Part shown: positions 1 through 44,313 of the stretch, piece after piece
Layout: the number at the start of each line of letters is the position of its first letter
Position numbering within the stretch: position 1 is the stretch's first letter
Source: a virus
Lineage: Duplodnaviria > Heunggongvirae > Uroviricota > Caudoviricetes
Virus record (IMG/VR): IMGVR_UViG_2740892271_000004
Direction: 5' to 3' (one strand)
Length of the DNA: 44,313 nucleotides
Notes under the pieces: generated by a model
Database searches by the model: none
Told to the model about the DNA's origin: nothing
What the model saw: the letters and a program-made list of their open reading frames with translations, nothing else
Program-made: the position numbers and the translations under genes

Positions 1-140
1 CATTGAGATTTTCTACAATCGTCAGCGTCGTCACTCTCGTCTGGGGAATATCTCCCCGGCAGCCTTCAGGGAAAAATATCATCAGATGGCTGCTTAAAAA
101 AAGAACAAATGGTAGTGTCCGCTATTGCCAGTACACCTCA
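1..140 (+). mobile_element. IS3-family insertion sequence, right-terminal 140 bp (window-truncated); possibly IS600-like
   Basis: Positions 2-97 translate to IEIFYNRQRRHSRLGNISPAAFREKYHQMAA-stop, a typical IS3-family OrfB C-terminus; terminus ...CCTCA at 140; the exact reverse complement of 1-140 recurs at 44174-44313. Element name is a guess from memory. Confidence 0.7.
2..97 (+). pseudogene. IS3-family transposase OrfB, C-terminal 31 codons (5' part outside window)
   Basis: In-frame translation ends with conserved YNRQRRHSRLG motif and stop at 95-97. Confidence 0.65.
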
Positions 141-339
141 GCTATTACCTTCTTCAGAGAGCCCCCAGCTACTTCCTGTGACTCTCGATGCAGCTGCCGA
201 ACAGCCAGAATCGCTCGCAGAGGACCCGAAAACCCTCAGTATCAGCTGTGAGGTAACGTTCCGGCACGGGACGCTCCGCTTCAATGGCAATGTCAGCGAA
301 AAGCTCCTGACTCTGCTGATACAGGAACTGAAGCGATGA
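141..339 (+). pseudogene. IS66-family orf1 (TnpA accessory protein), C-terminal fragment
   Basis: Open frame ending ...RFNGNVSEKLLTLLIQELKR with stop overlapping the orf2 start; N-terminus replaced by IS3 terminal sequence. Confidence 0.5.
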
Positions 340-659
340 TCCCGTTACCTTCCGGGATCAAAATTTGGCTGGTTGCCGGTATCACCGATATGAGAAATGG
401 CTTCAACGGCCTGGCTGCGAAAGTACAGACGGCGCTGAAAGACGATCCCATGTCCGGCCATGTTTTCATTTTCCGGGGCCGCAGCGGCAGTCAGGTTAAA
501 CTGCTGTGGTCCACCAGTGACGGACTGTGCCTCCTGACCAAACGGCTGGAGCGTGGGCGCTTCGCCTGGCCGTCAGCCCGTGATGGCAAAGTGTTCCTTA
601 CACAGGCGCAGCTGGCGATGCTGCTGGAAGGTATCGACTGGCGACATATAACCAGGTGA
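336..659 (+). CDS. tnpB: IS66-family orf2 (TnpB), probably truncated by a few codons at the C-terminus
   Basis: 107 aa, MIPLPSGIKIWLVAGITDMRNGFNGLAAKV...LLEGIDWR is characteristic IS66 TnpB; stop codon TGA 657-659 coincides with the proposed prophage left terminus. Confidence 0.8.
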   Translation: MIPLPSGIKIWLVAGITDMRNGFNGLAAKVQTALKDDPMSGHVFIFRGRSGSQVKLLWSTSDGLCLLTKRLERGRFAWPSARDGKVFLTQAQLAMLLEGIDWRHITR

Positions 660-822
660 ATCATTTGATACCGACAAGGGGTTTAGTGAAAGGAGGTGAA
701 ATCACCTGTAAGATACTGAAATAAAACAGGTGATGGCTAGATGTGCGGATAAGGTCTATTTGATACCGATTGTGCAATAATTAGTCATTTATTATAAAAT
801 CGGCAACTCATTTGATACTGTG
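657..822 (+). repeat. attL: candidate transposase binding sites L1 (661-674), L2 (756-769), L3 (808-820)
   Basis: Direct repeats of TTTGATAC(C/T)G with Mu-like spacing (L1 near terminus, L2/L3 about 95 and 150 bp inward); left terminus begins TG at 657. Confidence 0.6.
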
Positions 823-892
823 GTTTTAGTCTTTTAAGGCGTTCCAAACAATGCGAAATACTCGATATAGTGCAAAATGCGGGCTAATGCTA

Positions 893-1438
893 TTAACCCG
901 CTTTTGGTTCTACCGCGTTAGATTTGCGACTTCTCTCAGTTTCTTCCAAAATCTCTCTGACGCGTTCGTCAGACATACCTTCAAGCTGTAATGCAGCTAT
1001 TCTTTTCCTTCCTTCTAAGCGGATTAGATCTTGATTTTCAGGCTCTAACAACCGAGCTAAGTACTTGGCTCCATTCAGAACCAAATTTTTCGATAGCTGC
1101 TCTAAGTCTTTTTCATCAAGTGCGCTGATAATCGTCATAATTATCTTCTTGCTTTCATCTTGATTTTCCTTGATCTCACACCGATTCACTTGTGATGCAT
1201 CACTGAATCCACATAGCCACTCAACACTTACTCCTTCGATAGACGCAATCTGAAGGGCGACACTTAAGGATGGCTCAGTGCCACGAGACAGATAATTGTT
1301 TAGTGTTGAAAATGAAAGCCCCCAATCTCTTGCTGCAGCTCTGACGCTGCGGGAGCCAATCAGCCTTTTCAGACGCTCAGCAATGCTTTCTTTTCTACCA
1401 CCAGGAAAAGAAAGAGATGTTGTTGTTTGCTTGTTCAT
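893..1438 (-). CDS. c: Mu c-like repressor (HTH DNA-binding)
   Basis: 181 aa, leftward-transcribed first gene as in Mu; HTH-like segment SVRAAARDWGLSFSTLNNYL; SD AGGAAG upstream of ATG at 1438. Confidence 0.75.
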   Translation of the reverse strand: MNKQTTTSLSFPGGRKESIAERLKRLIGSRSVRAAARDWGLSFSTLNNYLSRGTEPSLSVALQIASIEGVSVEWLCGFSDASQVNRCEIKENQDESKKIIMTIISALDEKDLEQLSKNLVLNGAKYLARLLEPENQDLIRLEGRKRIAALQLEGMSDERVREILEETERSRKSNAVEPKAG

Positions 1439-1479
1439 TTTCTTTTCTTCCTATCAATTTGAAATTATTAACTTTTAGT

Positions 1480-1623
1480 GTTGTCAGCAACCATTGATCC
1501 ACAATAGACAAAAGAAAGATGTTTTTTTTGCTTTACATGAAGCAGAAGTGGATCAATACTTATATCAAACTTGATAACTAAGTTTAGTTATCAAATTTCG
1601 TAACTTTTTAGGATAGATGAATC
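1480..1623. promoter_or_regulatory. Divergent early/repressor control region with operator-like inverted repeats
   Basis: 10-bp inverted pair ATTGATCCAC (1493-1502) / GTGGATCAAT (1549-1558); 24-bp palindrome TTGATAACTAA-GT-TTAGTTATCAA (1571-1594); candidate rightward promoter -35 TTTACA 1532-1537 and -10 AATACT 1555-1560 (17 bp spacer). Confidence 0.55.
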
Positions 1624-1854
1624 ATGGCGAGAAATGAAGTTAAGCCTGATTGGCATCCTCAAAGAATTTTGGGGGAAGTCAGAGCCAGAGAAGGAAGCAT
1701 GAGGGCGCTGGCCCGTAAAGCTGGCGTGGGTCAGAACAATCTGTACAACGCGGTATACCGCCATGTTCCCAAGTATGAGGGGATTATCGCGGAATGCCTG
1801 GGGGTGCCGCCCGAGGAGATTTGGCCCAGCCGCTACATTCGTAAGGTCGCGTAA
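1624..1854 (+). CDS. ner: Ner-like DNA-binding early regulator
   Basis: 76 aa; DWHPQRI...NNLYNAV...IIAECLGVPPEEIWPSRY resembles Mu Ner (IIANALETKPEVIWPSRY); position immediately before transposase. Confidence 0.85.
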   Translation: MARNEVKPDWHPQRILGEVRAREGSMRALARKAGVGQNNLYNAVYRHVPKYEGIIAECLGVPPEEIWPSRYIRKVA

Positions 1855-1856
1855 TT

Positions 1857-3944
1857 ATGTTTGCTTCAGTTAAAGAACTGGTTGGATTACCGGGGATGCC
1901 GGGAACGGAGCAAGGCGTTCGCTATTCAATCAGGAAGTATGCAACCAGCGAAACCAGCAGACGCCGCAAGAAAGGCGCTAAAGGTTTTGAATACAGCATT
2001 GACTGTTTACCTGAAGTGACACAGCAGGCATTACGCGAACGTTATGCCCTGCAACTGATGACGCAAAAAGCCGATGAATCACCGGCTCCGGTGGTGACAA
2101 AGGCCAGACGCTCGTCTGCCGTGGTTGATGCGGTGGAGGCATATCGCGGATCACCACAACTGATGGTCGAACGCCTCAATGCCCTGACTGAAAACCAGCG
2201 CCAGGTGGCAGACGCACGCATTGCGATCGTCAGTGAGGTGCTGAAATTCACGCAACAACCCGGTTTCAGCTGCGCTAAAGCTATCCGGTTCCTCGTTAAC
2301 AGCCTGGCACGATCACAACTGGACGAGCGCATTGTGGCAATGGTTGAGACGGCGAACGCCAAAAAGGGAAACAGCCGCGCGTTGAGTGAAATCACGCTGA
2401 AACGCTGGATTGCGGCCTTTAACAAGGCACAGAACGCCGCTGAACGCCTGCTTTTACTGGCACCGGGTAAACGCCAGGAAATAAAAGCCGAAGATATTAA
2501 CTGGCTGCCCGAATTTCTGGCGCAGTATCGCCAGTCAAACGGCCGACCAATGACCGAGGCTTACGAGGATTTTGTTGCTGAATGGCAGCACCGGCACGCT
2601 GATGAGCCTTATATGCTCGATATCATGCCCTCTTATGACACCATTCGCCGCGCAATGAAGAAACTGCCGGAAGTGGTGAAACAAAAAGGCCGGGTAACTG
2701 GCAGTGAATACCGTCAGCTTGAGGGATTCACGCGCCGCGACTGGTCCAGAATGCCGGTGAATTATGTCTGGATTGGTGACGGTCACGGCATGAAGCTGAA
2801 ATGCGCGCACCCGGTTCACGGGCGGCCATTCGCACCGGAAGTGACCTTTGTTATCGACGGTGGCACGCGCTTTGTGGTGGGCTGGAGCCTTGACCTGGCT
2901 GAAAATGTTTTCGCCGTAGCCGGTGCCATACAGCACGGTATTCGCCATCATGGCAAACCGTTTCTGTATTACTCGGATAATGGCTCCGGGGAAACCGCCG
3001 ACGTCCTGGATAAGGAGATTGTGGGGATACTGCCACGACTGGGGATTAATCACCCGACAGGGATTGCCGGTAATCCGCAGGGACGGGGCATTATCGAACG
3101 GCTTAACCGCACATTACCGATGCGCATAGCCCGTAAATACCGCACCTATTTCGGGAAAGGAGCAGATCGCGAGACGTTACGTAAAACCAACCGCGATTTA
3201 CGCTCGGCATTCAGTGCCCTGCAACAGGGCAAACGGCTGAACGCCCGGCAGCAGTCAGCGATGCGTGATTTACCGTCCTGGTCTGAACTGATTGATGCCA
3301 TTCGTGACGGTGTTGAGTGGTACAACAACCGGCCGCACGATGAATTACCCATGAAGCCGAACGGTAAACATTACAGCCCGGCGGAGTTCAGAAAAAAACG
3401 CCTGGCGGAAGAGGACACGGAAATTGAATGGCTGTCCGATGTTGAACTGCGGGATATGTTCCGGCCGATGGTGGAGCGCCCTGTAAGACGCTGTGAAATA
3501 CGCTGGCTGAATAATATTTACTACGCGCCCGAGCTGCGTGACGAGCATGGCCGTAAGGTACTTATCAGCTATGACATTCATGATGCCGAACGAATTACCG
3601 TGCGCCGCCCGGATGGCAGCGTGATTTGCGAGGCGGTATGGGACGGCAATAAACGCGAAGCCTTCCCTGTCAGCGCGGAATACTACAAACAGCAGCAGCG
3701 CCTTAAAGGCATGCGTAAACGCGCAGAGGAAAAAATCCGTGATGCCGAGGATGAGGTTGTCAACGTGCTGGAGCACAAGCCGCAGGAGCCCTGGCTGGAA
3801 AACATATACCGCCCTGTGGGTAATACGGTGACCGTTCAGCAACCGGTCGCTGACGATGAACCTGATGAAGAATACGAGCGTAATTTCCAGCGGGGATTGC
3901 AACTGCTCGAAGCGAAATTAAAAGAAAGTGATCCGCTGGCCTGA
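1857..3944 (+). CDS. A: MuA-like DDE transposase
   Basis: 695 aa, third gene from left end as in Mu; size and position match MuA. Confidence 0.9.
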   Translation: MFASVKELVGLPGMPGTEQGVRYSIRKYATSETSRRRKKGAKGFEYSIDCLPEVTQQALRERYALQLMTQKADESPAPVVTKARRSSAVVDAVEAYRGSPQLMVERLNALTENQRQVADARIAIVSEVLKFTQQPGFSCAKAIRFLVNSLARSQLDERIVAMVETANAKKGNSRALSEITLKRWIAAFNKAQNAAERLLLLAPGKRQEIKAEDINWLPEFLAQYRQSNGRPMTEAYEDFVAEWQHRHADEPYMLDIMPSYDTIRRAMKKLPEVVKQKGRVTGSEYRQLEGFTRRDWSRMPVNYVWIGDGHGMKLKCAHPVHGRPFAPEVTFVIDGGTRFVVGWSLDLAENVFAVAGAIQHGIRHHGKPFLYYSDNGSGETADVLDKEIVGILPRLGINHPTGIAGNPQGRGIIERLNRTLPMRIARKYRTYFGKGADRETLRKTNRDLRSAFSALQQGKRLNARQQSAMRDLPSWSELIDAIRDGVEWYNNRPHDELPMKPNGKHYSPAEFRKKRLAEEDTEIEWLSDVELRDMFRPMVERPVRRCEIRWLNNIYYAPELRDEHGRKVLISYDIHDAERITVRRPDGSVICEAVWDGNKREAFPVSAEYYKQQQRLKGMRKRAEEKIRDAEDEVVNVLEHKPQEPWLENIYRPVGNTVTVQQPVADDEPDEEYERNFQRGLQLLEAKLKESDPLA

Positions 3945-4017
3945 AATAAAAAAATAACCCGAGGGGTGACTCAGGTTATTTGAGGTTTCAGTCTCGGAGA
4001 ATGCTGTCTCAAGCGAG

Positions 4018-4959
4018 GTGAATAATATGACCGATATTAACGATGTAATCAAGACCATTGATGAACTTATTGATGGCGGCGTACTGACGCAGTATGCCAT
4101 CGCCAGAGAGGCGGGAATTTCCGACGGCACATTATCGGCTTTCCGTAAGGGAAAATATAAAGGCGATAACGCTGCTGTGGCTGCTTCCCTGCGCTCCTGG
4201 TATGAGAACTGGAATAAACAAAGCGCACTGCCGGAACCGCCGCAGTTTGTGGAAACTCAGACAGTCCAGGAGCTGCGCGCACTGTTTCAGGCGGTTCGCC
4301 TGATGGGCTGTATTAACGTTATTGTGGGCGTACCGGGTGTGGGTAAAACGGCCACTGCCCGTAATTACTGCCAGGAGCAACCAAACACCTGGATGATCAC
4401 CCTGTCACCCGCGCACTCCAGCGTCACGGAGTGTCTGCTGGAGCTGGCCGATGCGCTGGGGATTGATTACACCCGCGCGAACAAAGGGGCATTATCCCGC
4501 GCCATCCGCCGTCGCCTGATGGGAACGCGTGGACTGGTGATTGTGGATGAGGCGGATCATCTTGGTATTGACGGTCTGGAGCAACTCCGGGCAATTCAGG
4601 ACGCCACGGGGATCGGGATGGTGCTTATTGGTAACCCGCGCGGATTGTTTAAAGGTGGACGCCGCGCCTTTGATGATTTATCGCGCCTGTTCAGCCGTCT
4701 TGCCCGTACAAAACAACTTCGCAAGGCCAAAAAGGCGGATGTGCTGGCCATTGCCATGGCGTGGGGGATCAGTGGTGAGGCCGAGCTGGCCGTCATGCAG
4801 GCTATCGCTGAAAAGCCGGGAGCGTTACGCGTTCTGACACATACGCTTAACCAGGCGTGGCTCACCGCCAGCGGTGAAGGCGCGGCGCTGACAGAAAAAC
4901 ATATTAATGCGGCCTTTAAAGAGGTTTATACCAACCCTGAATTACTCTCACAGGTGTGA
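4018..4959 (+). CDS. B: MuB-like AAA+ ATPase, transposition target-DNA activator
   Basis: 313 aa; Walker A GVPGVGKT and Walker B LVIVDEADHL; follows A. Confidence 0.9.
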   Translation: MNNMTDINDVIKTIDELIDGGVLTQYAIAREAGISDGTLSAFRKGKYKGDNAAVAASLRSWYENWNKQSALPEPPQFVETQTVQELRALFQAVRLMGCINVIVGVPGVGKTATARNYCQEQPNTWMITLSPAHSSVTECLLELADALGIDYTRANKGALSRAIRRRLMGTRGLVIVDEADHLGIDGLEQLRAIQDATGIGMVLIGNPRGLFKGGRRAFDDLSRLFSRLARTKQLRKAKKADVLAIAMAWGISGEAELAVMQAIAEKPGALRVLTHTLNQAWLTASGEGAALTEKHINAAFKEVYTNPELLSQV

Positions 4960-5183
4960 TTATGGCGGTATTTAATATTCCTGATATTTACGGACGCTTT
5001 TACCTGGTTAATTTCGATAACGTGAAGGTGATTTCACTGGCCGAAAATAAAGAATGTGGCGATTTACTTTTTGAATTTAATGACCGCACACGAATGGTGA
5101 TATCTGCCGGACTTGATCGCGAAGGTGCGACAGAAGTTTACAGCGGAATATGCCGTTCTGTTGGTGCGAAACAAGTCAGCTAA
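4956..5183 (+). CDS. Hypothetical early protein (Mu kil-region position)
   Basis: 75 aa, ATGA overlap with B stop; function not inferable. Confidence 0.5.
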   Translation: MIMAVFNIPDIYGRFYLVNFDNVKVISLAENKECGDLLFEFNDRTRMVISAGLDREGATEVYSGICRSVGAKQVS

Positions 5184-5195
5184 ATGAGGTGTTAT

Positions 5196-5450
5196 ATGAA
5201 TATGCAATCCTGCGGTAACAAAATGAATTTATTCGACTCCCTGAACAGCGCGCGCCGTCTGACCGAACTTGCCGGTGCGGTACTGGAACGCAGTAAGCGC
5301 TATCCGCAACGTTTTGCACTGAAAACCACGCCGCCGGTAGGCAACGTGCAGGGAACCGGTGAAATTGAAATCACCATACAGACCAACGGCCTGCGCCGCC
5401 GTGTGAAGGCCACCCGCATCAGCGGCTGCACGGTTTACTGGGAGGTGTGA
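5196..5450 (+). CDS. Hypothetical early protein
   Basis: ORF track 5184-5450; ATG 5196 or 5202 preferred after AGGTG at 5187-5191. Confidence 0.45.
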   Translation: MNMQSCGNKMNLFDSLNSARRLTELAGAVLERSKRYPQRFALKTTPPVGNVQGTGEIEITIQTNGLRRRVKATRISGCTVYWEV

Positions 5451-5451
5451 G

Positions 5452-5733
5452 GTGAAAAAAAATCTCATTGCATGGGCGTGGTCGAGTGGTCTTATTGAGT
5501 TTGGTTACGTCCTGCCGGAAGGTGCATTGCCGATAGTTGCCGGAAAGCCTGCCACGGTACGGCATGTGATTGAGGTTATGGCGCGTCATGGACGTGATGA
5601 ACAGGAGCAGTTACTGGTTCCGGGGATACCGGAAGCGGTGACGGAGGAAGAAGCCTTTAATGCCATGATTCGGTTCTGCCGTGAGGTTAGACGCCGGGTC
5701 AGTTATCCAAACAGAACGAGGACCAGAGGATGA
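5452..5733 (+). CDS. Hypothetical early protein
   Basis: 93 aa, GTG start 6 nt after GGAGG (5441-5445). Confidence 0.5.
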   Translation: MKKNLIAWAWSSGLIEFGYVLPEGALPIVAGKPATVRHVIEVMARHGRDEQEQLLVPGIPEAVTEEEAFNAMIRFCREVRRRVSYPNRTRTRG

Positions 5734-6002
5734 GTAAAGTCGTACGCATTATTTTCGAATACAAGGAAGATGTTATCTGCAAAAACTCTGATGGCAGCAC
5801 GCACAGAGGGGTAAGTCTGGATATACGTTCAACCGGAATAAAGAAGAAAGATAATGGACCCGCCATGATTTTTGGGGTGGTTATGCTGGCAGAAAGCAGA
5901 AACTTCGCAGAGTTTGTGGCAATGAAAGCCAGTGCATTCATGAAAGACAGAGGCATGGCTTCCGGGGTTATTAACGGTAATGAATTTAATCAACAGGGGT
6001 AA
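5730..6002 (+). CDS. Hypothetical early protein (paralog 1, MSKVVRIIFEY...)
   Basis: 90 aa, ATGA overlap with upstream stop; AT-rich; N-terminus shared with the next ORF. Confidence 0.5.
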   Translation: MSKVVRIIFEYKEDVICKNSDGSTHRGVSLDIRSTGIKKKDNGPAMIFGVVMLAESRNFAEFVAMKASAFMKDRGMASGVINGNEFNQQG

Positions 6003-6006
6003 TTCC

Positions 6007-6300
6007 ATGAGCAAAGTACGCGTTATTTTTGAATTTAATCATGTTTCGCATGACGAAAAGTTGGCAGGCAATGACTGTGTTGAAGTGCATGAAAAGATTG
6101 GAGTGGATGTGAAAACAGAACGTGATACGGATAACAGGCCGACGTCACTCTGTGACGTTTATGCAAGTATTCTCCAGTATCACAGTCCTGCAATTATTCA
6201 GTTTCTCTCAGCGGAATTTCAGGCATCTGCACAGTCTTTTGGAGCGGATGCCATCATTAAACGCCACCGCGTGCATAAAGCATCAGGCACACTGCAATAA
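6007..6300 (+). CDS. Hypothetical early protein (paralog 2, MSKVRVIFEF...)
   Basis: 97 aa from ATG 6007 preceded by AGGGG; N-terminus MSKVRVIFEF parallels the preceding ORF. Confidence 0.5.
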   Translation: MSKVRVIFEFNHVSHDEKLAGNDCVEVHEKIGVDVKTERDTDNRPTSLCDVYASILQYHSPAIIQFLSAEFQASAQSFGADAIIKRHRVHKASGTLQ

Positions 6301-6311
6301 GGAAAAACAAA

Positions 6312-6842
6312 ATGGCTAAACGCGTTACAAAATTAAAGGCCGCAGCCGAGGCGGCACCGCAGACCCGGGAAGAAGTCAGCCGTGATATCCGCACCCTGGG
6401 AGATATTCAGCGAGAGGCGCTGCGCCTGGAAACGGCGATGAATGACGAAGTGGCAGAAATCACCGCCCGTTATACGCCGCAGATTGAAAATCTTAAAAAG
6501 CAAATCAAAGTGCTTTTTAAAGGGATTCAGGACTGGTGCAAAACCAACCGTGATGAGCTGACGAACGGCGGCAAAACCAAAACAGCCAATCTGACCACCG
6601 GAACGGTGTCATGGCGGCTGGGAACGCCATCATGCAGCGTCAGCCGTGATGTGGAAGGTGTGATTGAAATGCTGCGCCGTATGGGGCTTGAGCGTTTCAT
6701 CCGCACGAAAGAGGAAGTGAACAAGGAAGCCGTCCTGGCGGAGCCGGATGCTGTGAAAGGCATTGCCGGTATCAAGGTGAATAAAGGCGCTGAAAGTTTT
6801 TATGTCGAGCCTTTTGAACAGGACGCCGGACTGAATAAATAA
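6312..6842 (+). CDS. gam: Gam, host-nuclease inhibitor / DNA end-binding protein
   Basis: 176 aa; DIQREALRLETAMNDEVAEIT...NRDELTNGGKTKTANLTTGTVSWR...FIRTKEEVNKEA closely parallels Mu Gam. Confidence 0.9.
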   Translation: MAKRVTKLKAAAEAAPQTREEVSRDIRTLGDIQREALRLETAMNDEVAEITARYTPQIENLKKQIKVLFKGIQDWCKTNRDELTNGGKTKTANLTTGTVSWRLGTPSCSVSRDVEGVIEMLRRMGLERFIRTKEEVNKEAVLAEPDAVKGIAGIKVNKGAESFYVEPFEQDAGLNK

Positions 6843-6987
6843 CACCGCATTAATCAATTAAATATCACTTCATTTTAATTATGGCGCTCGCGTCAGGGGA
6901 CTGCTTGCGCCTGAAAACAGAAAATAAGGGTTAAGAAATATGAAATACGTTTATATCGTCATTAATAATGTGGTGGGGAAATAAATC

Positions 6988-7521
6988 ATGATTGATGCAA
7001 AAGTGCTTGAAGGGGTTAAAAACTGGCTGTGTATTTATGGCCGCCTGACCTGCGGTGTACTGGCTGAAAAAATGAATATGCCGCCATCCTCCATGGTTTA
7101 TTTTCTGCGTGATGCGGTTGATGCAGGCGTGCTGACGGAATGTAACGGTTTTTATGATATTCCGCGTCCCCGCCCGGTGCAGCCGGTTCGTCGCAAATGC
7201 AGCCAGGAATCTGCGGCTGATGATGTTCAGTGGTGCGGCTTCAGAAAATCCCTGCCATGGATTGAGGGGCATGATATTCCGTCGATGGCGTGGGAATTTG
7301 CTCAGGGCGTTCTGACCTGTGAAACCGTTTATGTGGTGGCTGAAGTTGATGAGCAGGCCATGAAAGAAGGCGTGCCCCAGTTTGTGATGGCGTATATCGA
7401 CATACGCCTGGGCGTCATTATCTGCGGTTTAAGCGGCTGGAATATCACTGAACATGTTCTGCGCTACCTGATTGTTGACCGGACAGCAGCGCCTGCCGGG
7501 ATATCTGCGGAGGTGGCGTAA
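6988..7521 (+). CDS. Hypothetical early protein, possible N-terminal winged-helix
   Basis: 177 aa; no recognisable catalytic motif. Confidence 0.45.
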   Translation: MIDAKVLEGVKNWLCIYGRLTCGVLAEKMNMPPSSMVYFLRDAVDAGVLTECNGFYDIPRPRPVQPVRRKCSQESAADDVQWCGFRKSLPWIEGHDIPSMAWEFAQGVLTCETVYVVAEVDEQAMKEGVPQFVMAYIDIRLGVIICGLSGWNITEHVLRYLIVDRTAAPAGISAEVA

Positions 7522-8036
7522 TGTTCTTTAAAACATCAAACCCTTCCGCGCTGGCTGCGTGGCAAAAATACCAGCAGGACTGCCAGAAAGTTAAGGATGA
7601 GGCAAAACGCCTTGAGGCCGTGCTGAATGTTGCGTGCCGGTCGGTATTTGTATCCGGTATCAGTGGATTTTACTTTAAGGGACTGCGTTTTACGGAGGAC
7701 AAATATCCTTTTCATCGCGACTTATGGCGAAAACCGACTGCGTCGAATGGCTGGAGCTGCACACCGCGCACATCACGTATCCCTAAAACCCTGCGTGTTG
7801 CCTCTGATGAACTGAACAGTCTGTGGCGTGAATATTCGCCCGTCACGTATGCCAGAACCGATGCGCTGTTGTTCTGGTTGGGTATTGATTTCTCGGCAAT
7901 CCTGTTTGGCCCTGTGAAGTGGTTCTGCGTTGACGATGTGATTTACCTTCAGTGCGGCGTAAAACCCGCAAAACAGAAAATGACCGAAATACTGTCTGAT
8001 GAGTTTTATGCTGCTGAAAAGCGAGTCAGGGGGTGA
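7521..8036 (+). CDS. Hypothetical early protein
   Basis: 171 aa, TAATG overlap with upstream gene. Confidence 0.45.
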   Translation: MFFKTSNPSALAAWQKYQQDCQKVKDEAKRLEAVLNVACRSVFVSGISGFYFKGLRFTEDKYPFHRDLWRKPTASNGWSCTPRTSRIPKTLRVASDELNSLWREYSPVTYARTDALLFWLGIDFSAILFGPVKWFCVDDVIYLQCGVKPAKQKMTEILSDEFYAAEKRVRG

Positions 8037-8039
8037 TGC

Positions 8040-8591
8040 ATGATGAAATTACAACCCATGGGACTAAAAGGTCGCGCCCCCGCTCATGTCCGTCCGTGGA
8101 CACCTGAAGAAGATGCGCTGCTGATTGCGCTTTATTCATCCACCCCGGTTAAGGATATTGCTGCCAGAATAAAAAGAACTGTCTGGGCTGTATATAACCG
8201 GACTGGTGTATTGCGCAGTTCATACCCGGAGTTACTGAAATATAAACACCCAAGATTTACACCTGATGAAGATAAGTTTATTCGAAAAAATGCCAGAACA
8301 ATGACCTGCCAGCAAATGGGAGAATATCTCGGACGTAATAAAGATTCTGTCAGATGTCGGGCAGGAATGATTGGTGCTGGATTAACAAAGTGCGGAGAGT
8401 TACGCCCCGGCACGCGCATATCTGATGATGATGTACGTCTTATACGTGAGCTGCGTGATTCCGATTACCCACGCCGTCTGTCATTCCGGGAAATTGGCGA
8501 AAAGTTTGGAATATCTGAACATTCTGCTCACGCAGTTTATTACCGTCGCCGGACTGCCGAGGACGCTGTATTACGGGAGTTAACGCCATGA
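8040..8591 (+). CDS. Hypothetical DNA-binding protein with three HTH/Myb-like repeats
   Basis: 183 aa; three repeated modules WTPEEDALLIALY..., FTPDEDKFIRKNA..., ISDDDVRLIRELR...FREIGEKFGISEHSAHAVYYRRR. Confidence 0.5.
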   Translation: MMKLQPMGLKGRAPAHVRPWTPEEDALLIALYSSTPVKDIAARIKRTVWAVYNRTGVLRSSYPELLKYKHPRFTPDEDKFIRKNARTMTCQQMGEYLGRNKDSVRCRAGMIGAGLTKCGELRPGTRISDDDVRLIRELRDSDYPRRLSFREIGEKFGISEHSAHAVYYRRRTAEDAVLRELTP

Positions 8592-8920
8592 TAACGACCT
8601 TATTTGTTGAATCAGATGAACCTCTTGTGTGTGCCGCCGGAATGCCGCTCTGTGGCGGAACGCTGACCGGCGTTTATTTCGGGGATTTGCGCGGTTATCC
8701 CTGGCATTCACTGGATGACGCATTTCCGCCTGATATGGAGGCTGTCGTGCTGATTGTTCAGTATGGTGACCAACAGGAACTGCGCATCGGCCATATGGGG
8801 TATGAAGGCTTTTTTATTGATGAAGAAACCGGAGCCTGCCTTGAAGATGAGGACGGACAGGTGACGCACTGGTGCCATCTTTCGGCCTTGCCGGAATTAC
8901 AGGGGATACATAATGGATGA
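8588..8920 (+). CDS. Hypothetical early protein, acidic
   Basis: 110 aa, ATGA overlap with upstream gene. Confidence 0.45.
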   Translation: MITTLFVESDEPLVCAAGMPLCGGTLTGVYFGDLRGYPWHSLDDAFPPDMEAVVLIVQYGDQQELRIGHMGYEGFFIDEETGACLEDEDGQVTHWCHLSALPELQGIHNG

Positions 8921-9056
8921 GCAAATTGTTGAATGTCCCACCTGTGGAAATGAGGACCCGGAGTATCTGAAAGAGTGCCCACATTGTGGTGAGATAAAAT
9001 GTAACCACTGCGATATGGGCGACGACACTGCATGTATAAATTGTGAGGATGAATAA
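8913..9056 (+). CDS. Small zinc-ribbon protein (four CxxC motifs)
   Basis: 47 aa MDEQIVECPTCGNEDPEYLKECPHCGEIKCNHCDMGDDTACINCEDE, below the ORF-track size cutoff; start overlaps upstream stop. Confidence 0.5.
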   Translation: MDEQIVECPTCGNEDPEYLKECPHCGEIKCNHCDMGDDTACINCEDE

Positions 9057-9057
9057 T

Positions 9058-9345
9058 ATGGAAAAAGAAATCAAATTTGCGCCTAAATCTATCGACGAAG
9101 AACTGGCTAAAATCGGCATGCTTGAACGTATGCGGGACATTATCGAATATGCGATAAAAGAAAATCTTGCAGCCAGAGAAGCCCTTTTGATAATGGAGCG
9201 GGAGATTAACCTGATTAAGGATGCTGTATCTCTGGATAATAAAATAGCCCGCGAGGAATACGTTCGCCGTAGGCTCGGTGTTGATGGTTCAGCAATTCTT
9301 ACATCTGAACATTATGCAAAAATTTTTAATCTTTTTCAGCGGTAA
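9058..9345 (+). CDS. Hypothetical helical protein, AT-rich
   Basis: 95 aa from ATG 9058 (ORF track 9043-9345). Confidence 0.45.
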   Translation: MEKEIKFAPKSIDEELAKIGMLERMRDIIEYAIKENLAAREALLIMEREINLIKDAVSLDNKIAREEYVRRRLGVDGSAILTSEHYAKIFNLFQR

Positions 9346-9565
9346 TCCCCATACAGGCCCGGAGATTGTCGAAATGCCAGTCGGTATTAATATATGAGCC
9401 ATCCTGGATATCTTCTGCATTTTCCGGGGTAGAGTTTTTTTGAGCGAGATTGATAATATGTATTGCCTCCTCACGGGAAATCAGCCCCTTATCGAACAGG
9501 GTTACCATAAGATTTCCAGCCATTGTGAATGCGGCAACATCAAGTGCATTTTTTATATCTGACAT
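9326..9565 (-). CDS. Hypothetical protein, opposite strand to the early operon
   Basis: 79 aa; SD AAGGA about 8 nt upstream of ATG at 9565; convergent with 9058-9345 (20-bp overlap). Confidence 0.45.
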   Translation of the reverse strand: MSDIKNALDVAAFTMAGNLMVTLFDKGLISREEAIHIINLAQKNSTPENAEDIQDGSYINTDWHFDNLRACMGITAEKD

Positions 9566-9592
9566 AGATTTTTCCTTTTATGTTAATTGACA

Positions 9593-9621
9593 TGGCGGTG
9601 CGGTAACACCGCCCATTTTTT
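9593..9621 (+). terminator. Intrinsic terminator, candidate early-operon terminator (Mu t9.2 equivalent)
   Basis: Stem GGCGGTG / CACCGCC with loop CGGTAA followed by CATTTTTTAT; about 8.95 kb from the prophage left end. Confidence 0.7.
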
Positions 9622-9635
9622 ATGGAGCCACGATA

Positions 9636-10148
9636 ATGAATCGCGCTTCCCTGATTACCTTAATACATGTCGCAAAACGCGATCTACAGCTTGACCATGA
9701 TACCTATACATCCGCGCTGCTGGCAGCCACCGGCAAATCCAGTTGCCGTGATATGTCACCCGGTGAGTTATCCCGCGTGCTGGATGTTTTCAAAAAACGC
9801 GGTTTTAAAGTGCGTCAGAAGCCGGTTAACCGGGCCTTAAAACCGGGTACGGTGACCGCCAAAATTCGCGCCATCTGGAAAGTGATGCACCGGCAGGGAT
9901 TTATCTCTGATGGCGGGGAAACGGCCCTTAACCGCTGGGTGAAATCGCAGACGGCCGCGCAGAACGACGGCGAAGGTGTGGCTAACTGGCAGTGGCTGGA
10001 GCAACAACCCGCGCTGGCCTCTGATGTGCTGGAGCGTCTCAAACGCTGGCACCGCCGCAAAATGCTGGCAGCCCTGGATATGTCGGAACGTGCAGTGATG
10101 AGTTATGAGCGTGTTTGCAGGCTGTATGAAAAATCATTCCCCCGTTAA
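9636..10148 (+). CDS. gemA: GemA-like protein (Mu gp16, DUF1018)
   Basis: 170 aa; MNRASLITLIHVAKRDLQLDHDTYTSALLAATGKSS resembles the Mu GemA N-terminus as recalled. Confidence 0.7.
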   Translation: MNRASLITLIHVAKRDLQLDHDTYTSALLAATGKSSCRDMSPGELSRVLDVFKKRGFKVRQKPVNRALKPGTVTAKIRAIWKVMHRQGFISDGGETALNRWVKSQTAAQNDGEGVANWQWLEQQPALASDVLERLKRWHRRKMLAALDMSERAVMSYERVCRLYEKSFPR

Positions 10149-10152
10149 CCCC

Positions 10153-10184
10153 AAATCCCGCCACAGCGCGGGATTTTTATTTTA
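10153..10184 (+). terminator. Intrinsic terminator-like hairpin after gemA
   Basis: 9-bp stem AAATCCCGC / GCGGGATTT, loop CACAGC, followed by TTATTTT. Confidence 0.6.
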
Positions 10185-10218
10185 AACTTGCCCTGTGTAA
10201 TGATGACCGGAGGCGGGT

Positions 10219-10641
10219 ATGGCTGAAACACAGATGAGCATGTTTGGTGACAGCGAACAGCTGCACGCGCTGATTGACCGTCTGGATGATATTCCTGATG
10301 ATGAGCTGAAAAAGAACTGGCCCGGCACGCTGCGGGACCTGGTTGATGTGATCAGTGCTGAACTGCACCGTCAGGGGATTGAACCTGCTCAGGCGGGAAT
10401 GCTTGCCCGTAAGGTTGCAGCCGCACAGGCCGGGTACATGGGCGGGCGTGGTTATTATCTCCCGGTCGGTGAATCCCTTTTCACCGAACTGCGCAATAAT
10501 GAAATTTTTTCCCGCTGGAGCCAGGGCGAAAAAATTGAAACCCTGCGCCGCCACTACCAGATGTCAGAGACGCAGATTTACTCCGTTATCCGCAACCAGC
10601 GTCGCCTGCATCAGGAACGCACGCAGCCACGGCTTTTCTGA
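10219..10641 (+). CDS. mor: Mor/C-family transcriptional activator
   Basis: 140 aa; acidic N-terminus and C-terminal HTH (ETLRRHYQMSETQIYSVIRNQRR) as in Mu Mor/C; only one family member present. Confidence 0.8.
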   Translation: MAETQMSMFGDSEQLHALIDRLDDIPDDELKKNWPGTLRDLVDVISAELHRQGIEPAQAGMLARKVAAAQAGYMGGRGYYLPVGESLFTELRNNEIFSRWSQGEKIETLRRHYQMSETQIYSVIRNQRRLHQERTQPRLF

Positions 10642-10657
10642 TATTCCGCAAATCCTG

Positions 10658-10662
10658 CCCCC
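10658..10662 (+). promoter_or_regulatory. Poly-C motif in candidate late promoter upstream of lys
   Basis: CCTGCCCCCTTTTCC 55 bp upstream of the lys start; similar C-runs upstream of I (18806-18812) and N (25041-25047). Confidence 0.35.
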
Positions 10663-10712
10663 TTTTCCTCACGGTTACGCTGACTCAGAGAACACCATGA
10701 GACAGCGTAACA

Positions 10713-11213
10713 ATGCCAAAACTCCCCGCACCCCTGCGTAAAAAGCTGATTGCCCTTGTTCTGGCCGGAGCCGGGACGTTCACCATTGCCACGCACTACA
10801 CCGGCTACTGGGAAGGGAAAGAAAACACCACGTACATTGATCCCACCGGCACCCCCACCATCTGTTACGGCCATACCGGCCCGGATGTGAAACCGGGGAT
10901 GACAAAAACTGATGAAGAGTGTCTGGAGCTGCTGGAAAAGGACATGAAATGGGCCTTTGCGGCTATCGATCGTCATGTTCAGGTGCCGCTTACCCGTGGT
11001 CAGACGGTGGCGCTGGCCTCCTGGATTTTCTGGGCCGGTGAAACGAACTTTCGCAACTCCACGCTCCTGCGCCTTATCAATGCCGGGCAGATGCCCGCGT
11101 CCTGTAAGCAGTATATCCGCTGGATTTATTCAAAGGGGGTAAAACTCCCCGGTCTTGAGGCCCGCCGTTCGGCGGATGAATGGTTATGTCGTTACGATTT
11201 GCCGAAAGTCTGA
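10713..11213 (+). CDS. lys: Endolysin, lysozyme-like with N-terminal signal-anchor (SAR-type)
   Basis: 166 aa; hydrophobic N-terminus KLIALVLAGAGTFTIATHY, then YTGYWEGKENTTYIDPTGTPTICYGHTG typical of phage lysozyme; Mu lys position. Confidence 0.85.
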   Translation: MPKLPAPLRKKLIALVLAGAGTFTIATHYTGYWEGKENTTYIDPTGTPTICYGHTGPDVKPGMTKTDEECLELLEKDMKWAFAAIDRHVQVPLTRGQTVALASWIFWAGETNFRNSTLLRLINAGQMPASCKQYIRWIYSKGVKLPGLEARRSADEWLCRYDLPKV

Positions 11214-11676
11214 ACCGCTTCTGGCGACCGCTCATGATTGCGCTGCTGTGTGCCGTTGTGCTGCTGCGGGGTGTGCTGTGTCTGCGGTGAACAATCCCTT
11301 ACCGGCCCTGATTGCCGGAGGCTGTATGGCGGCGCTGGGGGTGATGAGCGTGCTGGCTGCCGTGGTATGGGGAATGCACCAGAAGACGCAGCGCCTTGAG
11401 GACAATAATCATGTGCTTGTGCGTGAACGGGACGAAGCCCGTCTGGTGCTGGCAAACCAGCAACGCACCCTGCAACTCATTTCACAAATCAGCAAGGCGG
11501 CCACGAATGAAAAACAGCAGAACATGCAGCACAGCGAGGAACAGCAGAGCATTGTCCGCCGGTCACTGGCAACGGTGCCTGCTGCCGCTGTGCCTGTGCC
11601 TGATGATGTGGCTGACCGGGTGCGGCGGGCCGTCTGTGAAATACGTGCCGGTGAAGCCGGTGCCGATCCCCGCTGA
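11176..11676 (+). CDS. i-spanin (Rz-like), start uncertain
   Basis: TM segment LPALIAGGCMAALGVMSVLAAVVW followed by coiled-coil/charged region; directly after endolysin. Confidence 0.55.
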   Translation: MNGYVVTICRKSEPLLATAHDCAAVCRCAAAGCAVSAVNNPLPALIAGGCMAALGVMSVLAAVVWGMHQKTQRLEDNNHVLVRERDEARLVLANQQRTLQLISQISKAATNEKQQNMQHSEEQQSIVRRSLATVPAAAVPVPDDVADRVRRAVCEIRAGEAGADPR

Positions 11677-11878
11677 ATGGCTGGCTGACTGCCTGGTCCC
11701 TCCCGCGCCGCAGCCGTTCACGTTTGGTGCATCGGTCACTTACAACCTGCAACTGCTGGCGGTGATTAAAAACTGCAACGTGGACAAGGCCAGCATCCGC
11801 CGTCTGGAGACACAGCGACAGCATGAATTTACTGATATGGCCGGAACGACTGCTGTTCCGGCAGGAAAGACGAAGTAA
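11552..11878 (+). CDS. o-spanin (Rz1-like lipoprotein), overlapping i-spanin in another frame; start approximate (TTG)
   Basis: Signal peptide ending in lipobox LTGC (Cys codon at 11621), proline-rich mature part PVKPVPIPAEW...PPAPQPF. Confidence 0.55.
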   Translation: MSAGHWQRCLLPLCLCLMMWLTGCGGPSVKYVPVKPVPIPAEWLADCLVPPAPQPFTFGASVTYNLQLLAVIKNCNVDKASIRRLETQRQHEFTDMAGTTAVPAGKTK

Positions 11879-11888
11879 GGAAAAAGGT

Positions 11889-12116
11889 ATGGATGATTCA
11901 GATTGTGCTCAGGCAGTCATGGAGCGTGCAACAGAACGCGCCCTTTGTGACCGGCTGACACGTAAGCGCCGGGTGGCGGAGACACCGGGCAGGCGTGTAT
12001 GCGCGGACTGCGGGGGTGACATTCCGGCTGCCCGTCTGGTTGCCGTGCCGGATGCCATCCGTTGTGTGAACTGCCAGAACATCATGGAGGCCGGTCATGT
12101 GGGTCAGCATCGTTAA
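11889..12116 (+). CDS. TraR/DksA-family C4 zinc-finger protein
   Basis: 75 aa; CADCGGDIPAARL...RCVNCQ; SD before ATG 11889. Confidence 0.6.
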   Translation: MDDSDCAQAVMERATERALCDRLTRKRRVAETPGRRVCADCGGDIPAARLVAVPDAIRCVNCQNIMEAGHVGQHR

Positions 12117-12408
12117 AGATTATGTCGTGCCGATCCTGTCGGCAACGGCCACAGCCGGGGGGATCTTCATGGCGCTGATGCGCAAAACCTTTGTCCCCCG
12201 CGAGGCCTTTGAAAAACTCTCCGACCGGGTTGAGCGGGTGGAGAGCCGGATTTCCGGCCTGCCCACGCAGCAGGAGGTGAACAGACTCAATATCGAAATC
12301 ACCACCCTGCGCGGTGAGCTTAAGGCCACCAATGCCACCCTGAAATCCGTCTCCCATCAGAACGAACTGCTGCTGGAGCAGGCTGTAAGGAAAAAACACA
12401 ATGAGTGA
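12097..12408 (+). CDS. Mu gp25-like membrane protein (DUF2730; releasin-like)
   Basis: 103 aa; N-terminal TM VVPILSATATAGGIFMALM then coiled coil; GGAGG 6 nt before ATG. Confidence 0.55.
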   Translation: MWVSIVKDYVVPILSATATAGGIFMALMRKTFVPREAFEKLSDRVERVESRISGLPTQQEVNRLNIEITTLRGELKATNATLKSVSHQNELLLEQAVRKKHNE

Positions 12409-12691
12409 TTTCATTACTGAAGATCAGCGTCTTGTCATTCTGCGGTCGCTGGCGGATTACAACGGCGAACTGGGCGAATCCGTGCTTCAGGACTGCCTGG
12501 ATGATTACGGTCACCGCGTGTCCCGCGACACCGTTCATACCCACATTGCCTGGCTTGCCGAGCAGGGACTGGTGCGTAAGCGCACGCTTGTTAACGGTTA
12601 TTTCATCGCTGAACTGACCGGCCGGGGTCAGGATGTGGCGGAAGGCCGCGCCACCGTTCCGGGTGTGAAGAAACCACGCGCAAGGGGGTAA
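12401..12691 (+). CDS. Mu gp26-like small protein
   Basis: 96 aa, position between gp25-like and gp27-like. Confidence 0.5.
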   Translation: MSDFITEDQRLVILRSLADYNGELGESVLQDCLDDYGHRVSRDTVHTHIAWLAEQGLVRKRTLVNGYFIAELTGRGQDVAEGRATVPGVKKPRARG

Positions 12692-12693
12692 CG

Positions 12694-13275
12694 ATGGATA
12701 AGCCAGCGCGTGGCCGTGTACGCAAGGTGGATTTGCTCCCCGACAGCATCCGTAAGCCGCTGCTGGAAATGCTGCGTGAAAAACGTCTGACGCAGGTCCA
12801 GATCCGCGAGGAAATCAACCGTCTGATCCGTGAAGCAGGTCTGCCGGAAGAGCAGCAGCTCTCACCGGCGGCCATCAGCCGGGAAGCCTCCCGTAATGAG
12901 CTGATTGCCCGTAATCTGCGTGATTTACGCGAGCAGACAAAAGCCATGATGGCCGAACTGGGGGATAAGCCGACCGGTGAAACCACGGCACTGATTCTGG
13001 AGATGTCCCGTGCCCTGATGTACCGCCGTCTGCGTGCCGCCACCGAATCCCTGAACAGCGACAGCGATGTGGATATGCGCCTTATTAAGGACATCCTCCT
13101 GTCGGCACAGCGTGCAGAAAGTGCCGCCGAGCGCAGCATTAAGCGTGAAAAAGAAATCCGGGCCGCATTTGCTGAAGAGATGGCGAATGCGGTCACCGAT
13201 GAGTTGCGCGGCGTGGATGGCATGAGCGAGCAGATCGAATTCCGTATCAGGCAGATGCTGCTGGGTAAGGCGTAG
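12694..13275 (+). CDS. Mu gp27-like terminase small subunit (DUF3486)
   Basis: 193 aa, upstream of the large terminase as in Mu. Confidence 0.7.
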   Translation: MDKPARGRVRKVDLLPDSIRKPLLEMLREKRLTQVQIREEINRLIREAGLPEEQQLSPAAISREASRNELIARNLRDLREQTKAMMAELGDKPTGETTALILEMSRALMYRRLRAATESLNSDSDVDMRLIKDILLSAQRAESAAERSIKREKEIRAAFAEEMANAVTDELRGVDGMSEQIEFRIRQMLLGKA

Positions 13276-13285
13276 GAGGTGAATC

Positions 13286-13534
13286 ATGGCAACAGATAAC
13301 CGCTCACTGATGAGCAGTGCCCATCAGAAAGCATTCAGTCTTGCAACACAGTTACCTCCTGAAACCATAAAGGTATGTCGTGAGTTGACTGAACTCAGCA
13401 TTGCCGGGGAAATATCCCTGGAACAACTGCATTCGCTGCTGGCAGAGGCTGCCACTGATGAGTTGAGCGGCGTGGACGTGATGACTGAAGAGCTTGAGTC
13501 CCGAATCAAAAGCATTCTGACAGGTAAAGCATGA
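13286..13534 (+). CDS. Small hypothetical protein with C-terminus paralogous to gp27 C-terminus
   Basis: 82 aa; C-terminal TDELSGVDVMTEELESRIKSILTGKA versus gp27 TDELRGVDGMSEQIEFRIRQMLLGKA. Confidence 0.5.
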   Translation: MATDNRSLMSSAHQKAFSLATQLPPETIKVCRELTELSIAGEISLEQLHSLLAEAATDELSGVDVMTEELESRIKSILTGKA

Positions 13535-15198
13535 TGAACAAAGCCAGAGAAACGTCGCCTTCACTGATGCAAATGACGCCTCCCCGCAAAATTGATCTGT
13601 CAGGTGAAAAAGCCCTGCTGGGCGTGGATGTGCCGGACAGCCTTGATTTGCCCGGTGATATGCCGGTGTTTCTGGATTATCAGGCCCGCTGGTTTGCAGA
13701 TGAAAGTCAGGTCTGCATCGCGGAGAAATCCCGCCGCACCGGTCTTACCTGGGCGGAAGCCGGGCGTAACGTCATTACTGCTGCAAAACCGAAGCGTCGT
13801 GGTGGCCGCAATGTGTTTTATGTGGGATCAAAGCAGGAGATGGCGCTGGAATATATTTCTGCCTGCGCGCTGTTCTCCCGTGCCTTTAACCAGCTGGCAG
13901 ATGCTGATGTGTATGAGCAGACATTCTGGGATCGGGATAAAAAAGAAGAAATTTTGACCTACATGATCCGCTTTCCGAACAGTGGATTCAAAATTCAGGC
14001 ATTGTCTTCCCGTCCGTCAAACCTGCGCGGCCTTCAGGGGGATGTGGTGATTGATGAAGCCGCGTTCCACGAGTCACTGGATGAGCTTCTCAAGGCGGCA
14101 ATGGCGCTCACTATGTGGGGCGCGCGCGTGCGTATTATCTCCACGCATAACGGCGTCGATAATCTGTTTAATCAGTACATTCAGGAAGCCCGCGAGGGGC
14201 GCAAGGATTACAGCGTCCACCGCATAACCCTGGATGATGCCATTGCGGACGGGCTGTACCGTCGTATCTGTTACGTCACCGATCAGGAATGGTCACCGGA
14301 AAGCGAGCAGAAATGGCGTGATGATCTCTACAAAAACGCCCCGACCCGTGAGGATGCCGACGAGGAATACGGCTGTATCCCGAAAAAATCCGGCGGTGCC
14401 TATATCCCCCACGCGCTTATTGAAATGGCGATGATCCGCGACATCCCGATTCTGACGTTTGAAGCCCCGGACAACTTCATCAGCCGTGCCGCATGGCTGC
14501 GTGAATCGGAAGTTTTAACCTGGTGTGAAGAACATTTAAAACCGCTTTTAGAGAAATTAAATCCCCGTTCCCGCTTCAGCTTCGGGGAAGACTTTGCCCG
14601 CACCGGTGACCTGTCCTGCTTTGTGCTGCTGGAAATCACCGAATCCCTGGCAAAGCGCGAGGTGTTTCGCGTGGAGCTGCGCAACCTGCCGTATGCCCAG
14701 CAGGAACAGGTGATGATGTACATCCTGACCCGCGTTCCGGCGCTGGTCGGTGCGGCGTTCGACGCCACCGGTAACGGCGGCTATCTGGCAGAGGCCGCAC
14801 TGCTGGCCTTTGGCCCGGACATCATCGACTGCGTGATGTTGTCGCCGAAGTGGTACGGCGAGTGGATGCCAAAACTGAAAGCCGAGTTTGAAGATCAGAA
14901 TATCCTCGTCGCCCGCCATCAGACCACGCTTGATGATTTGCGCCATGTGAAGGTAGTGAATGGTATCCCGCAAATCGACAAGGGGCGCACGAAGGACCAG
15001 AACGCAACGGCTGCGAACGCCCGCCGCCATGGTGATTTTGCCGTGGCGCTCTGTATGGCAAACCGGGCGTCATACATGGAGGGCTTCATCCTGGATGAAT
15101 CAGCCTGTCAGGCGCTACAGGAGCGGTCGCGGGCAATGGAGGGCGGTTATCGTGATGACGATGAGGCATATCATGAATTTGATCGGGGGGGCTGGTAG
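13531..15198 (+). CDS. Terminase large subunit (Mu gp28-like)
   Basis: 555 aa; Walker-B-like DVVIDEAAF; position before portal. Confidence 0.9.
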   Translation: MMNKARETSPSLMQMTPPRKIDLSGEKALLGVDVPDSLDLPGDMPVFLDYQARWFADESQVCIAEKSRRTGLTWAEAGRNVITAAKPKRRGGRNVFYVGSKQEMALEYISACALFSRAFNQLADADVYEQTFWDRDKKEEILTYMIRFPNSGFKIQALSSRPSNLRGLQGDVVIDEAAFHESLDELLKAAMALTMWGARVRIISTHNGVDNLFNQYIQEAREGRKDYSVHRITLDDAIADGLYRRICYVTDQEWSPESEQKWRDDLYKNAPTREDADEEYGCIPKKSGGAYIPHALIEMAMIRDIPILTFEAPDNFISRAAWLRESEVLTWCEEHLKPLLEKLNPRSRFSFGEDFARTGDLSCFVLLEITESLAKREVFRVELRNLPYAQQEQVMMYILTRVPALVGAAFDATGNGGYLAEAALLAFGPDIIDCVMLSPKWYGEWMPKLKAEFEDQNILVARHQTTLDDLRHVKVVNGIPQIDKGRTKDQNATAANARRHGDFAVALCMANRASYMEGFILDESACQALQERSRAMEGGYRDDDEAYHEFDRGGW

Positions 15199-16787
15199 TG
15201 GGACGCATCATTGATACTGACGGAAAACCTTTCTCCTTTGACCCGGAGATGCAGAGTGCCGCGCTGGATATTCCGCAGATTGCCAGCCGTTATATTGAAC
15301 ATCCGGCTTCGGGTATCACCCCGAACCGGGCGGCGCAGTGCCTTCGCGGGGCTGAACGTGGCGATCTGATTGCCCAGTCCGATCTGGCCGCTGATATTGA
15401 AGAAAAGGACACCCACCTTTTTGCGGAGCTGGGCAAGCGACGTCTTGCCATTCAGGGGGTGCCATGGAGTATTGAGCCGCCACCGAACGCCAGCGCGAAT
15501 GAGAAAAAGGACGCGGAAATGCTCGACGAATATCTGCATTCCGCAGACTGGTTTGATGCCATGCTGTTTGACGCCACGGATGCCATCCTGAAGGGCTATT
15601 CCTGCATGGAAATTGAGCACGGGATGCTCGGTAAAATGCACATCATCCGCGCCATCCGCTGGCGTGACAGCGGGCATTTCTGCCTTAACCCGGATGATTT
15701 GAGCGAACTGCGGCTGCGTGACGGCAGCCATGCCGGGGTGGCGTTTCAGCCCTTTGGCTGGATAGTGCATCAGTCGCGTTCACGCACCGGCTACGGTGGT
15801 GCGACGGGGCTTGTCAGAACGCTTATCTGGCCGTTCATTTTCAAAAACTATTCCGTGCGCGATCTGGCGGAATTTCTGGAGGTGTACGGCCTGCCAATGA
15901 AGGTCGGGAAATACCCGTCCGGGGCAACACCGGAGCAGAAAAGTGCCCTGATGCGGGCGGTGATGGATATCGGGCGACGTACAGGCGGGATCATCCCGGC
16001 CGGGATGTCGCTGGAGTTTCAGGCGGCAGCGAACGGTCAGGCCGATCCGTTTGAAACCATGATTTCGTGGGGTGAGCGTTCCATCTCCAAAGCAATACTC
16101 GGCGGCACGCTGACCACAGAAGCCGGAGACAAAGGCGCGCGCTCGCTGGGTGAGGTGCATAACGAGGTGCGCCGGGAAATCAGGGATTCTGATTTACGCC
16201 AGCTGGCTGCAACCCTGAACCGCGATCTGGTGTATCCGCTGTATGCCCTGAACACCGCCCACGCCATTGATATCCGTCGCCTGCCGCGTATCTGTTTCCA
16301 GACCAAAGAACCGGGGGATATCACCAAAATAGCCAGTGCGGTGATGCAACTCAGTGCGGGGATGGATATTCCTGATCCCTGGGTACGGGATCAGACCGGT
16401 ATTCCACAGCCCACGCCCGGTGAAGCCATATTCCGTGTCCGTCAGAGCAGTAATGAACCGGCCATGCCTGACAGGGAAACGCTACCGGAAAAACAGGAAA
16501 AGACAGAACAGACGGCGCTTTCAGCCCGACTGCCGGAAGCGAAAAACACGCCGCGTGATGAACTGGACGACATGGGGGACGCGGTGCCTGCCCGCCGCTT
16601 ACAGGAGGCCATCGATCCGGTGCTGGAGCCGGTCATTGATGTCATCAGAACGCGGGGGCTGGCGGAGGCACTGGCAGACCTGCCTGCCCTTTACCGTGAA
16701 ATGGATGATTCCCGCCTGATGACGCTGCTCAGTGATGCCATGTTTGCTGCGGAAATGAAGGGGATGCTGGATGGCTCAGGGGATTGA
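15198..16787 (+). CDS. Portal protein (Mu gp29-like, DUF935)
   Basis: 529 aa, GTG start overlapping terminase stop. Confidence 0.9.
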   Translation: MGRIIDTDGKPFSFDPEMQSAALDIPQIASRYIEHPASGITPNRAAQCLRGAERGDLIAQSDLAADIEEKDTHLFAELGKRRLAIQGVPWSIEPPPNASANEKKDAEMLDEYLHSADWFDAMLFDATDAILKGYSCMEIEHGMLGKMHIIRAIRWRDSGHFCLNPDDLSELRLRDGSHAGVAFQPFGWIVHQSRSRTGYGGATGLVRTLIWPFIFKNYSVRDLAEFLEVYGLPMKVGKYPSGATPEQKSALMRAVMDIGRRTGGIIPAGMSLEFQAAANGQADPFETMISWGERSISKAILGGTLTTEAGDKGARSLGEVHNEVRREIRDSDLRQLAATLNRDLVYPLYALNTAHAIDIRRLPRICFQTKEPGDITKIASAVMQLSAGMDIPDPWVRDQTGIPQPTPGEAIFRVRQSSNEPAMPDRETLPEKQEKTEQTALSARLPEAKNTPRDELDDMGDAVPARRLQEAIDPVLEPVIDVIRTRGLAEALADLPALYREMDDSRLMTLLSDAMFAAEMKGMLDGSGD

Positions 16788-18102
16788 TTTAGGTTATGCC
16801 GCCACGCTTCCCTCAAAAGAGACGGTGGCATACTTCCGCGCCAAAGGGGCGCATATCAGCTGGAACTGGTTCGAAACAGACGCGGATGTTCATGCCCGCT
16901 CATTCACGGCAGCAAAAACGGCACGGCTGGATGTGGTAACCACATTACAGGCCGAAGTGCAGCGGGCCATTGATGAGGGGATTTCACAGAAAGAATTTAT
17001 CCGCACACTGACGCCACGCCTGCAAAAGCTGGGATGGTGGGGAAAGCAGATTGTGGTGGACAGCGACGGTAACGCGGAAGAAGTGCAGCAGGGCAGTCCC
17101 CGTCGTCTGGCGCTGATTTACAACGTGAACACCCGTGTGGCTTACAATGCCGGGCGTTACACGCAGATGATGAACAACACGGACACGCATCCGTTCTGGC
17201 AGTATGTGGCGGTCATGGACAGCCGTACCCGCCCGTCGCATTCCGCCCTTAACGGTCTGGTATTCCGCTATGACGATCCGTTCTGGAAAACACACTACCC
17301 GCCCAATGGCTGGAACTGCCGCTGCCGTGTGCGGCCATTGTCTCAGGCCCGTCTGGATGCAATGGGGTTATCCGTTTCATCCGGTGAGGATCATCTCTCC
17401 ACCCGCAATGTTGAGGCTGGCGTGGATAAACAGACCGGAGAAGTCAGAGAAATGCCGGTGACCACATATTCAGATGGCGCCAGAACCATGACACCGGATG
17501 TGGGCTGGTCATATAACCCCGGCTCGGCAGCGTTCGGCACAGACCAGGCGCTGATCCGCAAACTGATCGAGGTGAAAAGCCCGGCGTTACGGGAAATGGT
17601 GGTTCAGGAGATGAACAACAGCCCGGAGCGGCAGCTGGCGTTCCGCATCTGGGCAAAAAACATCATGCAGACCCGGCGAGGTGGTAACGATATCCGCACG
17701 CTGGGCTTTATGACTGAAAGCATTGCGCAGGCAGTGGAAAGCCGGACGGGAACGCCACCGGCCCGCCTGCTGGCGATGAGCGGTAAAAATGTGCTCCATG
17801 CGGACAGTGTGAAACATCAGAATGACGGCATCGCTCTGACGCCGGAGGACTTCGGGCGCTTACCGGCAATGCTGGCAAGGCCAAAAGCGGTACTGTGGGA
17901 CAAACGGCACAACAATCTGATGTATATCGTGGAAAATCAGGATGGCAGTGTGCAGATTGCCGTTAATGCACCGTACAGTCTGAAACGTCAGCCCGACAAA
18001 CTGGATGTGATTGTGAATGCTTACCGGGTTATCAATATGGATAAGCTGAAATCGGATATCCGGGGCGGAATGCTTGAGGTGCTGGAAGGACAAATTGATT
18101 AA
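16771..18102 (+). CDS. Head morphogenesis protein, Mu F (gp30)-like
   Basis: 443 aa, follows portal. Confidence 0.85.
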   Translation: MAQGIDLGYAATLPSKETVAYFRAKGAHISWNWFETDADVHARSFTAAKTARLDVVTTLQAEVQRAIDEGISQKEFIRTLTPRLQKLGWWGKQIVVDSDGNAEEVQQGSPRRLALIYNVNTRVAYNAGRYTQMMNNTDTHPFWQYVAVMDSRTRPSHSALNGLVFRYDDPFWKTHYPPNGWNCRCRVRPLSQARLDAMGLSVSSGEDHLSTRNVEAGVDKQTGEVREMPVTTYSDGARTMTPDVGWSYNPGSAAFGTDQALIRKLIEVKSPALREMVVQEMNNSPERQLAFRIWAKNIMQTRRGGNDIRTLGFMTESIAQAVESRTGTPPARLLAMSGKNVLHADSVKHQNDGIALTPEDFGRLPAMLARPKAVLWDKRHNNLMYIVENQDGSVQIAVNAPYSLKRQPDKLDVIVNAYRVINMDKLKSDIRGGMLEVLEGQID

Positions 18103-18185
18103 CGGTCAGTGGCGGGGGTCGAACCCGCATACATGATCCACCCGGAGGCAGGCACCGACTTTACCAGTTAAGCGTACACTGACCG
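18103..18185. other. Structured element in F-G intergenic region: 9-bp closing stem enclosing a tRNA T-arm-like hairpin
   Basis: CGGTCAGTG (18103-18111) pairs with CACTGACCG (18177-18185); inner hairpin GCGGG-GGTCGAA-CCCGC; on the minus strand this reads GCGGG-TTCGACC-CCCGC next to the 3' acceptor-like strand; U-rich tract follows on the plus strand. Confidence 0.4.
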
Positions 18186-18223
18186 CCTGTTTATTTTATA
18201 TTCATCCTTTATGCGGAGGCAAT

Positions 18224-18697
18224 ATGTCATCCATTGATGCAGCTGTCGTTGTTGACGTTACGCGTCTCCAGCGAGTGTTTGCCCGGCTTCAGTTTGTGGG
18301 CGGCGGAAAAGACCTGGCCCGCAGTGTGGCGGCGAGTCTTCTGTCATCGTCAGAAATGGCGTTTGAGCAGGAAAAAGAGCCGGATGGTGAACGCTGGCAT
18401 GACTGGTCAGATCCTTACCGTGAGTGGCGTACCCGTAAGGGATACACGCCCGGCAAAATCCTGACGCTGAACGGCGATCTGGCCCGCCGCCTGACCACGG
18501 ATTATGGCGATACCTGGGCGCTGATTGGATCAAATGAACCTTATGCAGCCATTCATCAGTGGGGTGGCCTGCCTGGTATGCCACCGGGACCGGCGGCCAT
18601 TGGCGCACGTCCGTATATGGGCTTTGATCAGGTGGCAGAACAGGAGATCATGGACGAAATCAGAAAACGCTTTAAAAAGGCCACAGAAACGCCGTAA
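18224..18697 (+). CDS. Virion morphogenesis protein, Mu G (gp31)-like
   Basis: 157 aa, SD GGAGG before ATG. Confidence 0.75.
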   Translation: MSSIDAAVVVDVTRLQRVFARLQFVGGGKDLARSVAASLLSSSEMAFEQEKEPDGERWHDWSDPYREWRTRKGYTPGKILTLNGDLARRLTTDYGDTWALIGSNEPYAAIHQWGGLPGMPPGPAAIGARPYMGFDQVAEQEIMDEIRKRFKKATETP

Positions 18698-18874
18698 TGG
18701 TTTAAGGTATGCAAACGTATTACCTTACCCCCTTCAGGCGCGTGTCGTGATTTTCTAACCTGTATTTAACGGGCTTTAAAATCTGCGTGAAGCGCCTTTC
18801 TCATTCCCCCCCTGTCAGCACTTTCTGAAGTCCCGCAAAACCAGCCCCAAAAATACCCGGCTTATGCTGCCGGT

Positions 18875-20008
18875 ATGAAGACAGAAAATCACCCAAAAGA
18901 CGCAAATCGCCCCTCCGGTTTAGCCGTGCTTTCAGCTTCGCTGACTGCATCCGGCGACGGATGGTGTCAGTTACTGCCAGCCGGTCGGGTAAAGGCCCGT
19001 GACGGTCGCCCGGAAAAACCGACTGAAGGCTGGCTGATTAACGAATCCGCCTGTAACCGGATGAAAGCCGGGCTTTCCGCCCTGCATCAGCCGTTACTGA
19101 TTGATTATGACCATCACTCCGTGAATGCGCAGAAAAACGGATTCAAGGCTATTGCTGCAGGATGGGTTAAGCCGGAAAACATCGAATGGCGTGAGGGTCA
19201 GGGGATTTTCATTAAACCTGAATGGACACCACAGGCACAAAAACATATTGATGACCGTGAATATGCCTATCTGTCTGCATATATGCATTATTTCGCTGAC
19301 ACCGGGGAACCCTACCTGTTGCGCATGGCTTCCCTGACGAATGATCCGGGTATTACGGGTATGAACCCTGTCGCGGCACTCAGTGCTGATGATCTCTATG
19401 TCGTTTCCCCTTCTCAGGAGCAATCCCCCATGAATGAGCAATTACGCCAGTTGCTGACGGCGCTCGGTCTGACCGTGGCTGACGGTGACGAATTTACACC
19501 GGAACTGGGCACGGCGGCGCTGTCTGCCCTTACCGGGATCAAAACCCGTGCGGATGCGCACGACACCCTGAAAACGCAGGTTGCCAGCCTGTCGGCAGAA
19601 CTGGAAACCGCAAAAGGCACACCAACTGGCGGCACTATTGATCTGACGAAATATGTGCCCGTTGAGACGTATAACGCCCTGCGTACCGAATATGCCGCGC
19701 TGTCGGCACAACACGGCAGCACCACGCTGGAGCAGTTGCTGGATAAGGCCGAGTCCGAAGGACGCATTTTCAAAAGCGAACGCGGATACATGGAAGGACT
19801 CGGACAACAGATTGGCGTCGCGGCACTTTCTGCACAGCTTGACGCCCGCCAGCCGGTTGCGGCTCTGACCACTCTTCAGACCGACACCGTAACCGTGCCG
19901 GATAAAAAGACCGCCACCGCTGTGCTGTCGGCTGAAGATATCGCCGCCGCACGTCTGTTGGGTAAAACCGAAGCCGAGTTCCTGAAAATGAAAGAGGAAA
20001 TGCAATAA
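18875..20008 (+). CDS. Head protease/scaffold protein, Mu I (gp32)-like
   Basis: 377 aa; N-terminal protease-like region and C-terminal Ala/Leu-rich scaffold-like region; precedes major capsid gene. Confidence 0.85.
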   Translation: MKTENHPKDANRPSGLAVLSASLTASGDGWCQLLPAGRVKARDGRPEKPTEGWLINESACNRMKAGLSALHQPLLIDYDHHSVNAQKNGFKAIAAGWVKPENIEWREGQGIFIKPEWTPQAQKHIDDREYAYLSAYMHYFADTGEPYLLRMASLTNDPGITGMNPVAALSADDLYVVSPSQEQSPMNEQLRQLLTALGLTVADGDEFTPELGTAALSALTGIKTRADAHDTLKTQVASLSAELETAKGTPTGGTIDLTKYVPVETYNALRTEYAALSAQHGSTTLEQLLDKAESEGRIFKSERGYMEGLGQQIGVAALSAQLDARQPVAALTTLQTDTVTVPDKKTATAVLSAEDIAAARLLGKTEAEFLKMKEEMQ

Positions 20009-20955
20009 TGCCTACCCCGATTACACCGGCGATGATCACCGCCCTGATGACGGGCTACCGTTCTGATTTTCAGGCCGGGATGTCCATGGCTCCGTCGCAG
20101 TACCAGAAAATTGCGATGACCGTGCCGTCCACCTCGAAATCCAACACCTACGGCTGGCTGGGGCAGTTCCCGCAGTTCCGTGAGTGGATCGGCTCCCGCG
20201 TCATCGAGAAGATGAAAGCCTATGGCTACGCCATCGTGAACAAAACCTTTGAAGGCACCGTTGCCATTAGCCGCGATGACTTTGAAGACGACAATCTCGG
20301 CATCTACTCCCCGTTATTCCAGGAAATGGGTCGTGCCGCTGCGGCACAACCGGATGAACTGGTCTTTGCTGCACTGCGTGATGGTCTGAATGCGGCCTGC
20401 TATGACGGCCAGAACTTCTTTGATACCGAACACCCTGTTTACCCCAAAGTGGATGGCTCCGGTGATGCACAGATGGTCAGCAATATGTTTGTGGCAAAAA
20501 CCGGCTCTGTCGGTGCACAGGCGGATTACAGCGGCCCGGCCTGGTATCTGCTTGACTGCTCCCGCGCGGTAAAACCGCTGATTTATCAGGATCGCCGCAA
20601 AGCCGAACTGGTTGCCCAGACAAAAGTCGATGAAGGCCGTGCGTTTACTGATAACGAGTTTGTGTTCGGTGCTTCCGCCCGTCGCAATGTGGGCTACGGC
20701 TTCTGGCAGATGGCCTACATGATGCAGTCACCGCTGACGCTGGATGCGCTGTGGCACGGCTGGTCAGCCATGCGTGACTTTAAGGCTGACGGTGGCCGCA
20801 AACTCGGCATCAAACCCACCCATATTGTTGTCCCCACCTCGCTGGAAAAACAGGCGGTGCAGCTGCTGGAGCGCGAGCTGTTCGCAGACGGTAACGCCAC
20901 AGTCTCTAACGAGATGAAGGGCAAGCTGGAGCTGGTTGTCGCGGATTATCTGTAA
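20008..20955 (+). CDS. Major capsid protein, Mu T (gp34)-like
   Basis: 315 aa, position and size. Confidence 0.9.
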   Translation: MPTPITPAMITALMTGYRSDFQAGMSMAPSQYQKIAMTVPSTSKSNTYGWLGQFPQFREWIGSRVIEKMKAYGYAIVNKTFEGTVAISRDDFEDDNLGIYSPLFQEMGRAAAAQPDELVFAALRDGLNAACYDGQNFFDTEHPVYPKVDGSGDAQMVSNMFVAKTGSVGAQADYSGPAWYLLDCSRAVKPLIYQDRRKAELVAQTKVDEGRAFTDNEFVFGASARRNVGYGFWQMAYMMQSPLTLDALWHGWSAMRDFKADGGRKLGIKPTHIVVPTSLEKQAVQLLERELFADGNATVSNEMKGKLELVVADYL

Positions 20956-20962
20956 ACGGTGA

Positions 20963-20981
20963 GCCGGGCTTACGGCCCGGC
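20963..20981 (+). terminator. GC-rich hairpin after the major capsid gene (possible attenuator; no U-tract)
   Basis: GCCGGGC-TTACG-GCCCGGC immediately downstream of the capsid stop codon. Confidence 0.3.
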
Positions 20982-20998
20982 CCCTGCGGAGGGCAAAT

Positions 20999-21358
20999 AT
21001 GAATGAACATCACACTGTGGCAGCAACAGATGATTCAGGCCTTCAGGTCAGTGGTGACAGTCCTGTCACGGTACTGGCAGAAGTGCGTTGCAGTCGTACG
21101 CATTTTCGTCGTGCGGGGTTCCTGTTCATGCGGGGACGCCAGCAGGTTGACGTCACCCCGGAGCAGCTTGCCCGACTGGAAGCGGAGCCATGCCTCACTG
21201 TACGAATACTACAGACGCCTGGTGATGATGCGGGAGCCGTGGCGGGTGTGGTTCATGCAGAGACCGGTGCAGATTTAGCCGAAGCCGAAACCGTACAGGA
21301 TGCTCCCCGGAAAAAGACCGGCAATAACGCCAGACAGGCGAAAAAGGCGCGCGCATGA
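20999..21358 (+). CDS. Mu gp35-like hypothetical head protein
   Basis: 119 aa, SD GGAGGG 5 nt upstream; between capsid and gp36-like genes. Confidence 0.5.
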   Translation: MNEHHTVAATDDSGLQVSGDSPVTVLAEVRCSRTHFRRAGFLFMRGRQQVDVTPEQLARLEAEPCLTVRILQTPGDDAGAVAGVVHAETGADLAEAETVQDAPRKKTGNNARQAKKARA

Positions 21359-21774
21359 ATTACGCCACCGAAACCGATATGCGGGCACGTTACCGCGAGG
21401 ATTTGCTCAGGCCATTACTGGCCGTGCCCCGTTCGGATGAACCGGACACGCGCAAGCTGAACCGGGCACTGACGGACGCGTCTGCCCTTATCGACAGCTA
21501 TCTGTCTTCCCGTTACACGCTGCCGCTGGCGGTGGTTCCGGCGGTCCTTGTTCAGCATTGCTGCACGATTGCCTTTTATTACCTGTGCGATCAGCGGGCA
21601 TCCGATCAGGCGCGTGACCGTTACCGTGAGGCGCTGGCCTGGCTGAAAGATGTCATGAACGGTAACGTGCCGGTCGGCGTGGATACAGACGGTGCGGCCC
21701 CTGAATCCGGGGATTTACCGCAGGTGCAGTCTGATGCGGCGGTGTTCGGGCGCAACCAGAAGGGCTTTATATGA
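21355..21774 (+). CDS. Mu J (gp36)-like protein (DUF1320)
   Basis: 139 aa, ATGA overlap with upstream gene. Confidence 0.7.
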   Translation: MNYATETDMRARYREDLLRPLLAVPRSDEPDTRKLNRALTDASALIDSYLSSRYTLPLAVVPAVLVQHCCTIAFYYLCDQRASDQARDRYREALAWLKDVMNGNVPVGVDTDGAAPESGDLPQVQSDAAVFGRNQKGFI

Positions 21775-22334
21775 TTACGGAAACCGAGCAGGCGTACATC
21801 GCCCGTATCCGTGAGTATTTCGGGAATGAACTGGTGTCTGTTGACACACATCCCGGCGACTGGAGCGACAGCGTACTGCGCACCATGCTGATTAACGCCC
21901 CGGCTATCTATGTTGCCTGGCTGGGTGCCGGTGAAGGGCGTACCCGTGGGCGTCTGGTCAGTCACTGGGTGTTCTACGTCATCGGCGACATGCTCAATGG
22001 CCGTGAGGTCAGCCGTCCCGGGCTTTATCAGATTGTGGCCCGCCTGATTACCGTGCTGGACGGCTTCAGAGCAGAAAAAACCTCACCGCTTTACTTTGAA
22101 AAGGCGGTCAACGGTTACACCGAAACGCAGGCAGGCAGCGGTGCCGTGATGTACGCCCTGTATTTCTCATGCGAGGAAATGATCGACCCGCTGACGGATA
22201 TCAGCTCGCTGGATGATTTCCTGCGCCATTACGAAACCTTTACCGAACCGGAAGGCACGCCGGAATTTAAGGCACACATCCGTCTGCCTGGTGCAACTGC
22301 CGCCGGTGAAAACGCCGGACTGTCAGAGGAATAA
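21771..22334 (+). CDS. Mu K (gp37)-like protein (DUF1834)
   Basis: 187 aa, ATGA overlap. Confidence 0.7.
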   Translation: MITETEQAYIARIREYFGNELVSVDTHPGDWSDSVLRTMLINAPAIYVAWLGAGEGRTRGRLVSHWVFYVIGDMLNGREVSRPGLYQIVARLITVLDGFRAEKTSPLYFEKAVNGYTETQAGSGAVMYALYFSCEEMIDPLTDISSLDDFLRHYETFTEPEGTPEFKAHIRLPGATAAGENAGLSEE

Positions 22335-22337
22335 CAG

Positions 22338-22616
22338 ATGACAACCATTTTTATTAAACCTGCGCCGGGATGCCTGATCCGCGATCCCGACACGATGACT
22401 CCGCTCTCTCAGGACGGGGAAGAGAAACCCTTCACTCCGTTCTGGTGCCGCCGTCTTAATGATGGCGACGTCATTGTGGTGGATAAAACGGCGGAGCCTG
22501 CCCCGGCTGCCACAACTGCTAATACCGGCGCGGCGGCAAAACCAGCGGGAGCGGTAGCAGAAAAAACTGCGGCGGTGGCTGAAAAAACCGCAGCATCAGA
22601 TAAGGGGACGTCCTGA
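22338..22616 (+). CDS. Mu gp38-like small protein (DUF2635)
   Basis: 92 aa, Ala-rich C-terminus; precedes tail sheath. Confidence 0.6.
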   Translation: MTTIFIKPAPGCLIRDPDTMTPLSQDGEEKPFTPFWCRRLNDGDVIVVDKTAEPAPAATTANTGAAAKPAGAVAEKTAAVAEKTAASDKGTS

Positions 22617-24118
22617 TGATTAACTTTGATTATATCGGCGATAACAATCGCATTCCGCTGGTACAGATTGAAATCAATAATTCAATGGCCGTGACCGGCA
22701 CTCCACCACAGCGTCAGGCGGTACTGTTGTTTGGTCAGGCTGCAATGAAAGACACTACCATTCAGGGGCGCGGTCAGCTTGATGTACCAGTACGTATTAC
22801 CCGAGCTTCACAAGCAAGAGAACTCTGGGGGCGAGGTTCCATGATTGCACTGATGGTAGAGGAATTTATCGCCATTAACCCTGACACAGAGTTATATGCC
22901 ATTGCACAGGGGGCTGGAACAGGTCAGTCCAGGGCATGCGTGATGAATATCATTGGAACAGCATTGGCAGACGGGGTGTTAAGTGTTTACATCGGCGGTC
23001 GCCGTTACCTCCTGCCCGTCAGTAAGGGGAAAAAAGGTAAAGAGCTTGTGGAAGAGCTGGCTAAGGTCATTAACGCTGACACTGATGCGCCATTCACTGC
23101 TATCGCAGCTGAAGTCAGTGGTGATAATGCTGAAGGACTTAAAGGCAGCATGGGGGTTAACGCCCGCTTTATCGGTGAATGCTCAGCTCATGATTTACGG
23201 GTGAACTATTATGACGGTGAAACTACACCGGCCGGTCTTACGCTGGAGCTCGTCGCGCCAACACAGAAGGCAACAAACCCCGATATCACCCGTAGCGTCT
23301 CAGGGATGGGGAATCGTCAGTACAACTACATCGTCATGCCCTATAAGGATGCGGCAAATCTCAAAATTCTGGCGGATGAACTGCTGAAACGCTGGGGACC
23401 GGTAAAAATGTCGGACGGTATGGTCTGGATGGCGCATACCGGCACCTTCGGTACGGCAACCAGTTTTGGTGAATCCCGTAATGACTTCCTGTTTACCTGC
23501 ACTTCTATTCCTAAAGCACCAGAGCCGGATTATGTCTGGGCTGCCTCCATTTGTGCGGTCTGTGCGCCCTCCCTGTCAACGGATCCGGCCCGACCATTAC
23601 AGACACTGGCGCTGCCTGCCCGTATGGCACCTGAAGCACCGGATCGTCTGACGCGGGAAGAGCGAAACAGCCTGCTTTATACCGGCATGTCCACGGTGAC
23701 CGTCGCGGCCGCGGATGTGGTGCAGATTGAACGTCAGGTGACGATGTACCGTCAGAATGCATACGGCGAAATCGATCCCAGCTATCTGGATGTGGAAACC
23801 ATCTACACCCTGTCATATCTGCGTTATTCCCTGCGCACCTTTATCACGCAGCGTTTTCCGCGCCATAAACTGGCTGATGACGGGACGCCCGTTCGTGCCG
23901 GTCAGAATATCGTGACACCGGAGATCATGAAACTTCAGTTAATTTCGCTGGGGGAAGAATGGGTGGATCTGGGACTGGTCGAAAATCTGGACACCTTTAA
24001 AAAGAATCTGCTCGTGGAGCGCAACACAAAAGACCGTAACCGTCTGGATGTGATGTGTACACCGGATCTGGTTAACCAGTTCCGCTTCATGGCCGCGCAG
24101 ATCCGTTTCATTTTGTGA
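22616..24118 (+). CDS. Contractile tail sheath protein, Mu L (gp39)-like
   Basis: 500 aa, followed by tube gene. Confidence 0.9.
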   Translation: MINFDYIGDNNRIPLVQIEINNSMAVTGTPPQRQAVLLFGQAAMKDTTIQGRGQLDVPVRITRASQARELWGRGSMIALMVEEFIAINPDTELYAIAQGAGTGQSRACVMNIIGTALADGVLSVYIGGRRYLLPVSKGKKGKELVEELAKVINADTDAPFTAIAAEVSGDNAEGLKGSMGVNARFIGECSAHDLRVNYYDGETTPAGLTLELVAPTQKATNPDITRSVSGMGNRQYNYIVMPYKDAANLKILADELLKRWGPVKMSDGMVWMAHTGTFGTATSFGESRNDFLFTCTSIPKAPEPDYVWAASICAVCAPSLSTDPARPLQTLALPARMAPEAPDRLTREERNSLLYTGMSTVTVAAADVVQIERQVTMYRQNAYGEIDPSYLDVETIYTLSYLRYSLRTFITQRFPRHKLADDGTPVRAGQNIVTPEIMKLQLISLGEEWVDLGLVENLDTFKKNLLVERNTKDRNRLDVMCTPDLVNQFRFMAAQIRFIL

Positions 24119-24126
24119 GGTAAGGC

Positions 24127-24492
24127 ATGAGCGGAAAACAGTATCAGGGCACGGCCACCATCCGTGTGAACGGGCAGGAGTACGACACCCTTGAGGGGGC
24201 CACGTTCTCCCCGTCCGGCTTTGAGCGTGAAGTGGTGAAAGGCGCGAAAGTTTACGGCTATCGCGAGAAACCCCGTGAGGCGACGCTGGACTGTAAATTC
24301 CCGGCGGGCGGAGAAGGTTCACCGGCTGCCGATGAAATCAACACCTGGACTGCGGTCACGATTGAGTTCGTGGCCGATACCGGTGAAGTCCACATGATGA
24401 CGAAGGCCTGGAGCAGTGAACCGGCCTCGCTTGACGGTGGTGGTGATATCTCCGCGAAGTTCGCCAGCGCCACCAGTACCCGTGTCCAGTAA
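24127..24492 (+). CDS. Tail tube protein, Mu M (gp40)-like
   Basis: 121 aa, position after sheath. Confidence 0.85.
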   Translation: MSGKQYQGTATIRVNGQEYDTLEGATFSPSGFEREVVKGAKVYGYREKPREATLDCKFPAGGEGSPAADEINTWTAVTIEFVADTGEVHMMTKAWSSEPASLDGGGDISAKFASATSTRVQ

Positions 24493-24506
24493 TCAGGAAA
24501 AATGTA

Positions 24507-24983
24507 ATGAGCACACGTAAGAAAAAAACGGCGGTTTCTGACGAGGCCGTGATGGAGGCTATCCGGGATGCACTTGAAGACGGCGATCCCCGCACCGCCG
24601 GGCTGGCTGAACAACTGGCGAACGGCTATGTGGATCTGCTCGACGGTCTGCCGTTCGGGGAATCCCGTGAATACCGCGTCACCTTCCGCGAACTGACGGC
24701 AAAAGACAGCATTGATGCGGAGAGCGAGGCCGAGCGTCTTATGGAAACCCGAAACGGTCCGGTTCTTGTGGCCTCACCGGCACTGCGCGGCATTGCGCTG
24801 CTGCGCCGTCAGATTGCCGCTGTCGGCCAGATTGAGGGGCCATTGTCTCCGCGTCAGATAGGACAGCTCAGCGAGCGCGATCTCTCCCGACTGATGGCGG
24901 CAGTAAGCCTGCTTGATTCCGCGATGGCCGGAAAGCTGGTCGCTGAACGGGGGCGACCAGATGCAGTGCCGGGATCAGATTGA
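24507..24983 (+). CDS. Tail assembly chaperone, Mu gp41-like
   Basis: 158 aa, immediately upstream of tape measure; overlapping +1-frame ORF 24913-25107 could be a frameshift extension. Confidence 0.6.
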   Translation: MSTRKKKTAVSDEAVMEAIRDALEDGDPRTAGLAEQLANGYVDLLDGLPFGESREYRVTFRELTAKDSIDAESEAERLMETRNGPVLVASPALRGIALLRRQIAAVGQIEGPLSPRQIGQLSERDLSRLMAAVSLLDSAMAGKLVAERGRPDAVPGSD

Positions 24984-25110
24984 AGAAGCCGCAATTGTGC
25001 TGGGGATGGTGACAAAAAGCGGCCCGGAGTGGGCGCTTAACCTCCCCTTATCGCAGCTTTACCGGCACTGCCGACAGACCGAAAAAATTCTCAGAACGAA
25101 GCAGTAACCC

Positions 25111-27168
25111 ATGGCAAAAAACCTGAAAGCCTCCCTGATTGTCGATTTACTCGGCAATATTTCTGCCAAATCCCGCCAGTGGTCACAGGAGCTGGGGGCA
25201 TTCTCCCGTTCCGGCAGGACGGGGCTGGGTGGTCTTGGAAATGCAGCACGTCGTGCCGGTCAGGAGACAGAACTTGTCGGCTCCCGTATGCAGCGAACGC
25301 TTGCCGGTGTTCGTGGCAGTATCCGCACGGTGACGTCAGATTTTGACCGCCTTCAGGGCAGCATTACCGGCACCATCGGGCGGATAAGCAACCTTTACGG
25401 GATGCTGGCGGGAGGGGCTGCGGTCTACGGGTTTAATAAAGCCTTTATCCGCCCGGCCGCAGAGATGGAGAACTATATTCTGCGTCTCAACGCCATTAAT
25501 CATGGCGATACGGCAAAAACGGAAGCAGTGAAAGCCTGGGCGGTACAGAACGCCAAAGACACCACCTGGGGGCTGGCGGGGGTTATGCAGGAATACGCCT
25601 CCAGTCGCGGGTTCGGTATGAGTGACAGGGAAGCCCGTCGCTTTATTACCATGCTTCAGGATCAGGGCGGCTATCACGGCTGGTCACTGTCAGATGCACA
25701 GGGTGCGTCCCTGCAACTCAAACAGATGTTTGCCCGCCAGAGTATCCAGGCAGCGGACGCCAATATTCTGACCGGATACGGGATTAACGTTTACCAGTTG
25801 CTGGCCGATAAGCTGGGTGTAAACCAGAAGATCATCCGTGAGAAAGGCGAGAAAGGAAAACTGGGACCGGACAGCATTCGCCTGTTATTTCAGGTGATGG
25901 CCGAACAGGCAAAAGGTGCCCAGAAAAACGCCATGAATTCCTGGACGGGAATGACGTCCATGATGGGCGATGTCTGGGACGGATTTGCCCGCGAGGTGAT
26001 GGCAAAGGGACCGTTTGACAGCCTGAAAAAGAGCCTGAAAGGCTTTCTGGATTATGCTGATGCGGCACAGAAAAGCGGCTTACAGGATAAGCTGGCCACA
26101 CAGACGGCCTCAGCCCTGAATCAGGGATTTGAGTATGCCAGAGACGCTGCGACCGGCTTTTACCGGGTCATTCAGAAAGTCAGGGAAACGCTTCAGGCAC
26201 TGCGCGACGCCGGTTATGGCGATGCGCTGGATCGCATTGGTCAGGGTGCGCAGACCGCCGCAAAGTACCTGATGTATATGTATCTCGCCTCCCGTGCGCT
26301 GAAGGTGCTCAGGTTTGCGGGGACGGGGGCATTACGTCTCGGCGCAACCCCCTTACGCTATGGCATGGCGATGACCTCCGTGCTGACGTCGCCCTTCCGC
26401 AAACCGCAGACCACTGTACCGGGAACGCAGCCCGGACGCGCTGGCCGGTTCCTGAATTTCCTTACCGGGGTAAATCCGGCTGCCGTTCAGCCCGTGCTGG
26501 TCACCAATTGGCCTGCGGGTGGCCTGGCCTCAGGTGGCGGGGATGTGGTGGTCAGCGGTGACGGCAAAACCGTGCGCGGCCGTAAAAAACGCGGCCCCGG
26601 ACGTGGACGGGGTGTCACGACCGTCGTGACTGCCGGTGAGCAACTGGCGGAGAGTGCCGGTAAACAGGGCTTCTTCGGTCGTATGATGAGCCGTGCCGGT
26701 GGTCTGCTAACGGCGGCCGGAAACCGCATGGGGCTGGGGCGTTTTGCCGGGCTGTTCCGTGGTGCCGGTCGGCTGGGTGGTGGTGCCCTGTGGGCCGGTG
26801 CCATGGCGGCTCCTGTACTGCTGGACAGCAGCGCCAGTGCAGCCGATAAAGCCGGTGCCGTGGGTTCCCTTGCCGGAAGTATCGCCGGTGGCGCGCTGGG
26901 GGCGGCTGCCGGTCCGGTCGGGGTTGCCATTGGTTCCACGGTGGGCAGCTATCTCGGTGATTATCTGGGGGGCTGGCTGACGCAGGCCTGGCAGAAACTG
27001 CGTGGCGGCAGTGACGAAAACGGCGGACAGGCCACCGCGAAAACCGCCGCACGGGTGGAGCTTGTTGCCCCTGAAGGCTGGCGGGCGCGCAGTATTGATG
27101 TGGATGATACCGCACAGCATGGCCTGGATGTGAACGTCTGGAACGGAGGGAACTATGGCCTCTACTGA
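25111..27168 (+). CDS. Tail tape measure protein, Mu N (gp42)-like
   Basis: 685 aa, Gly/Ala-rich C-terminal region; position. Confidence 0.9.
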   Translation: MAKNLKASLIVDLLGNISAKSRQWSQELGAFSRSGRTGLGGLGNAARRAGQETELVGSRMQRTLAGVRGSIRTVTSDFDRLQGSITGTIGRISNLYGMLAGGAAVYGFNKAFIRPAAEMENYILRLNAINHGDTAKTEAVKAWAVQNAKDTTWGLAGVMQEYASSRGFGMSDREARRFITMLQDQGGYHGWSLSDAQGASLQLKQMFARQSIQAADANILTGYGINVYQLLADKLGVNQKIIREKGEKGKLGPDSIRLLFQVMAEQAKGAQKNAMNSWTGMTSMMGDVWDGFAREVMAKGPFDSLKKSLKGFLDYADAAQKSGLQDKLATQTASALNQGFEYARDAATGFYRVIQKVRETLQALRDAGYGDALDRIGQGAQTAAKYLMYMYLASRALKVLRFAGTGALRLGATPLRYGMAMTSVLTSPFRKPQTTVPGTQPGRAGRFLNFLTGVNPAAVQPVLVTNWPAGGLASGGGDVVVSGDGKTVRGRKKRGPGRGRGVTTVVTAGEQLAESAGKQGFFGRMMSRAGGLLTAAGNRMGLGRFAGLFRGAGRLGGGALWAGAMAAPVLLDSSASAADKAGAVGSLAGSIAGGALGAAAGPVGVAIGSTVGSYLGDYLGGWLTQAWQKLRGGSDENGGQATAKTAARVELVAPEGWRARSIDVDDTAQHGLDVNVWNGGNYGLY

Positions 27169-28513
27169 CACGCCGGGGCGTGGCTCCTTTCGTGGCGTAC
27201 CGTTCCTGGTTTATCAGGAGCAGCGGGAACGGGGCGGACGTAACATTGTGCGCCGTGAATACCCACTGCGTGAAAGCGGCGGTGCGGATGATCTGGGGCC
27301 AAAACTCCCGGAGTTCACATTCACGGTTCTGGTGACCGGAGACGATCTTCAGACACAGCGAAGCCGCCTGCGTGATGCGCTGCGTGCACCCGGTGCCGGT
27401 GAACTGATGCACCCGGATTACGGCACGTTAAACGTGCTGATAAACAGCTTTGAAAGCCGTTATAACGCCAGCGAGCAGGGAACGGTTGAGTTCACGATCA
27501 ACGTGATCCCCGCCAGTGACGATACCGCCCCTGCGGTGGCAGAAGATACGGCAGCTGCGCTGGAGCAGAAAAGCGGCTCAGCAATGAATCAGCTGTTTAA
27601 CACGCTTTCAGACGGCTGGACGGTGATTTCAGACGGTCTGCATGATGTACAGGCCATGACCGACACCATCAGCGATAAGATTGATGCACTGGAGAATGCC
27701 GTTTCGGGGATGGGGATTGTGCAGGATATCAGTGCCTTTACGGCCAGTTTTACTGCCCTGAAAGGCAATGCCGCCGCCCTGATTAATGCGCCCCGTCGCA
27801 TGGCTGAATCGCTGGCCGGAATGTTTGCCGTGCTGACCGGGCTGCCCGGCGATCCTTCCCTGTCTCTGACCGGAAAAGCCGGAACGCCGTCCGGCAGCCT
27901 GACCACAAACCGTGACAGCATGGCAGAGCAGGCCATGCCGCAGCTGTACCGCACACTTTCCTCCCTGCGTTACACCCTCAGCGAACAGGATGATCCACAG
28001 CGCCTGATTGGCCTGACGCCTGCGGCACAGAAAAATATCCGTCTGCTGCGGAGCGTGATGCAGAGTGCAACCCTGGTGTCGCAGGCACAGACGCTCGGAA
28101 AACTGCTGGATCAGGTCATCCGGCAGAATACGACGCACGTTCAGGATACTGACCGTTCGGGCGGACTGGCCTGGCTGGAAAGTTCTGCTGATGTGCAGCG
28201 TATCAACCGGGATTTGAGCGATGCCATGGAACAACAGGTGCTGGATCTGTCCGCACAGGGCTATACCGGGACTGCCCTTGCATTACGTGATGCAGGGCTT
28301 GCGCTGACAGAAGATTTAACCACACGGAGCGTGCATCTTCCCGGTGCTTTTCAGGTCATGGTTCGCACCACCGAACCGGCACTGGTCACGCTGTACCGTG
28401 CCACCGGCAACAGCAGTCGCTGGCAGTATTTTGTCCGCAGAAACAATATCCCCGATCCGGTTTTTGTTCCGGGTGGCCGCAGCGTGGAGGTGATCAGTGA
28501 GCAGCAGGATTGA
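27155..28513 (+). CDS. Mu P (gp43)-like DNA circularisation / baseplate protein
   Basis: 452 aa, position after tape measure. Confidence 0.8.
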   Translation: MASTDTPGRGSFRGVPFLVYQEQRERGGRNIVRREYPLRESGGADDLGPKLPEFTFTVLVTGDDLQTQRSRLRDALRAPGAGELMHPDYGTLNVLINSFESRYNASEQGTVEFTINVIPASDDTAPAVAEDTAAALEQKSGSAMNQLFNTLSDGWTVISDGLHDVQAMTDTISDKIDALENAVSGMGIVQDISAFTASFTALKGNAAALINAPRRMAESLAGMFAVLTGLPGDPSLSLTGKAGTPSGSLTTNRDSMAEQAMPQLYRTLSSLRYTLSEQDDPQRLIGLTPAAQKNIRLLRSVMQSATLVSQAQTLGKLLDQVIRQNTTHVQDTDRSGGLAWLESSADVQRINRDLSDAMEQQVLDLSAQGYTGTALALRDAGLALTEDLTTRSVHLPGAFQVMVRTTEPALVTLYRATGNSSRWQYFVRRNNIPDPVFVPGGRSVEVISEQQD

Positions 28514-29621
28514 ACTGTATATCGGTGGCAGTATTTTTTCCGGCTGGCTGACGGTCAGCGTCCGTCGCTCGCTGGAGCATCTGGCCGGGTCGTTTGAACT
28601 GGGGCTGATGCTGCCCGGTGAGCGCATCCCCTCAGCCCTGCGAACCGGTCAGTCCCTGACGCTCAGAATTAACGGGCAGACGGTCATCAGTGGCTGGCTG
28701 GATCAGGTCAGTCAGCGGATCAGTGCAACCCGTCATCAGATCAGCATCAGCGGTCGGGATAAAACCGGCGACCTGGTGGACTGTGCCGCCATCCATCCCG
28801 GCAGCCAGTGGCGCAACCGGACGCTGGCACAGATTGCCGCAGATTTATGTGCGCCCTTCGGGATAGCCGTGCGCTGGCAGGTTAACGACGACACGGCTGC
28901 ACGCCCCTTCAGCTCTTTTACGCTGGAAAACTCAGAAACCGTGGCGGATGCGCTGACCCGTGCTGCCCGGCATCGCGGGGTGCTGGTGACCAGTAATGCT
29001 GACGGCGATCTGGTGTTCACCCAGGCAGGAAGCCAGCAGACGGACAGACTGGTGCTGGGAGATAACCTGCTTGATGCCGATTACAACACGGACTGGCGAG
29101 GACGATACAGCGAATACCGTGTCCGGGGACACGGGCGCGGTGGTGGCAAACGGGGAGACAGCGAATCCGCCGCCCGTCTGGCAGCACCTGTGGGCGTCAT
29201 CAGTGATGAGCAGATCGGCCGCTACCGGTCGAAAATCATCCTCGCCGATCAACAGACAGACACCACCGGTGCACGGCAGCGTGCCCTGCGTGAAATGCGC
29301 CGTGCGATTGCCCGTTCAGAACGGTTTTCTGCCACCGTGCGTGGCTGGTTCCGGGATGATGGCCGGTTATGGGATGTCAATCTGCTGACCGGTGTTTCAG
29401 CCCTGCGTTTCGGTATAGAACAGACTGAACTGCTGGTCTGTCAGGTGGAGTTTTTACTTGATGAACATAACGGGGAAGTCACCCGGCTGGTACTGGCACC
29501 GCGTGACGGCTTTATCGTTCCGGCAGAGCCGGACAGTAAGGGCCGGGGTGGTTCCGGTGACGATGTTGATGCCTTTATTCGCCAGCAGATGAAAAAACAG
29601 GGGATCAGCTTTGATGAATGA
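28497..29621 (+). CDS. Baseplate hub protein, Mu Q (gp44)-like
   Basis: 374 aa, GTG start after GGAGG. Confidence 0.8.
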   Translation: MSSRIELYIGGSIFSGWLTVSVRRSLEHLAGSFELGLMLPGERIPSALRTGQSLTLRINGQTVISGWLDQVSQRISATRHQISISGRDKTGDLVDCAAIHPGSQWRNRTLAQIAADLCAPFGIAVRWQVNDDTAARPFSSFTLENSETVADALTRAARHRGVLVTSNADGDLVFTQAGSQQTDRLVLGDNLLDADYNTDWRGRYSEYRVRGHGRGGGKRGDSESAARLAAPVGVISDEQIGRYRSKIILADQQTDTTGARQRALREMRRAIARSERFSATVRGWFRDDGRLWDVNLLTGVSALRFGIEQTELLVCQVEFLLDEHNGEVTRLVLAPRDGFIVPAEPDSKGRGGSGDDVDAFIRQQMKKQGISFDE

Positions 29622-30225
29622 TGAAGTGTTCAGCCGCCTGATTGCCCCGGTAACGCGCGGTATTCGCCTGTTGTTTGGCCGGGGCGTTCTGACCGGCACA
29701 CATGACGAACTGAAAATGCAGAATGTGCAGCTCACCGGCATGGACGGCGAAACCTTTGATGATGTGGAGCGTCCCCAGCAGTACGGGCAGATCAGCGTTC
29801 CCCTGCCGGGTGCGGAAACCTTTTTTGCCTGTCTGGGCGGACAGCGGGATCAGACTGTGGTGCTTGTGGTGGAAGACCGGCGCAGCCGCCCGACCGGACT
29901 CACAGCCGGAGATACGGGGGTGTATCACCATGAGGGGCACCGGATACGGTTAACAAAGGATGGTCGCATTATTGTGACATGCAAAATGCTGGAGATTTAC
30001 GCCGATGAGGGGATGCGGGTGGATACGCCGGAGGCCACCTTTACGGGCAATGTGACGGTGGATAAAAACCTGCATGTTAAGGGTAATTTCGTGCTTGATG
30101 GTACAGGTAAATCAGACGGGCTGTTCACGATGTCTGATGCCGTTATTGCCGGGATCACCTATTCCGGCCATGTGCATCAGGATAACGGCAAAGGCAGTAA
30201 GACAGGAGCGCCGGAGAATGGCTGA
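29611..30225 (+). CDS. Baseplate spike protein, Mu V (gp45)-like
   Basis: 204 aa. Confidence 0.8.
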   Translation: MMNDEVFSRLIAPVTRGIRLLFGRGVLTGTHDELKMQNVQLTGMDGETFDDVERPQQYGQISVPLPGAETFFACLGGQRDQTVVLVVEDRRSRPTGLTAGDTGVYHHEGHRIRLTKDGRIIVTCKMLEIYADEGMRVDTPEATFTGNVTVDKNLHVKGNFVLDGTGKSDGLFTMSDAVIAGITYSGHVHQDNGKGSKTGAPENG

Positions 30226-30655
30226 TATTGCAATTGTATGGGATCAGGGGTGCGGTTCGCTGCAACTGAACGGTGCCGACTTGCTGACGGATGACAGTCT
30301 GCTGACGGCCGTTCTGATTTCGCTGTTTACTGACCGCCGGGCGCTGGCATCGGATGAAATCCCTGACGGTACGCGCGACCGCCGGGGATGGTGGGGAGAC
30401 AGTTTTCGCCCGCGCCCCATTGGCTCCCGTCTGTGGCTTCTCAGCCGGGAAAAAACGCTGGCCTCGGTGATAAGCCGTGCCCGTGCTTACGCGGATGAGG
30501 CGCTGGGCTGGCTCAGTCAGGATGGCGTGGCGTCATCCGTGGTCTGTCATGCAGAACGTGTGGGACACGCGCGGCTGGCGCTTTCGGTGCGCATAACCCT
30601 GCCTGATGGTTCAGTGAGGCCCATGATTTTTTATGCTGATCTTAAGGGGGAGTAA
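30218..30655 (+). CDS. Baseplate protein, Mu W (gp46)-like
   Basis: 146 aa from ATG 30218 (MADIAIVWDQG...), SD GGAG upstream. Confidence 0.75.
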   Translation: MADIAIVWDQGCGSLQLNGADLLTDDSLLTAVLISLFTDRRALASDEIPDGTRDRRGWWGDSFRPRPIGSRLWLLSREKTLASVISRARAYADEALGWLSQDGVASSVVCHAERVGHARLALSVRITLPDGSVRPMIFYADLKGE

Positions 30656-31737
30656 TGCCTTATCAGCCTTTACCGCTGGCACAGTTAATCACGCAGACAC
30701 AGCAGGATATCAGCCAGCGCCTGCCCGGCTCGCAGCCGGGTGTGAATGAAACCACCCTGAATGCCATTGCTTACGCTCAGGCAGGGTTATCTGCTCAGGA
30801 GCATGAGCATCTGGCCTGGATTGCGCGTCAGATCATCCCGACCGAAGCCGATGAAGCCGAACTGCTGAAACACTGTGCATTCTGGGGCGTCATGCGTAAG
30901 CCTGCCTCTCGGGGGGACGGGCCGGTTCAGCTGATGCTGACCACGGATGCGGGGATCAAGGAAGGTGTGCTTCTCCAGCGAAGTGATGGCGTGGTTTACC
31001 GTATCACCACCTCCCTGACCGGTAAGGCCGGTACGCTGAATGTCAGTGTGGAAGCCGAAAGTGCCGGTCGTGCGGGGAATGCCCCGGCAGGGACAAAACT
31101 GACATTTATCACACCGCAGGCGGGGATCAACCAGACGGCCACGGTGACCGGAACGGGGATCACCGGTGGTGCGGATGTGGAAACCGTGCCGGAGCTGCTT
31201 TCCCGTCTGGTTTTCCGGGTGCAGAATCCACCGTCCGGCGGCACGCAGTATGATTTTGAACGCTGGGCGCGTGAAGTGCCGGGCGTGACGCGGGCATGGT
31301 GCCGCCCGGAATGGCCGCAGGCGGGCAGCGTGGGGGTAACGTTTGTTCAGGATAATAACCCGGATATTTTCCCCGGTGACGGTGATGTTCAGCGGGTGGC
31401 GGATTATATCCGCAGTCATGATGATCCGGCGACCGGCCAGCCTGTCGGACAGCCTCTGGGGCCGACGGTGACCGTGTTTAAACTGACCAATAAGCCGGTG
31501 CCCTTCAGCATCAGGATCATCCCGAAAACACCGGAGAATCAGGCGGCCGTAAAACAGGCGCTGACCGACCTGTTGTATAACGAATCCCGGCCCGGCGGTC
31601 TGGTTCTGCCGTCGTCTTTCTGGCGGGCGGTGGCAGGGGTGAAAAATCTGGAGGATTTTGAAGTGCGCAGTCCGCTGACGTCAGTTCAGGCGGGAGACAG
31701 TGAGCTGCTGACGGTAGGAGAAATCACATGGCTGTAA
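30655..31737 (+). CDS. Baseplate J-like protein, Mu gp47-like
   Basis: 360 aa. Confidence 0.8.
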   Translation: MPYQPLPLAQLITQTQQDISQRLPGSQPGVNETTLNAIAYAQAGLSAQEHEHLAWIARQIIPTEADEAELLKHCAFWGVMRKPASRGDGPVQLMLTTDAGIKEGVLLQRSDGVVYRITTSLTGKAGTLNVSVEAESAGRAGNAPAGTKLTFITPQAGINQTATVTGTGITGGADVETVPELLSRLVFRVQNPPSGGTQYDFERWAREVPGVTRAWCRPEWPQAGSVGVTFVQDNNPDIFPGDGDVQRVADYIRSHDDPATGQPVGQPLGPTVTVFKLTNKPVPFSIRIIPKTPENQAAVKQALTDLLYNESRPGGLVLPSSFWRAVAGVKNLEDFEVRSPLTSVQAGDSELLTVGEITWL

Positions 31738-32288
31738 CCCTGACCCCGCATCAGCGCGCCCTGTTGCAGTTACTGCCTGACGGGCTGGCATGGGACAAGC
31801 GTCCGTCATCCGTACTGGCATCATTATGTCTGGGCCTCAGTCATTCGACAGCGCGTGTATCCTGGACGGGTAAACAGCTGCTTGCCGAGCGTTTCCCTGA
31901 CACGTCGCGCCTGCTGCTGGAAGACTGGGAGCGTTATCTCGGGCTTCCCGAGTGTGATATGGCCGGAGCCACCCTCACGGAGCGACAGCGTTATGCCGGA
32001 AATAAATACCGGATGAAGCCCTCGCTGAACCGTGAATTTTATATCCGGTTTGCGGCGGAGTTTGGTTATCAGATTGACATTCAGCCCTCACCGGATTCGC
32101 AGTGGGTCAGTATTGTCACGATTAACAGTGAAACCGGCTACCGGAATATGAATGTGCTGGATGATATTCTCACGCCGCTGCGTATTTATGAAGGCGGTGC
32201 GCTGGAATGTATTCTGAACCGTTATAAGCCTGCATGGCAGACGTTTATTTACGTTTATGCAAACAGCCATGAAGAGGAGACTATTTAA
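31728..32288 (+). CDS. Tail protein, Mu gp48-like (DUF2313)
   Basis: 186 aa, directly before the tail fibre gene. Confidence 0.7.
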
Positions 32289-33178
32289 TGTTTCATGTTG
32301 ATAATAATTCCGGCGTGGCGAATATGCCTGCGCTGGCACCGGCGCAGAGTAATACCACCACCTGGTTTACCGAAGGTGACGGACAAAAAGGTATCAGCTG
32401 GATTGGTCAGGACTGGCTGAATATTCTCCAGGCCGAACTGCTGAATATTCTGGCTGAAGCCAGTATTCAGCCGGATAAGGCGCAGTTAAACCAGCTTACG
32501 CTGTCCATTAAAGCCATTATCGCTGCGAATGCCTTTTCCCGGAAAAATAACCTGAAAGAAATTGCTGATGCCGGTGCGGAGGCCCAGCGTCTGGCCCGTG
32601 GTTATCTTGGTCTGGGGACGCTTGCCACAAAAAACAGTCTTGGTCCCGCTGACGTTAATGCCCTGGCGAAGGATCAGAATCTCGCCGACCTGGAGAATAA
32701 GGGAACCGCCCGTAATAATCTGGATGTTTACAGCAAAAGCGAAGGTGATAACCGTTACCTGCGCAGGGAGCAGAACGGCGCAGACATTCCGGATAAAGGG
32801 GCTTTTATCGATAACGTCGGTTTACGGGAAACGGTAAACAGGGCGGCGAATGCTCTGCCATCGGACGGCACCGCCGTTGCCGCGAATAGACTCGCCACCC
32901 CAAGAAATATTAATGGGGTTCCCTTTGACGGGACGCAGGACATAAACATCACTTCTGGTATAACACAGCAGGATGCGGATTCCCGATATATCCAGGATAT
33001 CAGGCTGGGAGCAGAGAACAGGCAGGTAATGTACGGTGGGGCATATTACTCTGCGTACGGTAATGTTATGGCAGGCCTGCAGATTGACAGTAAAGTTGAT
33101 GCTTCAAACGATTTTATAGCATTCAGACCCCTGCAAAAATTAGTCGGAGGTACATGGATTACGGTATCTCAGTTATAA
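32288..33178 (+). CDS. S: Tail fibre protein S (constant N-terminal part + currently joined variable C-terminal part)
   Basis: 296 aa; gix crossover site lies inside the gene at 32805-32830. Confidence 0.85.
32805..32830 (+). promoter_or_regulatory. gix-like recombination site (left) for Gin invertase
   Basis: TTATCGATAACGTCGGTTTACGGGAA is close to recalled Mu gix (TTATCCAAAACCTCGGTTTACAGGAA); lies in about 120-bp inverted repeat 32818-32940 / 34012-34134. Confidence 0.75.
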
Positions 33179-33229
33179 ATAGTCAGTAAATAATATATTT
33201 TAAAACAGATTTATTTCCAGGAGGATTTT

Positions 33230-33751
33230 ATGGAACTAAAAAATATAACCCGTTATTATCCTGAAAATATGCCATATGGTAATAATGTTCAGTATTTCCA
33301 GAGTGAAGATGGTAAGGATTTCTACGAATCCCTGCCATTATTCACCAAAAAATATAAACTTTGCATAACACCTGACAGCGGCGTTATCTGCTCAATATCA
33401 CAGGACGCCTCGGCGCTGTATCCTGCGGGGTTTTCTGTGGTTGAGGTCGATGAACTCCCTGAAGGCACGGATATTTCAGGAAACTGGAAGTTTGATAATG
33501 GCATAATCTCCCGTATTCCGGTTAACTACGCAAGAAAACTGGAAGCAATGCGCCAGTCATATCTTAATCAGGCATATGAAAAAATTAATGACTGGAGAAC
33601 GGAGCTACAACTGGGCACCATCAGCGATGAAGACAGAGCAGCACTTACCCAATGGATGGCATACATCAGTCAGGTGAAGAAAATGGAACTACCCGCCATT
33701 AAAACAGAAGCTGAATTTAACGCCATTAAATGGCCTGAGCAGCCACAGTAA
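33230..33751 (+). CDS. U: Tail fibre assembly protein U
   Basis: 173 aa, AT-rich, follows S. Confidence 0.8.
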   Translation: MELKNITRYYPENMPYGNNVQYFQSEDGKDFYESLPLFTKKYKLCITPDSGVICSISQDASALYPAGFSVVEVDELPEGTDISGNWKFDNGIISRIPVNYARKLEAMRQSYLNQAYEKINDWRTELQLGTISDEDRAALTQWMAYISQVKKMELPAIKTEAEFNAIKWPEQPQ

Positions 33752-33755
33752 TAAA

Positions 33756-33775
33756 GAAGGCCGGAAGGCCTTCTG
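33756..33775. terminator. Hairpin between convergent U and S' segment
   Basis: AGAAGGCC-GGAA-GGCCTTCT perfect 8-bp stem. Confidence 0.45.
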
Positions 33776-33782
33776 AATATCA

Positions 33783-34121
33783 TTATATACTTGCAGCCGT
33801 CACCCATGCTCCATTTAACAGATACTGCAACGGCCGGTAATACACGCCGCCGACGTTATCTGCCGTATTCTTACCGACATCCTGTACTTTAATTCCGGTA
33901 AGAACATTGCCGCCCCCCAGATTCAGATCCCAGCTTTCCCATGTTCCGGGCATATGTGCGGTCACCGACCCCAGTCTTATGGCGGTTACTGTTCCTGATG
34001 AGATAGTGATATCCTGCGTCCCGTCAAAGGGAACACCATTAATTGTGTGGGCATTTGCCAGCCTGTTCGCGGCAACGGCGGTGCCGTCCGATGGCAGGGC
34101 ATTCGCCGCCCTGTTTACCGT
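33783..34121 (-). CDS. Alternative tail fibre C-terminal segment S'v (no own start; would be fused to S after inversion)
   Basis: Minus-strand frame open from the right gix site to stop at 33780-33782; C-terminus YYRPLQYLLNGAWVTAASI parallels S C-terminus [18 protein letters not shown]. Confidence 0.65.
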   Translation of the reverse strand, partial: TVNRAANALPSDGTAVAANRLANAHTINGVPFDGTQDITISSGTVTAIRLGSVTAHMPGTWESWDLNLGGGNVLTGIKVQDVGKNTADNVGGVYYRPLQYLLNGAWVTAASI

Positions 34122-34147
34122 TTCCCGTAAACCGAGGTTTTCAGGAA
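34122..34147 (+). promoter_or_regulatory. gix-like recombination site (right)
   Basis: TTCCCGTAAACCGAGGTTTTCAGGAA versus recalled Mu gix TTCCTGTAAACCGAGGTTTTGGATAA. Confidence 0.75.
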
Positions 34148-34212
34148 AGCCAGGATTAACTCTGTTTTATTCCTCATGCGACAATTCCGGCTTTTTATAA
34201 TAAGGAAATCGT

Positions 34213-34785
34213 ATGCTGATTGGGTATATCAGGGTGTCAACAAATGACCAGAATACGGCGCTACAAAGAAATGCGCTGGAATGTGCAGGATGTGAGCTGT
34301 TTTTCGAAGACAGAATAAGCGGTAAGACAAGGGAGCGTCCCGGACTTAAACGCGCATTAAAGCGACTCCGGCCAGGGGATACCCTGCTGGTCTGGAAACT
34401 GGATCGCCTTGGACGCAGTATGCAGCACCTTGTCCTTTTAACAGAAGAACTCCGGCAACGCGGCGTTAACTTCCGCAGCATTACGGACAATATTGATACA
34501 TCCACTCCCATGGGACGTTTCTTTTTCCATATAATGGGCGCGCTGGCGGAAATGGAGCGGGAACTCATTATTGAACGTACACGCGCGGGTCTTGCTGCTG
34601 CCCGTGCTCAGGGGCGTCATGGCGGCAGACCTCAGAAACTGACAGAGAAAGAGCGGGAGCAAATCGCCCGTTTGCTGGCTAATGGCGAGTCCCGTAAACA
34701 AATCGCACTGATATTTGATATTGGCCTTTCCACCCTTTATCGTTATTTTCCTGCCTCACCAGCTCCGTCACCAAAAGTACCGTGA
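34213..34785 (+). CDS. gin: Gin/Pin/Hin-family serine DNA invertase
   Basis: 190 aa; MLIGYIRVSTNDQNTALQRNAL...WKLDRLGRSMQHL...FFFHIMGALAEMERELIIERT near-identical in pattern to Gin/Pin; C-terminal HTH. Confidence 0.95.
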   Translation: MLIGYIRVSTNDQNTALQRNALECAGCELFFEDRISGKTRERPGLKRALKRLRPGDTLLVWKLDRLGRSMQHLVLLTEELRQRGVNFRSITDNIDTSTPMGRFFFHIMGALAEMERELIIERTRAGLAAARAQGRHGGRPQKLTEKEREQIARLLANGESRKQIALIFDIGLSTLYRYFPASPAPSPKVP

Positions 34786-34870
34786 CGCTTTTTTGAATTT
34801 CCGCAAAACACATATTTTTCAGCGGTCGCTATTCTGACTCTGTTTAATTCAGAAACAGGCAGAAAAGACG

Positions 34871-36925
34871 ATGTCAGACTCCAAGTGGAAAATGCTCTCC
34901 GCCATGCCCGGAGAGTTTTCAGTCAAGGTTGCCGGTGGCACGGTGGCATTTATTGAAAGCCCTTTCCGCCCTTCGGGTAATAAAGGGGGGATCACCTTCG
35001 CAGACTGCGTGATCCGCTTCAGCACGAAAGAGCCATTATGGGTAATGCCGGTATCCGGTAATCCCAGTGCAGAAATCACCAGTTCAGGCGTGACTGGCAT
35101 CATTCCAATCACATCTGACGTGGCCGGAACGCTCACGCCCTCCGACTGGAATGCACCGGATAACGCCGGGCCTTCCGGTAGCACGAATGGCAGCAGTTCA
35201 GAGCCGGAATATTACTTTGTTGTCATTCTCGCGGGTCAGTCAAATGGCATGGCCTACGGCGAGGGGCTGCCGTTACCGGATTCGTTTGACCGCCCGGACC
35301 CACGCATTAAGCAACTGGCACGCCGCAGTACGGTAACGCCCAACGGTACGTCGTGTACATACAACGACATCATTCCGGCAGACCACTGCCTGCATGATGT
35401 TCAGGATATGAGCGGGATAAACCACCCGAAAGCTGATCTGGCAAAAGGCCAGTACGGGACTGTCGGTCAGGGGTTGCATATTGCCAAAAAACTGCTTCCC
35501 TATATCCCACAGAATGCCGGGATACTTCTGGTGCCCTGTTGTCGTGGCGGGTCAGCATTCACCACTGGAGCCGACGGCTCATTCAGTGAGGCCAGCGGTG
35601 CTTCCGCTGATTCTTCACGCTGGGGGGCCGGTAAACCTCTGTATCAGGACCTGGTAAGCCGCACCAAAGTCGCGCTGGCGAAAAACCCGAAAAACAAACT
35701 TCTGGCTGTGGTCTGGATGCAGGGAGAGGCAGACCTTGCCTCAGGAAGCCAGCAGCATAATAGTTTATTCACGGCCATGGTTCAGCAGTTCAGAACTGAC
35801 CTGGCTCCGCTTGCTGCGCAGTGCGTGAGTGGAAATGCCACCACGGTGCCGTGGATTTGCGGTGATACCACGTATTACTGGAAAAACGCTGGCACCGATA
35901 AATATGAGGCAGTATACGGTGGCTACAAAGGCAAGGAAGCACAGAAAATTTTCTTTGTACCGTTCCTGACGGATGAGAATGGACAGAGCACGCCAACGAA
36001 TGCTCCGGCGGAAGACCCGGATATTGTGGCTGTCGGGTATTACGGTGCAGCATCCCGAACCCAGGGCAGTTTTGTTTCGACACAGCGTGACAGCCATTTC
36101 AGCTCATGGGCACGCAGGGGCGTCATTTCAGACCGTCTGGCCTCAGCTATTATGCTCCATGCAGGGCGCACGGCTGAACTGATGCGTGGGCAGACCGTGA
36201 CACCACCGGATGAGAAGCCGTCACCTGATACACCATCAAAACCGTCCACGCCACCCGCAGACACCACGACGATGAGTACGCTATTTGCTTACCGGGCATC
36301 TGAGTCTGAAGGACGGTTGACACCACAGGGTTGGGCTGCCGGAGGTGGCAAGGCTCAAATCGTGGATGATGCCGGAGCCAGCGGGGGTAAGGCAATGAAA
36401 CTGACCAAGGAAACAGGAAGAGCCCCCTGGTACCTTGAGCATGATGCTGGTAATGGTGCGGACCTGCTGGGTAAAGGTGGTCTTGTCAGTTGTCGTTTTA
36501 AACTCGATGGCGCGCTTACGGCTAATCAGTACGCACTGGCGCTGTACTGGCCGGTTTCTGCCCTGCCGCAAGGGGTTACTCTGGAAGGAAATGCCGGTCA
36601 TAACCTGCTGGCATCGTTCTACGTACAGAGCGATGCCACAGACCTTAACGTGATGTATCACAAAGGAAACACGGCGCAGAACACGAAGCTGGGGTCATTC
36701 GGCGCATTTAATAACGAATGGCATACGCTGGGCTTCCGTTTTGCCGGTAACAACAGTATTGAGGTGACGCCGGTCATTGATGGTAAGGACGGGACACCAT
36801 TCATGCTGTCGCAGTCTCCGGTCGGCACGTTTACGGCAGACAAGTTGCGCGTGACCGATATCACTAAAAATGCGACTTACCCGGTACTGATTGACAGTAT
36901 CGTGGTGGAAGTGAATAACGCGTAA
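34871..36925 (+). CDS. SASA/SGNH-family carbohydrate O-acetylesterase (NanS-like) with C-terminal putative carbohydrate-binding domain; prophage cargo gene
   Basis: 684 aa; GQSNGMAYGEG (GQSN catalytic-serine motif) and VVWMQGEADL motif; lies between gin and com, where Mu has no gene. Confidence 0.7.
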   Translation: MSDSKWKMLSAMPGEFSVKVAGGTVAFIESPFRPSGNKGGITFADCVIRFSTKEPLWVMPVSGNPSAEITSSGVTGIIPITSDVAGTLTPSDWNAPDNAGPSGSTNGSSSEPEYYFVVILAGQSNGMAYGEGLPLPDSFDRPDPRIKQLARRSTVTPNGTSCTYNDIIPADHCLHDVQDMSGINHPKADLAKGQYGTVGQGLHIAKKLLPYIPQNAGILLVPCCRGGSAFTTGADGSFSEASGASADSSRWGAGKPLYQDLVSRTKVALAKNPKNKLLAVVWMQGEADLASGSQQHNSLFTAMVQQFRTDLAPLAAQCVSGNATTVPWICGDTTYYWKNAGTDKYEAVYGGYKGKEAQKIFFVPFLTDENGQSTPTNAPAEDPDIVAVGYYGAASRTQGSFVSTQRDSHFSSWARRGVISDRLASAIMLHAGRTAELMRGQTVTPPDEKPSPDTPSKPSTPPADTTTMSTLFAYRASESEGRLTPQGWAAGGGKAQIVDDAGASGGKAMKLTKETGRAPWYLEHDAGNGADLLGKGGLVSCRFKLDGALTANQYALALYWPVSALPQGVTLEGNAGHNLLASFYVQSDATDLNVMYHKGNTAQNTKLGSFGAFNNEWHTLGFRFAGNNSIEVTPVIDGKDGTPFMLSQSPVGTFTADKLRVTDITKNATYPVLIDSIVVEVNNA

Positions 36926-37070
36926 GCAGGATAAAAAAATGCCGCCGGTAAGGGAAAACAAGAAACCGGCGGCAAAAAGATCGTTATATCCAAAGCAAAA
37001 AATGCAGTGCACCTTTTTACCTAACAGATATTACCGGTGTCAACACCATGTCAATAATTGGGAGGGATAA

Positions 37071-37252
37071 TGACATTTTTACAGCTTATTTTATTGTATT
37101 TCTGCACGGCAGTATGTGCGTTATATCTGGTGAGTGGTGGTTATAAGGCCATCAGAAATTATGTTCGCCGCAAAATTGAGGACGCAGCAGCTGAAAAACT
37201 CAGTAAAACAGCGCAGGTAACTCCGCTCCCAAAAGACCCGACCCAGCCCTGA
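37071..37252 (+). CDS. Small membrane protein (one N-terminal TM helix)
   Basis: 60 aa MTFLQLILLYFCTAVCALYLVSGGYKAIRNY...; SD GGGAGGG before ATG 37071. Confidence 0.45.
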
Positions 37253-37287
37253 TTGCAGGGCTTTATTCCCGCATAAGGAGGATATAC

Positions 37288-37542
37288 ATGCCAGAAATTA
37301 AAGGCACCGTCACTGAAGACCTGGTAAAACAGGCACTGTATTCCGGTGAAGTAAATAAGTTGCTGAAAGCGCAGGTCCGCAAGGATTTTGAGGCACAAAT
37401 CGACACTTACGTTGATGAAGTGCTGGCAAAACTTATTGGGCCAGCAGTTGCGGCCAGTGATGCTGATAATGAGCCGAAAACCGACGCGCAGCCAGAGCAA
37501 CCAGACCCGGCTCAGCCCGGAACTGACAGTACCATGATGTAA
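37288..37542 (+). CDS. Hypothetical small acidic protein
   Basis: 84 aa; SD AAGGAGG before ATG 37288. Confidence 0.5.
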   Translation: MPEIKGTVTEDLVKQALYSGEVNKLLKAQVRKDFEAQIDTYVDEVLAKLIGPAVAASDADNEPKTDAQPEQPDPAQPGTDSTMM

Positions 37543-37709
37543 CAATACAAACCGGTGGTGTCCTCTGCCGGTTTGACACTAATGAAAACATCTTTGCCGC
37601 TATCCAGCCATATGTAATCGCTGGATAGTATTTCGTATTCAGAAATATAGCTGCTTATGGAGCAGTCAATCCTGCTTCCCCATCCGGGCAGGCAAATGAA
37701 CCGGTATCA

Positions 37710-44313: not shown

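Follow-up and report, generated by a model that had tools for sequence, protein, structure and literature searches.

What does a small gene on the opposite strand contribute to the early region of a Mu-like phage? The question is raised by a 44,313-nucleotide stretch of phage DNA (IMG/VR record IMGVR_UViG_2740892271_000004; 'the window' below), in which positions 8913–9621 were singled out in an original prediction as an AT-rich island at the end of the early operon. The features behind that prediction are all real: three ORFs, of 47 aa (with four CxxC motifs), 95 aa (helical) and 79 aa (on the minus strand, with its own Shine-Dalgarno site), and a hairpin followed by a T-run. Homology and gene order show the block to correspond to the gp13–gp14–gp15 segment in the semi-essential early region of a Mu-like Escherichia coli prophage. 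We consider it probable, if short of assured, that a joint explanation holds, in which this identity, an inherited gene-and-hairpin unit and a mechanism of convergent transcription bounded by the hairpin belong together.

The Mu gp13–gp14–gp15 segment

Pfam and PHROG matches place the window in a Mu-like context, and it is 100% identical to a prophage of E. coli HH35 in which the repressor, ner, A, B and gam lie upstream. The block had been taken for the last ∼700 bp of the early operon. However, gemA (9636–10148, plus strand; PF06252, E = 1.8e-28; Shine-Dalgarno GGAG at 9624–9627) is the first gene 3′ of the hairpin and mor (10219–10641, plus strand; PF08765) lies downstream of gemA, with a second terminator-like hairpin between the two (10153–10176, plus strand). 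The reported drop in GC is real but modest rather than sharp, at 0.416 for 8913–9621 against 0.528 for the window. Among stretches of that size it ranks at the 5.6th percentile, and several others are just as low.

The first ORF of the block (8913–9056, plus strand), found by ORF calling and assigned by BLASTP and PHROG searches, encodes a zinc-ribbon-like protein of 47 aa that is homologous to Mu gp13 (E14). The preceding ORF, of 110 aa, ends in a stop codon that overlaps this start (ATGGATGA). Over the four-CxxC core, 36 of 41 residues are identical to Mu gp13 (88%; BLASTP E = 2e-27), and the protein matches phrog_5584 (E = 3e-26); a match to the Lar family was sub-threshold (E = 0.2). All eight cysteines are retained across 6 alleles, and dN/dS is 0.06–0.30, a range drawn from few substitutions. 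PGAP left the ORF unannotated in the identical HH35 record. As in Mu, it sits directly upstream of gp14 in the early operon. Order and orientation are alike in the two phages, and Mu gp13 differs in its 19-aa N-terminal extension, which the window protein lacks.

The second ORF (9058–9345, plus strand; 9043–9345 if translation begins at a GTG) encodes the 95-aa homologue of Mu gp14 (E15), again with order and orientation as in Mu. The match to Mu gp14 is full length, with 49% identity over 94 aa (BLASTP E = 1e-30), and the protein also matches phrog_6075 (E = 5e-44). Its AF2 model contains three helices (pLDDT 75), and dN/dS lies between 0.13 and 0.37.

An opposite-strand gene had been thought atypical for Mu. 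RefSeq record NC_000929 nevertheless annotates one at the same position, Mup15 (gp15, NP_050619.1, 88 aa; phrog_8747), on the complementary strand between gp14 and gemA; SfMu_16 has an equivalent placement. On these comparisons the three ORFs of the block are homologues of Mu gp13, gp14 and, at profile level, gp15. Judged by gene content and order, the block is the canonical Mu arrangement and not a foreign or unusual island. The window differs from Mu in having two extra genes, for a 183-aa Myb/SANT-like protein and for the 110-aa protein, between gp12 and gp13. The locus is a re-discovery of the Mu gp13–gp15 region, and current understanding of it stands. A literature search for the function of gp13, gp14 or gp15 found no report.

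The leftward gene and its relatives

The 79-aa ORF (9326–9565, minus strand) encodes an acidic helical protein of the gp15 superfamily and is divergent from gemA and convergent with the gp14-like gene. A Shine-Dalgarno sequence, AAGGA (9573–9577, minus strand), lies 7 nt before its ATG (9565–9563). At the other end, the 3′ ends of the gp14-like and gp15-like genes overlap by 20 nt (9326–9345), and convergent overlaps are also found in Mu (62 nt) and in contigs L013 (4 nt) and L017 (32 nt). The AF2 model of the protein has four helices (pLDDT 79), its pI is 4.5 and its net charge is −7. This charge speaks against a DNA-binding regulator. A membrane location, suggested by the hydrophobic first helix, was likewise rejected: the maximal Kyte-Doolittle value over 19-residue windows is 1.27–1.5, the first helix contains an invariant Asp and an invariant Asn, and AF2 packs it as the core of the bundle.

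The protein matches phrog_32893 (E = 1e-45). Its homologues in other Mu-like prophages, at 37–49% identity, align over their full length, keep the motifs FDxAAFTxAGNL and DWHLDNL, and are unchanged in position and orientation; a scan of genome contigs with the 79-aa protein returned no match. Pairwise BLASTP against Mu gp15 was not significant, and the relationship emerges at the level of profiles, with hhalign joining the 79-aa family to the Mu gp15 family at a probability of 97% (E = 8e-11). Across the gp15-superfamily profiles, hhalign probabilities range from 93 to 98% (E = 3e-7 to 1.6e-13), PHROG cross-hits are seen as well, and three related PHROG families (phrog_8747, 32893 and 38610) make up the superfamily. 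Its N-terminal domain, also present in the 79-aa protein, follows the pattern (F/Y)D(V/I)A(A/G)(F/Y)..(A/S)G(N/A)L...L..KG.I...EA.

The likeness to Mu gp15 and SfMu_16 extends beyond this domain of ∼50 aa. All three genes run leftward between gp14 and gemA, converge on gp14 and overlap its 3′ end, and start ∼70 nt from the gemA ATG with a GGCGGTG...CACCGCC hairpin in between. In contrast, the C-terminal halves of Mu gp15 and the window protein are unrelated: DWHLDNL occurs in the window family and not in Mu gp15, and the net charge of Mu gp15 is −1. The leftward genes of the D108 and Klebsiella types (phrog_38610; P0011 family) share superfamily, slot and hairpin with the window gene. They differ from it in a C-terminal LFNKLW motif and, in D108, an N-terminal acidic extension. 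Leftward genes of one diverged superfamily thus precede gemA in Mu, SfMu and D108 and in Mu-like prophages of Klebsiella and E. coli.

Public annotations conflict over this gene. RefSeq Mu keeps it; the updated GenBank Mu record (AF083977.1) replaces gp15 with a plus-strand 55-aa ORF, Mu_54; and the D108 record (GQ357916) leaves it unannotated. One may ask whether the 79-aa frame is open by chance, with the genuine feature being either non-coding or, like Mu_54, encoded on the plus strand. The frame antisense to gp15 is open for 66–71 codons in Mu-type sequences, and frameshifted alleles of the 79-aa ORF exist. Open-frame length was discarded as a means of choosing between gp15 and Mu_54 because both Mu frames stay open, so the argument for the leftward frame rests on homology and synteny. 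Besides the full-length homologues with their shared motifs, position and orientation, the Shine-Dalgarno site and the three PHROG families, the ORF is intact and annotated by PGAP in all 14 complete E. coli genomes that carry it. It is also under purifying selection, the absence of which would have counted against the original prediction: dN/dS is ∼0.25 (0.23–0.28, from 13.5 synonymous and 13.5 non-synonymous changes), equal to that of gemA. The comparative evidence thus favours the leftward frame over Mu_54, and a chance frame, already largely refuted, is very improbable. The frameshifts fall in the C-terminal half in five of the ten protein clusters of the 79-aa family, which makes the leftward gene dispensable in some lineages.

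Searches for signals that would express this gene were negative within their scope. No position-conserved sigma-70-like site was found on either strand among 12 phage variants, and the sole sigma-70-like match in the window, with a −10 ending at gemA +61, has been disrupted in its sister alleles. On the minus strand, no terminator-like site occurs within 8500–10800, and the fold downstream of the leftward stop is unremarkable.

The hairpin before gemA

The hairpin (9594–9621 with its T-run, plus strand) reads GGCGGTG-CGGTAA-CACCGCC, a 7-bp stem with six G-C pairs around a 6-nt loop (9594–9613), followed by T6 at 9616–9621. The original description of a textbook intrinsic terminator is apt as to form: a G+C-rich stem, a short loop and a predicted U-tract on the 3′ side make up the canonical shape. 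As 'the early terminator' it does not hold, with gemA and mor still to follow. Moreover, three terminator-like sites were found in 2.3 kb where 2.7 are expected by chance, so the pattern match carries little weight by itself and the case for the hairpin comes from its conservation.

That conservation is extensive. The hairpin is found upstream of gemA in Mu, SfMu, D108 and IMG/VR Mu-like contigs, and six distinct variants are 100% paired, with compensatory changes in two of the seven pairs and a T-rich tail directly 3′ of the stem in every variant. It accompanies all 19 gp15-superfamily configurations and none of the 21 in which a rightward gene abuts gemA. Comparison identifies the window hairpin as a lineage variant of an enterobacterial pre-gemA hairpin of Mu-like phages, in which the loop has changed completely, the stem has been kept and a T6 run has been gained. 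An Rfam search of the region gave no family, at the hairpin or anywhere else. As a site for the Mor/C activator it was rejected, since its distance from each of the two start codons does not fit an activator site at −43.5.

Alternatively, the hairpin might be no terminator at all. In Mu, the tail that follows it (CCCTTTCC) makes a poor U-tract and termination may fail at this site, and the TTGCAG loop is unchanged among phages with flanking proteins of only 40–50% identity, more conserved than a terminator needs, which hints at another role. Both observations would suit a signal for gemA expression, either a 5′ stem-loop that stabilizes a gem mRNA begun just upstream or a palindromic operator that the divergent promoters of gp15 and gemA share. 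A 'semi-early' promoter of Mu is annotated in the equivalent place of record AF083977.1 (8151–8217), covering the hairpin sequence, and by our reading an A/T-rich element lies 1–14 nt upstream of the hairpin in all variants. Against such a signal stand the T-rich tract behind every stem and the compensatory changes, which fit RNA pairing, as well as the window variant itself, which exchanged its loop while holding the stem and acquiring T6. Loci in which a rightward gene directly adjoins gemA also lack the hairpin, which would make sense if its task arises only when gemA lies behind antisense sequence that is left untranslated. We regard a gemA expression signal as a credible minority reading, doubtful on the present balance.

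The inherited unit and its possible roles

In a survey of Mu-like viral contigs, a gp14-like gene was present at 15 of 15 gp15-superfamily loci and at 0 of 36 other loci, counts that come from related phages and not from independent samples. At all 15 loci the two genes form a convergent, overlapping pair beside the hairpin. Contig L043 has lost gp15 precisely and kept gp14 and the hairpin; no locus in the survey has gp15 without gp14. These patterns show one inherited unit: a rightward gp14, a leftward gp15-superfamily gene overlapping it at the 3′ ends, and, up against the ribosome-binding site of gemA, a G+C-rich hairpin with its T-rich tail. To this unit the zinc-ribbon gp13 is optional.

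The block is also variable, as the original prediction had anticipated. Of 232 E. coli genomes with this prophage family, 14 carry it as one of several interchangeable cassettes, and the slot between the 110-aa gene and gemA has at least four alternative contents, of which the block is one. The gp13–gp15 block is exchanged whole, not the leftward gene alone, and elsewhere the leftward position holds an unrelated DUF2513 gene or nothing. Positions 9487–9695 are nearly invariant among six alleles, with 1 substitution in 209 nt where the flanking sequence diverges by ∼8%; they take in the leftward gene over its 5′ third, the intergenic region and gemA codons 1–20. The cassette that is exchanged has its right edge (9617–9663) within this stretch, and recombination at the border of a module could account for the near-invariance without appeal to function.

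Such exchange is what an accessory island for anti-defence or superinfection exclusion would show. The interchangeable slot with its unrelated contents, the small and acidic proteins (pI 4.05 for the 47-aa protein, and the 79-aa protein as above) and the GC below the window mean all point that way. A precedent at a different locus comes from another transposable phage, Fc02, in which exclusion is mediated by small genes that the lysogen expresses from the strand opposite the lytic operon (PMC9936078). However, nothing of known role was matched among PADLOC, Pfam and NCBIfam families or among solved and predicted structures. PADLOC-DB gave no match at E ≤ 1 for the ORFs, Mu gp15 or the DUF2513 alternative, and sequence searches of Pfam, NCBIfam, PADLOC and the PDB gave no usable match for the 79-aa or 95-aa proteins; Hsp70-lid matches to these two (E = 0.035) were set aside as weak, coiled-helix noise. 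Foldseek found nothing at E ≤ 0.001 for either AF2 model against the PDB or for the 79-aa model against BFVD, and its sole suggestive row was Q38493, an N-terminally extended Mu gp15 ORF (TMq 0.59). In addition, phages with proteins as far apart as 35–50% identity still inherit gp14 and gp15 together, as a stable pair, which makes a conserved phage function likelier than a sporadically acquired moron. The window gene does resemble Hendrix-type morons in being small, unreadable from the surrounding operon and lower in GC, in a slot of variable content, and in its sporadic presence, as part of the whole block, among otherwise similar phages. Yet the scans gave no recognizable promoter or terminator of its own, and in diverged phages the gene keeps strictly to the company of gp14 and the hairpin. 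A defence-related role, although compatible with the joint explanation, is unlikely.

The strict co-occurrence could also mean that gp14 and gp15 are antagonists, with lytic gp14 neutralizing lysogen gp15 at the level of both protein and antisense RNA. The conserved convergence of their overlapping 3′ ends would suit this, as would the loss of gp15 with retention of gp14 and the hairpin in L043 and the lack of any surveyed gp15 locus without gp14. Known type II toxin-antitoxin pairs, however, are co-directional operons and not convergent genes, and neither protein matches a toxin or antitoxin family. Co-occurrence may reflect linkage inside one short recombination module, and the surveyed loci are phylogenetically related. 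Among the hallmarks of a type II pair, co-occurrence alone fits, and we judge antagonism decidedly unlikely.

The joint explanation, which we favour, would work as follows. Early transcription from Pe would read gp13 and gp14, continue antisense over the leftward gene, and be stopped or attenuated at the hairpin. Termination would be stronger in this lineage than in Mu because a full T6 tract has been acquired. Expression of gemA–mor would in that case rely on read-through or a separate promoter, and since these genes lie downstream, complete termination would be viable only in the latter case. In Mu, the gem operon is constitutively expressed in lysogens, according to the passage of PMC3820752 that cites Paolozzi and Ghelardini (1992). 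The leftward gene could not be expressed from Pe and would require its own promoter to its right, an arrangement that would uncouple it from the lytic early operon and oppose it to that operon by convergent transcription. Most likely, the gene would be expressed in the lysogen, or constitutively but weakly, until induction turns it off.

Face-to-face transcription of this kind has a known counterpart. In coliphage 186, the convergent promoters pR and pL are the lysis-lysogeny switch itself. Both systems set two units face to face with overlapping RNAs (predicted here), one of them lytic, but the window pair lies deep inside the early region. More speculatively, and improbable as a whole, gp14, the leftward gp15 and the hairpin may form a conserved convergent-transcription device. 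Its leftward protein would be made only while Pe is repressed and could supply a lysogen function of the semi-essential region that lacks a gene, such as 'cim'. This genetically defined function (control of immunity) has, to our knowledge, never been assigned to an ORF. Induction would silence the leftward gene by antisense transcription, and the hairpin would meter read-through into gemA–mor and so time the late cascade. If this is true, the GenBank Mu annotation, with its plus-strand Mu_54, dropped a real gene. The strength of the hairpin before gemA–mor, in turn, seems to vary between lineages, which would bear on late timing with a single Mor/C activator.

Prophage setting and the rightward genes

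The block at 8913-9621 sits in a Mu-like prophage of E. coli. Window positions 8588-10148 are 100% identical to E. coli HH35, whose prophage adjoins udk, inside a disrupted MASE1 gene, and carries repressor, ner-like, transposase A, B and gam genes on the upstream side and mor, lysozyme and head genes on the downstream side. In HH35 the lysis gene directly follows mor without a separate C operon, an arrangement also described for some other Mu-like phages (PMC4553209). gemA (9636-10148) lies directly downstream of the block, followed by mor (10219-10641), so the original reading of this stretch as the end of the early region, with the early terminator, fails. The drop in G+C content is real (0.416 versus 0.528 for the window) but not exceptional, at the 5.6th percentile of same-size windows.

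All three ORFs were found where the original prediction had placed them. The 47-aa ORF with four CxxC motifs (8913-9056, plus strand) matches phrog_5584 (E 3e-26); its identity with the four-CxxC core of Mu gp13 is 88%. The 95-aa ORF (9058-9345, plus strand) matches phrog_6075 and shares 49% identity with Mu gp14 over its full length; its AF2 model is a three-helix hairpin (pLDDT 75). At the DNA level, Mu 7528-7875 aligns with window 8931-9293 at 72% identity. PGAP left the 47-aa ORF out of the identical HH35 record, and the other E. coli genomes inspected likewise lack a PGAP annotation for it.

Between gp12 and gp13, positions 8040-8920 hold two genes without a Mu counterpart. One encodes a 183-aa Myb/SANT-like protein (phrog_323, ‘D5-like transcriptional regulator’); the other, which marks the conserved left edge of the exchangeable cassette, encodes a 110-aa protein (phrog_6925, weak DUF551). 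Elsewhere in the window, 41436-41943 is a masked run of 508 N. A minus-strand PGAP ‘tRNA-OTHER’ at about 18104-18183 (19017-19096 in the compared locus L003) falls between the minor head protein and virion morphogenesis genes; ARAGORN found no tRNA in the whole window.

A leftward gene shared with Mu

The third ORF (79 aa; 9326-9565, minus strand) matches phrog_32893 and, as predicted, has its own ribosome-binding site, AAGGA, 7 nt before the ATG. Close relatives are few, with 10 clusters among 5.8 billion proteins, E. coli throughout. An exhaustive HMMER search extended the family to proteins of 67-85 aa at 37-49% identity, encoded by Mu-like prophages of Klebsiella and other enterobacteria in exactly the window's position and orientation: the genes diverge from gemA across a gap of about 70 nt, and on the other side they converge on and overlap a ~100-aa gene that is a gp14 homologue. 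The family retains the motifs FDxAAFTxAGNLLxxLxxKGxxSxEEA and DWHLDNL. The product is acidic (pI 4.5), not membrane-like, and is modelled by AF2 as a four-helix bundle (pLDDT 79, pTM 0.66).

Mu carries an 88-aa minus-strand ORF at the equivalent position, Mup15/gp15 in RefSeq, and SfMu_16 is arranged in the same way; contrary to the original prediction, an opposite-strand gene is thus not atypical for Mu. Pairwise BLASTP between the 79-aa protein and Mu gp15 was not significant. The family profile matched Mu gp15 alone (prob 93%, E 3e-7), a small Mu-type alignment (prob 97%, E 8e-11) and a third branch comprising D108, L104 and L107 (prob 98%, E 1.6e-13). PHROG cross-hits agree with such a gp15 superfamily, and in a BFVD fold search the extended Mu gp15 ORF (Q38493) came sixth, though without significance (TMq 0.59). 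Given the profile and synteny matches, the opposite-strand gene is a local version of a gene present in Mu itself. That the whole block is the Mu gp13-gp14-gp15 segment is highly probable.

Public records conflict over this gene. RefSeq NC_000929 has gp15 as 88 aa on the minus strand (L021 497-763), and the updated GenBank Mu record AF083977.1 (L001) instead has a plus-strand 55-aa ‘Mu_54’ at 2461-2628 in place of gp15 (2397-2663, minus). In the D108 record, a 119-aa leftward ORF of the superfamily (L023, about 625-981, minus) is unannotated. On homology and synteny, the frame read leftward is the more probable gene.

Purifying selection on the 79-aa ORF, a point raised in the original prediction, is evident: its two main allele groups differ by 13.5 synonymous and 13.5 non-synonymous changes (dN/dS 0.23-0.28), a level matched by gemA (0.25) and by the gp14 homologue. 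Most changes fall in residues 28-62, leaving the first 27 and the last 17 residues nearly unchanged. Each of the 14 complete E. coli genomes carrying the ORF has it intact. In a large collection, 5 of its 10 protein clusters are frameshifted at differing positions in the C-terminal half, with at least one such allele seen in two independent assemblies, and the viral contig L043 has a precise deletion of the Mu-type gene. On all of this evidence, the leftward gene is considered real but dispensable. At least five independent frameshift alleles (P0005, P0007-P0010; L130, L131) all break 3′ of the conserved N-terminal domain; one lies at an A7 run (9436-9442), and four enter one shared alternative open frame (9289-9474, minus).

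The hairpin and the exchangeable module

A hairpin, GGCGGTG-CGGTAA-CACCGCC (9594-9613), followed by a T6 run, precedes gemA. Its counterpart, the 20-nt element GGCGGTGTTGCAGCACCGCC, stands upstream of gemA in Mu, SfMu, D108 and many IMG/VR Mu-like contigs, in which the flanking proteins are only 40-50% identical. All seven pairs are kept in each of six distinct variants, with compensatory changes at two pairs (T-A to C-G; G-C to T-A or G-T). The covariation score was matched or exceeded in 4 of 500 shuffles and in no slid control. Downstream of each variant come a T-rich tract and, after it, the gemA GGAG(G) site. The window's variant resembles a textbook terminator because of its different loop and longest T-run; the Mu tail, CCCTTTCC, is weak.

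Across 55 distinct gemA-upstream configurations, which come from related phages and are not independent samples, the hairpin accompanied gp15-superfamily leftward genes in 19 of 19, DUF2513 leftward genes in two of six, and none of the 21 with a rightward gene running into gemA. Two loci lacking a leftward gene (L043, L052) keep it. The exact Mu element also occurs in G+C-rich viral contigs without a recognisable gemA downstream (L027, L037, L044, L049, L036), in four of which an ORF of opposite orientation begins right beside it. Two E. coli genomes (L007 2819-3516, L008 2792-3488) carry an IS1A insertion in or next to the hairpin, on the stretch separating gemA from the start of the leftward gene; L008 has also lost the segment from gemA up to and including the head genes.

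All 15 IMG/VR loci that carry a gp15-superfamily gene have a gp14-like gene in the 700 nt preceding gemA, compared with 0 of 36 loci of other kinds; just 7 of the 15 also have the gp13 zinc ribbon. The inherited unit is therefore rightward gp14, leftward gp15 and the hairpin, without an obligatory gp13. As the original prediction had anticipated, the block is variable: the prophage family's flanks occur in 232 of 5426 complete E. coli genomes and the block in only 14. In others, unrelated genes fill the slot: four rightward ORFs (O157 type), one ORF (STEC2018-607) or two ORFs together with a leftward DUF2513 gene (AF39). Slot boundaries lie at about 8903-8926 and 9617-9663, and a near-invariant stretch (9487-9695) that crosses the right one may be the homology used in module exchange. 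The unrelated DUF2513 gene (115-138 aa, phrog_585) lies leftward just upstream of gemA in other Mu-like prophages (L006 2525-2872 minus; L050, L056, L083, L108, L120, L127), with or without a G+C-rich hairpin beside it, by locus. In L005 a leftward 140-aa gene instead separates gemA from mor.

Possible transcription and roles

Early transcripts from Pe, the early promoter, would cross the leftward gene in antisense and be attenuated at the hairpin; gemA-mor would then be served by read-through or its own promoter, and the leftward gene would be expressed independently of Pe and antagonised by it. This mechanism is offered tentatively, with well under even confidence. A semi-early promoter is annotated at 8151-8217 in Mu's GenBank entry, and the gem operon is described as constitutive in lysogens in work cited in PMC3820752. 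Neither a conserved sigma-70-type promoter of the leftward gene nor a leftward terminator for it was found. A non-terminator role for the hairpin is a less probable alternative. A second, stronger terminator-like hairpin, AAATCCCGC-CACAGC-GCGGGATTT with a T-rich tail (10153-10176), lies between gemA and mor, so the prophage's only Mor/C-family activator is preceded by two such sites in series.

An accessory anti-defence or exclusion role, as first suggested, is unlikely. Searches of Pfam, NCBIfam, PADLOC, PDB sequences and folds returned nothing informative on function. That gp14 and gp15, strictly linked and overlapping, form an antagonist pair is a distinctly improbable reading. The original prediction asked whether the three ORFs are core genes whose function is established; conservation in Mu holds for them, but they are neither core nor of known function. 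The block belongs to known, uncharacterised Mu families and does not represent a novel type of element. Two side results merit keeping: public records disagree over gp15, and a gp15 superfamily is strictly linked to gp14 and the hairpin.

Follow-up and report, generated by a model that had tools for sequence, protein, structure and literature searches.

Late transcription in phage Mu starts from four promoters, namely Plys, PI, PP and Pmom. The gene for the late activator C is preceded by a middle operon that depends on the paralogous activator Mor, and the order of genes and signals in this part of the Mu genome is gemA, mor, the early terminator with the middle promoter Pm, E18, E19, gp20, C and lys. 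Proteins of the Mor/C family are small (~100–150 aa) and consist of an acidic N-terminal half and a basic C-terminal half with a C-terminal helix-turn-helix (PMC2582627). Their sites are 16-bp imperfect dyads centred at -43.5 that replace the -35 element, with important bases located just downstream (PMC2582627, PMC4390567). Furthermore, it has been reported in 2026 that Mu C requires two sliding-clamp-binding motifs, QHDLF and QPDLF, whereas Mor has only a partial N-terminal one; the motif was defined as Qx[DE][LM]F for the N-terminal and QPDLF for the C-terminal copy, with the host consensus QL[SD]LF (PMC12867686). In the Mu-like phages SuMu, phiMhaMu2 and 3927AP2, lys directly follows a single mor-like gene and the middle genes are absent (PMC4553209).

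The window analysed here (the whole stretch of 44,313 nucleotides) contains a complete Mu-like prophage of Escherichia coli, 38.6 kb in length (646–39279), that lies entirely within it; the approximate ends (~646 and ~39279) were placed by comparison with two E. coli relatives of known insertion site. When queried by tblastn with all 54 annotated Mu proteins, the window shows a collinearity with phage Mu that extends from ner, A and B across the head and tail genes as far as gin, com and mom. It belongs to a family of Mu-like prophages of E. coli and Shigella, which we take to be the family of Sp18 of O157:H7 Sakai. Among 5426 complete E. coli genomes, 231 (~4%) carry the block gemA-activator-lys, at 84–99.7% identity. 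The block is labelled in RefSeq, among the matches listed, as ‘gp16 family’, ‘Mor transcription activator family’ and ‘lysozyme’, and is also found within two records of Stx-converting phages as an ‘inserted Mu-like phage’; the identical 140-aa activator protein is encoded on at least 1000 contigs. Searches of the window with Rfam and ARAGORN returned zero matches. The set used for comparison is small and includes three E. coli lineages, one Salmonella contig (L004) and one metagenome contig; another relative (L006), the assembly of which is ridden with frameshifts, was left out. The features of the locus are collected in Table 1.

Table 1. Genes and predicted transcription signals of the prophage discussed in the text.
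Feature	Position	Strand	Basis
gemA homologue, last gene 5' of the terminator	9636-10148	+	GemA PF06252, E 1.8e-28; 46% identity to Mu GemA
Predicted intrinsic terminator: 9-bp stem and 6-nt loop (10153-10176), then TTATTTT	10153-10183	+	terminator scan, RNA fold
Candidate -10 TAAACT of the activator gene's own promoter	10183-10188	+	position kept in relatives; putative function
Single Mor/C-family activator, C-like, 140 aa	10219-10641	+	Pfam Mor PF08765, PHROG 532, PDB search, alignment
Predicted Plys: dyad TTTCTG-ATATTC-CGCAAA (10635-10652), 23-nt C-rich spacer including CCCCC, -10 TACGCT (10676-10681)	10635-10681	+	sequence; kept in L002/L003 and L005
Phage lysozyme (lys)	10713-11213		PF00959
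Predicted PI: dyad TTTCTG-AAGTCC-CGCAAA (18822-18839), 23-nt spacer, -10 TATGCT (18863-18868)	18822-18868	+	sequence; kept in L002/L003, L004 and L005
Frameshift extension of the tail assembly chaperone, holding 25041-25047; not a promoter	24984-25107	+	frame conserved with Mu and L002/L003
Predicted P3: dyad TTTTTG-AATTTC-CGCAAA (34790-34807), 22-nt spacer, -10 TATTCT (34830-34835)	34790-34835	+	sequence; dyad and -10 kept in L007/L008

The activator gene and its uniqueness

The order of elements in the prophage is gemA, terminator, activator, lys, and the single Mor/C-family gene that an earlier note on this DNA had placed between gemA and lys is confirmed, both by its own family match and by the flanking GemA and lysozyme genes. 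The encoded protein matches the Pfam Mor family over profile positions 2–107 of 107 (E 6.7e-31, 106.9 bits, cutoff 24.9) and PHROG 532, ‘late transcriptional activator’ (E 1.4e-44). It has the size that is typical of the family and the characteristic distribution of charges, with 13 D/E against 7 K/R among residues 1–70 and 7 D/E against 11 K/R among residues 71–140 (by residue count), and its helix-turn-helix region aligns with that of Mu C.

All comparisons place this protein nearer to C than to Mor at the level of sequence: in a PDB search, Mu C (9l0x) is matched at E 2e-28 and 102 bits and Mor (1rr7) at E 2.5e-11 and 46.7 bits, and the identities are 39.7% to Mu C vs 27.8% to Mu Mor in tblastn and 41% vs 30% in the alignment. 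The protein further resembles C in its length of 140 aa and in the position of its gene immediately 5' of lys, as well as in the predicted sites at the morphogenesis and lysis operons that are described below. One attribute of a C-type gene, a Mor-dependent middle promoter, is missing: the window contains no mor gene and no Mor-type site is visible upstream of the activator gene. E18, E19 and gp20 are absent as well and, unlike in Mu, no Mor-dependent middle operon precedes the activator gene.

The activator also carries two motifs that resemble the clamp-binding motifs of Mu C, QMSMF (aa 5–9) and QPRLF (aa 136–140, the last five residues). The third position of QMSMF is S, as in the host consensus, and the C-terminal QPxLF is of the C type, whereas Mor has QPSLL in the alignment. 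Both motifs are largely retained in the relatives and are degenerate in L005.

No second member of the family, which the earlier note had named as a finding that would speak against its proposal, was found in the six frames of the prophage. Used as tblastn queries, Mu Mor and Mu C both match the activator ORF alone in the window, and in an unfiltered search with an HMM built from Mor, C, the 140-aa activator and three relatives this ORF scored E 4.3e-74, with E of at least 0.5 for every other segment (839 stop-to-stop segments of at least 30 aa). Since there is no second family member in the prophage, the cascade most likely includes a single Mor/C activator. The suggestion that the cascade is shortened thus stands in the sense that there most likely is one such tier, but not as a peculiarity of this prophage, because the layout is the usual one among the relatives of Mu. 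Of the 36 phage records that match the activator, two matches per record are found only in those of the Mu type (Mu, D108, SfMu, Yersinia vB_YpM phages and similar), and a single match is found in each of Pasteurella Pmp9, Pseudoalteromonas HS6, Shewanella MuM16-1 and MuM16-2, Vibrio Mu-like phages and BcepMu. SuMu, phiMhaMu2 and 3927AP2 likewise have one match per genome, although these single-activator phages differ from the window in their hosts and in the sequence of the activator (28–44% identity). In L004, L005 and the E. coli relatives, genes for GemA, one Mor-family protein and lysozyme follow each other in that order. A scan of genome contigs with the activator protein as the single query gave no match, and a scan with an alignment gave two Pasteurellaceae loci only. 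Outside Mu itself, Mu-like phages commonly have one activator immediately 5' of lys; phages of this kind make up the majority of the Mu-like ones in the phage collection, and instances of the layout are already in print (PMC4553209).

Predicted dyad promoters

When the regions upstream of lys and I are aligned with those of the relatives, a common block TTTCTG-N6-CGCAAA-nCC-nGCC emerges, followed at a fixed distance by TACGCT or TATGCT. The pattern derived from these two sites identified one more, near-perfect copy, P3, which provides an independent confirmation: it is intergenic, corresponds in its place to Mu Pmom and has a -10 at the right spacing. The shared site of the activator is likely to be the 18-bp imperfect dyad TTWYTG-N6-CGCAAA, located 22–23 nt 5' of a TAnnnT -10. 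The dyad pattern occurs exactly three times against an expectation of 0.08, and 0 of 100 shuffles reach this number. In an all-against-all comparison of 17 non-coding stretches, the three dyad sites hold all ten best 20-mer matches, and the region upstream of the tape-measure gene is absent from the top places. Furthermore, when both strands were scanned with position weights taken from the three sites, these scored 33–36 and no other position scored above 20.

The assignment of these promoters rests on their sequence and its conservation. Relatives whose activators are 84%, 67% and 50% identical retain the dyad, the 22–23 nt spacer and the TAnnnT hexamer, although their flanks diverge. This architecture is present at all three sites (Plys, PI and after gin) in L002/L008 and L003/L007, at PI in the Salmonella contig, and at Plys and PI in L005, the activator of which is 50% identical; the Plys site of the Salmonella contig is degenerate (TTCAAC-ACCAAC-CGCAGA). 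A Haemophilus relative has CGCAAA-N22-TACACT 3' of its activator gene. Directly 3' of the dyad, the lys and I promoters have a C-rich stretch, a loose feature at the level of composition that most of the corresponding promoters of the relatives show as well.

With the putative +1 set 7 nt past the -10, the dyad spans -53 to -36 and is centred at -44.5 in Plys and PI and at -43.5 in P3. All three predicted promoters thus combine a -10 and an imperfect dyad near -43.5 with the lack of a -35, which, judged from the sequence, is the classic layout of Mor/C promoters. The left half-site of Plys overlaps the 3' end of the activator gene (its final Leu and Phe codons and the stop codon), and the start codon of I (18875) coincides with the predicted +1 of PI. 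The P3 dyad begins 5 nt past the stop codon of gin, and the promoter precedes an ORF of 684 aa (34871–36925) with a SASA/DUF6645 assignment in Pfam.

The likeness to the Mu C promoters extends to the C-rich region just 3' of the dyad and to the places of the sites, before lys, before I and after gin. The half-sites differ: those of Mu C fit TTAT-N5-6-ATAA, whereas the arms of the TTWYTG...CGCAAA dyad lie 4 bp farther apart than in TTAT-N6-ATAA. When the Mu genome is scanned with TTAT-N5-6-ATAA, the published consensus, Pmom is picked out together with a candidate within N, at 27291, which fits the location of PP inside N. Against the four late promoters of Mu, three are detected here, with none inside N and none directly before com-mom. 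In the position-weighted scan, the place that matches PP (28185) is at background score and has no -10. The region upstream of com-mom contains no dyad promoter but retains the GATC cluster seen in Mu, and the promoter after gin would drive the SASA/DUF6645 gene, unlike in Mu. No strong plus-strand terminator was found downstream of PI as far as the tail genes reach, so that one long PI transcript is the simplest reading, and we assume that the tail genes are transcribed from PI. A near-match on the minus strand at 38081 (N5, 19-nt spacer) is not conserved in L007/L008 and was rejected as a promoter.

The early terminator and expression of the activator gene

The activator gene is separated from gemA by a strong hairpin, as previously noted. 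The hairpin sequence (AAATCCCGC-CACAGC-GCGGGATTT) begins 5 nt past the gemA stop codon, contains 5 G-C pairs in its 9-bp stem and folds at -13.5 kcal/mol (z = -4.2; 0 of 200 shuffles as stable). With its G+C-rich stem-loop and U-tract 3' of a stop codon, it is a good predicted Rho-independent terminator, and it is kept in L002, L003 and L004. E. coli strain M3 carries, between gemA and the activator gene, an insertion of 640 bp that includes a minus-strand gene and is bordered on each side by a copy of the hairpin, one of which also ends this convergent inserted gene; next to the activator gene only the hairpin, the T-tract and TAAACT remain.

A -10-like hexamer follows the T-tract at the same position as TAAACT in the window and in L002/L003 and as TATAGT in L004, with divergent sequence downstream, and in L005 TATACT lies at a comparable place shortly after the T-tract of that locus. 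The only -35-like sequence is GCCACA, which is located 17 bp 5' of TAAACT in the hairpin loop and matches at 3 of 6 positions. A standard sigma-70 scan of 10149–10218 gave no promoter, and no late-type dyad is recognisable upstream of the activator gene. Given that M3 keeps only the hairpin, the T-tract and TAAACT, the promoter unit would seem to be complete in itself, and a need for sequence within the 3' end of gemA is less likely. Such a promoter may be weakly constitutive, autoregulated or dependent on an early protein, such as that encoded at 8040–8591. The arrangement resembles that of Mu Pm and the early terminator t9.2, where a hairpin and T-tract also lie inside a promoter-like region with a -10 and no -35, directly before the next regulatory gene. 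However, the Mor-type site of Pm (AGTAA-N6-TTAAT) has no visible counterpart here, and the hairpin is centred at about -30.5 relative to the conserved -10, vs about -38 in Mu Pm.

We consider it probable that the prophage follows the transcription programme of Mu in an ordinary version with two tiers, with one late activator of the C type encoded immediately 5' of lys. By analogy with Mu C, this protein would bind the 18-bp dyad centred ~44 bp 5' of the start, in place of the absent -35, and would recruit sigma-70 RNA polymerase to the TAnnnT -10 located 22–23 bp 3' of the dyad. Plys would then serve the genes from lys through G, which function in lysis, DNA packaging and head assembly. PI would serve the other head genes and the tail genes, apparently without an internal promoter or strong terminator, and the promoter after gin would serve the SASA/DUF6645 cargo gene. 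The activator gene, behind the terminator of the early operon, would be expressed probably from its own weak promoter, represented by the -10-like hexamer past the T-tract, and/or by read-through. The two clamp-binding motifs known from Mu C are both present in the activator, and a delay like that due to the Mor tier in Mu may therefore come from coupling to replication.

Among the alternatives, the one that survives best is that a three-tier cascade is retained, in which the role of Mor is played by a host factor or by an early protein from outside the Mor/C family, for example, the 183-aa Myb/HTH ‘D5-like regulator’ encoded at 8040–8591. The conserved -10 without a good -35 after the terminator is typical of activator-dependent promoters, and candidate early genes exist: ORF 8040–8591 matches PHROG 323, ‘transcriptional regulator, D5-like’ (E 5.3e-53), with weak HTH/Myb matches in Pfam, and five small early ORFs have no family assignment. 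Nevertheless, we regard this scenario as unlikely, because no conserved dyad or other site is seen near -44 upstream of the activator gene across lineages, the sequence 5' of the hairpin is replaced by the insertion in M3, and nothing that was found ties any early ORF to the promoter of the activator gene.

Still less probable, in our view, is positive autoregulation, whereby the single activator would act at the promoter of its own gene and thus take the parts of both Mor and C, with a basal supply by read-through of the terminator. The element CCCAAATCC at 10149–10157 does resemble the right half-site of Plys with its flank (CGCAAATCC), and the layout is similar to that of Mu Pm, with a site that overlaps the left arm of the early terminator and is followed by a T-tract and a -10. 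However, the element has no left half-site (TCCCCC vs TTTCTG), its distance to the conserved -10 is 4 bp longer than that in the late promoters, L005 lacks it, and the M3 variant has it in altered form. Its conservation elsewhere is accounted for by the fact that most of it is hairpin arm.

It is also very improbable that the inverted repeat at 10153–10176 is mainly a protein-binding dyad, i.e., an operator, rather than a terminator. Its core, CCCGC-CACAGC-GCGGG, has the 5-6-5 layout of Mor/C sites and is centred at exactly -43.5 relative to TGTAAT (10196–10201), but this hexamer does not have the key A at its second position, and it was rejected as a -10 because neither L002/L003 nor L004 conserve it. 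Moreover, the repeat is unlike the dyad of the late promoters, a G+C-rich stem with a T-tract directly past a stop codon is the standard signature of a terminator, and the hairpin copy that ends the inserted gene of M3 points in the same direction.

The reading that fares worst, and that we regard as hardly credible, is the one put forward in the earlier note, in which runs of C at similar distances upstream of lys (10658–10662, CCCCC), I (18806–18812, CCCCCCC) and the tape-measure gene (25041–25047, CCTCCCC) form a shared activator site that defines three late operons. Runs of at least five C are rare, with 14 on the plus strand of the window, found in only 3% of 100-nt intervals, and lys and I each have one upstream. 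Chance alone therefore does not account for runs at two promoters, but they reflect composition rather than a motif, as does the C-rich sequence 3' of the dyad in most of the relatives' lys and I promoters. The runs themselves are altered in close relatives in which the neighbouring promoter elements are invariant: L002/L003 (~85% identity) have CCGCC at the first and TTTTCCCC at the second. The distances are not similar either, given that the first run lies at -30 to -26 of Plys and the second at -69 to -63 of PI, i.e., outside the promoter. The third run is part of a coding sequence, where it encodes N-L-P-L in a frame conserved with Mu at the protein level (..KSGPEWAL(N/S)LPLS..(Y/F)RHC..), and has neither a dyad nor a -10 as a partner. 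A late promoter before the tape-measure gene is thus not supported; the third promoter, at 34790, instead follows gin and has no C-rich spacer.

Late transcription in the prophage family

Within the two-tier programme that we favour, a more specific and rather speculative scenario, which we consider possible but on balance doubtful, is an early-to-late switch without a middle tier. The single C-type protein would be produced slowly, from a promoter that lacks a -35 and is embedded in the early terminator, would become effective, through its two motifs, once replication loads sliding clamps, and would act at three promoters, with PI giving a leaderless mRNA for the head protease/scaffold gene I. 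If this is the case, the prophage would be a minimal natural model of replication-coupled late transcription.

The correction of the poly-C assignment, which was tempting but wrong, is one outcome of the comparison, and the significance of the remainder is mostly one of annotation. The dyad TTWYTG-N6-CGCAAA, placed 22–23 nt before TAnnnT, provides a concrete promoter model for a family that ~4% of the complete E. coli genomes carry, O157:H7 strains among them. In this model, one promoter of the activator type appears to serve a cargo gene (SASA/DUF6645), in place of the com-mom promoter of Mu. The single-activator layout supports the view that the Mor-then-C cascade of Mu is a special case among the Mu-like phages.

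Start of gene I and the region ahead of it

The predicted activator promoter of gene I (PI), which encodes the head protease/scaffold, lies close to the coding sequence: the gap from the end of its -10 hexamer to the gene I ATG is 6 nt in the window, in the two Escherichia coli relatives that are ~85% identical (L002 and L003) and in the relative with 50% activator identity (L005), and 7 nt in the Salmonella relative (L004). Given this spacing, the 5' end of the predicted PI transcript would fall at or beside the A of the ATG, yielding a leaderless mRNA; furthermore, none of these five sequences has a Shine-Dalgarno sequence before the gene I ATG. In Mu, by contrast, gene I has a leader of ~30 nt with AGGA.

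The G-I intergenic region (window 18750-18800) contains an 11-mer, GTATTTAACGG, that is also found in Mu, where a strong gyrase cut site is annotated ~45 bp to its left. This stretch, which sits between gene G and the second of the C-runs proposed as activator sites in an earlier note, may be a conserved gyrase site. The tRNA-like element between the F-like and G-like genes reads GCGGGTTCGACCCCCGCCA in reverse complement and is labeled 'tRNA-OTHER' by RefSeq in relatives; ARAGORN and Rfam made no call for it in the window.

Coordinates of the features discussed (window unless a relative is named)
Feature	Window	Relatives	Strand	Details
PI -10 to gene I ATG	18863-18877	L002 ~28944-28958; L004 ~18605-18620; L005 ~10636-10650		
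tRNA-like element	~18105-18190		minus	between F-like and G-like genes; conserved
Second strong terminator-like hairpin	9594-9622		plus	GGCGGTG-CGGTAA-CACCGCC, then CATTTTTTAT
640-bp insertion	equivalent to 10149-10218	L011 (E. coli M3) 780-1497		between gemA and activator gene
Activator-flanking sites		L009 1040-1110; L010 2420-2480 (Pasteurellaceae)		
14-codon ORF	10697-10741			ATGAGACAGCGTAAC...; covers lys start codon in a different frame
DksA/TraR C4 zinc-finger protein	11823-12116			within lys operon; Pfam PF01258, E 1.3e-11

Terminators around gemA and the genes that follow

In addition to the terminator hairpin after gemA, the second hairpin is positioned directly upstream of this gene, past a minus-strand ORF (9326-9565), so that gemA is bracketed by two predicted terminators. 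In E. coli M3, the insertion encodes a minus-strand hypothetical gene and is flanked on both sides by copies of the terminator hairpin (two in all); the hairpin seems to mark where the insertion joins the prophage sequence. In both Pasteurellaceae relatives, a terminator precedes the single activator gene, as in the window, followed by a conserved dyad, ATTCC-N9-GGAAT, that overlaps a TATCAT promoter in its -35 region; in this lineage, the dyad may be an operator for the activator gene.

Farther downstream, the 14-codon ORF may serve the endolysin gene as an upstream ORF, either coupled to it or regulating it; positions 10696-10725 are unchanged between the window and the relatives at 85% identity. 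The DksA/TraR protein is retained in L002-L005 and may be an RNA-polymerase-binding accessory factor in late transcription.

Prophage flanks, cargo module and com-mom

The sequences flanking the prophage (1-645 and 39280-44313) are not Mu-like. A Mu U-like tail fiber assembly match is present outside the prophage, at 42063-42230, which suggests that the prophage resides inside or beside another phage-derived region.

After gin, a 684-aa ORF (34871-36925) carrying a SASA carbohydrate-esterase domain and DUF6645 lies downstream of the third activator-type promoter and is predicted to be driven by it; its product is presumably similar to the NanS-p esterases of Stx phages. In relatives, this ORF is followed by DUF1378 and DUF826 genes. 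The cargo module with the SASA/DUF6645 gene occupies the place of Pmom-com-mom in Mu.

Upstream of com-mom in the window (38180-38260), GATC sites are clustered (TCGATCGTTTTTGTCGATCGAT), as they also are in the Mu mom control region. Because only ~35 nt separate this cluster from the com start, and because no dyad promoter (TTWYTG-N6-CGCAAA followed by a TAnnnT -10) is found upstream of com-mom, mom must, judging from this arrangement, be transcribed differently from its counterpart in Mu.

Follow-up and report, generated by a model that had tools for sequence, protein, structure and literature searches.

Why does a Mu-like prophage of Escherichia coli carry an extra small gene between the genes for the two terminase subunits, and why does the product of this gene end in what appears to be a second copy of the C-terminus of the small subunit? 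The stretch of DNA analyzed here (IMGVR_UViG_2740892271_000004; 44,313 nucleotides, hereinafter the window) is a complete-looking Mu-like E. coli prophage which, over the segment tested, is 99.9 % identical to a prophage of E. coli strain 102651, where the element resides inside a motility gene adjoining the fli cluster. A prophage of strain M18 that carries the same small gene sits at hsdR instead, and because such prophages occupy differing chromosomal sites, the arrangement is compatible with an active phage. The late operon contains, in this order, a DUF2730 (gp25-like) gene, a winged-helix gp26-like gene, gp27, the extra open reading frame (ORF82), the gene for the terminase large subunit (TerL) and the DUF935 portal gene. 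The gp27-family gene (12694..13275, + strand) encodes a putative terminase small subunit (TerS) of 193 aa that matches the Pfam family PF11985 (Phage_Mu_Gp27) over its full length (E = 3.1e-33) and belongs to PHROG 426 (terminase small subunit). The 82-aa ORF that a preliminary description of this DNA had placed between the gp27-like gene and TerL is present at 13286..13534 (+ strand, 82 codons plus stop), with the sequence quoted there. Its ATG at 13286 is located 4 nt 3' of a perfect Shine-Dalgarno (SD) sequence, AGGAGGTG (13274..13281, + strand), that overlaps the gp27 stop codon TAG (13273-13275), and its own stop codon, TGA (13532-13534), overlaps the TerL start ATG at 13534 in the pentanucleotide TGATG (13532..13536, + strand); for this junction, the RefSeq annotation of the near-identical prophage was consulted. 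TerL itself (554 aa, 13534..15198, + strand) belongs to PHROG 2. Searches for tRNA genes and Rfam elements near the locus returned none.

The C-terminal similarity between the two proteins reflects homology. In a BLASTP comparison, ORF82 and gp27 share 18 of 31 residues with zero gaps (E = 3e-10), the two C-termini being aligned end to end, and profile-profile comparison with hhalign matches residues 51-82 of ORF82 to residues 162-193 of gp27 with a probability of 96.7 % and an E-value of 4.5e-10. In nucleotide coordinates, the genuine small-subunit C-terminus (tail copy A, identified by hhalign and its pN/pS) spans 13177..13272 and the displaced gp27 3' end within ORF82 (tail copy B, identified by alignment to the gp27 tail) spans 13436..13531, both on the + strand; the DNA of the two copies can be aligned over at least 69 nt, i.e., about 70 nt. 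The shared tail is thus longer than first proposed, encompassing the last 31-32 residues and not only 26, and it is not a low-complexity sequence. Upstream of residue 51, no similarity to gp27 was detected by BLASTP, DNA alignment or hhalign. ORF82 yielded no match to PF11985 at E<=1, does not conform to the full-length gp27 family profile, which consists of an N-terminal DNA-binding region, a central helical region and the C-terminal tail, and, compared with gp27, is without the N-terminal and central approximately 160 residues. Like Mu gp27 (D) and the PF11985 proteins, ORF82 ends in GKA followed by a stop codon that overlaps the TerL start.

Conservation within the gp27 family is highest over the C-terminal approximately 50 residues, which contain the motif AV[TS][DE]ELRGxDGMSExLExRIxxxLLGKA. 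In the window allele, the ORF82 tail retains 11 of the 14 positions that are invariant in gp27, including the terminal GKA. The three substitutions at invariant positions are V167A, G176V and S178T (gp27 numbering), and positions 167, 176 and 178 show zero variation among the gp27-family sequences examined, a set that extends from E. coli to Vibrio and Aeromonas and down to 31 % overall identity. Two further replacements, R172S and L190T, affect near-invariant positions. G176V, S178T, R172S and L190T are present in all ORF82 alleles, V167A is found in the window allele and not in all of them, and positions 173 (G) and 181 (L) are polymorphic among the alleles.

Among 5426 complete E. coli genomes, 230-231 carry this prophage family, and ORF82 is present in 25 of these approximately 230 genomes; the remaining approximately 205 are without exactly 259 bp at this position, and there the gp27 stop codon directly overlaps the TerL ATG. 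No disruption of ORF82 is seen in any of these 25 complete genomes, in 8 IMG/VR contigs or in at least 5 alleles. The same direct succession of gp27 and TerL (gp28) is found in Mu and in a Vibrio Mu-like phage. A survey of GTDB species representatives yielded 17 Mu-like loci from Gammaproteobacteria, from Citrobacter to Aeromonas and Agitococcus, and in 13 of these the distance from the gp27 stop codon to the TerL start is between -4 and +5 nt; a small ORF intervenes at one of the remaining four loci, and at the other three TerL is either disrupted or undetected. The comparison at the gp27-gp28 junction that the preliminary description had called for accordingly finds Mu and 13 Mu-like prophages with abutting genes and no ORF82. 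Because direct abutment is the norm in the family, direct coupling of gp27 to TerL is the ancestral arrangement, and the ORF82 tail with the adjacent TGATG reproduces exactly the geometry of this ancestral junction as it is seen in the relatives devoid of the ORF.

The N-terminal part of ORF82 has a different affiliation. ORF82 matches PHROG 30922 (function unknown) over residues 2-82 (E = 6.9e-52), and the family of close homologs is tiny, comprising only E. coli sequences with at least 79 % identity. A HMMER scan of 1.84 billion representative sequences retrieved only this family and one additional protein, P0132, which consists of 67 aa, matches residues 1-56 of ORF82 and is encoded between TerS and TerL in a different Mu-like prophage of E. 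coli (locus L007). In L007, the gp27 gene upstream of P0132 ends with the same C-terminal peptide, IEFRIRQMLLGKA, and is followed by the same SD as in the window. These last 13 residues are atypical of gp27 and co-occur with a small ORF at every locus examined. P0132 is followed by a 120-nt spacer, which holds a convergent 39-aa minus-strand ORF starting 23 nt from TerL, and then by a TerL gene with a different N-terminus. More distant relatives were found outside E. coli. Citrobacter braakii encodes a 65-aa protein on the plus strand, whose ORF starts 7 nt past the gp27 stop codon and whose stop codon overlaps the TerL ATG, and this protein aligns with residues 4-49 of ORF82 over 46 ungapped columns with 33 % identity (hhalign E = 2.6e-5). 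A profile search added approximately 16 clusters of 65-aa Salmonella proteins, encoded in the context gp27 - 7 nt - ORF65 - ATGA - TerL. A tail-less ortholog of ORF82 is common in Salmonella Mu-like prophages, and the extra gene is not unique to this phage.

ORF82 shares with the 65-67-aa family (PHROG 30922; P0132-P0148) the slot, the strand and the N-terminal approximately 50 residues, and it resembles the family members, whose ORFs begin 7-10 nt past the gp27 stop codon, in being a plus-strand ORF between gp27 and TerL that starts within approximately 10 nt of that codon. The difference lies at the other end: the 65-67-aa proteins terminate approximately 10 residues past the third predicted helix, whereas ORF82 has 27-32 gp27-derived residues there, and none of the other members, be it from Salmonella, Citrobacter or the 67-aa version of E. 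coli, possesses a gp27-like tail. AlphaFold2 models built from alignments of 5 and 21 sequences contain predicted helices at residues 3-21, 25-39 and 45-60, which would form a three-helix N-terminal module (residues 1-50, 13286..13435, + strand, as delineated by homology, the models and composition), then a linker modeled with low confidence (60-67) and one last helix at residues 68-79; the mean pLDDT is moderate, approximately 69-70. Foldseek comparison of these models with BFVD and PDB gave nothing better than E of approximately 0.9, and sequence searches found no solved structures of gp27 relatives. We also considered a miniature gp27 helix-turn-helix in the N-terminus of ORF82 (LPPETIKVCRELTEL compared with LLPDSIRKPLLEML) and derivation of residues 35-50 from gp27 positions approximately 145-162 (ELSIAGE compared with ERSIKRE); both were rejected given that hhalign aligns only residues 51-82.

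At least five architectures can be distinguished at the gp27|TerL junction: gp27 coupled directly to TerL (Mu, the Vibrio phage, the approximately 205 E. coli genomes and 13 GTDB loci); gp27 - ORF65 - TerL (Salmonella and C. braakii); gp27 - ORF67 - 120-nt spacer - TerL (E. coli locus L007); gp27 - ORF82 - TerL (the window and 25 E. coli genomes); and gp27 - 9-codon remnant - TerL (the second prophage of strain CI5, locus L019). In the latter, only the SD and ATGGCAACAGA are kept, in a remnant that overlaps TerL and is a deletion scar of an L007-type cassette. This remnant indicates that the slot both gains and loses the small gene. The base composition of the N-terminal module also differs from that of its surroundings: its GC3 is 0.46 (0.49 for the whole of ORF82), compared with 0.62-0.74 for the neighboring genes. 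The protein represented by this module is probably a non-essential late-operon accessory protein.

On the evidence of these sequence comparisons, ORF82 is a chimera that combines the front of a small accessory gene with the 3' end of gp27. The joint can be located by comparison with L007: the DNA identity to the window is approximately 88 % up to codon 34 and lower, yet still alignable, up to codon 55 or so, past which the window sequence becomes gp27-like, and the switch takes place at a GCnnAnGC microhomology common to the three parental contexts. The flanks of the locus are 97-99 % identical between the window and the CI5 prophage that is devoid of the ORF, and the divergence is confined to a patch from approximately 13215 to approximately 13600, delimited by sliding identity against L003 and L004, three-way comparison and alignment, which comprises the last approximately 15 codons of gp27, ORF82 and the first approximately 22 codons of TerL. 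The suggestion that the shared tail marks a recombination scar from module exchange is supported by this mosaic patch within near-identical flanks, by the membership of the N-terminal 50 residues in a separate small-gene family free of the gp27 tail, and by the identity of the tail and TGATG as a copy of the ancestral gp27|TerL junction.

We therefore considered what sequence of events might have produced this configuration. A lineage bearing the small gene would have supplied the first approximately 50-55 codons of ORF82, the strong ribosome-binding site in front of them and the 13 atypical codons at the end of gp27; the last approximately 27-32 codons of ORF82 would stem from the 3' end of gp27 in a phage whose gp27 and TerL genes were directly coupled. 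The two parts would have been fused in frame by illegitimate recombination at the GCnnAnGC microhomology, near 13439-13450. The old gp27 tail and TGATG would have stayed attached to TerL, a complete gp27 with its own tail would lie upstream, and the coupling of TerL would have shifted from gp27 to ORF82. From then on, coupling would keep the frame open, and the amino acid sequence, including the duplicated tail, would drift nearly neutrally. We assign a probability of roughly 0.6 to this reading, under which ORF82 is an in-frame recombination chimera with a probably vestigial tail and the ORF is kept mainly as a translational bridge to TerL. Because the exact donor phage, with this tail and this TerL N-terminus in the direct gp27|TerL order, was not found in IMG/VR or among the complete E. 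coli genomes, the direction of the recombination events is one that we infer.

A simpler origin would be tandem partial duplication, in which the last approximately 83 codons of gp27 were copied in place and the N-terminal part of the copy then diverged. The extra segment of 259 bp is of about the length expected in this case, and the two tails are direct repeats; yet the similarity to gp27 ends abruptly at residue 51 by all three methods, the GC3 of the N-terminal part (0.46) departs from that of gp27 (0.66), and this part has tail-less homologs in Salmonella, Citrobacter and E. coli. Since such homologs exist, tandem duplication is effectively refuted, and we regard it as scarcely credible. 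The converse possibility, that the E. coli form devoid of the ORF arose by recent deletion between the tail repeats, was initially suggested by the three-way pattern and was also rejected: the tail and TerL start of that form are only 76-78 % identical to the versions associated with ORF82, in contrast to the 97-99 % identity of the flanks, and its tail is simply the gp27 family consensus.

How is the chimera evolving? We estimated pairwise pN/pS over five ORF82 alleles (those of the window, L013, L014, L016 and L017) and obtained 0.5-0.9 for the whole ORF, 0.5-1.6 for the N-terminal part and 0.0-0.7 for the tail. The corresponding values are 0.03-0.08 for gp26 and the bodies of gp27 and TerL and 0.00-0.06 for the genuine gp27 tail, which is under strong purifying selection. 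Nonsynonymous and synonymous variable codons are distributed accordingly (24:6 in ORF82, 16:79 in TerL and 7:48 in gp27; Fisher p of approximately 1e-9), and at nonsynonymous sites ORF82 evolves approximately 10 times faster than gp27. In Salmonella and Citrobacter, ORF65 shows clearer purifying selection than ORF82, with pN/pS of 0.26-0.36 compared with 0.5-0.9 (gp27 and TerL at the same loci, 0.03-0.10). Together, these figures indicate that the small-gene family consists of real genes under moderate constraint, which is further loosened in the chimera. Small phage proteins that evolve under diversifying selection likewise typically have a high pN/pS. In simulations of neutral evolution at the observed divergence, the frame remained open in 25-50 % of the trials, and the integrity of ORF82 is therefore weak evidence for protein-level selection, either way.

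Given this near-neutral evolution, the ease with which the frame stays open by chance and the low GC3, one could ask whether ORF82 is a gene at all or a non-coding recombination joint with a frame that happens to be open. We consider this very improbable. The SD is perfect and optimally spaced, an ATG or GTG start is kept across the alleles, all of which have a stop codon that overlaps the TerL start precisely, purifying selection acts on the orthologous ORF65 of Salmonella, and conservation of the N-terminal module can be detected between E. coli and Citrobacter. Coding capacity on the opposite strand was considered as well. ORF82 contains minus-strand ORFs of 63 and 70 aa, and both were discarded as candidate antisense genes, one of the frames having stops in L013 and the other showing a pN/pS equal to that of the sense frame, with no promoter-like site.

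The translation signals offer a rationale for an open frame with a drifting sequence. The predicted duplex with the anti-SD is strong at the starts of ORF82 (-11.5 kcal/mol) and gp27 (-11.8 kcal/mol) and weak at the TerL start in the window (-3.8 kcal/mol). The TerL SD is predicted to be similarly weak wherever TerL is coupled to an upstream ORF (-3.7 kcal/mol in the E. coli form devoid of ORF82, -4.0 in the Salmonella form and -2.2 in the CI5 remnant form) and stronger where it is uncoupled, namely after the 120-nt spacer of L007 (-6.4 kcal/mol) and after the 7-nt gap that precedes TerL (gp28) in Mu (-6.3 kcal/mol). The SD of ORF82 itself is conserved in L013, L016 and the 67-aa version in L007 and is weaker in L014. 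The weakness of the TerL SD combined with the conserved stop/start overlap suggests that initiation at TerL depends on ribosomes that terminate at the end of the upstream ORF. If so, a nonsense or frameshift mutation in ORF82 would starve the phage of TerL, which would explain why the frame is open even as its sequence drifts. The start of TerL is itself variable: the first approximately 22 codons are fast-evolving and belong to the divergent patch, and the first approximately 10-20 residues are hypervariable up to the conserved PRKIDL motif. The intactness of ORF82 in the genomes, contigs and alleles listed above, with an ATG or GTG start kept, counts against the view of ORF82 as a bridge with a vestigial tail.

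An alternative to loss of function in the tail is that ORF82 is a functional mimic which carries the docking peptide of the small subunit and binds the partner of gp27, by analogy TerL. In lambda and P22, the C-terminal region of TerS binds the N-terminal part of TerL (reviewed in PMC9611059), and this interaction underlies the idea of a terminase competitor in the preliminary description. Such a protein would compete for, titrate or regulate terminase assembly or else bring the three-helix module to the packaging motor. The high conservation of the gp27 C-terminal approximately 50 residues implies an important interaction, the copy in ORF82 keeps most of the invariant residues and the terminal GKA, in the AlphaFold2 models the tail projects from the three-helix core as a flexible linker and a terminal helix, and the chimera has survived in prophages competent for transposition and through diversification into at least 5 alleles. 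However, the pN/pS of the ORF82 tail reaches 0.7 and that of the real gp27 tail does not exceed 0.06, and every allele has lost the invariant G176 and S178 as well as R172 and L190, which are near-invariant, with G173 and L181 being polymorphic. Furthermore, Mu and 205 of the 230 related E. coli genomes have no ORF82, the other members of the small-gene family are all tail-less, and the hypervariable N-terminal approximately 20 residues of TerL do not resemble a conserved docking site. We accordingly view a mimic as unlikely, and the role of a terminase competitor or modulator proposed in the preliminary description as possible but disfavored. The retention of 11 of the 14 invariant tail residues could reflect a kept binding function.

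A related and, in our estimation, quite unlikely version of events is the capture of a short linear motif, whereby an accessory protein would have gained a docking peptide by in-frame recombination and would tune or gate terminase assembly through its presumed partner TerL. Were this true, coupled translation would let each new TerL molecule meet the ORF82 tail first, and R172S, G176V, S178T and L190T would be adaptive changes yielding a binder devoid of the activating function. An ORF82 whose tail copy still binds TerL would amount to a naturally occurring mimic of the terminase small subunit, with a dominant-negative or regulatory effect.

The N-terminal module raises another possibility, namely that the small-gene family is defense or anti-defense cargo, the enterobacterial counterpart of anti-Tab, in which case the gp27-like tail would be incidental. 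Anti-Tab, a late-operon product whose gene directly follows TerS, neutralizes the prophage-encoded assembly blocker Tab (PMC10884400). The genes for both proteins lie between TerS and TerL in the Pseudomonas Casadabanvirus phages JBD26 and JBD24, where neither is essential: atab is a plus-strand gene that follows TerS immediately, and tab is a minus-strand gene with a promoter of its own (PMC10884400, Nat Commun 2024). As a small plus-strand gene directly after TerS and before TerL, ORF82 has the same position; the size (83 aa for anti-Tab, 65-82 aa here), dispensability and fast evolution match as well, and the L007 spacer with its convergent 39-aa minus-strand ORF resembles the atab/tab layout. 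What the two systems have in common is thus the TerS|TerL cargo slot of Mu-like phages and a small, dispensable plus-strand gene within it, whereas anti-Tab itself has no TerS-like tail. Beyond that, the resemblance fades: BLASTP comparison of ORF82 with anti-Tab and Tab gave a best E of 0.56-2.6, i.e., no similarity, the PHROGs differ (13614 for anti-Tab and 14530 for Tab, compared with 30922), and neither ORF82 nor P0132 matched any PADLOC-DB profile at E<=1. The candidate minus-strand partner exists only in the L007 variant; the window has none, the antisense ORFs within ORF82 being no better constrained than the sense frame, a partner gene would not fit into the Salmonella and Citrobacter versions, and the search for promoter-like sites within 12900-13900 gave none. 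The lack of sequence homology, the differing PHROGs and the missing minus-strand partner speak against the identification of ORF82 as an anti-Tab. That it might work like anti-Tab is a lead founded on analogy, and a defense-related role of the family appears rather improbable to us.

The favored reading, a recombination chimera retained mainly as a bridge to TerL, can be set against what is common in phage genomes. In tailed phages, mosaicism and the acquisition of morons involve illegitimate recombination at gene boundaries. Like mosaic joints and morons, the ORF82 locus diverges over a patch with sharp edges between genomes that are near-identical elsewhere, has a lower GC content, is polymorphic for presence and absence and has left a remnant scar in one relative. 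Unlike in the usual mosaic joints, the ORF82 joint lies inside a coding sequence and is in frame, so that a fusion ORF results, and this ORF duplicates a conserved peptide and inherits, as we see it, the translational coupling of an essential gene.

Overall, the case is one of ordinary phage mosaicism whose history can be read with unusual clarity: recombination would have taken place within a coding sequence and passed the coupling of TerL on to a newcomer ORF. With the tail-bearing chimera, the tail-less orthologs, the clean absence and the 9-codon remnant, the relatives of this prophage provide a set of natural experiments on the role of the gp27 tail. More generally, the TerS|TerL junction of enterobacterial Mu-like phages emerges as a cargo slot for an uncharacterized 65-aa gene family, a parallel to the slot that holds anti-Tab and Tab in the Mu-like phages of Pseudomonas.

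Alleles of ORF82, the 82-aa chimeric small ORF between the genes for the putative terminase small subunit (gp27) and the terminase large subunit (TerL), fall into two N-terminal classes, MATDNRSLMSSAHQK versus ME(K/T)NIRALII(R/S)ARRE (L013 and L014, two loci with other ORF82 alleles, positions 3001-3045, versus window 13286-13330), which differ in 8 of the 15 leading residues. The ALII motif is also found in the 67-aa variant of the small gene. Together, these features suggest additional small-scale recombination within the ORF. Several of the ORF82 alleles from IMG/VR start with GTG rather than ATG.

The same 5' end of the small ORF contains, on the minus strand, a hairpin that resembles a terminator and has a T-rich run after it (window 13299-13318; positions 5016-5038 in L007, the E. 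coli locus carrying the 67-aa variant). The stem consists of 8 bp in the window and of 10 bp, including 7 GC pairs, in L007; the hairpin sequence is encoded by the RALIISA or RSLMSSA codons, and its register differs slightly between the two allele classes. This hairpin could terminate a minus-strand transcript or form a structure in the ORF82 mRNA; the count of terminator-like hairpins was no higher than the shuffled expectation. In L007 (a contig from Logan SRR34397675, outside the window; region 5181-5323), the 120-nt spacer that precedes TerL in this 67-aa cassette variant harbors a convergent minus-strand ORF of 39 aa, MMLQTQLELLERYLSGTFRQLTFAWKKRSLIALCFSPAG. The start of this ORF is separated from the TerL ATG by 23 nt, and the ORF overlaps the small gene on the plus strand at the latter's 3' end. 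The layout of the 67-aa gene and the 39-aa ORF is that of the atab/tab (anti-Tab/Tab) pair in Pseudomonas phage JBD24, and a PHROG search with the 39-aa ORF yielded no match.

Among Mu-like prophages, the first 10-20 or so residues of TerL are hypervariable in both length and sequence (window 13534-13600; TerL starts in L030-L047, a set of Mu-like prophage loci), up to a conserved P-R-K/L-I-D/N-L motif, and pN/pS of the TerL N-terminal residues is elevated within E. coli. The gp27 family, in contrast, is at its most conserved in the C-terminal region of about 50 residues. In one ORF-less relative, from E. coli 2012EL-2448 (L004, 1795-2376), gp27 has an internal stop and its annotation is that of a pseudogene. 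Furthermore, P0013, a 291-aa protein found in a single contig from Logan, looks like a gp26-gp27 fusion: it has the gp26 N-terminus at its start (MSDFITEDQRLV) and the gp27 tail at its end, and its length is about the sum of those of gp26 (96 aa) and gp27 (193 aa). Both cases point to decay or frameshifts within a subset of the copies of this packaging module.

The RefSeq annotation of the near-identical strain 102651 prophage includes a minus-strand 'tRNA-OTHER' (window ~18096-18183), located between the F-like minor head gene and the G-like virion morphogenesis gene, and the same position in strain M18 is annotated likewise; ARAGORN found no tRNA in the window, and an Rfam search of window 12000-19000 gave no match at the gathering threshold.

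The right end of the prophage (window 39300-44313 and 1-560) cuts short a 'motility-associated protein' gene adjoining a fliD/fliS/fliK/fliA-type cluster, whereas the ORF82-bearing prophage of M18 truncates the type I restriction gene hsdR. Insertion thus follows a random, Mu-like pattern, the two integrations being independent events.

Finally, a small-ORF remnant was identified in L019, the second Mu-like prophage of E. coli CI5 (1291-1330; NZ_CP011018.1, ~4294360-4294400). Of the small ORF, this prophage keeps the SD and the initial 11 nt (ATGGCAACAGA), joined to the sequence immediately upstream of an L007-type TerL, which results in a 9-codon leader ORF (MATDWFSYE*) overlapping the TerL ATG. 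The remnant is a deletion scar, and the small gene is thus dispensable.

Follow-up and report, generated by a model that had tools for sequence, protein, structure and literature searches.

The window, that is, the whole stretch of 44,313 nucleotides analyzed here, carried the F and G genes of a Mu-like prophage late operon on its plus strand. Gene F, a homologue of Mu gp30 matched by the Pfam models Phage_Mu_F and MuF_C, spanned 16771–18102. Gene G, a homologue of Mu gp31 (Pfam Phage_tail_S), lay downstream at 18224–18697, with its ATG at 18224. The TAA stop of F ended at 18102 and abutted an 83-nt unit on the minus strand (18103–18185), which we identified as a tRNA-like RNA gene closed by a 9-bp stem.

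Direct reading confirmed two elements of the preliminary description of this site. The outer stem is perfect over its 9 bp, CGGTCAGTG (18103–18111) pairing with CACTGACCG (18177–18185), and the minus strand, read from 18128 to 18112, contains the T arm GCGGG-TTCGACC-CCCGC, which directly adjoins the 3' strand of the outer stem. In the RNA, the 5' strand of this acceptor-like stem (CGGUCAGUG, 18177–18185) provides two extension pairs and seven acceptor pairs with the 3' strand (CACUGACCG, 18103–18111). The tRNA-equivalent core with its 7-bp acceptor stem is thus 18105–18183, and the last two bases of the acceptor-like 3' strand pair with the leader. No CCA was encoded after the stem in the window copy, nor was it consistent in the relatives.

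The preliminary description had found neither an anticodon arm nor a D arm. The first part of this held and the second did not. The Rfam alignment placed a D arm, GCUU-AACUGGUA-AAGU, at 18158–18173, preceded on its 5' side by an invariant U8-A9-C linker (18174–18176), and the T arm, GCGGG-UUCGACC-CCCGC, at 18112–18128. The D arm carries A14, A15, G18, G19 and A21. The core and elbow nucleotides of tRNA are in place in the window copy (U8–A14, A15–U48, G18G19 with T-loop UUC at 54–56, and U54–A58). At the site of the anticodon arm, folding gave a different arm (18133–18155), whose outer stem (GUG/CAU) is separated by a small internal loop from an inner 5-bp stem (CUGCC/GGUGG). The inner stem is capped by a UCCG tetraloop (18143–18146), without a 7-nt loop.

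On the minus strand, the Rfam tRNA model (RF00005) aligned acceptor, D and T arms end to end at 18104–18183, with 31.0 bits and an E value of 1.3e-4 when 501 nt were searched. This passed the gathering score of 29 narrowly and bore out the earlier claim of a tRNA likeness on this strand. A standard Rfam run on the whole window reported nothing for the element. Six of 13 relatives scored 31.8–37.8 bits with the same model, and genuine tRNAs typically score far above 31–38 bits. The model skipped the anticodon-arm region, where 24 nt were present as against 18 expected. RF00005 was the only family to appear, at an E cutoff of 10 for the window region and 0.1 for the 13 relatives, and the other Rfam families (C4/CI antisense RNA, YrlA, tmRNA and tRNA-Sec) gave no match.

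ARAGORN found no tRNA in the window. It called none among 53 core family members, as opposed to all eight real tRNAs caught by the same search pattern. On the other hand, NCBI's PGAP labels the identical sequence in E. coli genomes as an 80-nt 'tRNA-OTHER' on the same strand, and one relative as 'tRNA-Tyr'. The window copy also has a G-1:C73 pair, a feature of tRNA-His. These labels and this pair, together with the narrow passing of the gathering score, would be accounted for by an unusual but genuine decoding or aminoacylated tRNA, such as a suppressor or one with a non-standard anticodon arm. We regard this as very unlikely, given the replacement arm that is too long and has no 7-nt loop, the ARAGORN results, the low Rfam scores, and the base-paired 3' end with no CCA encoded. 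Moreover, G-1:C73 was not conserved (G–C in 17, A–U in 15 and U–A in 4 sequences of the family alignment), and the G3·U70 pair was absent from the alignment.

The earlier statement that the element is not a functional tRNA was therefore correct in the sense of a decoding tRNA, in view of the silence of ARAGORN, the closed UCCG hairpin and the skipped anticodon arm. In a few divergent members, however, ARAGORN does read an anticodon from a 7-nt loop (L274, 'Ile tat'; L290, 'Lys ttt'), so that the ancestral state, or some of the present members, may be real tRNAs.

A family covariance model built from relatives of the window copy (R1) matched exactly 18103–18185 on the minus strand with 85.8 bits (E about 4e-19, by a rough calibration), while genuine tRNAs reached at most 54 bits. 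No chance match to the 23-nt core motif was expected in the window. Folding energy was unremarkable on both strands (z = -1.76 for minus and -1.72 for plus) and was uninformative as evidence. The family-consistent cloverleaf of the window copy had -29.3 kcal/mol, compared with -32.2 for the minimum free energy structure.

Covariation among 46 distinct relatives, aligned with MAFFT, supported the structure. Pairing across its four helices reached 90.2%, compared with 39–51% when the partners were slid, and double-sided changes occurred at 17 of the 23 pairs. The covariation score was 0.627 against at most 0.19 in the controls, and none of 500 shuffles reached the observed values. In the acceptor-like stem, eight of nine pairs had changed on both sides with 93% of the cells paired. 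The two extension pairs were formed in 36 and 39 of the 46 sequences, with four to five pair types each, and in some lineages the stem was extended to 10–13 bp. The D stem covaried at three of four pairs. The T helix was 99.1% paired, with double changes at two pairs.

In the arm replacing the anticodon arm, four of the five outer-stem pairs had changed on both sides, and the inner hairpin varied in sequence and length from lineage to lineage, all being different. A closed hairpin, often with a UNCG or GNRA loop, replaced the anticodon arm in every member. UAC, AA and GGUA were invariant among the 46 sequences, the A-U preceding the T stem was nearly so in the family, and U8, A14, A15, G18G19, U48 and the T-loop UUCGA were invariant or nearly so; the loop part of this conservation is partly built in, since the first 46 sequences were retrieved by a pattern fixing parts of the D and T loops. 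The stems, promoter and synteny are independent of these constraints.

The same alignment fixed the strand of the RNA as minus, because G·U pairs outnumbered A·C pairs by 112 to 15, giving 90.2% pairing for the minus-sense RNA and 81.0% for the plus-sense RNA. This bears on the earlier proposal that the plus strand may act as an attenuator or RNA-processing site in the late transcript, and equally on a terminator there. The plus strand does fold (-28.8 kcal/mol), and CCUGUUUAUUUUAU follows directly after the closing stem. However, the scan found no terminator-like site there, a 9-bp stem around 65 nt does not resemble an intrinsic terminator, and the downstream gene G must be expressed. The supposed U-rich tract turned out to be the complement of a predicted antisense -10 box, which in the relatives reads TATACT or TATAAT, the complement of which is not U-rich. 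With the G·U bias favoring the opposite strand, the proposal is highly improbable.

The RNA was also better conserved than its surroundings. In each of 12 comparisons it was closer to the window copy (63–96% identity) than the final 300 nt of F were, and it also surpassed the G coding DNA in all comparisons except L221. The excess over the F coding DNA indicates purifying selection on the RNA gene. The preliminary description had also offered a remnant of a tRNA-derived sequence. The tRNA-derived look without an anticodon would suit a decaying pseudogene or a functionless relic at the DNA level, for instance a former integration site. This reading is strongly disfavored and retains scarcely any probability: all four helices carry compensatory changes that keep the pairing, place, strand and promoter are kept down to 41% F identity, and the RNA outdoes the adjacent F coding DNA in every comparison.

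Upstream of the RNA on the minus strand, a promoter scan predicted a -10 box, TAAAAT, at 18193–18198 (with TATAAA at 18195–18200 as an alternative) and a -35 box, TTGCCT, at 18217–18222, with an 18-nt spacer. From the -10 box, transcription is predicted to start at G/G (18186–18187), 1–2 nt before the closing stem. The single-sequence scan was not significant alone (one promoter found, 0.7 expected). Across the family, a -10 box matching TATAAT at five or more of six positions within 20 nt upstream was present in 42 of 49 distinct lineages, as against 2 of 49 in a control window, and it mostly ended 6–9 nt before the closing stem. The predicted -35 box overlaps the complement of the ribosome-binding site of G (GGAGG, 18215–18219), and the conservation of the two is inseparable.

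An intrinsic terminator directly followed the RNA in 5 of 40 lineages by scan and in one more by eye, and one stand-alone copy was followed by a run of seven U. The window lineage had no terminator after the RNA, and its transcript may run antisense into F, which would also fit a cis-antisense role. One member, L001, has tandem copies separated by a 24-nt spacer with no second promoter visible, which would imply processing of the transcript. The predicted leader is short and paired, and this argues against efficient RNase P cleavage at the 5' end of the acceptor.

A role in cis would take the form of antisense action or transcriptional interference: the promoter would fire into F head-on, or the transcript, being fully complementary to the F–G junction of the late mRNA, would tune or silence F and G, for example by limiting the leakage of late expression in lysogens, with the tRNA-like fold only stabilizing the RNA. 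The element was antisense to F and G in all cases, the predicted -35 box overlaps the G ribosome-binding site in the DNA, the lack of a terminator in most lineages, including that of the window, may let transcription continue into F, and the overlap that F and G have in Mu is lost where the element is inserted. Yet island and stand-alone chromosomal copies have no F or G nearby, several lineages terminate immediately after the RNA, and antisense pairing has no need of the tRNA tertiary nucleotides that are invariant or nearly so. The antisense orientation itself would be expected just as much of any gene that sits inside an operon and brings along a terminator or RNase P-like signals of its own. 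We consider a cis role unlikely.

The position of the RNA gene was constant. Wherever F (gp30) and G (gp31) homologues flanked a variant, it lay between them and antisense. Variants of distinct sequence numbered at least 45, and F identity ranged from 99% down to 41%. Among 80 loci picked by F homology alone, 45 had a match, all antisense and directly after F, and ten further matches came up among the F-homology loci when the filters were off. The element was present in 55 of 78 loci chosen by F homology alone, and it is conserved at this site in the majority of the Mu relatives sampled, Mu itself excepted. The gap between F and G was bimodal, either at most 11 nt or about 85–135 nt. In Mu, Pseudomonas JBD67 and Shewanella MuM16-1, F and G overlapped or abutted, as they did in 21 of the 78 sampled loci where a G gene was detectable.

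The comparison with the same intergenic region in Mu, proposed earlier, had no object. In Mu, F extends to 17392, past the start of G at 17389, leaving no F–G intergenic region, and Mu is without the element because the two genes overlap there. The covariance model found no match in Mu, JBD67 or MuM16-1. It also found none in Alteromonadaceae B23, where the G homologue lies among other genes, so that no F–G comparison applies. The G matches in D108 and SfMu showed the same overlap with the annotated F gene that Mu has. A copy in Pasteurella phage Pmp9, which was outside the training set of the model, scored 74.6 bits in the same place. BLAST against cultured phages matched only two Stx-phage records with an inserted Mu-like phage, and 14 family variants joined into one query gave no match among cultured phages. 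Pmp9, reached through G homology and the covariance model, was the only other cultured-phage carrier found.

Copies also occurred away from F and G. Two tandem copies stood behind a mor gene in a satellite-like island, another small element had one copy beside Mor and a gpT capsid gene, and stand-alone chromosomal copies were present in Rheinheimera and Alishewanella. At least 15–17 of the 120 loci listed by a pattern scan of contigs were family members, the rest being mostly real tRNAs (from Acidobacteria and others), and the host range given here is a lower bound. An attachment-site role was considered for the L212 satellite-like island and was rejected. A real tRNA-Ile is the integration site of this island. 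The two tRNA-like copies of the island, both at the far end and pointing outward, are cargo and not att duplicates. The neighborhood of the element contained nothing indicating a partner protein.

The copies away from F and G suggest that the RNA would act in trans. The reading that best accommodates the evidence is that the RNA mimics a tRNA without decoding and comes from a gene of its own, an accessory 'RNA moron', and that it probably works in trans on a factor that binds the tRNA body; we give this reading about an even chance. On this view, 18103–18185 is an independent small-RNA gene on the minus strand, antisense to the late operon of the prophage. A sigma-70-type promoter (-10 TAAAAT, 18198–18193) is predicted to start the RNA 1–2 nt before the element. 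The RNA folds into a tRNA body with acceptor-like stem, D arm, T arm and all elbow and core nucleotides. Two decoding features are absent: the 7-nt anticodon loop, exchanged for a closed lineage-specific hairpin (UCCG here), and the free NCCA tail, lost by sealing of the acceptor end with at least two extra leader–trailer pairs. With the loop replaced and the end sealed, the RNA as encoded would therefore neither read codons nor be charged.

The accessory cassette of promoter, RNA and, in some lineages, terminator is inserted between F and G in a large share of the Mu-like phages. Once expressed and its ends matured, the RNA would imitate the tRNA body stably and act in trans, occupying or recruiting a factor that recognizes the elbow and the acceptor/T helix. 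Candidate factors would be a host tRNA-processing or tRNA-binding protein, a tRNA-directed defense effector, or a protein of the phage or satellite. The sealed acceptor end argues against a decoy role for enzymes that need a free CCA end. The comparisons establish what the gene is, its strand, structure, conservation and promoter signal, and that it lacks an anticodon; its function, and with it the expression of the RNA, the maturation of its ends, its partner and its benefit to the phage, is inferred.

The variable hairpin allows a different reading, in which the tRNA body would act as a natural scaffold providing stability and clean ends, and the lineage-specific hairpin would be an aptamer or base-pairing module. 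The insert lies at the very site that holds the cargo in engineered tRNA scaffolds. Inserts ranged from 4-bp tetraloop hairpins to 30–40 nt with 10–16-nt loops (L015, L072, L001b and L077), and one subgroup keeps an AA/CAC internal loop with a covarying inner stem. Many inserts, however, are minimal stems capped by UNCG or GNRA loops that leave nothing free to pair, the insert sequence was not conserved between lineages, and no complementary target was noticed. A scaffold for a working module is in our view quite unlikely.

On a wider scale, we propose tentatively, and with much less than even confidence, that the non-decoding mimic represents a widespread, undescribed class of anticodon-less tRNA mimics. 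In Gammaproteobacteria, Mu-like transposable phages and small satellite-like elements that encode Mor would both have this accessory gene as a hallmark, and the mimics would serve as an RNA weapon or cofactor in phage–host or phage–satellite conflict. They might, for example, act as decoys for immune effectors or processing enzymes that recognize the tRNA body and not the anticodon.

A full-text literature search on tRNA-like RNAs in Mu-like or transposable phages, prophage decoys and anti-defense tRNA mimics returned no description of this RNA. An EHEC sRNA paper mentioning Sp18 dealt with a different RNA, and in two papers on Mu-like phages tRNA came up only in other contexts or, for vB_CibM-P1, as a tRNAscan run that found none. 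As far as we found, the gene seems to be undescribed. About 70% of the sampled Mu-like F–G junctions carry it. Mu, the textbook transposable phage, happens to lack it, and it would have gone unstudied for that reason; annotation pipelines miss it or record it as 'tRNA-OTHER'.

The mimic would be a natural case of tRNA mimicry for non-translational use, in which the whole tRNA body is kept and both decoding ends are removed. The identity of its binding partner could reveal a new RNA-based layer of phage–host or phage–satellite interaction, few RNA-based counter-defenses being known. It may also offer a ready-made, naturally optimized tRNA scaffold. In practical terms, the element should be left out of phage tRNA counts in studies of codon usage and tRNA repertoires.

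Among known systems, canonical and phage-encoded tRNAs (RF00005) share with the element the 7-bp acceptor stem, the D arm with G18G19, the UUCGA T loop, U8, A14 and A15–U48. Unlike these tRNAs, the element has no anticodon stem-loop, has one extra invariant C between position 9 and the D stem, does not encode CCA, and lengthens the acceptor helix by leader–trailer pairing. Its predicted start at the base of the stem would leave it almost no leader.

The ends of the C4 and CI RNAs are made by tRNA-processing enzymes (RNase P). The C4 RNA of P1/P7 and the CI RNA of P4 (RF01695) are antisense immunity RNAs which, like the element, are small structured regulatory RNAs of phages or satellites, about 80 nt long. 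They are cut from the leader of the operon that they control and act by loop–target pairing, whereas the element has tRNA D and T loops and a tetraloop, a (predicted) promoter of its own on the opposite strand, and no match to their Rfam family.

In YrlA, a bacterial Y-like RNA, it is the acceptor-like stem that reportedly has a cap, and the 5' and 3' ends make up the Ro-binding stem where a tRNA has its anticodon stem. The topology of the element is the reverse, with the ends forming the acceptor stem and the anticodon position capped. YrlA (PMC4201824) resembles it in being non-decoding, in having a tRNA-like D/T elbow and in occurring also in phages; the element has no rsr gene nearby and no Rfam match to YrlA.

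The tRNA-like domain of tmRNA likewise combines an acceptor and a T arm without an anticodon. The element differs in its full D stem, and in lacking the G3·U70 alanine identity pair, an mRNA-like domain and an Rfam match to tmRNA. Ranquet et al., in 2001, reportedly found the induction of Mu prophage to require tmRNA in its tRNA-like function, which is a lead only.

Engineered tRNA scaffolds have the same general design, a tRNA body with the anticodon arm swapped for a structured insert. In those of Ponchon and Dardel (2007), the insert reportedly replaces the anticodon arm and the chimeras are stable in E. coli. The element is instead natural, mostly carries minimal hairpin inserts, and has its acceptor end sealed.

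Finally, like the morons of temperate phages, it is a self-contained cassette between two late genes with a patchy distribution, present in some relatives and cleanly absent in others, and a promoter of its own, as expected of a moron, is predicted from the sequence. It differs from them in that its product would be an RNA instead of a protein, and in that it is always antisense.

The tRNA-like element (18103–18185, minus strand) occupies most of the 121-nt gap between F (16771–18102; Pfam Phage_Mu_F and MuF_C) and G (18224–18697; Pfam Phage_tail_S), both on the plus strand. The window carries a Mu-like prophage, and the same DNA is annotated in E. coli FORC_069 with Mu transposase, Gam, Mor, lysis genes, portal (DUF935), F, G, protease, gpT head subunit and contractile tail. 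Downstream, a 177-nt gap (18698–18874) separates G from the protease gene; in the Mu record NC_000929, a strong gyrase site is annotated at 17879–17880, immediately past G.

Reading of the sequence bore out two features of the preliminary description: the outer stem of 9 bp and, on the minus strand, the T arm GCGGG-UUCGACC-CCCGC. Its statement that no D arm can be folded was overturned by a canonical minus-strand D arm, GCUU-AACUGGUA-AAGU. The Rfam tRNA model aligned the acceptor, D and T arms over model positions 1–71 at 31.0 bits (gathering score 29; E=1.3e-4), skipping the anticodon region, which has 24 nt versus 18 in the model. RNA folding gave this region as a 5-bp stem capped by a UCCG tetraloop, in agreement with the earlier claim that an anticodon arm is lacking. 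ARAGORN called no tRNA at the element, a routine Rfam run on the entire window reported no match, and the folding energy was ordinary on both strands (z about −1.7). The PGAP annotation of many E. coli genomes lists this sequence as 'tRNA-OTHER' (80 nt, minus strand); of 5426 complete genomes of the species, 168 have the element.

Pattern scans, two on viral contigs and one on species-representative genomes, recovered at least 46 distinct relatives; the patterns constrained the D and T loops only in part. Wherever F or G homologues were found by tblastn with the F and G of the window, the element lay between them on the opposite strand, from 99% down to 41% F identity. Among the matches listed, the named hosts were all Gammaproteobacteria, including at least Escherichia, Edwardsiella, Erwinia, Photorhabdus, Leminorella, Gilliamella, Shewanella, Alishewanella, Marinomonas, Marinobacterium and, via phage Pmp9, Pasteurella. 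The RNA was closer to the window copy than the adjacent 300 nt of F was in 12/12 comparisons (e.g. 96% versus 70% identity).

Covariation was tested in a structure-independent MAFFT alignment of 46 sequences. The structure tested comprised four helices: acceptor (9 bp), D (4 bp), the outer stem of the middle arm (5 bp) and T (5 bp). Standard pairs filled 90.2% of the cells, versus 39–51% when the partners were slid by 1–3 columns. Changes on both sides were seen in 17 of the 23 pairs (9–11 in the slid versions), and the covariation score was 0.627 (at most 0.19 when slid), which none of 500 shuffles matched. G·U pairs far outnumbered A·C pairs (112 versus 15). The RNA thus corresponds to the minus strand of the window.

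Near- or full invariance in these 46 sequences, whose retrieval had fixed parts of the D and T loops, was seen at G7, U8, A9, an extra C, A14, A15, G18, G19, U20, A21, G52, G53, UUCGA, C61 and C62. The A-U directly 5' of the T stem was conserved to the same degree, giving an A15-U48 Levitt pair. A covariance model built from the relatives scored the family at 60 bits or more (window copy, 85.8 bits) and genuine tRNAs at no more than 54 bits. The Pmp9 copy, which was outside the model seed, scored 74.6 bits and lay antisense between F and G of that phage.

The family differed from tRNAs in several respects. In every core member, the D-to-T region consisted of a 3–5-bp outer stem, a small internal loop and an inner hairpin. 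The inner hairpin varied in sequence and length by lineage, frequently with UUCG, UCCG, GCAA or CUUG caps, and the whole region ranged from 21 to 50 nt. ARAGORN called none of the 53 core members, as against all eight real tRNAs caught by the same pattern. The extra C, which is invariant, sits between position 9 and the D stem. The window copy encodes no CCA after the stem, and the relatives do not consistently encode one. Two positions beyond the 7-bp acceptor stem were paired in 36/46 and 39/46 sequences, each using four to five types of pair, and in some lineages the acceptor helix was extended to 10–13 bp. The 3' partner of the extension pairs frequently overlaps the F stop codon, which suggested that the leader was the side that adapted. 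As encoded, the predicted RNA is unable to decode and has no free acceptor end to offer.

Of 49 distinct lineages, 42 have a match of at least 5/6 to TATAAT in the 20 nt ahead of the closing stem, as against 2 in a control window 50 nt further upstream. The predicted −10 hexamers (TAAAAT, TATACT, TATAAT or TATATT) mostly ended 6–9 nt ahead of the stem, which places the predicted start at the stem base. In the window, a promoter scan gave the predicted −10 box TAAAAT at 18198–18193 (minus strand), with TTGCCT 18 nt upstream. The plus-strand 'U-rich tract' noted earlier behind the hairpin is the complement of this box. A strong intrinsic terminator was found right behind the RNA in five lineages by scan and in one by eye, and one stand-alone copy is followed by a run of seven U. 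In the window lineage no terminator was found after the RNA, and the F stop codon comes 0–2 nt on. On these signals, the RNA gene is predicted to be a transcription unit of its own. The comparisons established a conserved gene, with a promoter predicted to be its own, whose RNA keeps the whole tRNA body and drops both decoding ends.

A further sample comprised 80 viral contigs picked by F homology alone; as the top 80 among at least 596 matches, it is biased towards relatives of the query alignment. The family model matched 45 of these 80, all opposite the F strand and beginning within about 60 nt of the F stop. With filters off, significant matches at the same place were obtained in 10 of the 12 remaining long-gap loci. 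The F-G gap was bimodal, at most 11 nt or about 85–135 nt. Of 78 junctions in this best-80 sample, about 55 carried the element and 21 were cleanly without it. One locus (L272) gave a weak match only (E=0.46). In another (L276, 3811–3920), a 108-nt gap holds a different, non-tRNA-like insert, which gave no family-model match; this insert shows long terminal complementarity (CCCATGATG...CATCATGGG).

By the family model and the F-G junction, the element is absent from Mu, Pseudomonas JBD67 and Shewanella MuM16-1. A Mu-like arrangement is also seen in D108 and SfMu, where the annotated F gene and the G match overlap. The comparison with the equivalent intergenic region of Mu, suggested in the preliminary description, had no counterpart to draw on, since F and G of Mu overlap by ATGA. 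This is probably why the element was left unstudied.

Two E. coli prophage loci showed local changes. In O157:H7 Z1825 (L004, 318–1495), an IS3-family element stands in place of the 3' part of F and stops about 20 nt short of the RNA gene, leaving this gene, its promoter region and G intact. In strain 97-3250 and many O157 strains (L003, 1510–1592), the T loop is TTCAACC (G57 to A). This variant is 99.3% identical to the window copy, yet has no PGAP tRNA annotation, and the element is thus annotated inconsistently across near-identical prophages.

Copies were also found outside the F-G slot. In E. coli strain 48 (L212, NZ_CP166879.1 705,985–714,607), a roughly 8.5-kb island integrated at tRNA-Ile encodes integrase, Ash, three Icd-like proteins, RepA-type helicase, SSB, PerC and Mor. 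It is closed by two tandem family members (L001, 2995–3193), labelled 'tRNA-OTHER' and 'tRNA-Tyr' by PGAP. A single promoter-like box lies ahead of the first copy; the second follows after a spacer of just 24 nt. The island was found in 14 of the 5426 E. coli genomes and appears to be a satellite of Mu-like phages. Its mor-like gene is separated from the first copy by a spacer (L001, 3196–3472) with a run of GTGAAA / GGTGAAA(G/T)A repeats, which may be binding sites or iterons.

A second small element (L076 2292–5796, also L044 and L067) carries Mor, a Mu-type gpT capsid (major head) protein and a 184-aa protein, with a DUF2971 gene present or absent and the family member convergent, after the protein genes. 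A 786-aa protein is also encoded in L044 and L076. This element may be a capsid-encoding satellite of Mu-like phages.

One stand-alone copy adjoins a P-type ATPase gene in Rheinheimera. Another, in Alishewanella aestuarii (L155, 4455–4528), is separated by about 70 nt from a CRISPR array (4596 to beyond 7000; at least 40 type I-F-like 28-nt repeats at 60-nt spacing), whose degenerate trailer end faces it. In two Marinobacterium species (L127 6647–7973 and L194 2523–2607), an IS605/TnpB end abuts family copies. In L127, the IS605-type right end directly adjoins the tRNA-like gene at its 5' end, and OrfB/TnpB (PF07282, PF01385) lies 246 nt upstream. L194 has the same upstream flank and junction position, and no TnpB gene was identified at the locus. 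The RNA gene would here be the flank of the IS605-type end, where a TnpB guide would lie.

The copies outside the F-G slot argue for a function independent of F and G in cis. The leading alternative, a role at the F-G junction as a cis-antisense or interference element, we consider less likely in view of the stand-alone copies, the terminators of some lineages and the conserved tertiary nucleotides.

A few divergent members have 7-nt loops, namely L274 and one of three tandem copies in L290 (3850–4159, antisense within a 340-nt F-G gap). ARAGORN called one L290 copy tRNA-Lys (ttt) and the L274 copy tRNA-Ile (tat). These may be ancestral-type members with real anticodon loops, and the family may therefore have descended from a real tRNA gene formerly at the F-G site.

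On the favoured reading the RNA would act in trans, with host RNA polymerase transcribing it from the strand opposite the late operon. The antisense orientation would be expected, since terminator or tRNA-processing signals of a sense copy would cut or terminate the late mRNA. The RNA would be stabilized by its tRNA-like fold and by burial of both ends in a helix, and would act via whatever factor recognizes the tRNA elbow and the acceptor/T helix. Candidate partners are RNase P, the CCA-adding enzyme, T-arm modification enzymes, SmpB and the tmRNA pathway, and defence effectors that bind the tRNA body. Mu induction depends on the tmRNA pathway, which we take only as a lead. Nucleases directed at the tRNA body exist, as a Septu system is reported to cut tRNA-Tyr in its variable loop (PMC13096335).

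Beyond the marginal tRNA match, no Rfam family covers the element. No description was found in open-access papers and bioRxiv; an older one may exist in a subscription journal. Known tRNA-like non-coding RNAs include YrlA, the tRNA-like domain of tmRNA, the C4/CI RNAs and viral tRNA-like structures. The present family differs from all of these in its topology and genomic setting, and in its defined synteny.

Follow-up and report, generated by a model that had tools for sequence, protein, structure and literature searches.

A Mu-like E. coli prophage carries a 1.34-kb DNA segment, here called mini-G, that is almost certainly an active Gin/gix site-specific inversion switch and that pairs two alternative tail fiber tips with a single tail fiber assembly (tfa) gene, U. 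Invertible fiber segments are textbook examples of programmed host-range variation, and in their accepted layout each tip comes with its own chaperone. The mini-G family breaks this one-chaperone-per-tip rule. The system is best classed as a Mu G variant whose layout is new relative to the literature that we searched. By analogy with Mu, its two orientations may represent alternative host ranges, which would make mini-G a putative switch of the Mu type.

The prophage and its invertible segment

The window, meaning the whole 44,313-nt stretch of viral DNA that was analyzed, has the content of a Mu-like prophage, from a repressor gene (893-1438) and a MuA-type transposase gene (1857-3944) through to mom (38219-39151), with a Mor/C-family late activator at 10219-10641. 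Toward its right end the gene order is a gp48-like baseplate gene, S, U, the minus-strand S'v frame, and gin, and gin is separated from com/mom by a DUF6645/SASA gene. The switch region is made up of the following features.

32288-33178, plus strand: S, the tail fiber gene as read in the window's orientation (296 aa; assigned to PHROG 1833, tail fiber protein)
32288-32816, plus strand: Sc, the constant part of S (residues 1 to about 176), outside the segment
32805-32830, plus strand: left gix site, TTATCGATAACGTCGGTTTACGGGAA, inside S; core TC at 32817-32818; matches Mu gix at 22 of 26 positions
32810-32958: left inverted-repeat arm, coding for a conserved peptide of 40 protein letters
32959-33178, plus strand: Sv, the proximal tip, class A, co-directional with U and homologous to the Mu S tip domain
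33131-33165, plus strand: candidate late promoter for U (a lead only), CTGCAAA-N22-TACGGT, inside the segment
33179-33229, plus strand: untranslated 51-nt spacer from the Sv stop to the U start, ending in the ribosome-binding site AGGAGG
33230-33751, plus strand: U, the sole Tfa gene (173 aa; Pfam PF02413, Caudo_TAP, E=4.8e-19)
33755-33774: GC-rich hairpin separating the convergent U and S'v stops
33783-34134, minus strand: S'v, silent alternative fiber C-terminus with a class B tip, which joins Sc after inversion
33994-34142: right inverted-repeat arm, complementary to the left arm
34122-34147, minus strand: right gix site, TTCCTGAAAACCTCGGTTTACGGGAA as read on the other strand; core at 34134-34135; matches Mu gix at 21 of 26 positions
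34213-34785, plus strand: gin, an intact serine DNA invertase gene (190 aa), immediately right of the segment

The initial annotation of this DNA had described two inverted 26-bp sites close to Mu gix, one within S and the other just before gin, and both the sites and their placement held up on comparison with the reference Mu gix (TTATCCAAAACCTCGGTTTACAGGAA, read directly from the Mu genome, NC_000929). Both sites have the central TC and lie in inverted orientation; this identity of the cores is required for exchange between inverted sites. When a 26-nt Mu probe made of the inner half-site and its flank was run with up to three mismatches, it matched the window exactly twice, at the two gix places, and found no match in 100 shuffles. 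The right site is 65 nt upstream of the gin ATG. Open reading frame and domain calls likewise agreed with the description of the enclosed 1.34 kb as carrying the variable end of S, U, and an opposed alternative S C-terminus. The repeats around the sites needed correction: they are present as proposed, but the arms are about 150 bp rather than about 120 bp long, and the gix sites sit at their outer ends rather than inside them. The arms pair first over 86 nt (32810-32895 with 34057-34142, 93% complementary), and this pairing continues over another 50 nt (32909-32958 with 33994-34043, 84% complementary).

This arrangement places the constant N-terminus of the fiber outside the segment and the alternative C-termini inside it, on opposite strands. 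The open frame of S'v spans 34166 to 33783 on the minus strand and has no start codon. The hairpin beyond its stop resembles a terminator that would act on transcripts coming from the S'v side, and the same element was flagged in a flipped, locked relative (L004). An asymmetry of the hairpin's T-tract was considered as a protection of U from antisense transcription and was dropped, as the O157-type T-tract is on the other side.

The product of gin is 72% identical to Mu Gin, with Resolvase (PF00239, E=1.6e-51) and HTH_7 (PF02796, E=4.9e-15) domains, Ser9 in its RVST motif, and the motif MLIGYIRVSTNDQ. In Mu, the invertase gene contains within its 5' part a Fis-bound recombinational enhancer that acts in cis. 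Over its first 240 nt, this gin gene is 71% identical to that of Mu, and one match to the degenerate Fis consensus falls at nt 71-85 in both genes. An Rfam scan of the whole window gave no matches.

Both orientations occur among E. coli genomes

We built the inverted form in silico, with exchange at the TC cores, and searched it against 5,426 complete E. coli genomes, counting those that covered at least 80% of a 2,498-nt region. The window's orientation was found in six genomes and the flipped orientation in 20, which shows variation between isolates rather than inside one culture. Eighteen of the 20 flipped genomes match the construct at 98.7-100% identity, and five are 100.0% identical to it over the whole 2,498 nt. 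Some genomes carry two copies in opposite orientations. Likewise, where both tips of a locus could be typed, seven loci had one orientation and 13 the other. In the RefSeq annotation of flipped genomes, a 293-aa “phage tail protein” corresponds to Sc joined to S'v, and tfa is on the opposite strand. The initial annotation would have been undermined by a single orientation together with an inactive gin; instead, both orientations exist in sequenced genomes and gin is intact in the window.

Differences between the two repeat arms fall immediately outside the core and next at 32854, and the sequences of the flipped genomes are exactly as the construct predicts. Because of these differences, the crossover can be placed within 32817-32853, starting at the gix core. 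This breakpoint fits site-specific exchange, not recombination along the repeat.

At least 10 short-read contigs break within the repeat. Contigs ending there are expected when orientations are mixed in a culture, and a repeat by itself can also break assemblies.

A short Mu-type fiber with five classes of tip

The family profile of the mini-G fiber matches the Mu tail fiber S (5yvq_A) with E=1.4e-66. Its N-terminal positions 1-196 align with Mu S 1-189, its tip (229-298) aligns with Mu S 435-503, and the tip profile also matches the Mu S' tip. From this two-block alignment, the fiber corresponds to Mu S residues 1-190 plus the last 70 or so, without the shaft of about 240 residues. Judged by these profiles, tips A and B are small homologs of the knob that forms the C-terminus of Mu S and of S', the domain bound by Mu's Tfa. 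They are 39% identical to each other, the same divergence as between the Mu S and S' tips.

Five tip classes were recognized across related loci. Tips of classes A, C, and E always point the same way as U, whereas those of classes B and D always face it. Classes B and D also share an insertion, ADN[VI]GGVYY, that A, C, and E do not have. The B and D tips are intact in every locus (about 30 loci). Their synonymous divergence is saturated or nearly so, with little nonsynonymous change: dS is about 1.4 and dN about 0.14 for class B, and dS exceeds 1 with dN of 0.12-0.17 for class D. On these substitution rates, the tip that lacks an adjacent tfa is no relic; it is under strong purifying selection and has long been kept functional in this position.

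A single tfa gene

The product of U matches Mu U (5yvq_B) with E=4.2e-16 over residues 18-153 and PHROG 136 with E=4.7e-56. Whether a second tfa-like reading frame had been overlooked was a point on which the initial annotation could have failed, and its claim of only one such gene proved sound. When the 44-kb window was searched by tblastn in all six frames with U as the query, nothing else scored better than E=0.4. A second tfa was also absent from about 35 related loci; every mini-G locus carries one U and no more. In RefSeq, identical loci likewise have only one annotated tail fiber assembly protein. The layout with one tfa holds throughout five tip classes and two U clades, and it is a real departure from the standard design. 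We found no description of an invertible segment with one tfa in the literature searched.

A proposed single chaperone for two tips

With moderate confidence, we propose that both tips rely on a single generalist U, which is expressed regardless of the segment's orientation. Late transcription would enter from the left through Sc and, in the window's orientation, would read Sc with tip A and then U. After exchange by Gin at the TC cores, it would read Sc with tip B (S', 293 aa) and end at the hairpin, and U and tip A would lie on the other strand. For this, U is predicted to be expressed from signals of its own, located within the untranslated spacer and the end of the preceding tip, which invert together with it. 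In the window's phage, the candidate signal for U would be the late-promoter-like element at 33131-33165.

A Tfa protein is expected to be required for the folding or trimerization of its cognate fiber tip, a role that U may have here. PMC9608196, citing North et al. (2019), states that Mu Tfa binds the distal fiber through a variable N-domain, is retained on the virion, and takes part in recognizing the receptor, and distinguishes this fiber-binding N-domain from a conserved C-domain. The mini-G tips should also need a Tfa, since they align with the part of the Mu S tip (435-503) that was solved together with U in 5YVQ, as well as with the Mu S' tip.

Two Mu-like contigs from IMG/VR (L063 and L059) provide a comparison outside an invertible segment. 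They share the short fiber type and have a class-D-like tip, 62% identical and carrying TADNIGGVYY, with a U-family tfa (61% identical) 14 nt after the tip on the same strand. Unlike mini-G, they have no second tip, gix sites, or invertase, and their genes stand in ordinary operon order. This pairing suggests that the tip class left without a tfa in mini-G is elsewhere an ordinary partner of a U-type chaperone, and U is for that reason probably supplied in both states. The initial annotation had expected the alternative fiber to be expressed after inversion with its only tfa on the noncoding strand. That strand layout stands, but the Tfa-free fiber that it implied does not appear to be the likeliest outcome.

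Further support for a generalist comes from the way that U and the tips are combined. Two clades of U, one about 85-100% and the other about 61% identical to the U of the window, are found in free combination with tip classes on either side (e.g., class E with U3 in L019, and class D with both U2 and U3), which argues that U is probably not tip-specific. An attempt to assign U to one tip by co-variation was abandoned, as U type co-varies with neither the proximal nor the distal tip class.

The B and D tips are never co-directional with U in mini-G loci, an observation that could instead mean that these tips make no use of U.

Possible signals upstream of U

In the three segment types, the proximal tip and U are separated by a spacer of 51, about 94, or 124 nt; the corresponding distance in Mu is 2 nt, and in L063 it is 14 nt. 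Together with the late-promoter-like site and the locked lineage described below, this long spacer hints that U may be expressed independently of the fiber gene.

A strict late-promoter signature, CCGCAAA-N22-23-TAnnnT, occurs three times in the window where 0.18 occurrences are expected. All three are plus-strand sites, one each immediately before lys, the gene at 18875, and the DUF6645 gene. When the signature is relaxed by one base, the only site added in the window is the one at 33131-33165, which lies on U's strand 65 nt upstream of its ATG. The chance of a one-mismatch hit in a 150-nt target is estimated at about 0.007, a value to be read in light of the fact that the pattern was relaxed after the site had already been seen. 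The element lies within coding sequence and does not have the GCCCC that is present at the lys and 18875-gene promoters. A counterpart at no more than one mismatch was found in class-A loci only, with none in class-C or class-E segments. Scans for the sigma-70 consensus upstream of U in four lineages yielded nothing above shuffled expectation.

A lineage locked in the flipped state

One and the same deletion junction is found in eight viral contigs and in E. coli M3. The deletion occurred while the segment was flipped and took most of the proximal tip, the right gix site, and gin codons 1 to about 161, leaving a rightward fiber gene facing a leftward U. The lineage has since diversified with B and D tips, and the 173-aa antisense U is intact in every member. 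Judged from the extent of their BLAST matches, E. coli M1 and M18 likely carry the same deletion.

The dN/dS of U in this lineage is 0.10-0.23. However, dS for U reaches 0.43, about 10 times the divergence of the adjacent junction (about 4%), from which we infer that U alleles were probably imported by recombination and that the selection signal is confounded. The ratio was on this account rejected as a decisive test of antisense expression in the locked lineage.

Alternative roles for the flipped orientation

The main rival, possible though on the unlikely side, is that Tfa instead toggles with the segment, so that U is made only in the window's orientation and S' with tip B assembles without a phage Tfa. 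S' would then fold unaided or draw on a Tfa supplied in trans by another resident prophage, and the two states of the phage would have a Tfa-assisted (possibly Tfa-capped) fiber and an uncapped one, respectively. After inversion, U lies on the nontranscribed strand with no convincing promoter found upstream, and the consistently convergent B and D tips share an insertion absent from A, C, and E; both features are in keeping with toggling. Moreover, if Mu Tfa remains on the virion and aids receptor recognition, as PMC9608196 indicates, host range could be affected by whether it is there. Several points speak against toggling: the same tip class has a closely coupled U-type tfa in noninvertible relatives, the fold of the tips is that of the Mu S tip bound by Tfa, and the flipped, locked lineage keeps U intact. 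Supply in trans would also hang on whichever prophages each new host happens to hold. We regard as doubtful a particular form of this scheme, in which inversion changes both the tip and the presence of Tfa, giving a Tfa-capped fiber in one state and a bare, chaperone-independent fiber of the same fold in the other. This reading builds on the description of a Mu-type Tfa as staying on the tip and helping receptor recognition. If true, mini-G would be a two-layer host-range switch and would include a natural Mu-type tip that needs no Tfa.

We consider it improbable that the flipped state is a nonproductive OFF state, as might be left by decay of a Mu-type segment that lost U', with flipped phage lacking functional fibers. 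A single tfa does look like a loss when set beside Mu and three P2-like phages, all of which have two closely coupled tfa genes, and several relatives have a broken S or gin. However, decay is hard to reconcile with distal tips that are intact in all of the approximately 30 loci and under strong purifying selection across saturated synonymous divergence, with conservation of the layout over five tip classes and two U clades, or with a flipped-fixed lineage that persisted and diversified with B and D tips. Still more improbable is a service to the host, whereby inversion in lysogens yields fiber fragments that block the adsorption of other phages. A precedent exists in e14, whose P segment is inverted by PinQ to create StfE2, which blocks adsorption of phage T2 (PMC12529663). 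Here, though, the fiber gene belongs to a complete late operon in an apparently intact Mu-like prophage, from repressor and transposase to mom, and no lysogen-active promoter is evident. A generalist U expressed in both orientations is the reading that we prefer.

Comparison with known inversion systems

The Mu G segment, a 3-kb unit with the layout S-U / U'-S', is the natural point of reference. Mini-G resembles it in its gix sites (21-22 of 26 positions, the TC core, and the inner bases ACGGTAAA), in a Gin 72% identical to that of Mu whose gene lies directly right of the segment, in a constant fiber part encoded outside, and in the homology of its fiber N-terminus and tip to Mu S/S' and of its U to Mu U. 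Unlike the Mu segment, mini-G spans only 1.34 kb and forms a fiber of 296 aa rather than 504 aa, without the shaft of about 240 residues. It has one tfa, whereas both U and U' are present in Mu, 2 nt from their respective fiber ends, and the mini-G spacer before U is 51-124 nt rather than 2 nt. The DUF6645/SASA gene between gin and com/mom is another difference from Mu.

The cin system of P1 and P7 (Cin) and the pin system of e14 (Pin) also include invertible fiber regions. In the P2-like phages pro483, 500465-1, and P88_4B11, a Gin-family invertase adjoins a segment that swaps the 3' end of the fiber gene, as in mini-G. These three phages differ from mini-G in that each tip has its own adjacent tfa, in the order rightward fiber and tfa, leftward tfa and tip, and then the invertase.

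Two further candidates for comparison were set aside. Erwinia phage ENT90 was considered as a second one-tfa case and was rejected, for it has two tfa genes and several repeats that mark a multi-inversion region. An inversion demonstrated experimentally in a “Mu prophage” of EPEC E2348/69 (PMC4272514) belongs to another family, with a 1.9-kb segment and repeats of the e14/Pin type.

Significance and distribution of the family

The broken chaperone rule appears to be stable, since the unpaired tip is under strong selection. If a single promoter-bearing Tfa does serve diverged tips, the family would inform our understanding of Tfa specificity and help fiber engineering. If the alternative is true, a Mu-type tip would fold without Tfa, which would be useful to know as well. 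In addition, the fiber is a naturally minimized Mu S, consisting of a baseplate anchor and a tip with no shaft, and offers a handy scaffold for structural and engineering work.

In a protein database search with the class B tip, the 27 hits were mostly partial fragments, all from E. coli and Shigella, and none offered a new genomic context. A scan of species-representative genomes with the S and U alignments gave no confirmed relative. Within the scope of these scans, the hosts of the mini-G family that were found are E. coli and Shigella. At some level, the family has a match in 236 of the 5,426 complete E. coli genomes, among them O157:H7 and cases of Mu-like phages that are inserted in Stx phages.

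Variant states of the fibre region in other loci

A single deletion of about 1 kb is common to eight loci related to the window, namely L004 (at 4001-5750), L010-L012, L014, L020, L027 and L030. This deletion took the proximal tip, which is the tip co-directional with the tail fibre assembly gene U, along with the right gix site and most of the invertase gene gin. It occurred while the invertible segment was flipped, and in this locked lineage an antisense tfa lies permanently 3′ of the fibre gene. Of the former tip, a stretch of about 60 nt from its end ('TAYYR...') survives, and gin retains its final ~28 codons.

Two copies of the prophage region, L003 and L076, reside in the genome of Escherichia coli DLI.5a, and both are internally deleted. 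Their segments have opposite orientations, and gin is annotated as frameshifted in each copy. Either inversion preceded the frameshift in gin, or another invertase of the Pin/Gin family acted in trans. The corresponding locus of E. coli O157:H7 ECP19-198 (L005) aligns at 3001-3900 to full-length S, covering residues 1-292 with 83% identity (tblastn). The RefSeq annotation of this region nonetheless holds just a 68-aa 'tail fiber protein'; the S gene is either disrupted or under-annotated.

An antisense tfa 3′ of the fibre gene is also found in Erwinia phage ENT90, whose region spans the start of the record (L069 / L071). Farther along are a second tfa, an inverted 115-aa tip fragment, and an invertase, and the fibre region carries two or more sets of inverted repeats. 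From this arrangement, ENT90 looks like a multi-inversion region that was caught with its expressed fibre facing an antisense tfa.

A conserved hairpin upstream of U

In segments whose proximal tip is of class E, the 124-nt spacer 5′ of U holds a conserved hairpin, TCTGAAAT-ATGCGTT-ATTTCAGA.

L006 ~4480-4560, minus strand: class-E spacer hairpin; also present in L007, L038, L039 and the locked loci

The 3′ 60 nt of this spacer diverge by about 11%, and are thus better conserved than the synonymous sites of the adjacent U gene, where dS is about 0.4.

Probable late promoters and the gene downstream from gin

The signature CCGCAAA-N22-23-TAnnnT occurs three times in the window, whereas 0.18 occurrences are expected by chance.

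10646-10681, plus strand: signature directly 5′ of lys; has GCCCC
18833-18868, plus strand: signature directly 5′ of the gene at 18875; has GCCCC
34801-34835, plus strand: signature directly 5′ of the DUF6645 gene
34871-36925, plus strand: DUF6645/SASA gene, between gin and com/mom; 684-aa product

The three sites are probably promoters dependent on a C-type activator, and it is likely that each of the genes they precede heads a late transcription unit.

Mu has no gene at the position of the DUF6645 gene, which lies 3′ of gin in all relatives inspected. Its product combines a sialate-O-acetylesterase-like (SASA) domain with DUF6645 and matches PHROG 143 (unknown function). This protein may be an esterase, either associated with the virion or modifying a surface.

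Surroundings beyond mom

39370-44015: IS66 transposase fragment, truncated lambdoid side-tail-fibre gene (phage_tail_N), fibre-like DUF4376 ORF, and, on the minus strand, a gene for an LRR + NEL E3-ligase type III effector

These genes indicate that the Mu-like prophage lies in or beside another degraded prophage. A similar arrangement is seen in Stx phages LC727895 and LC727881, which are annotated with an 'inserted Mu-like phage'.
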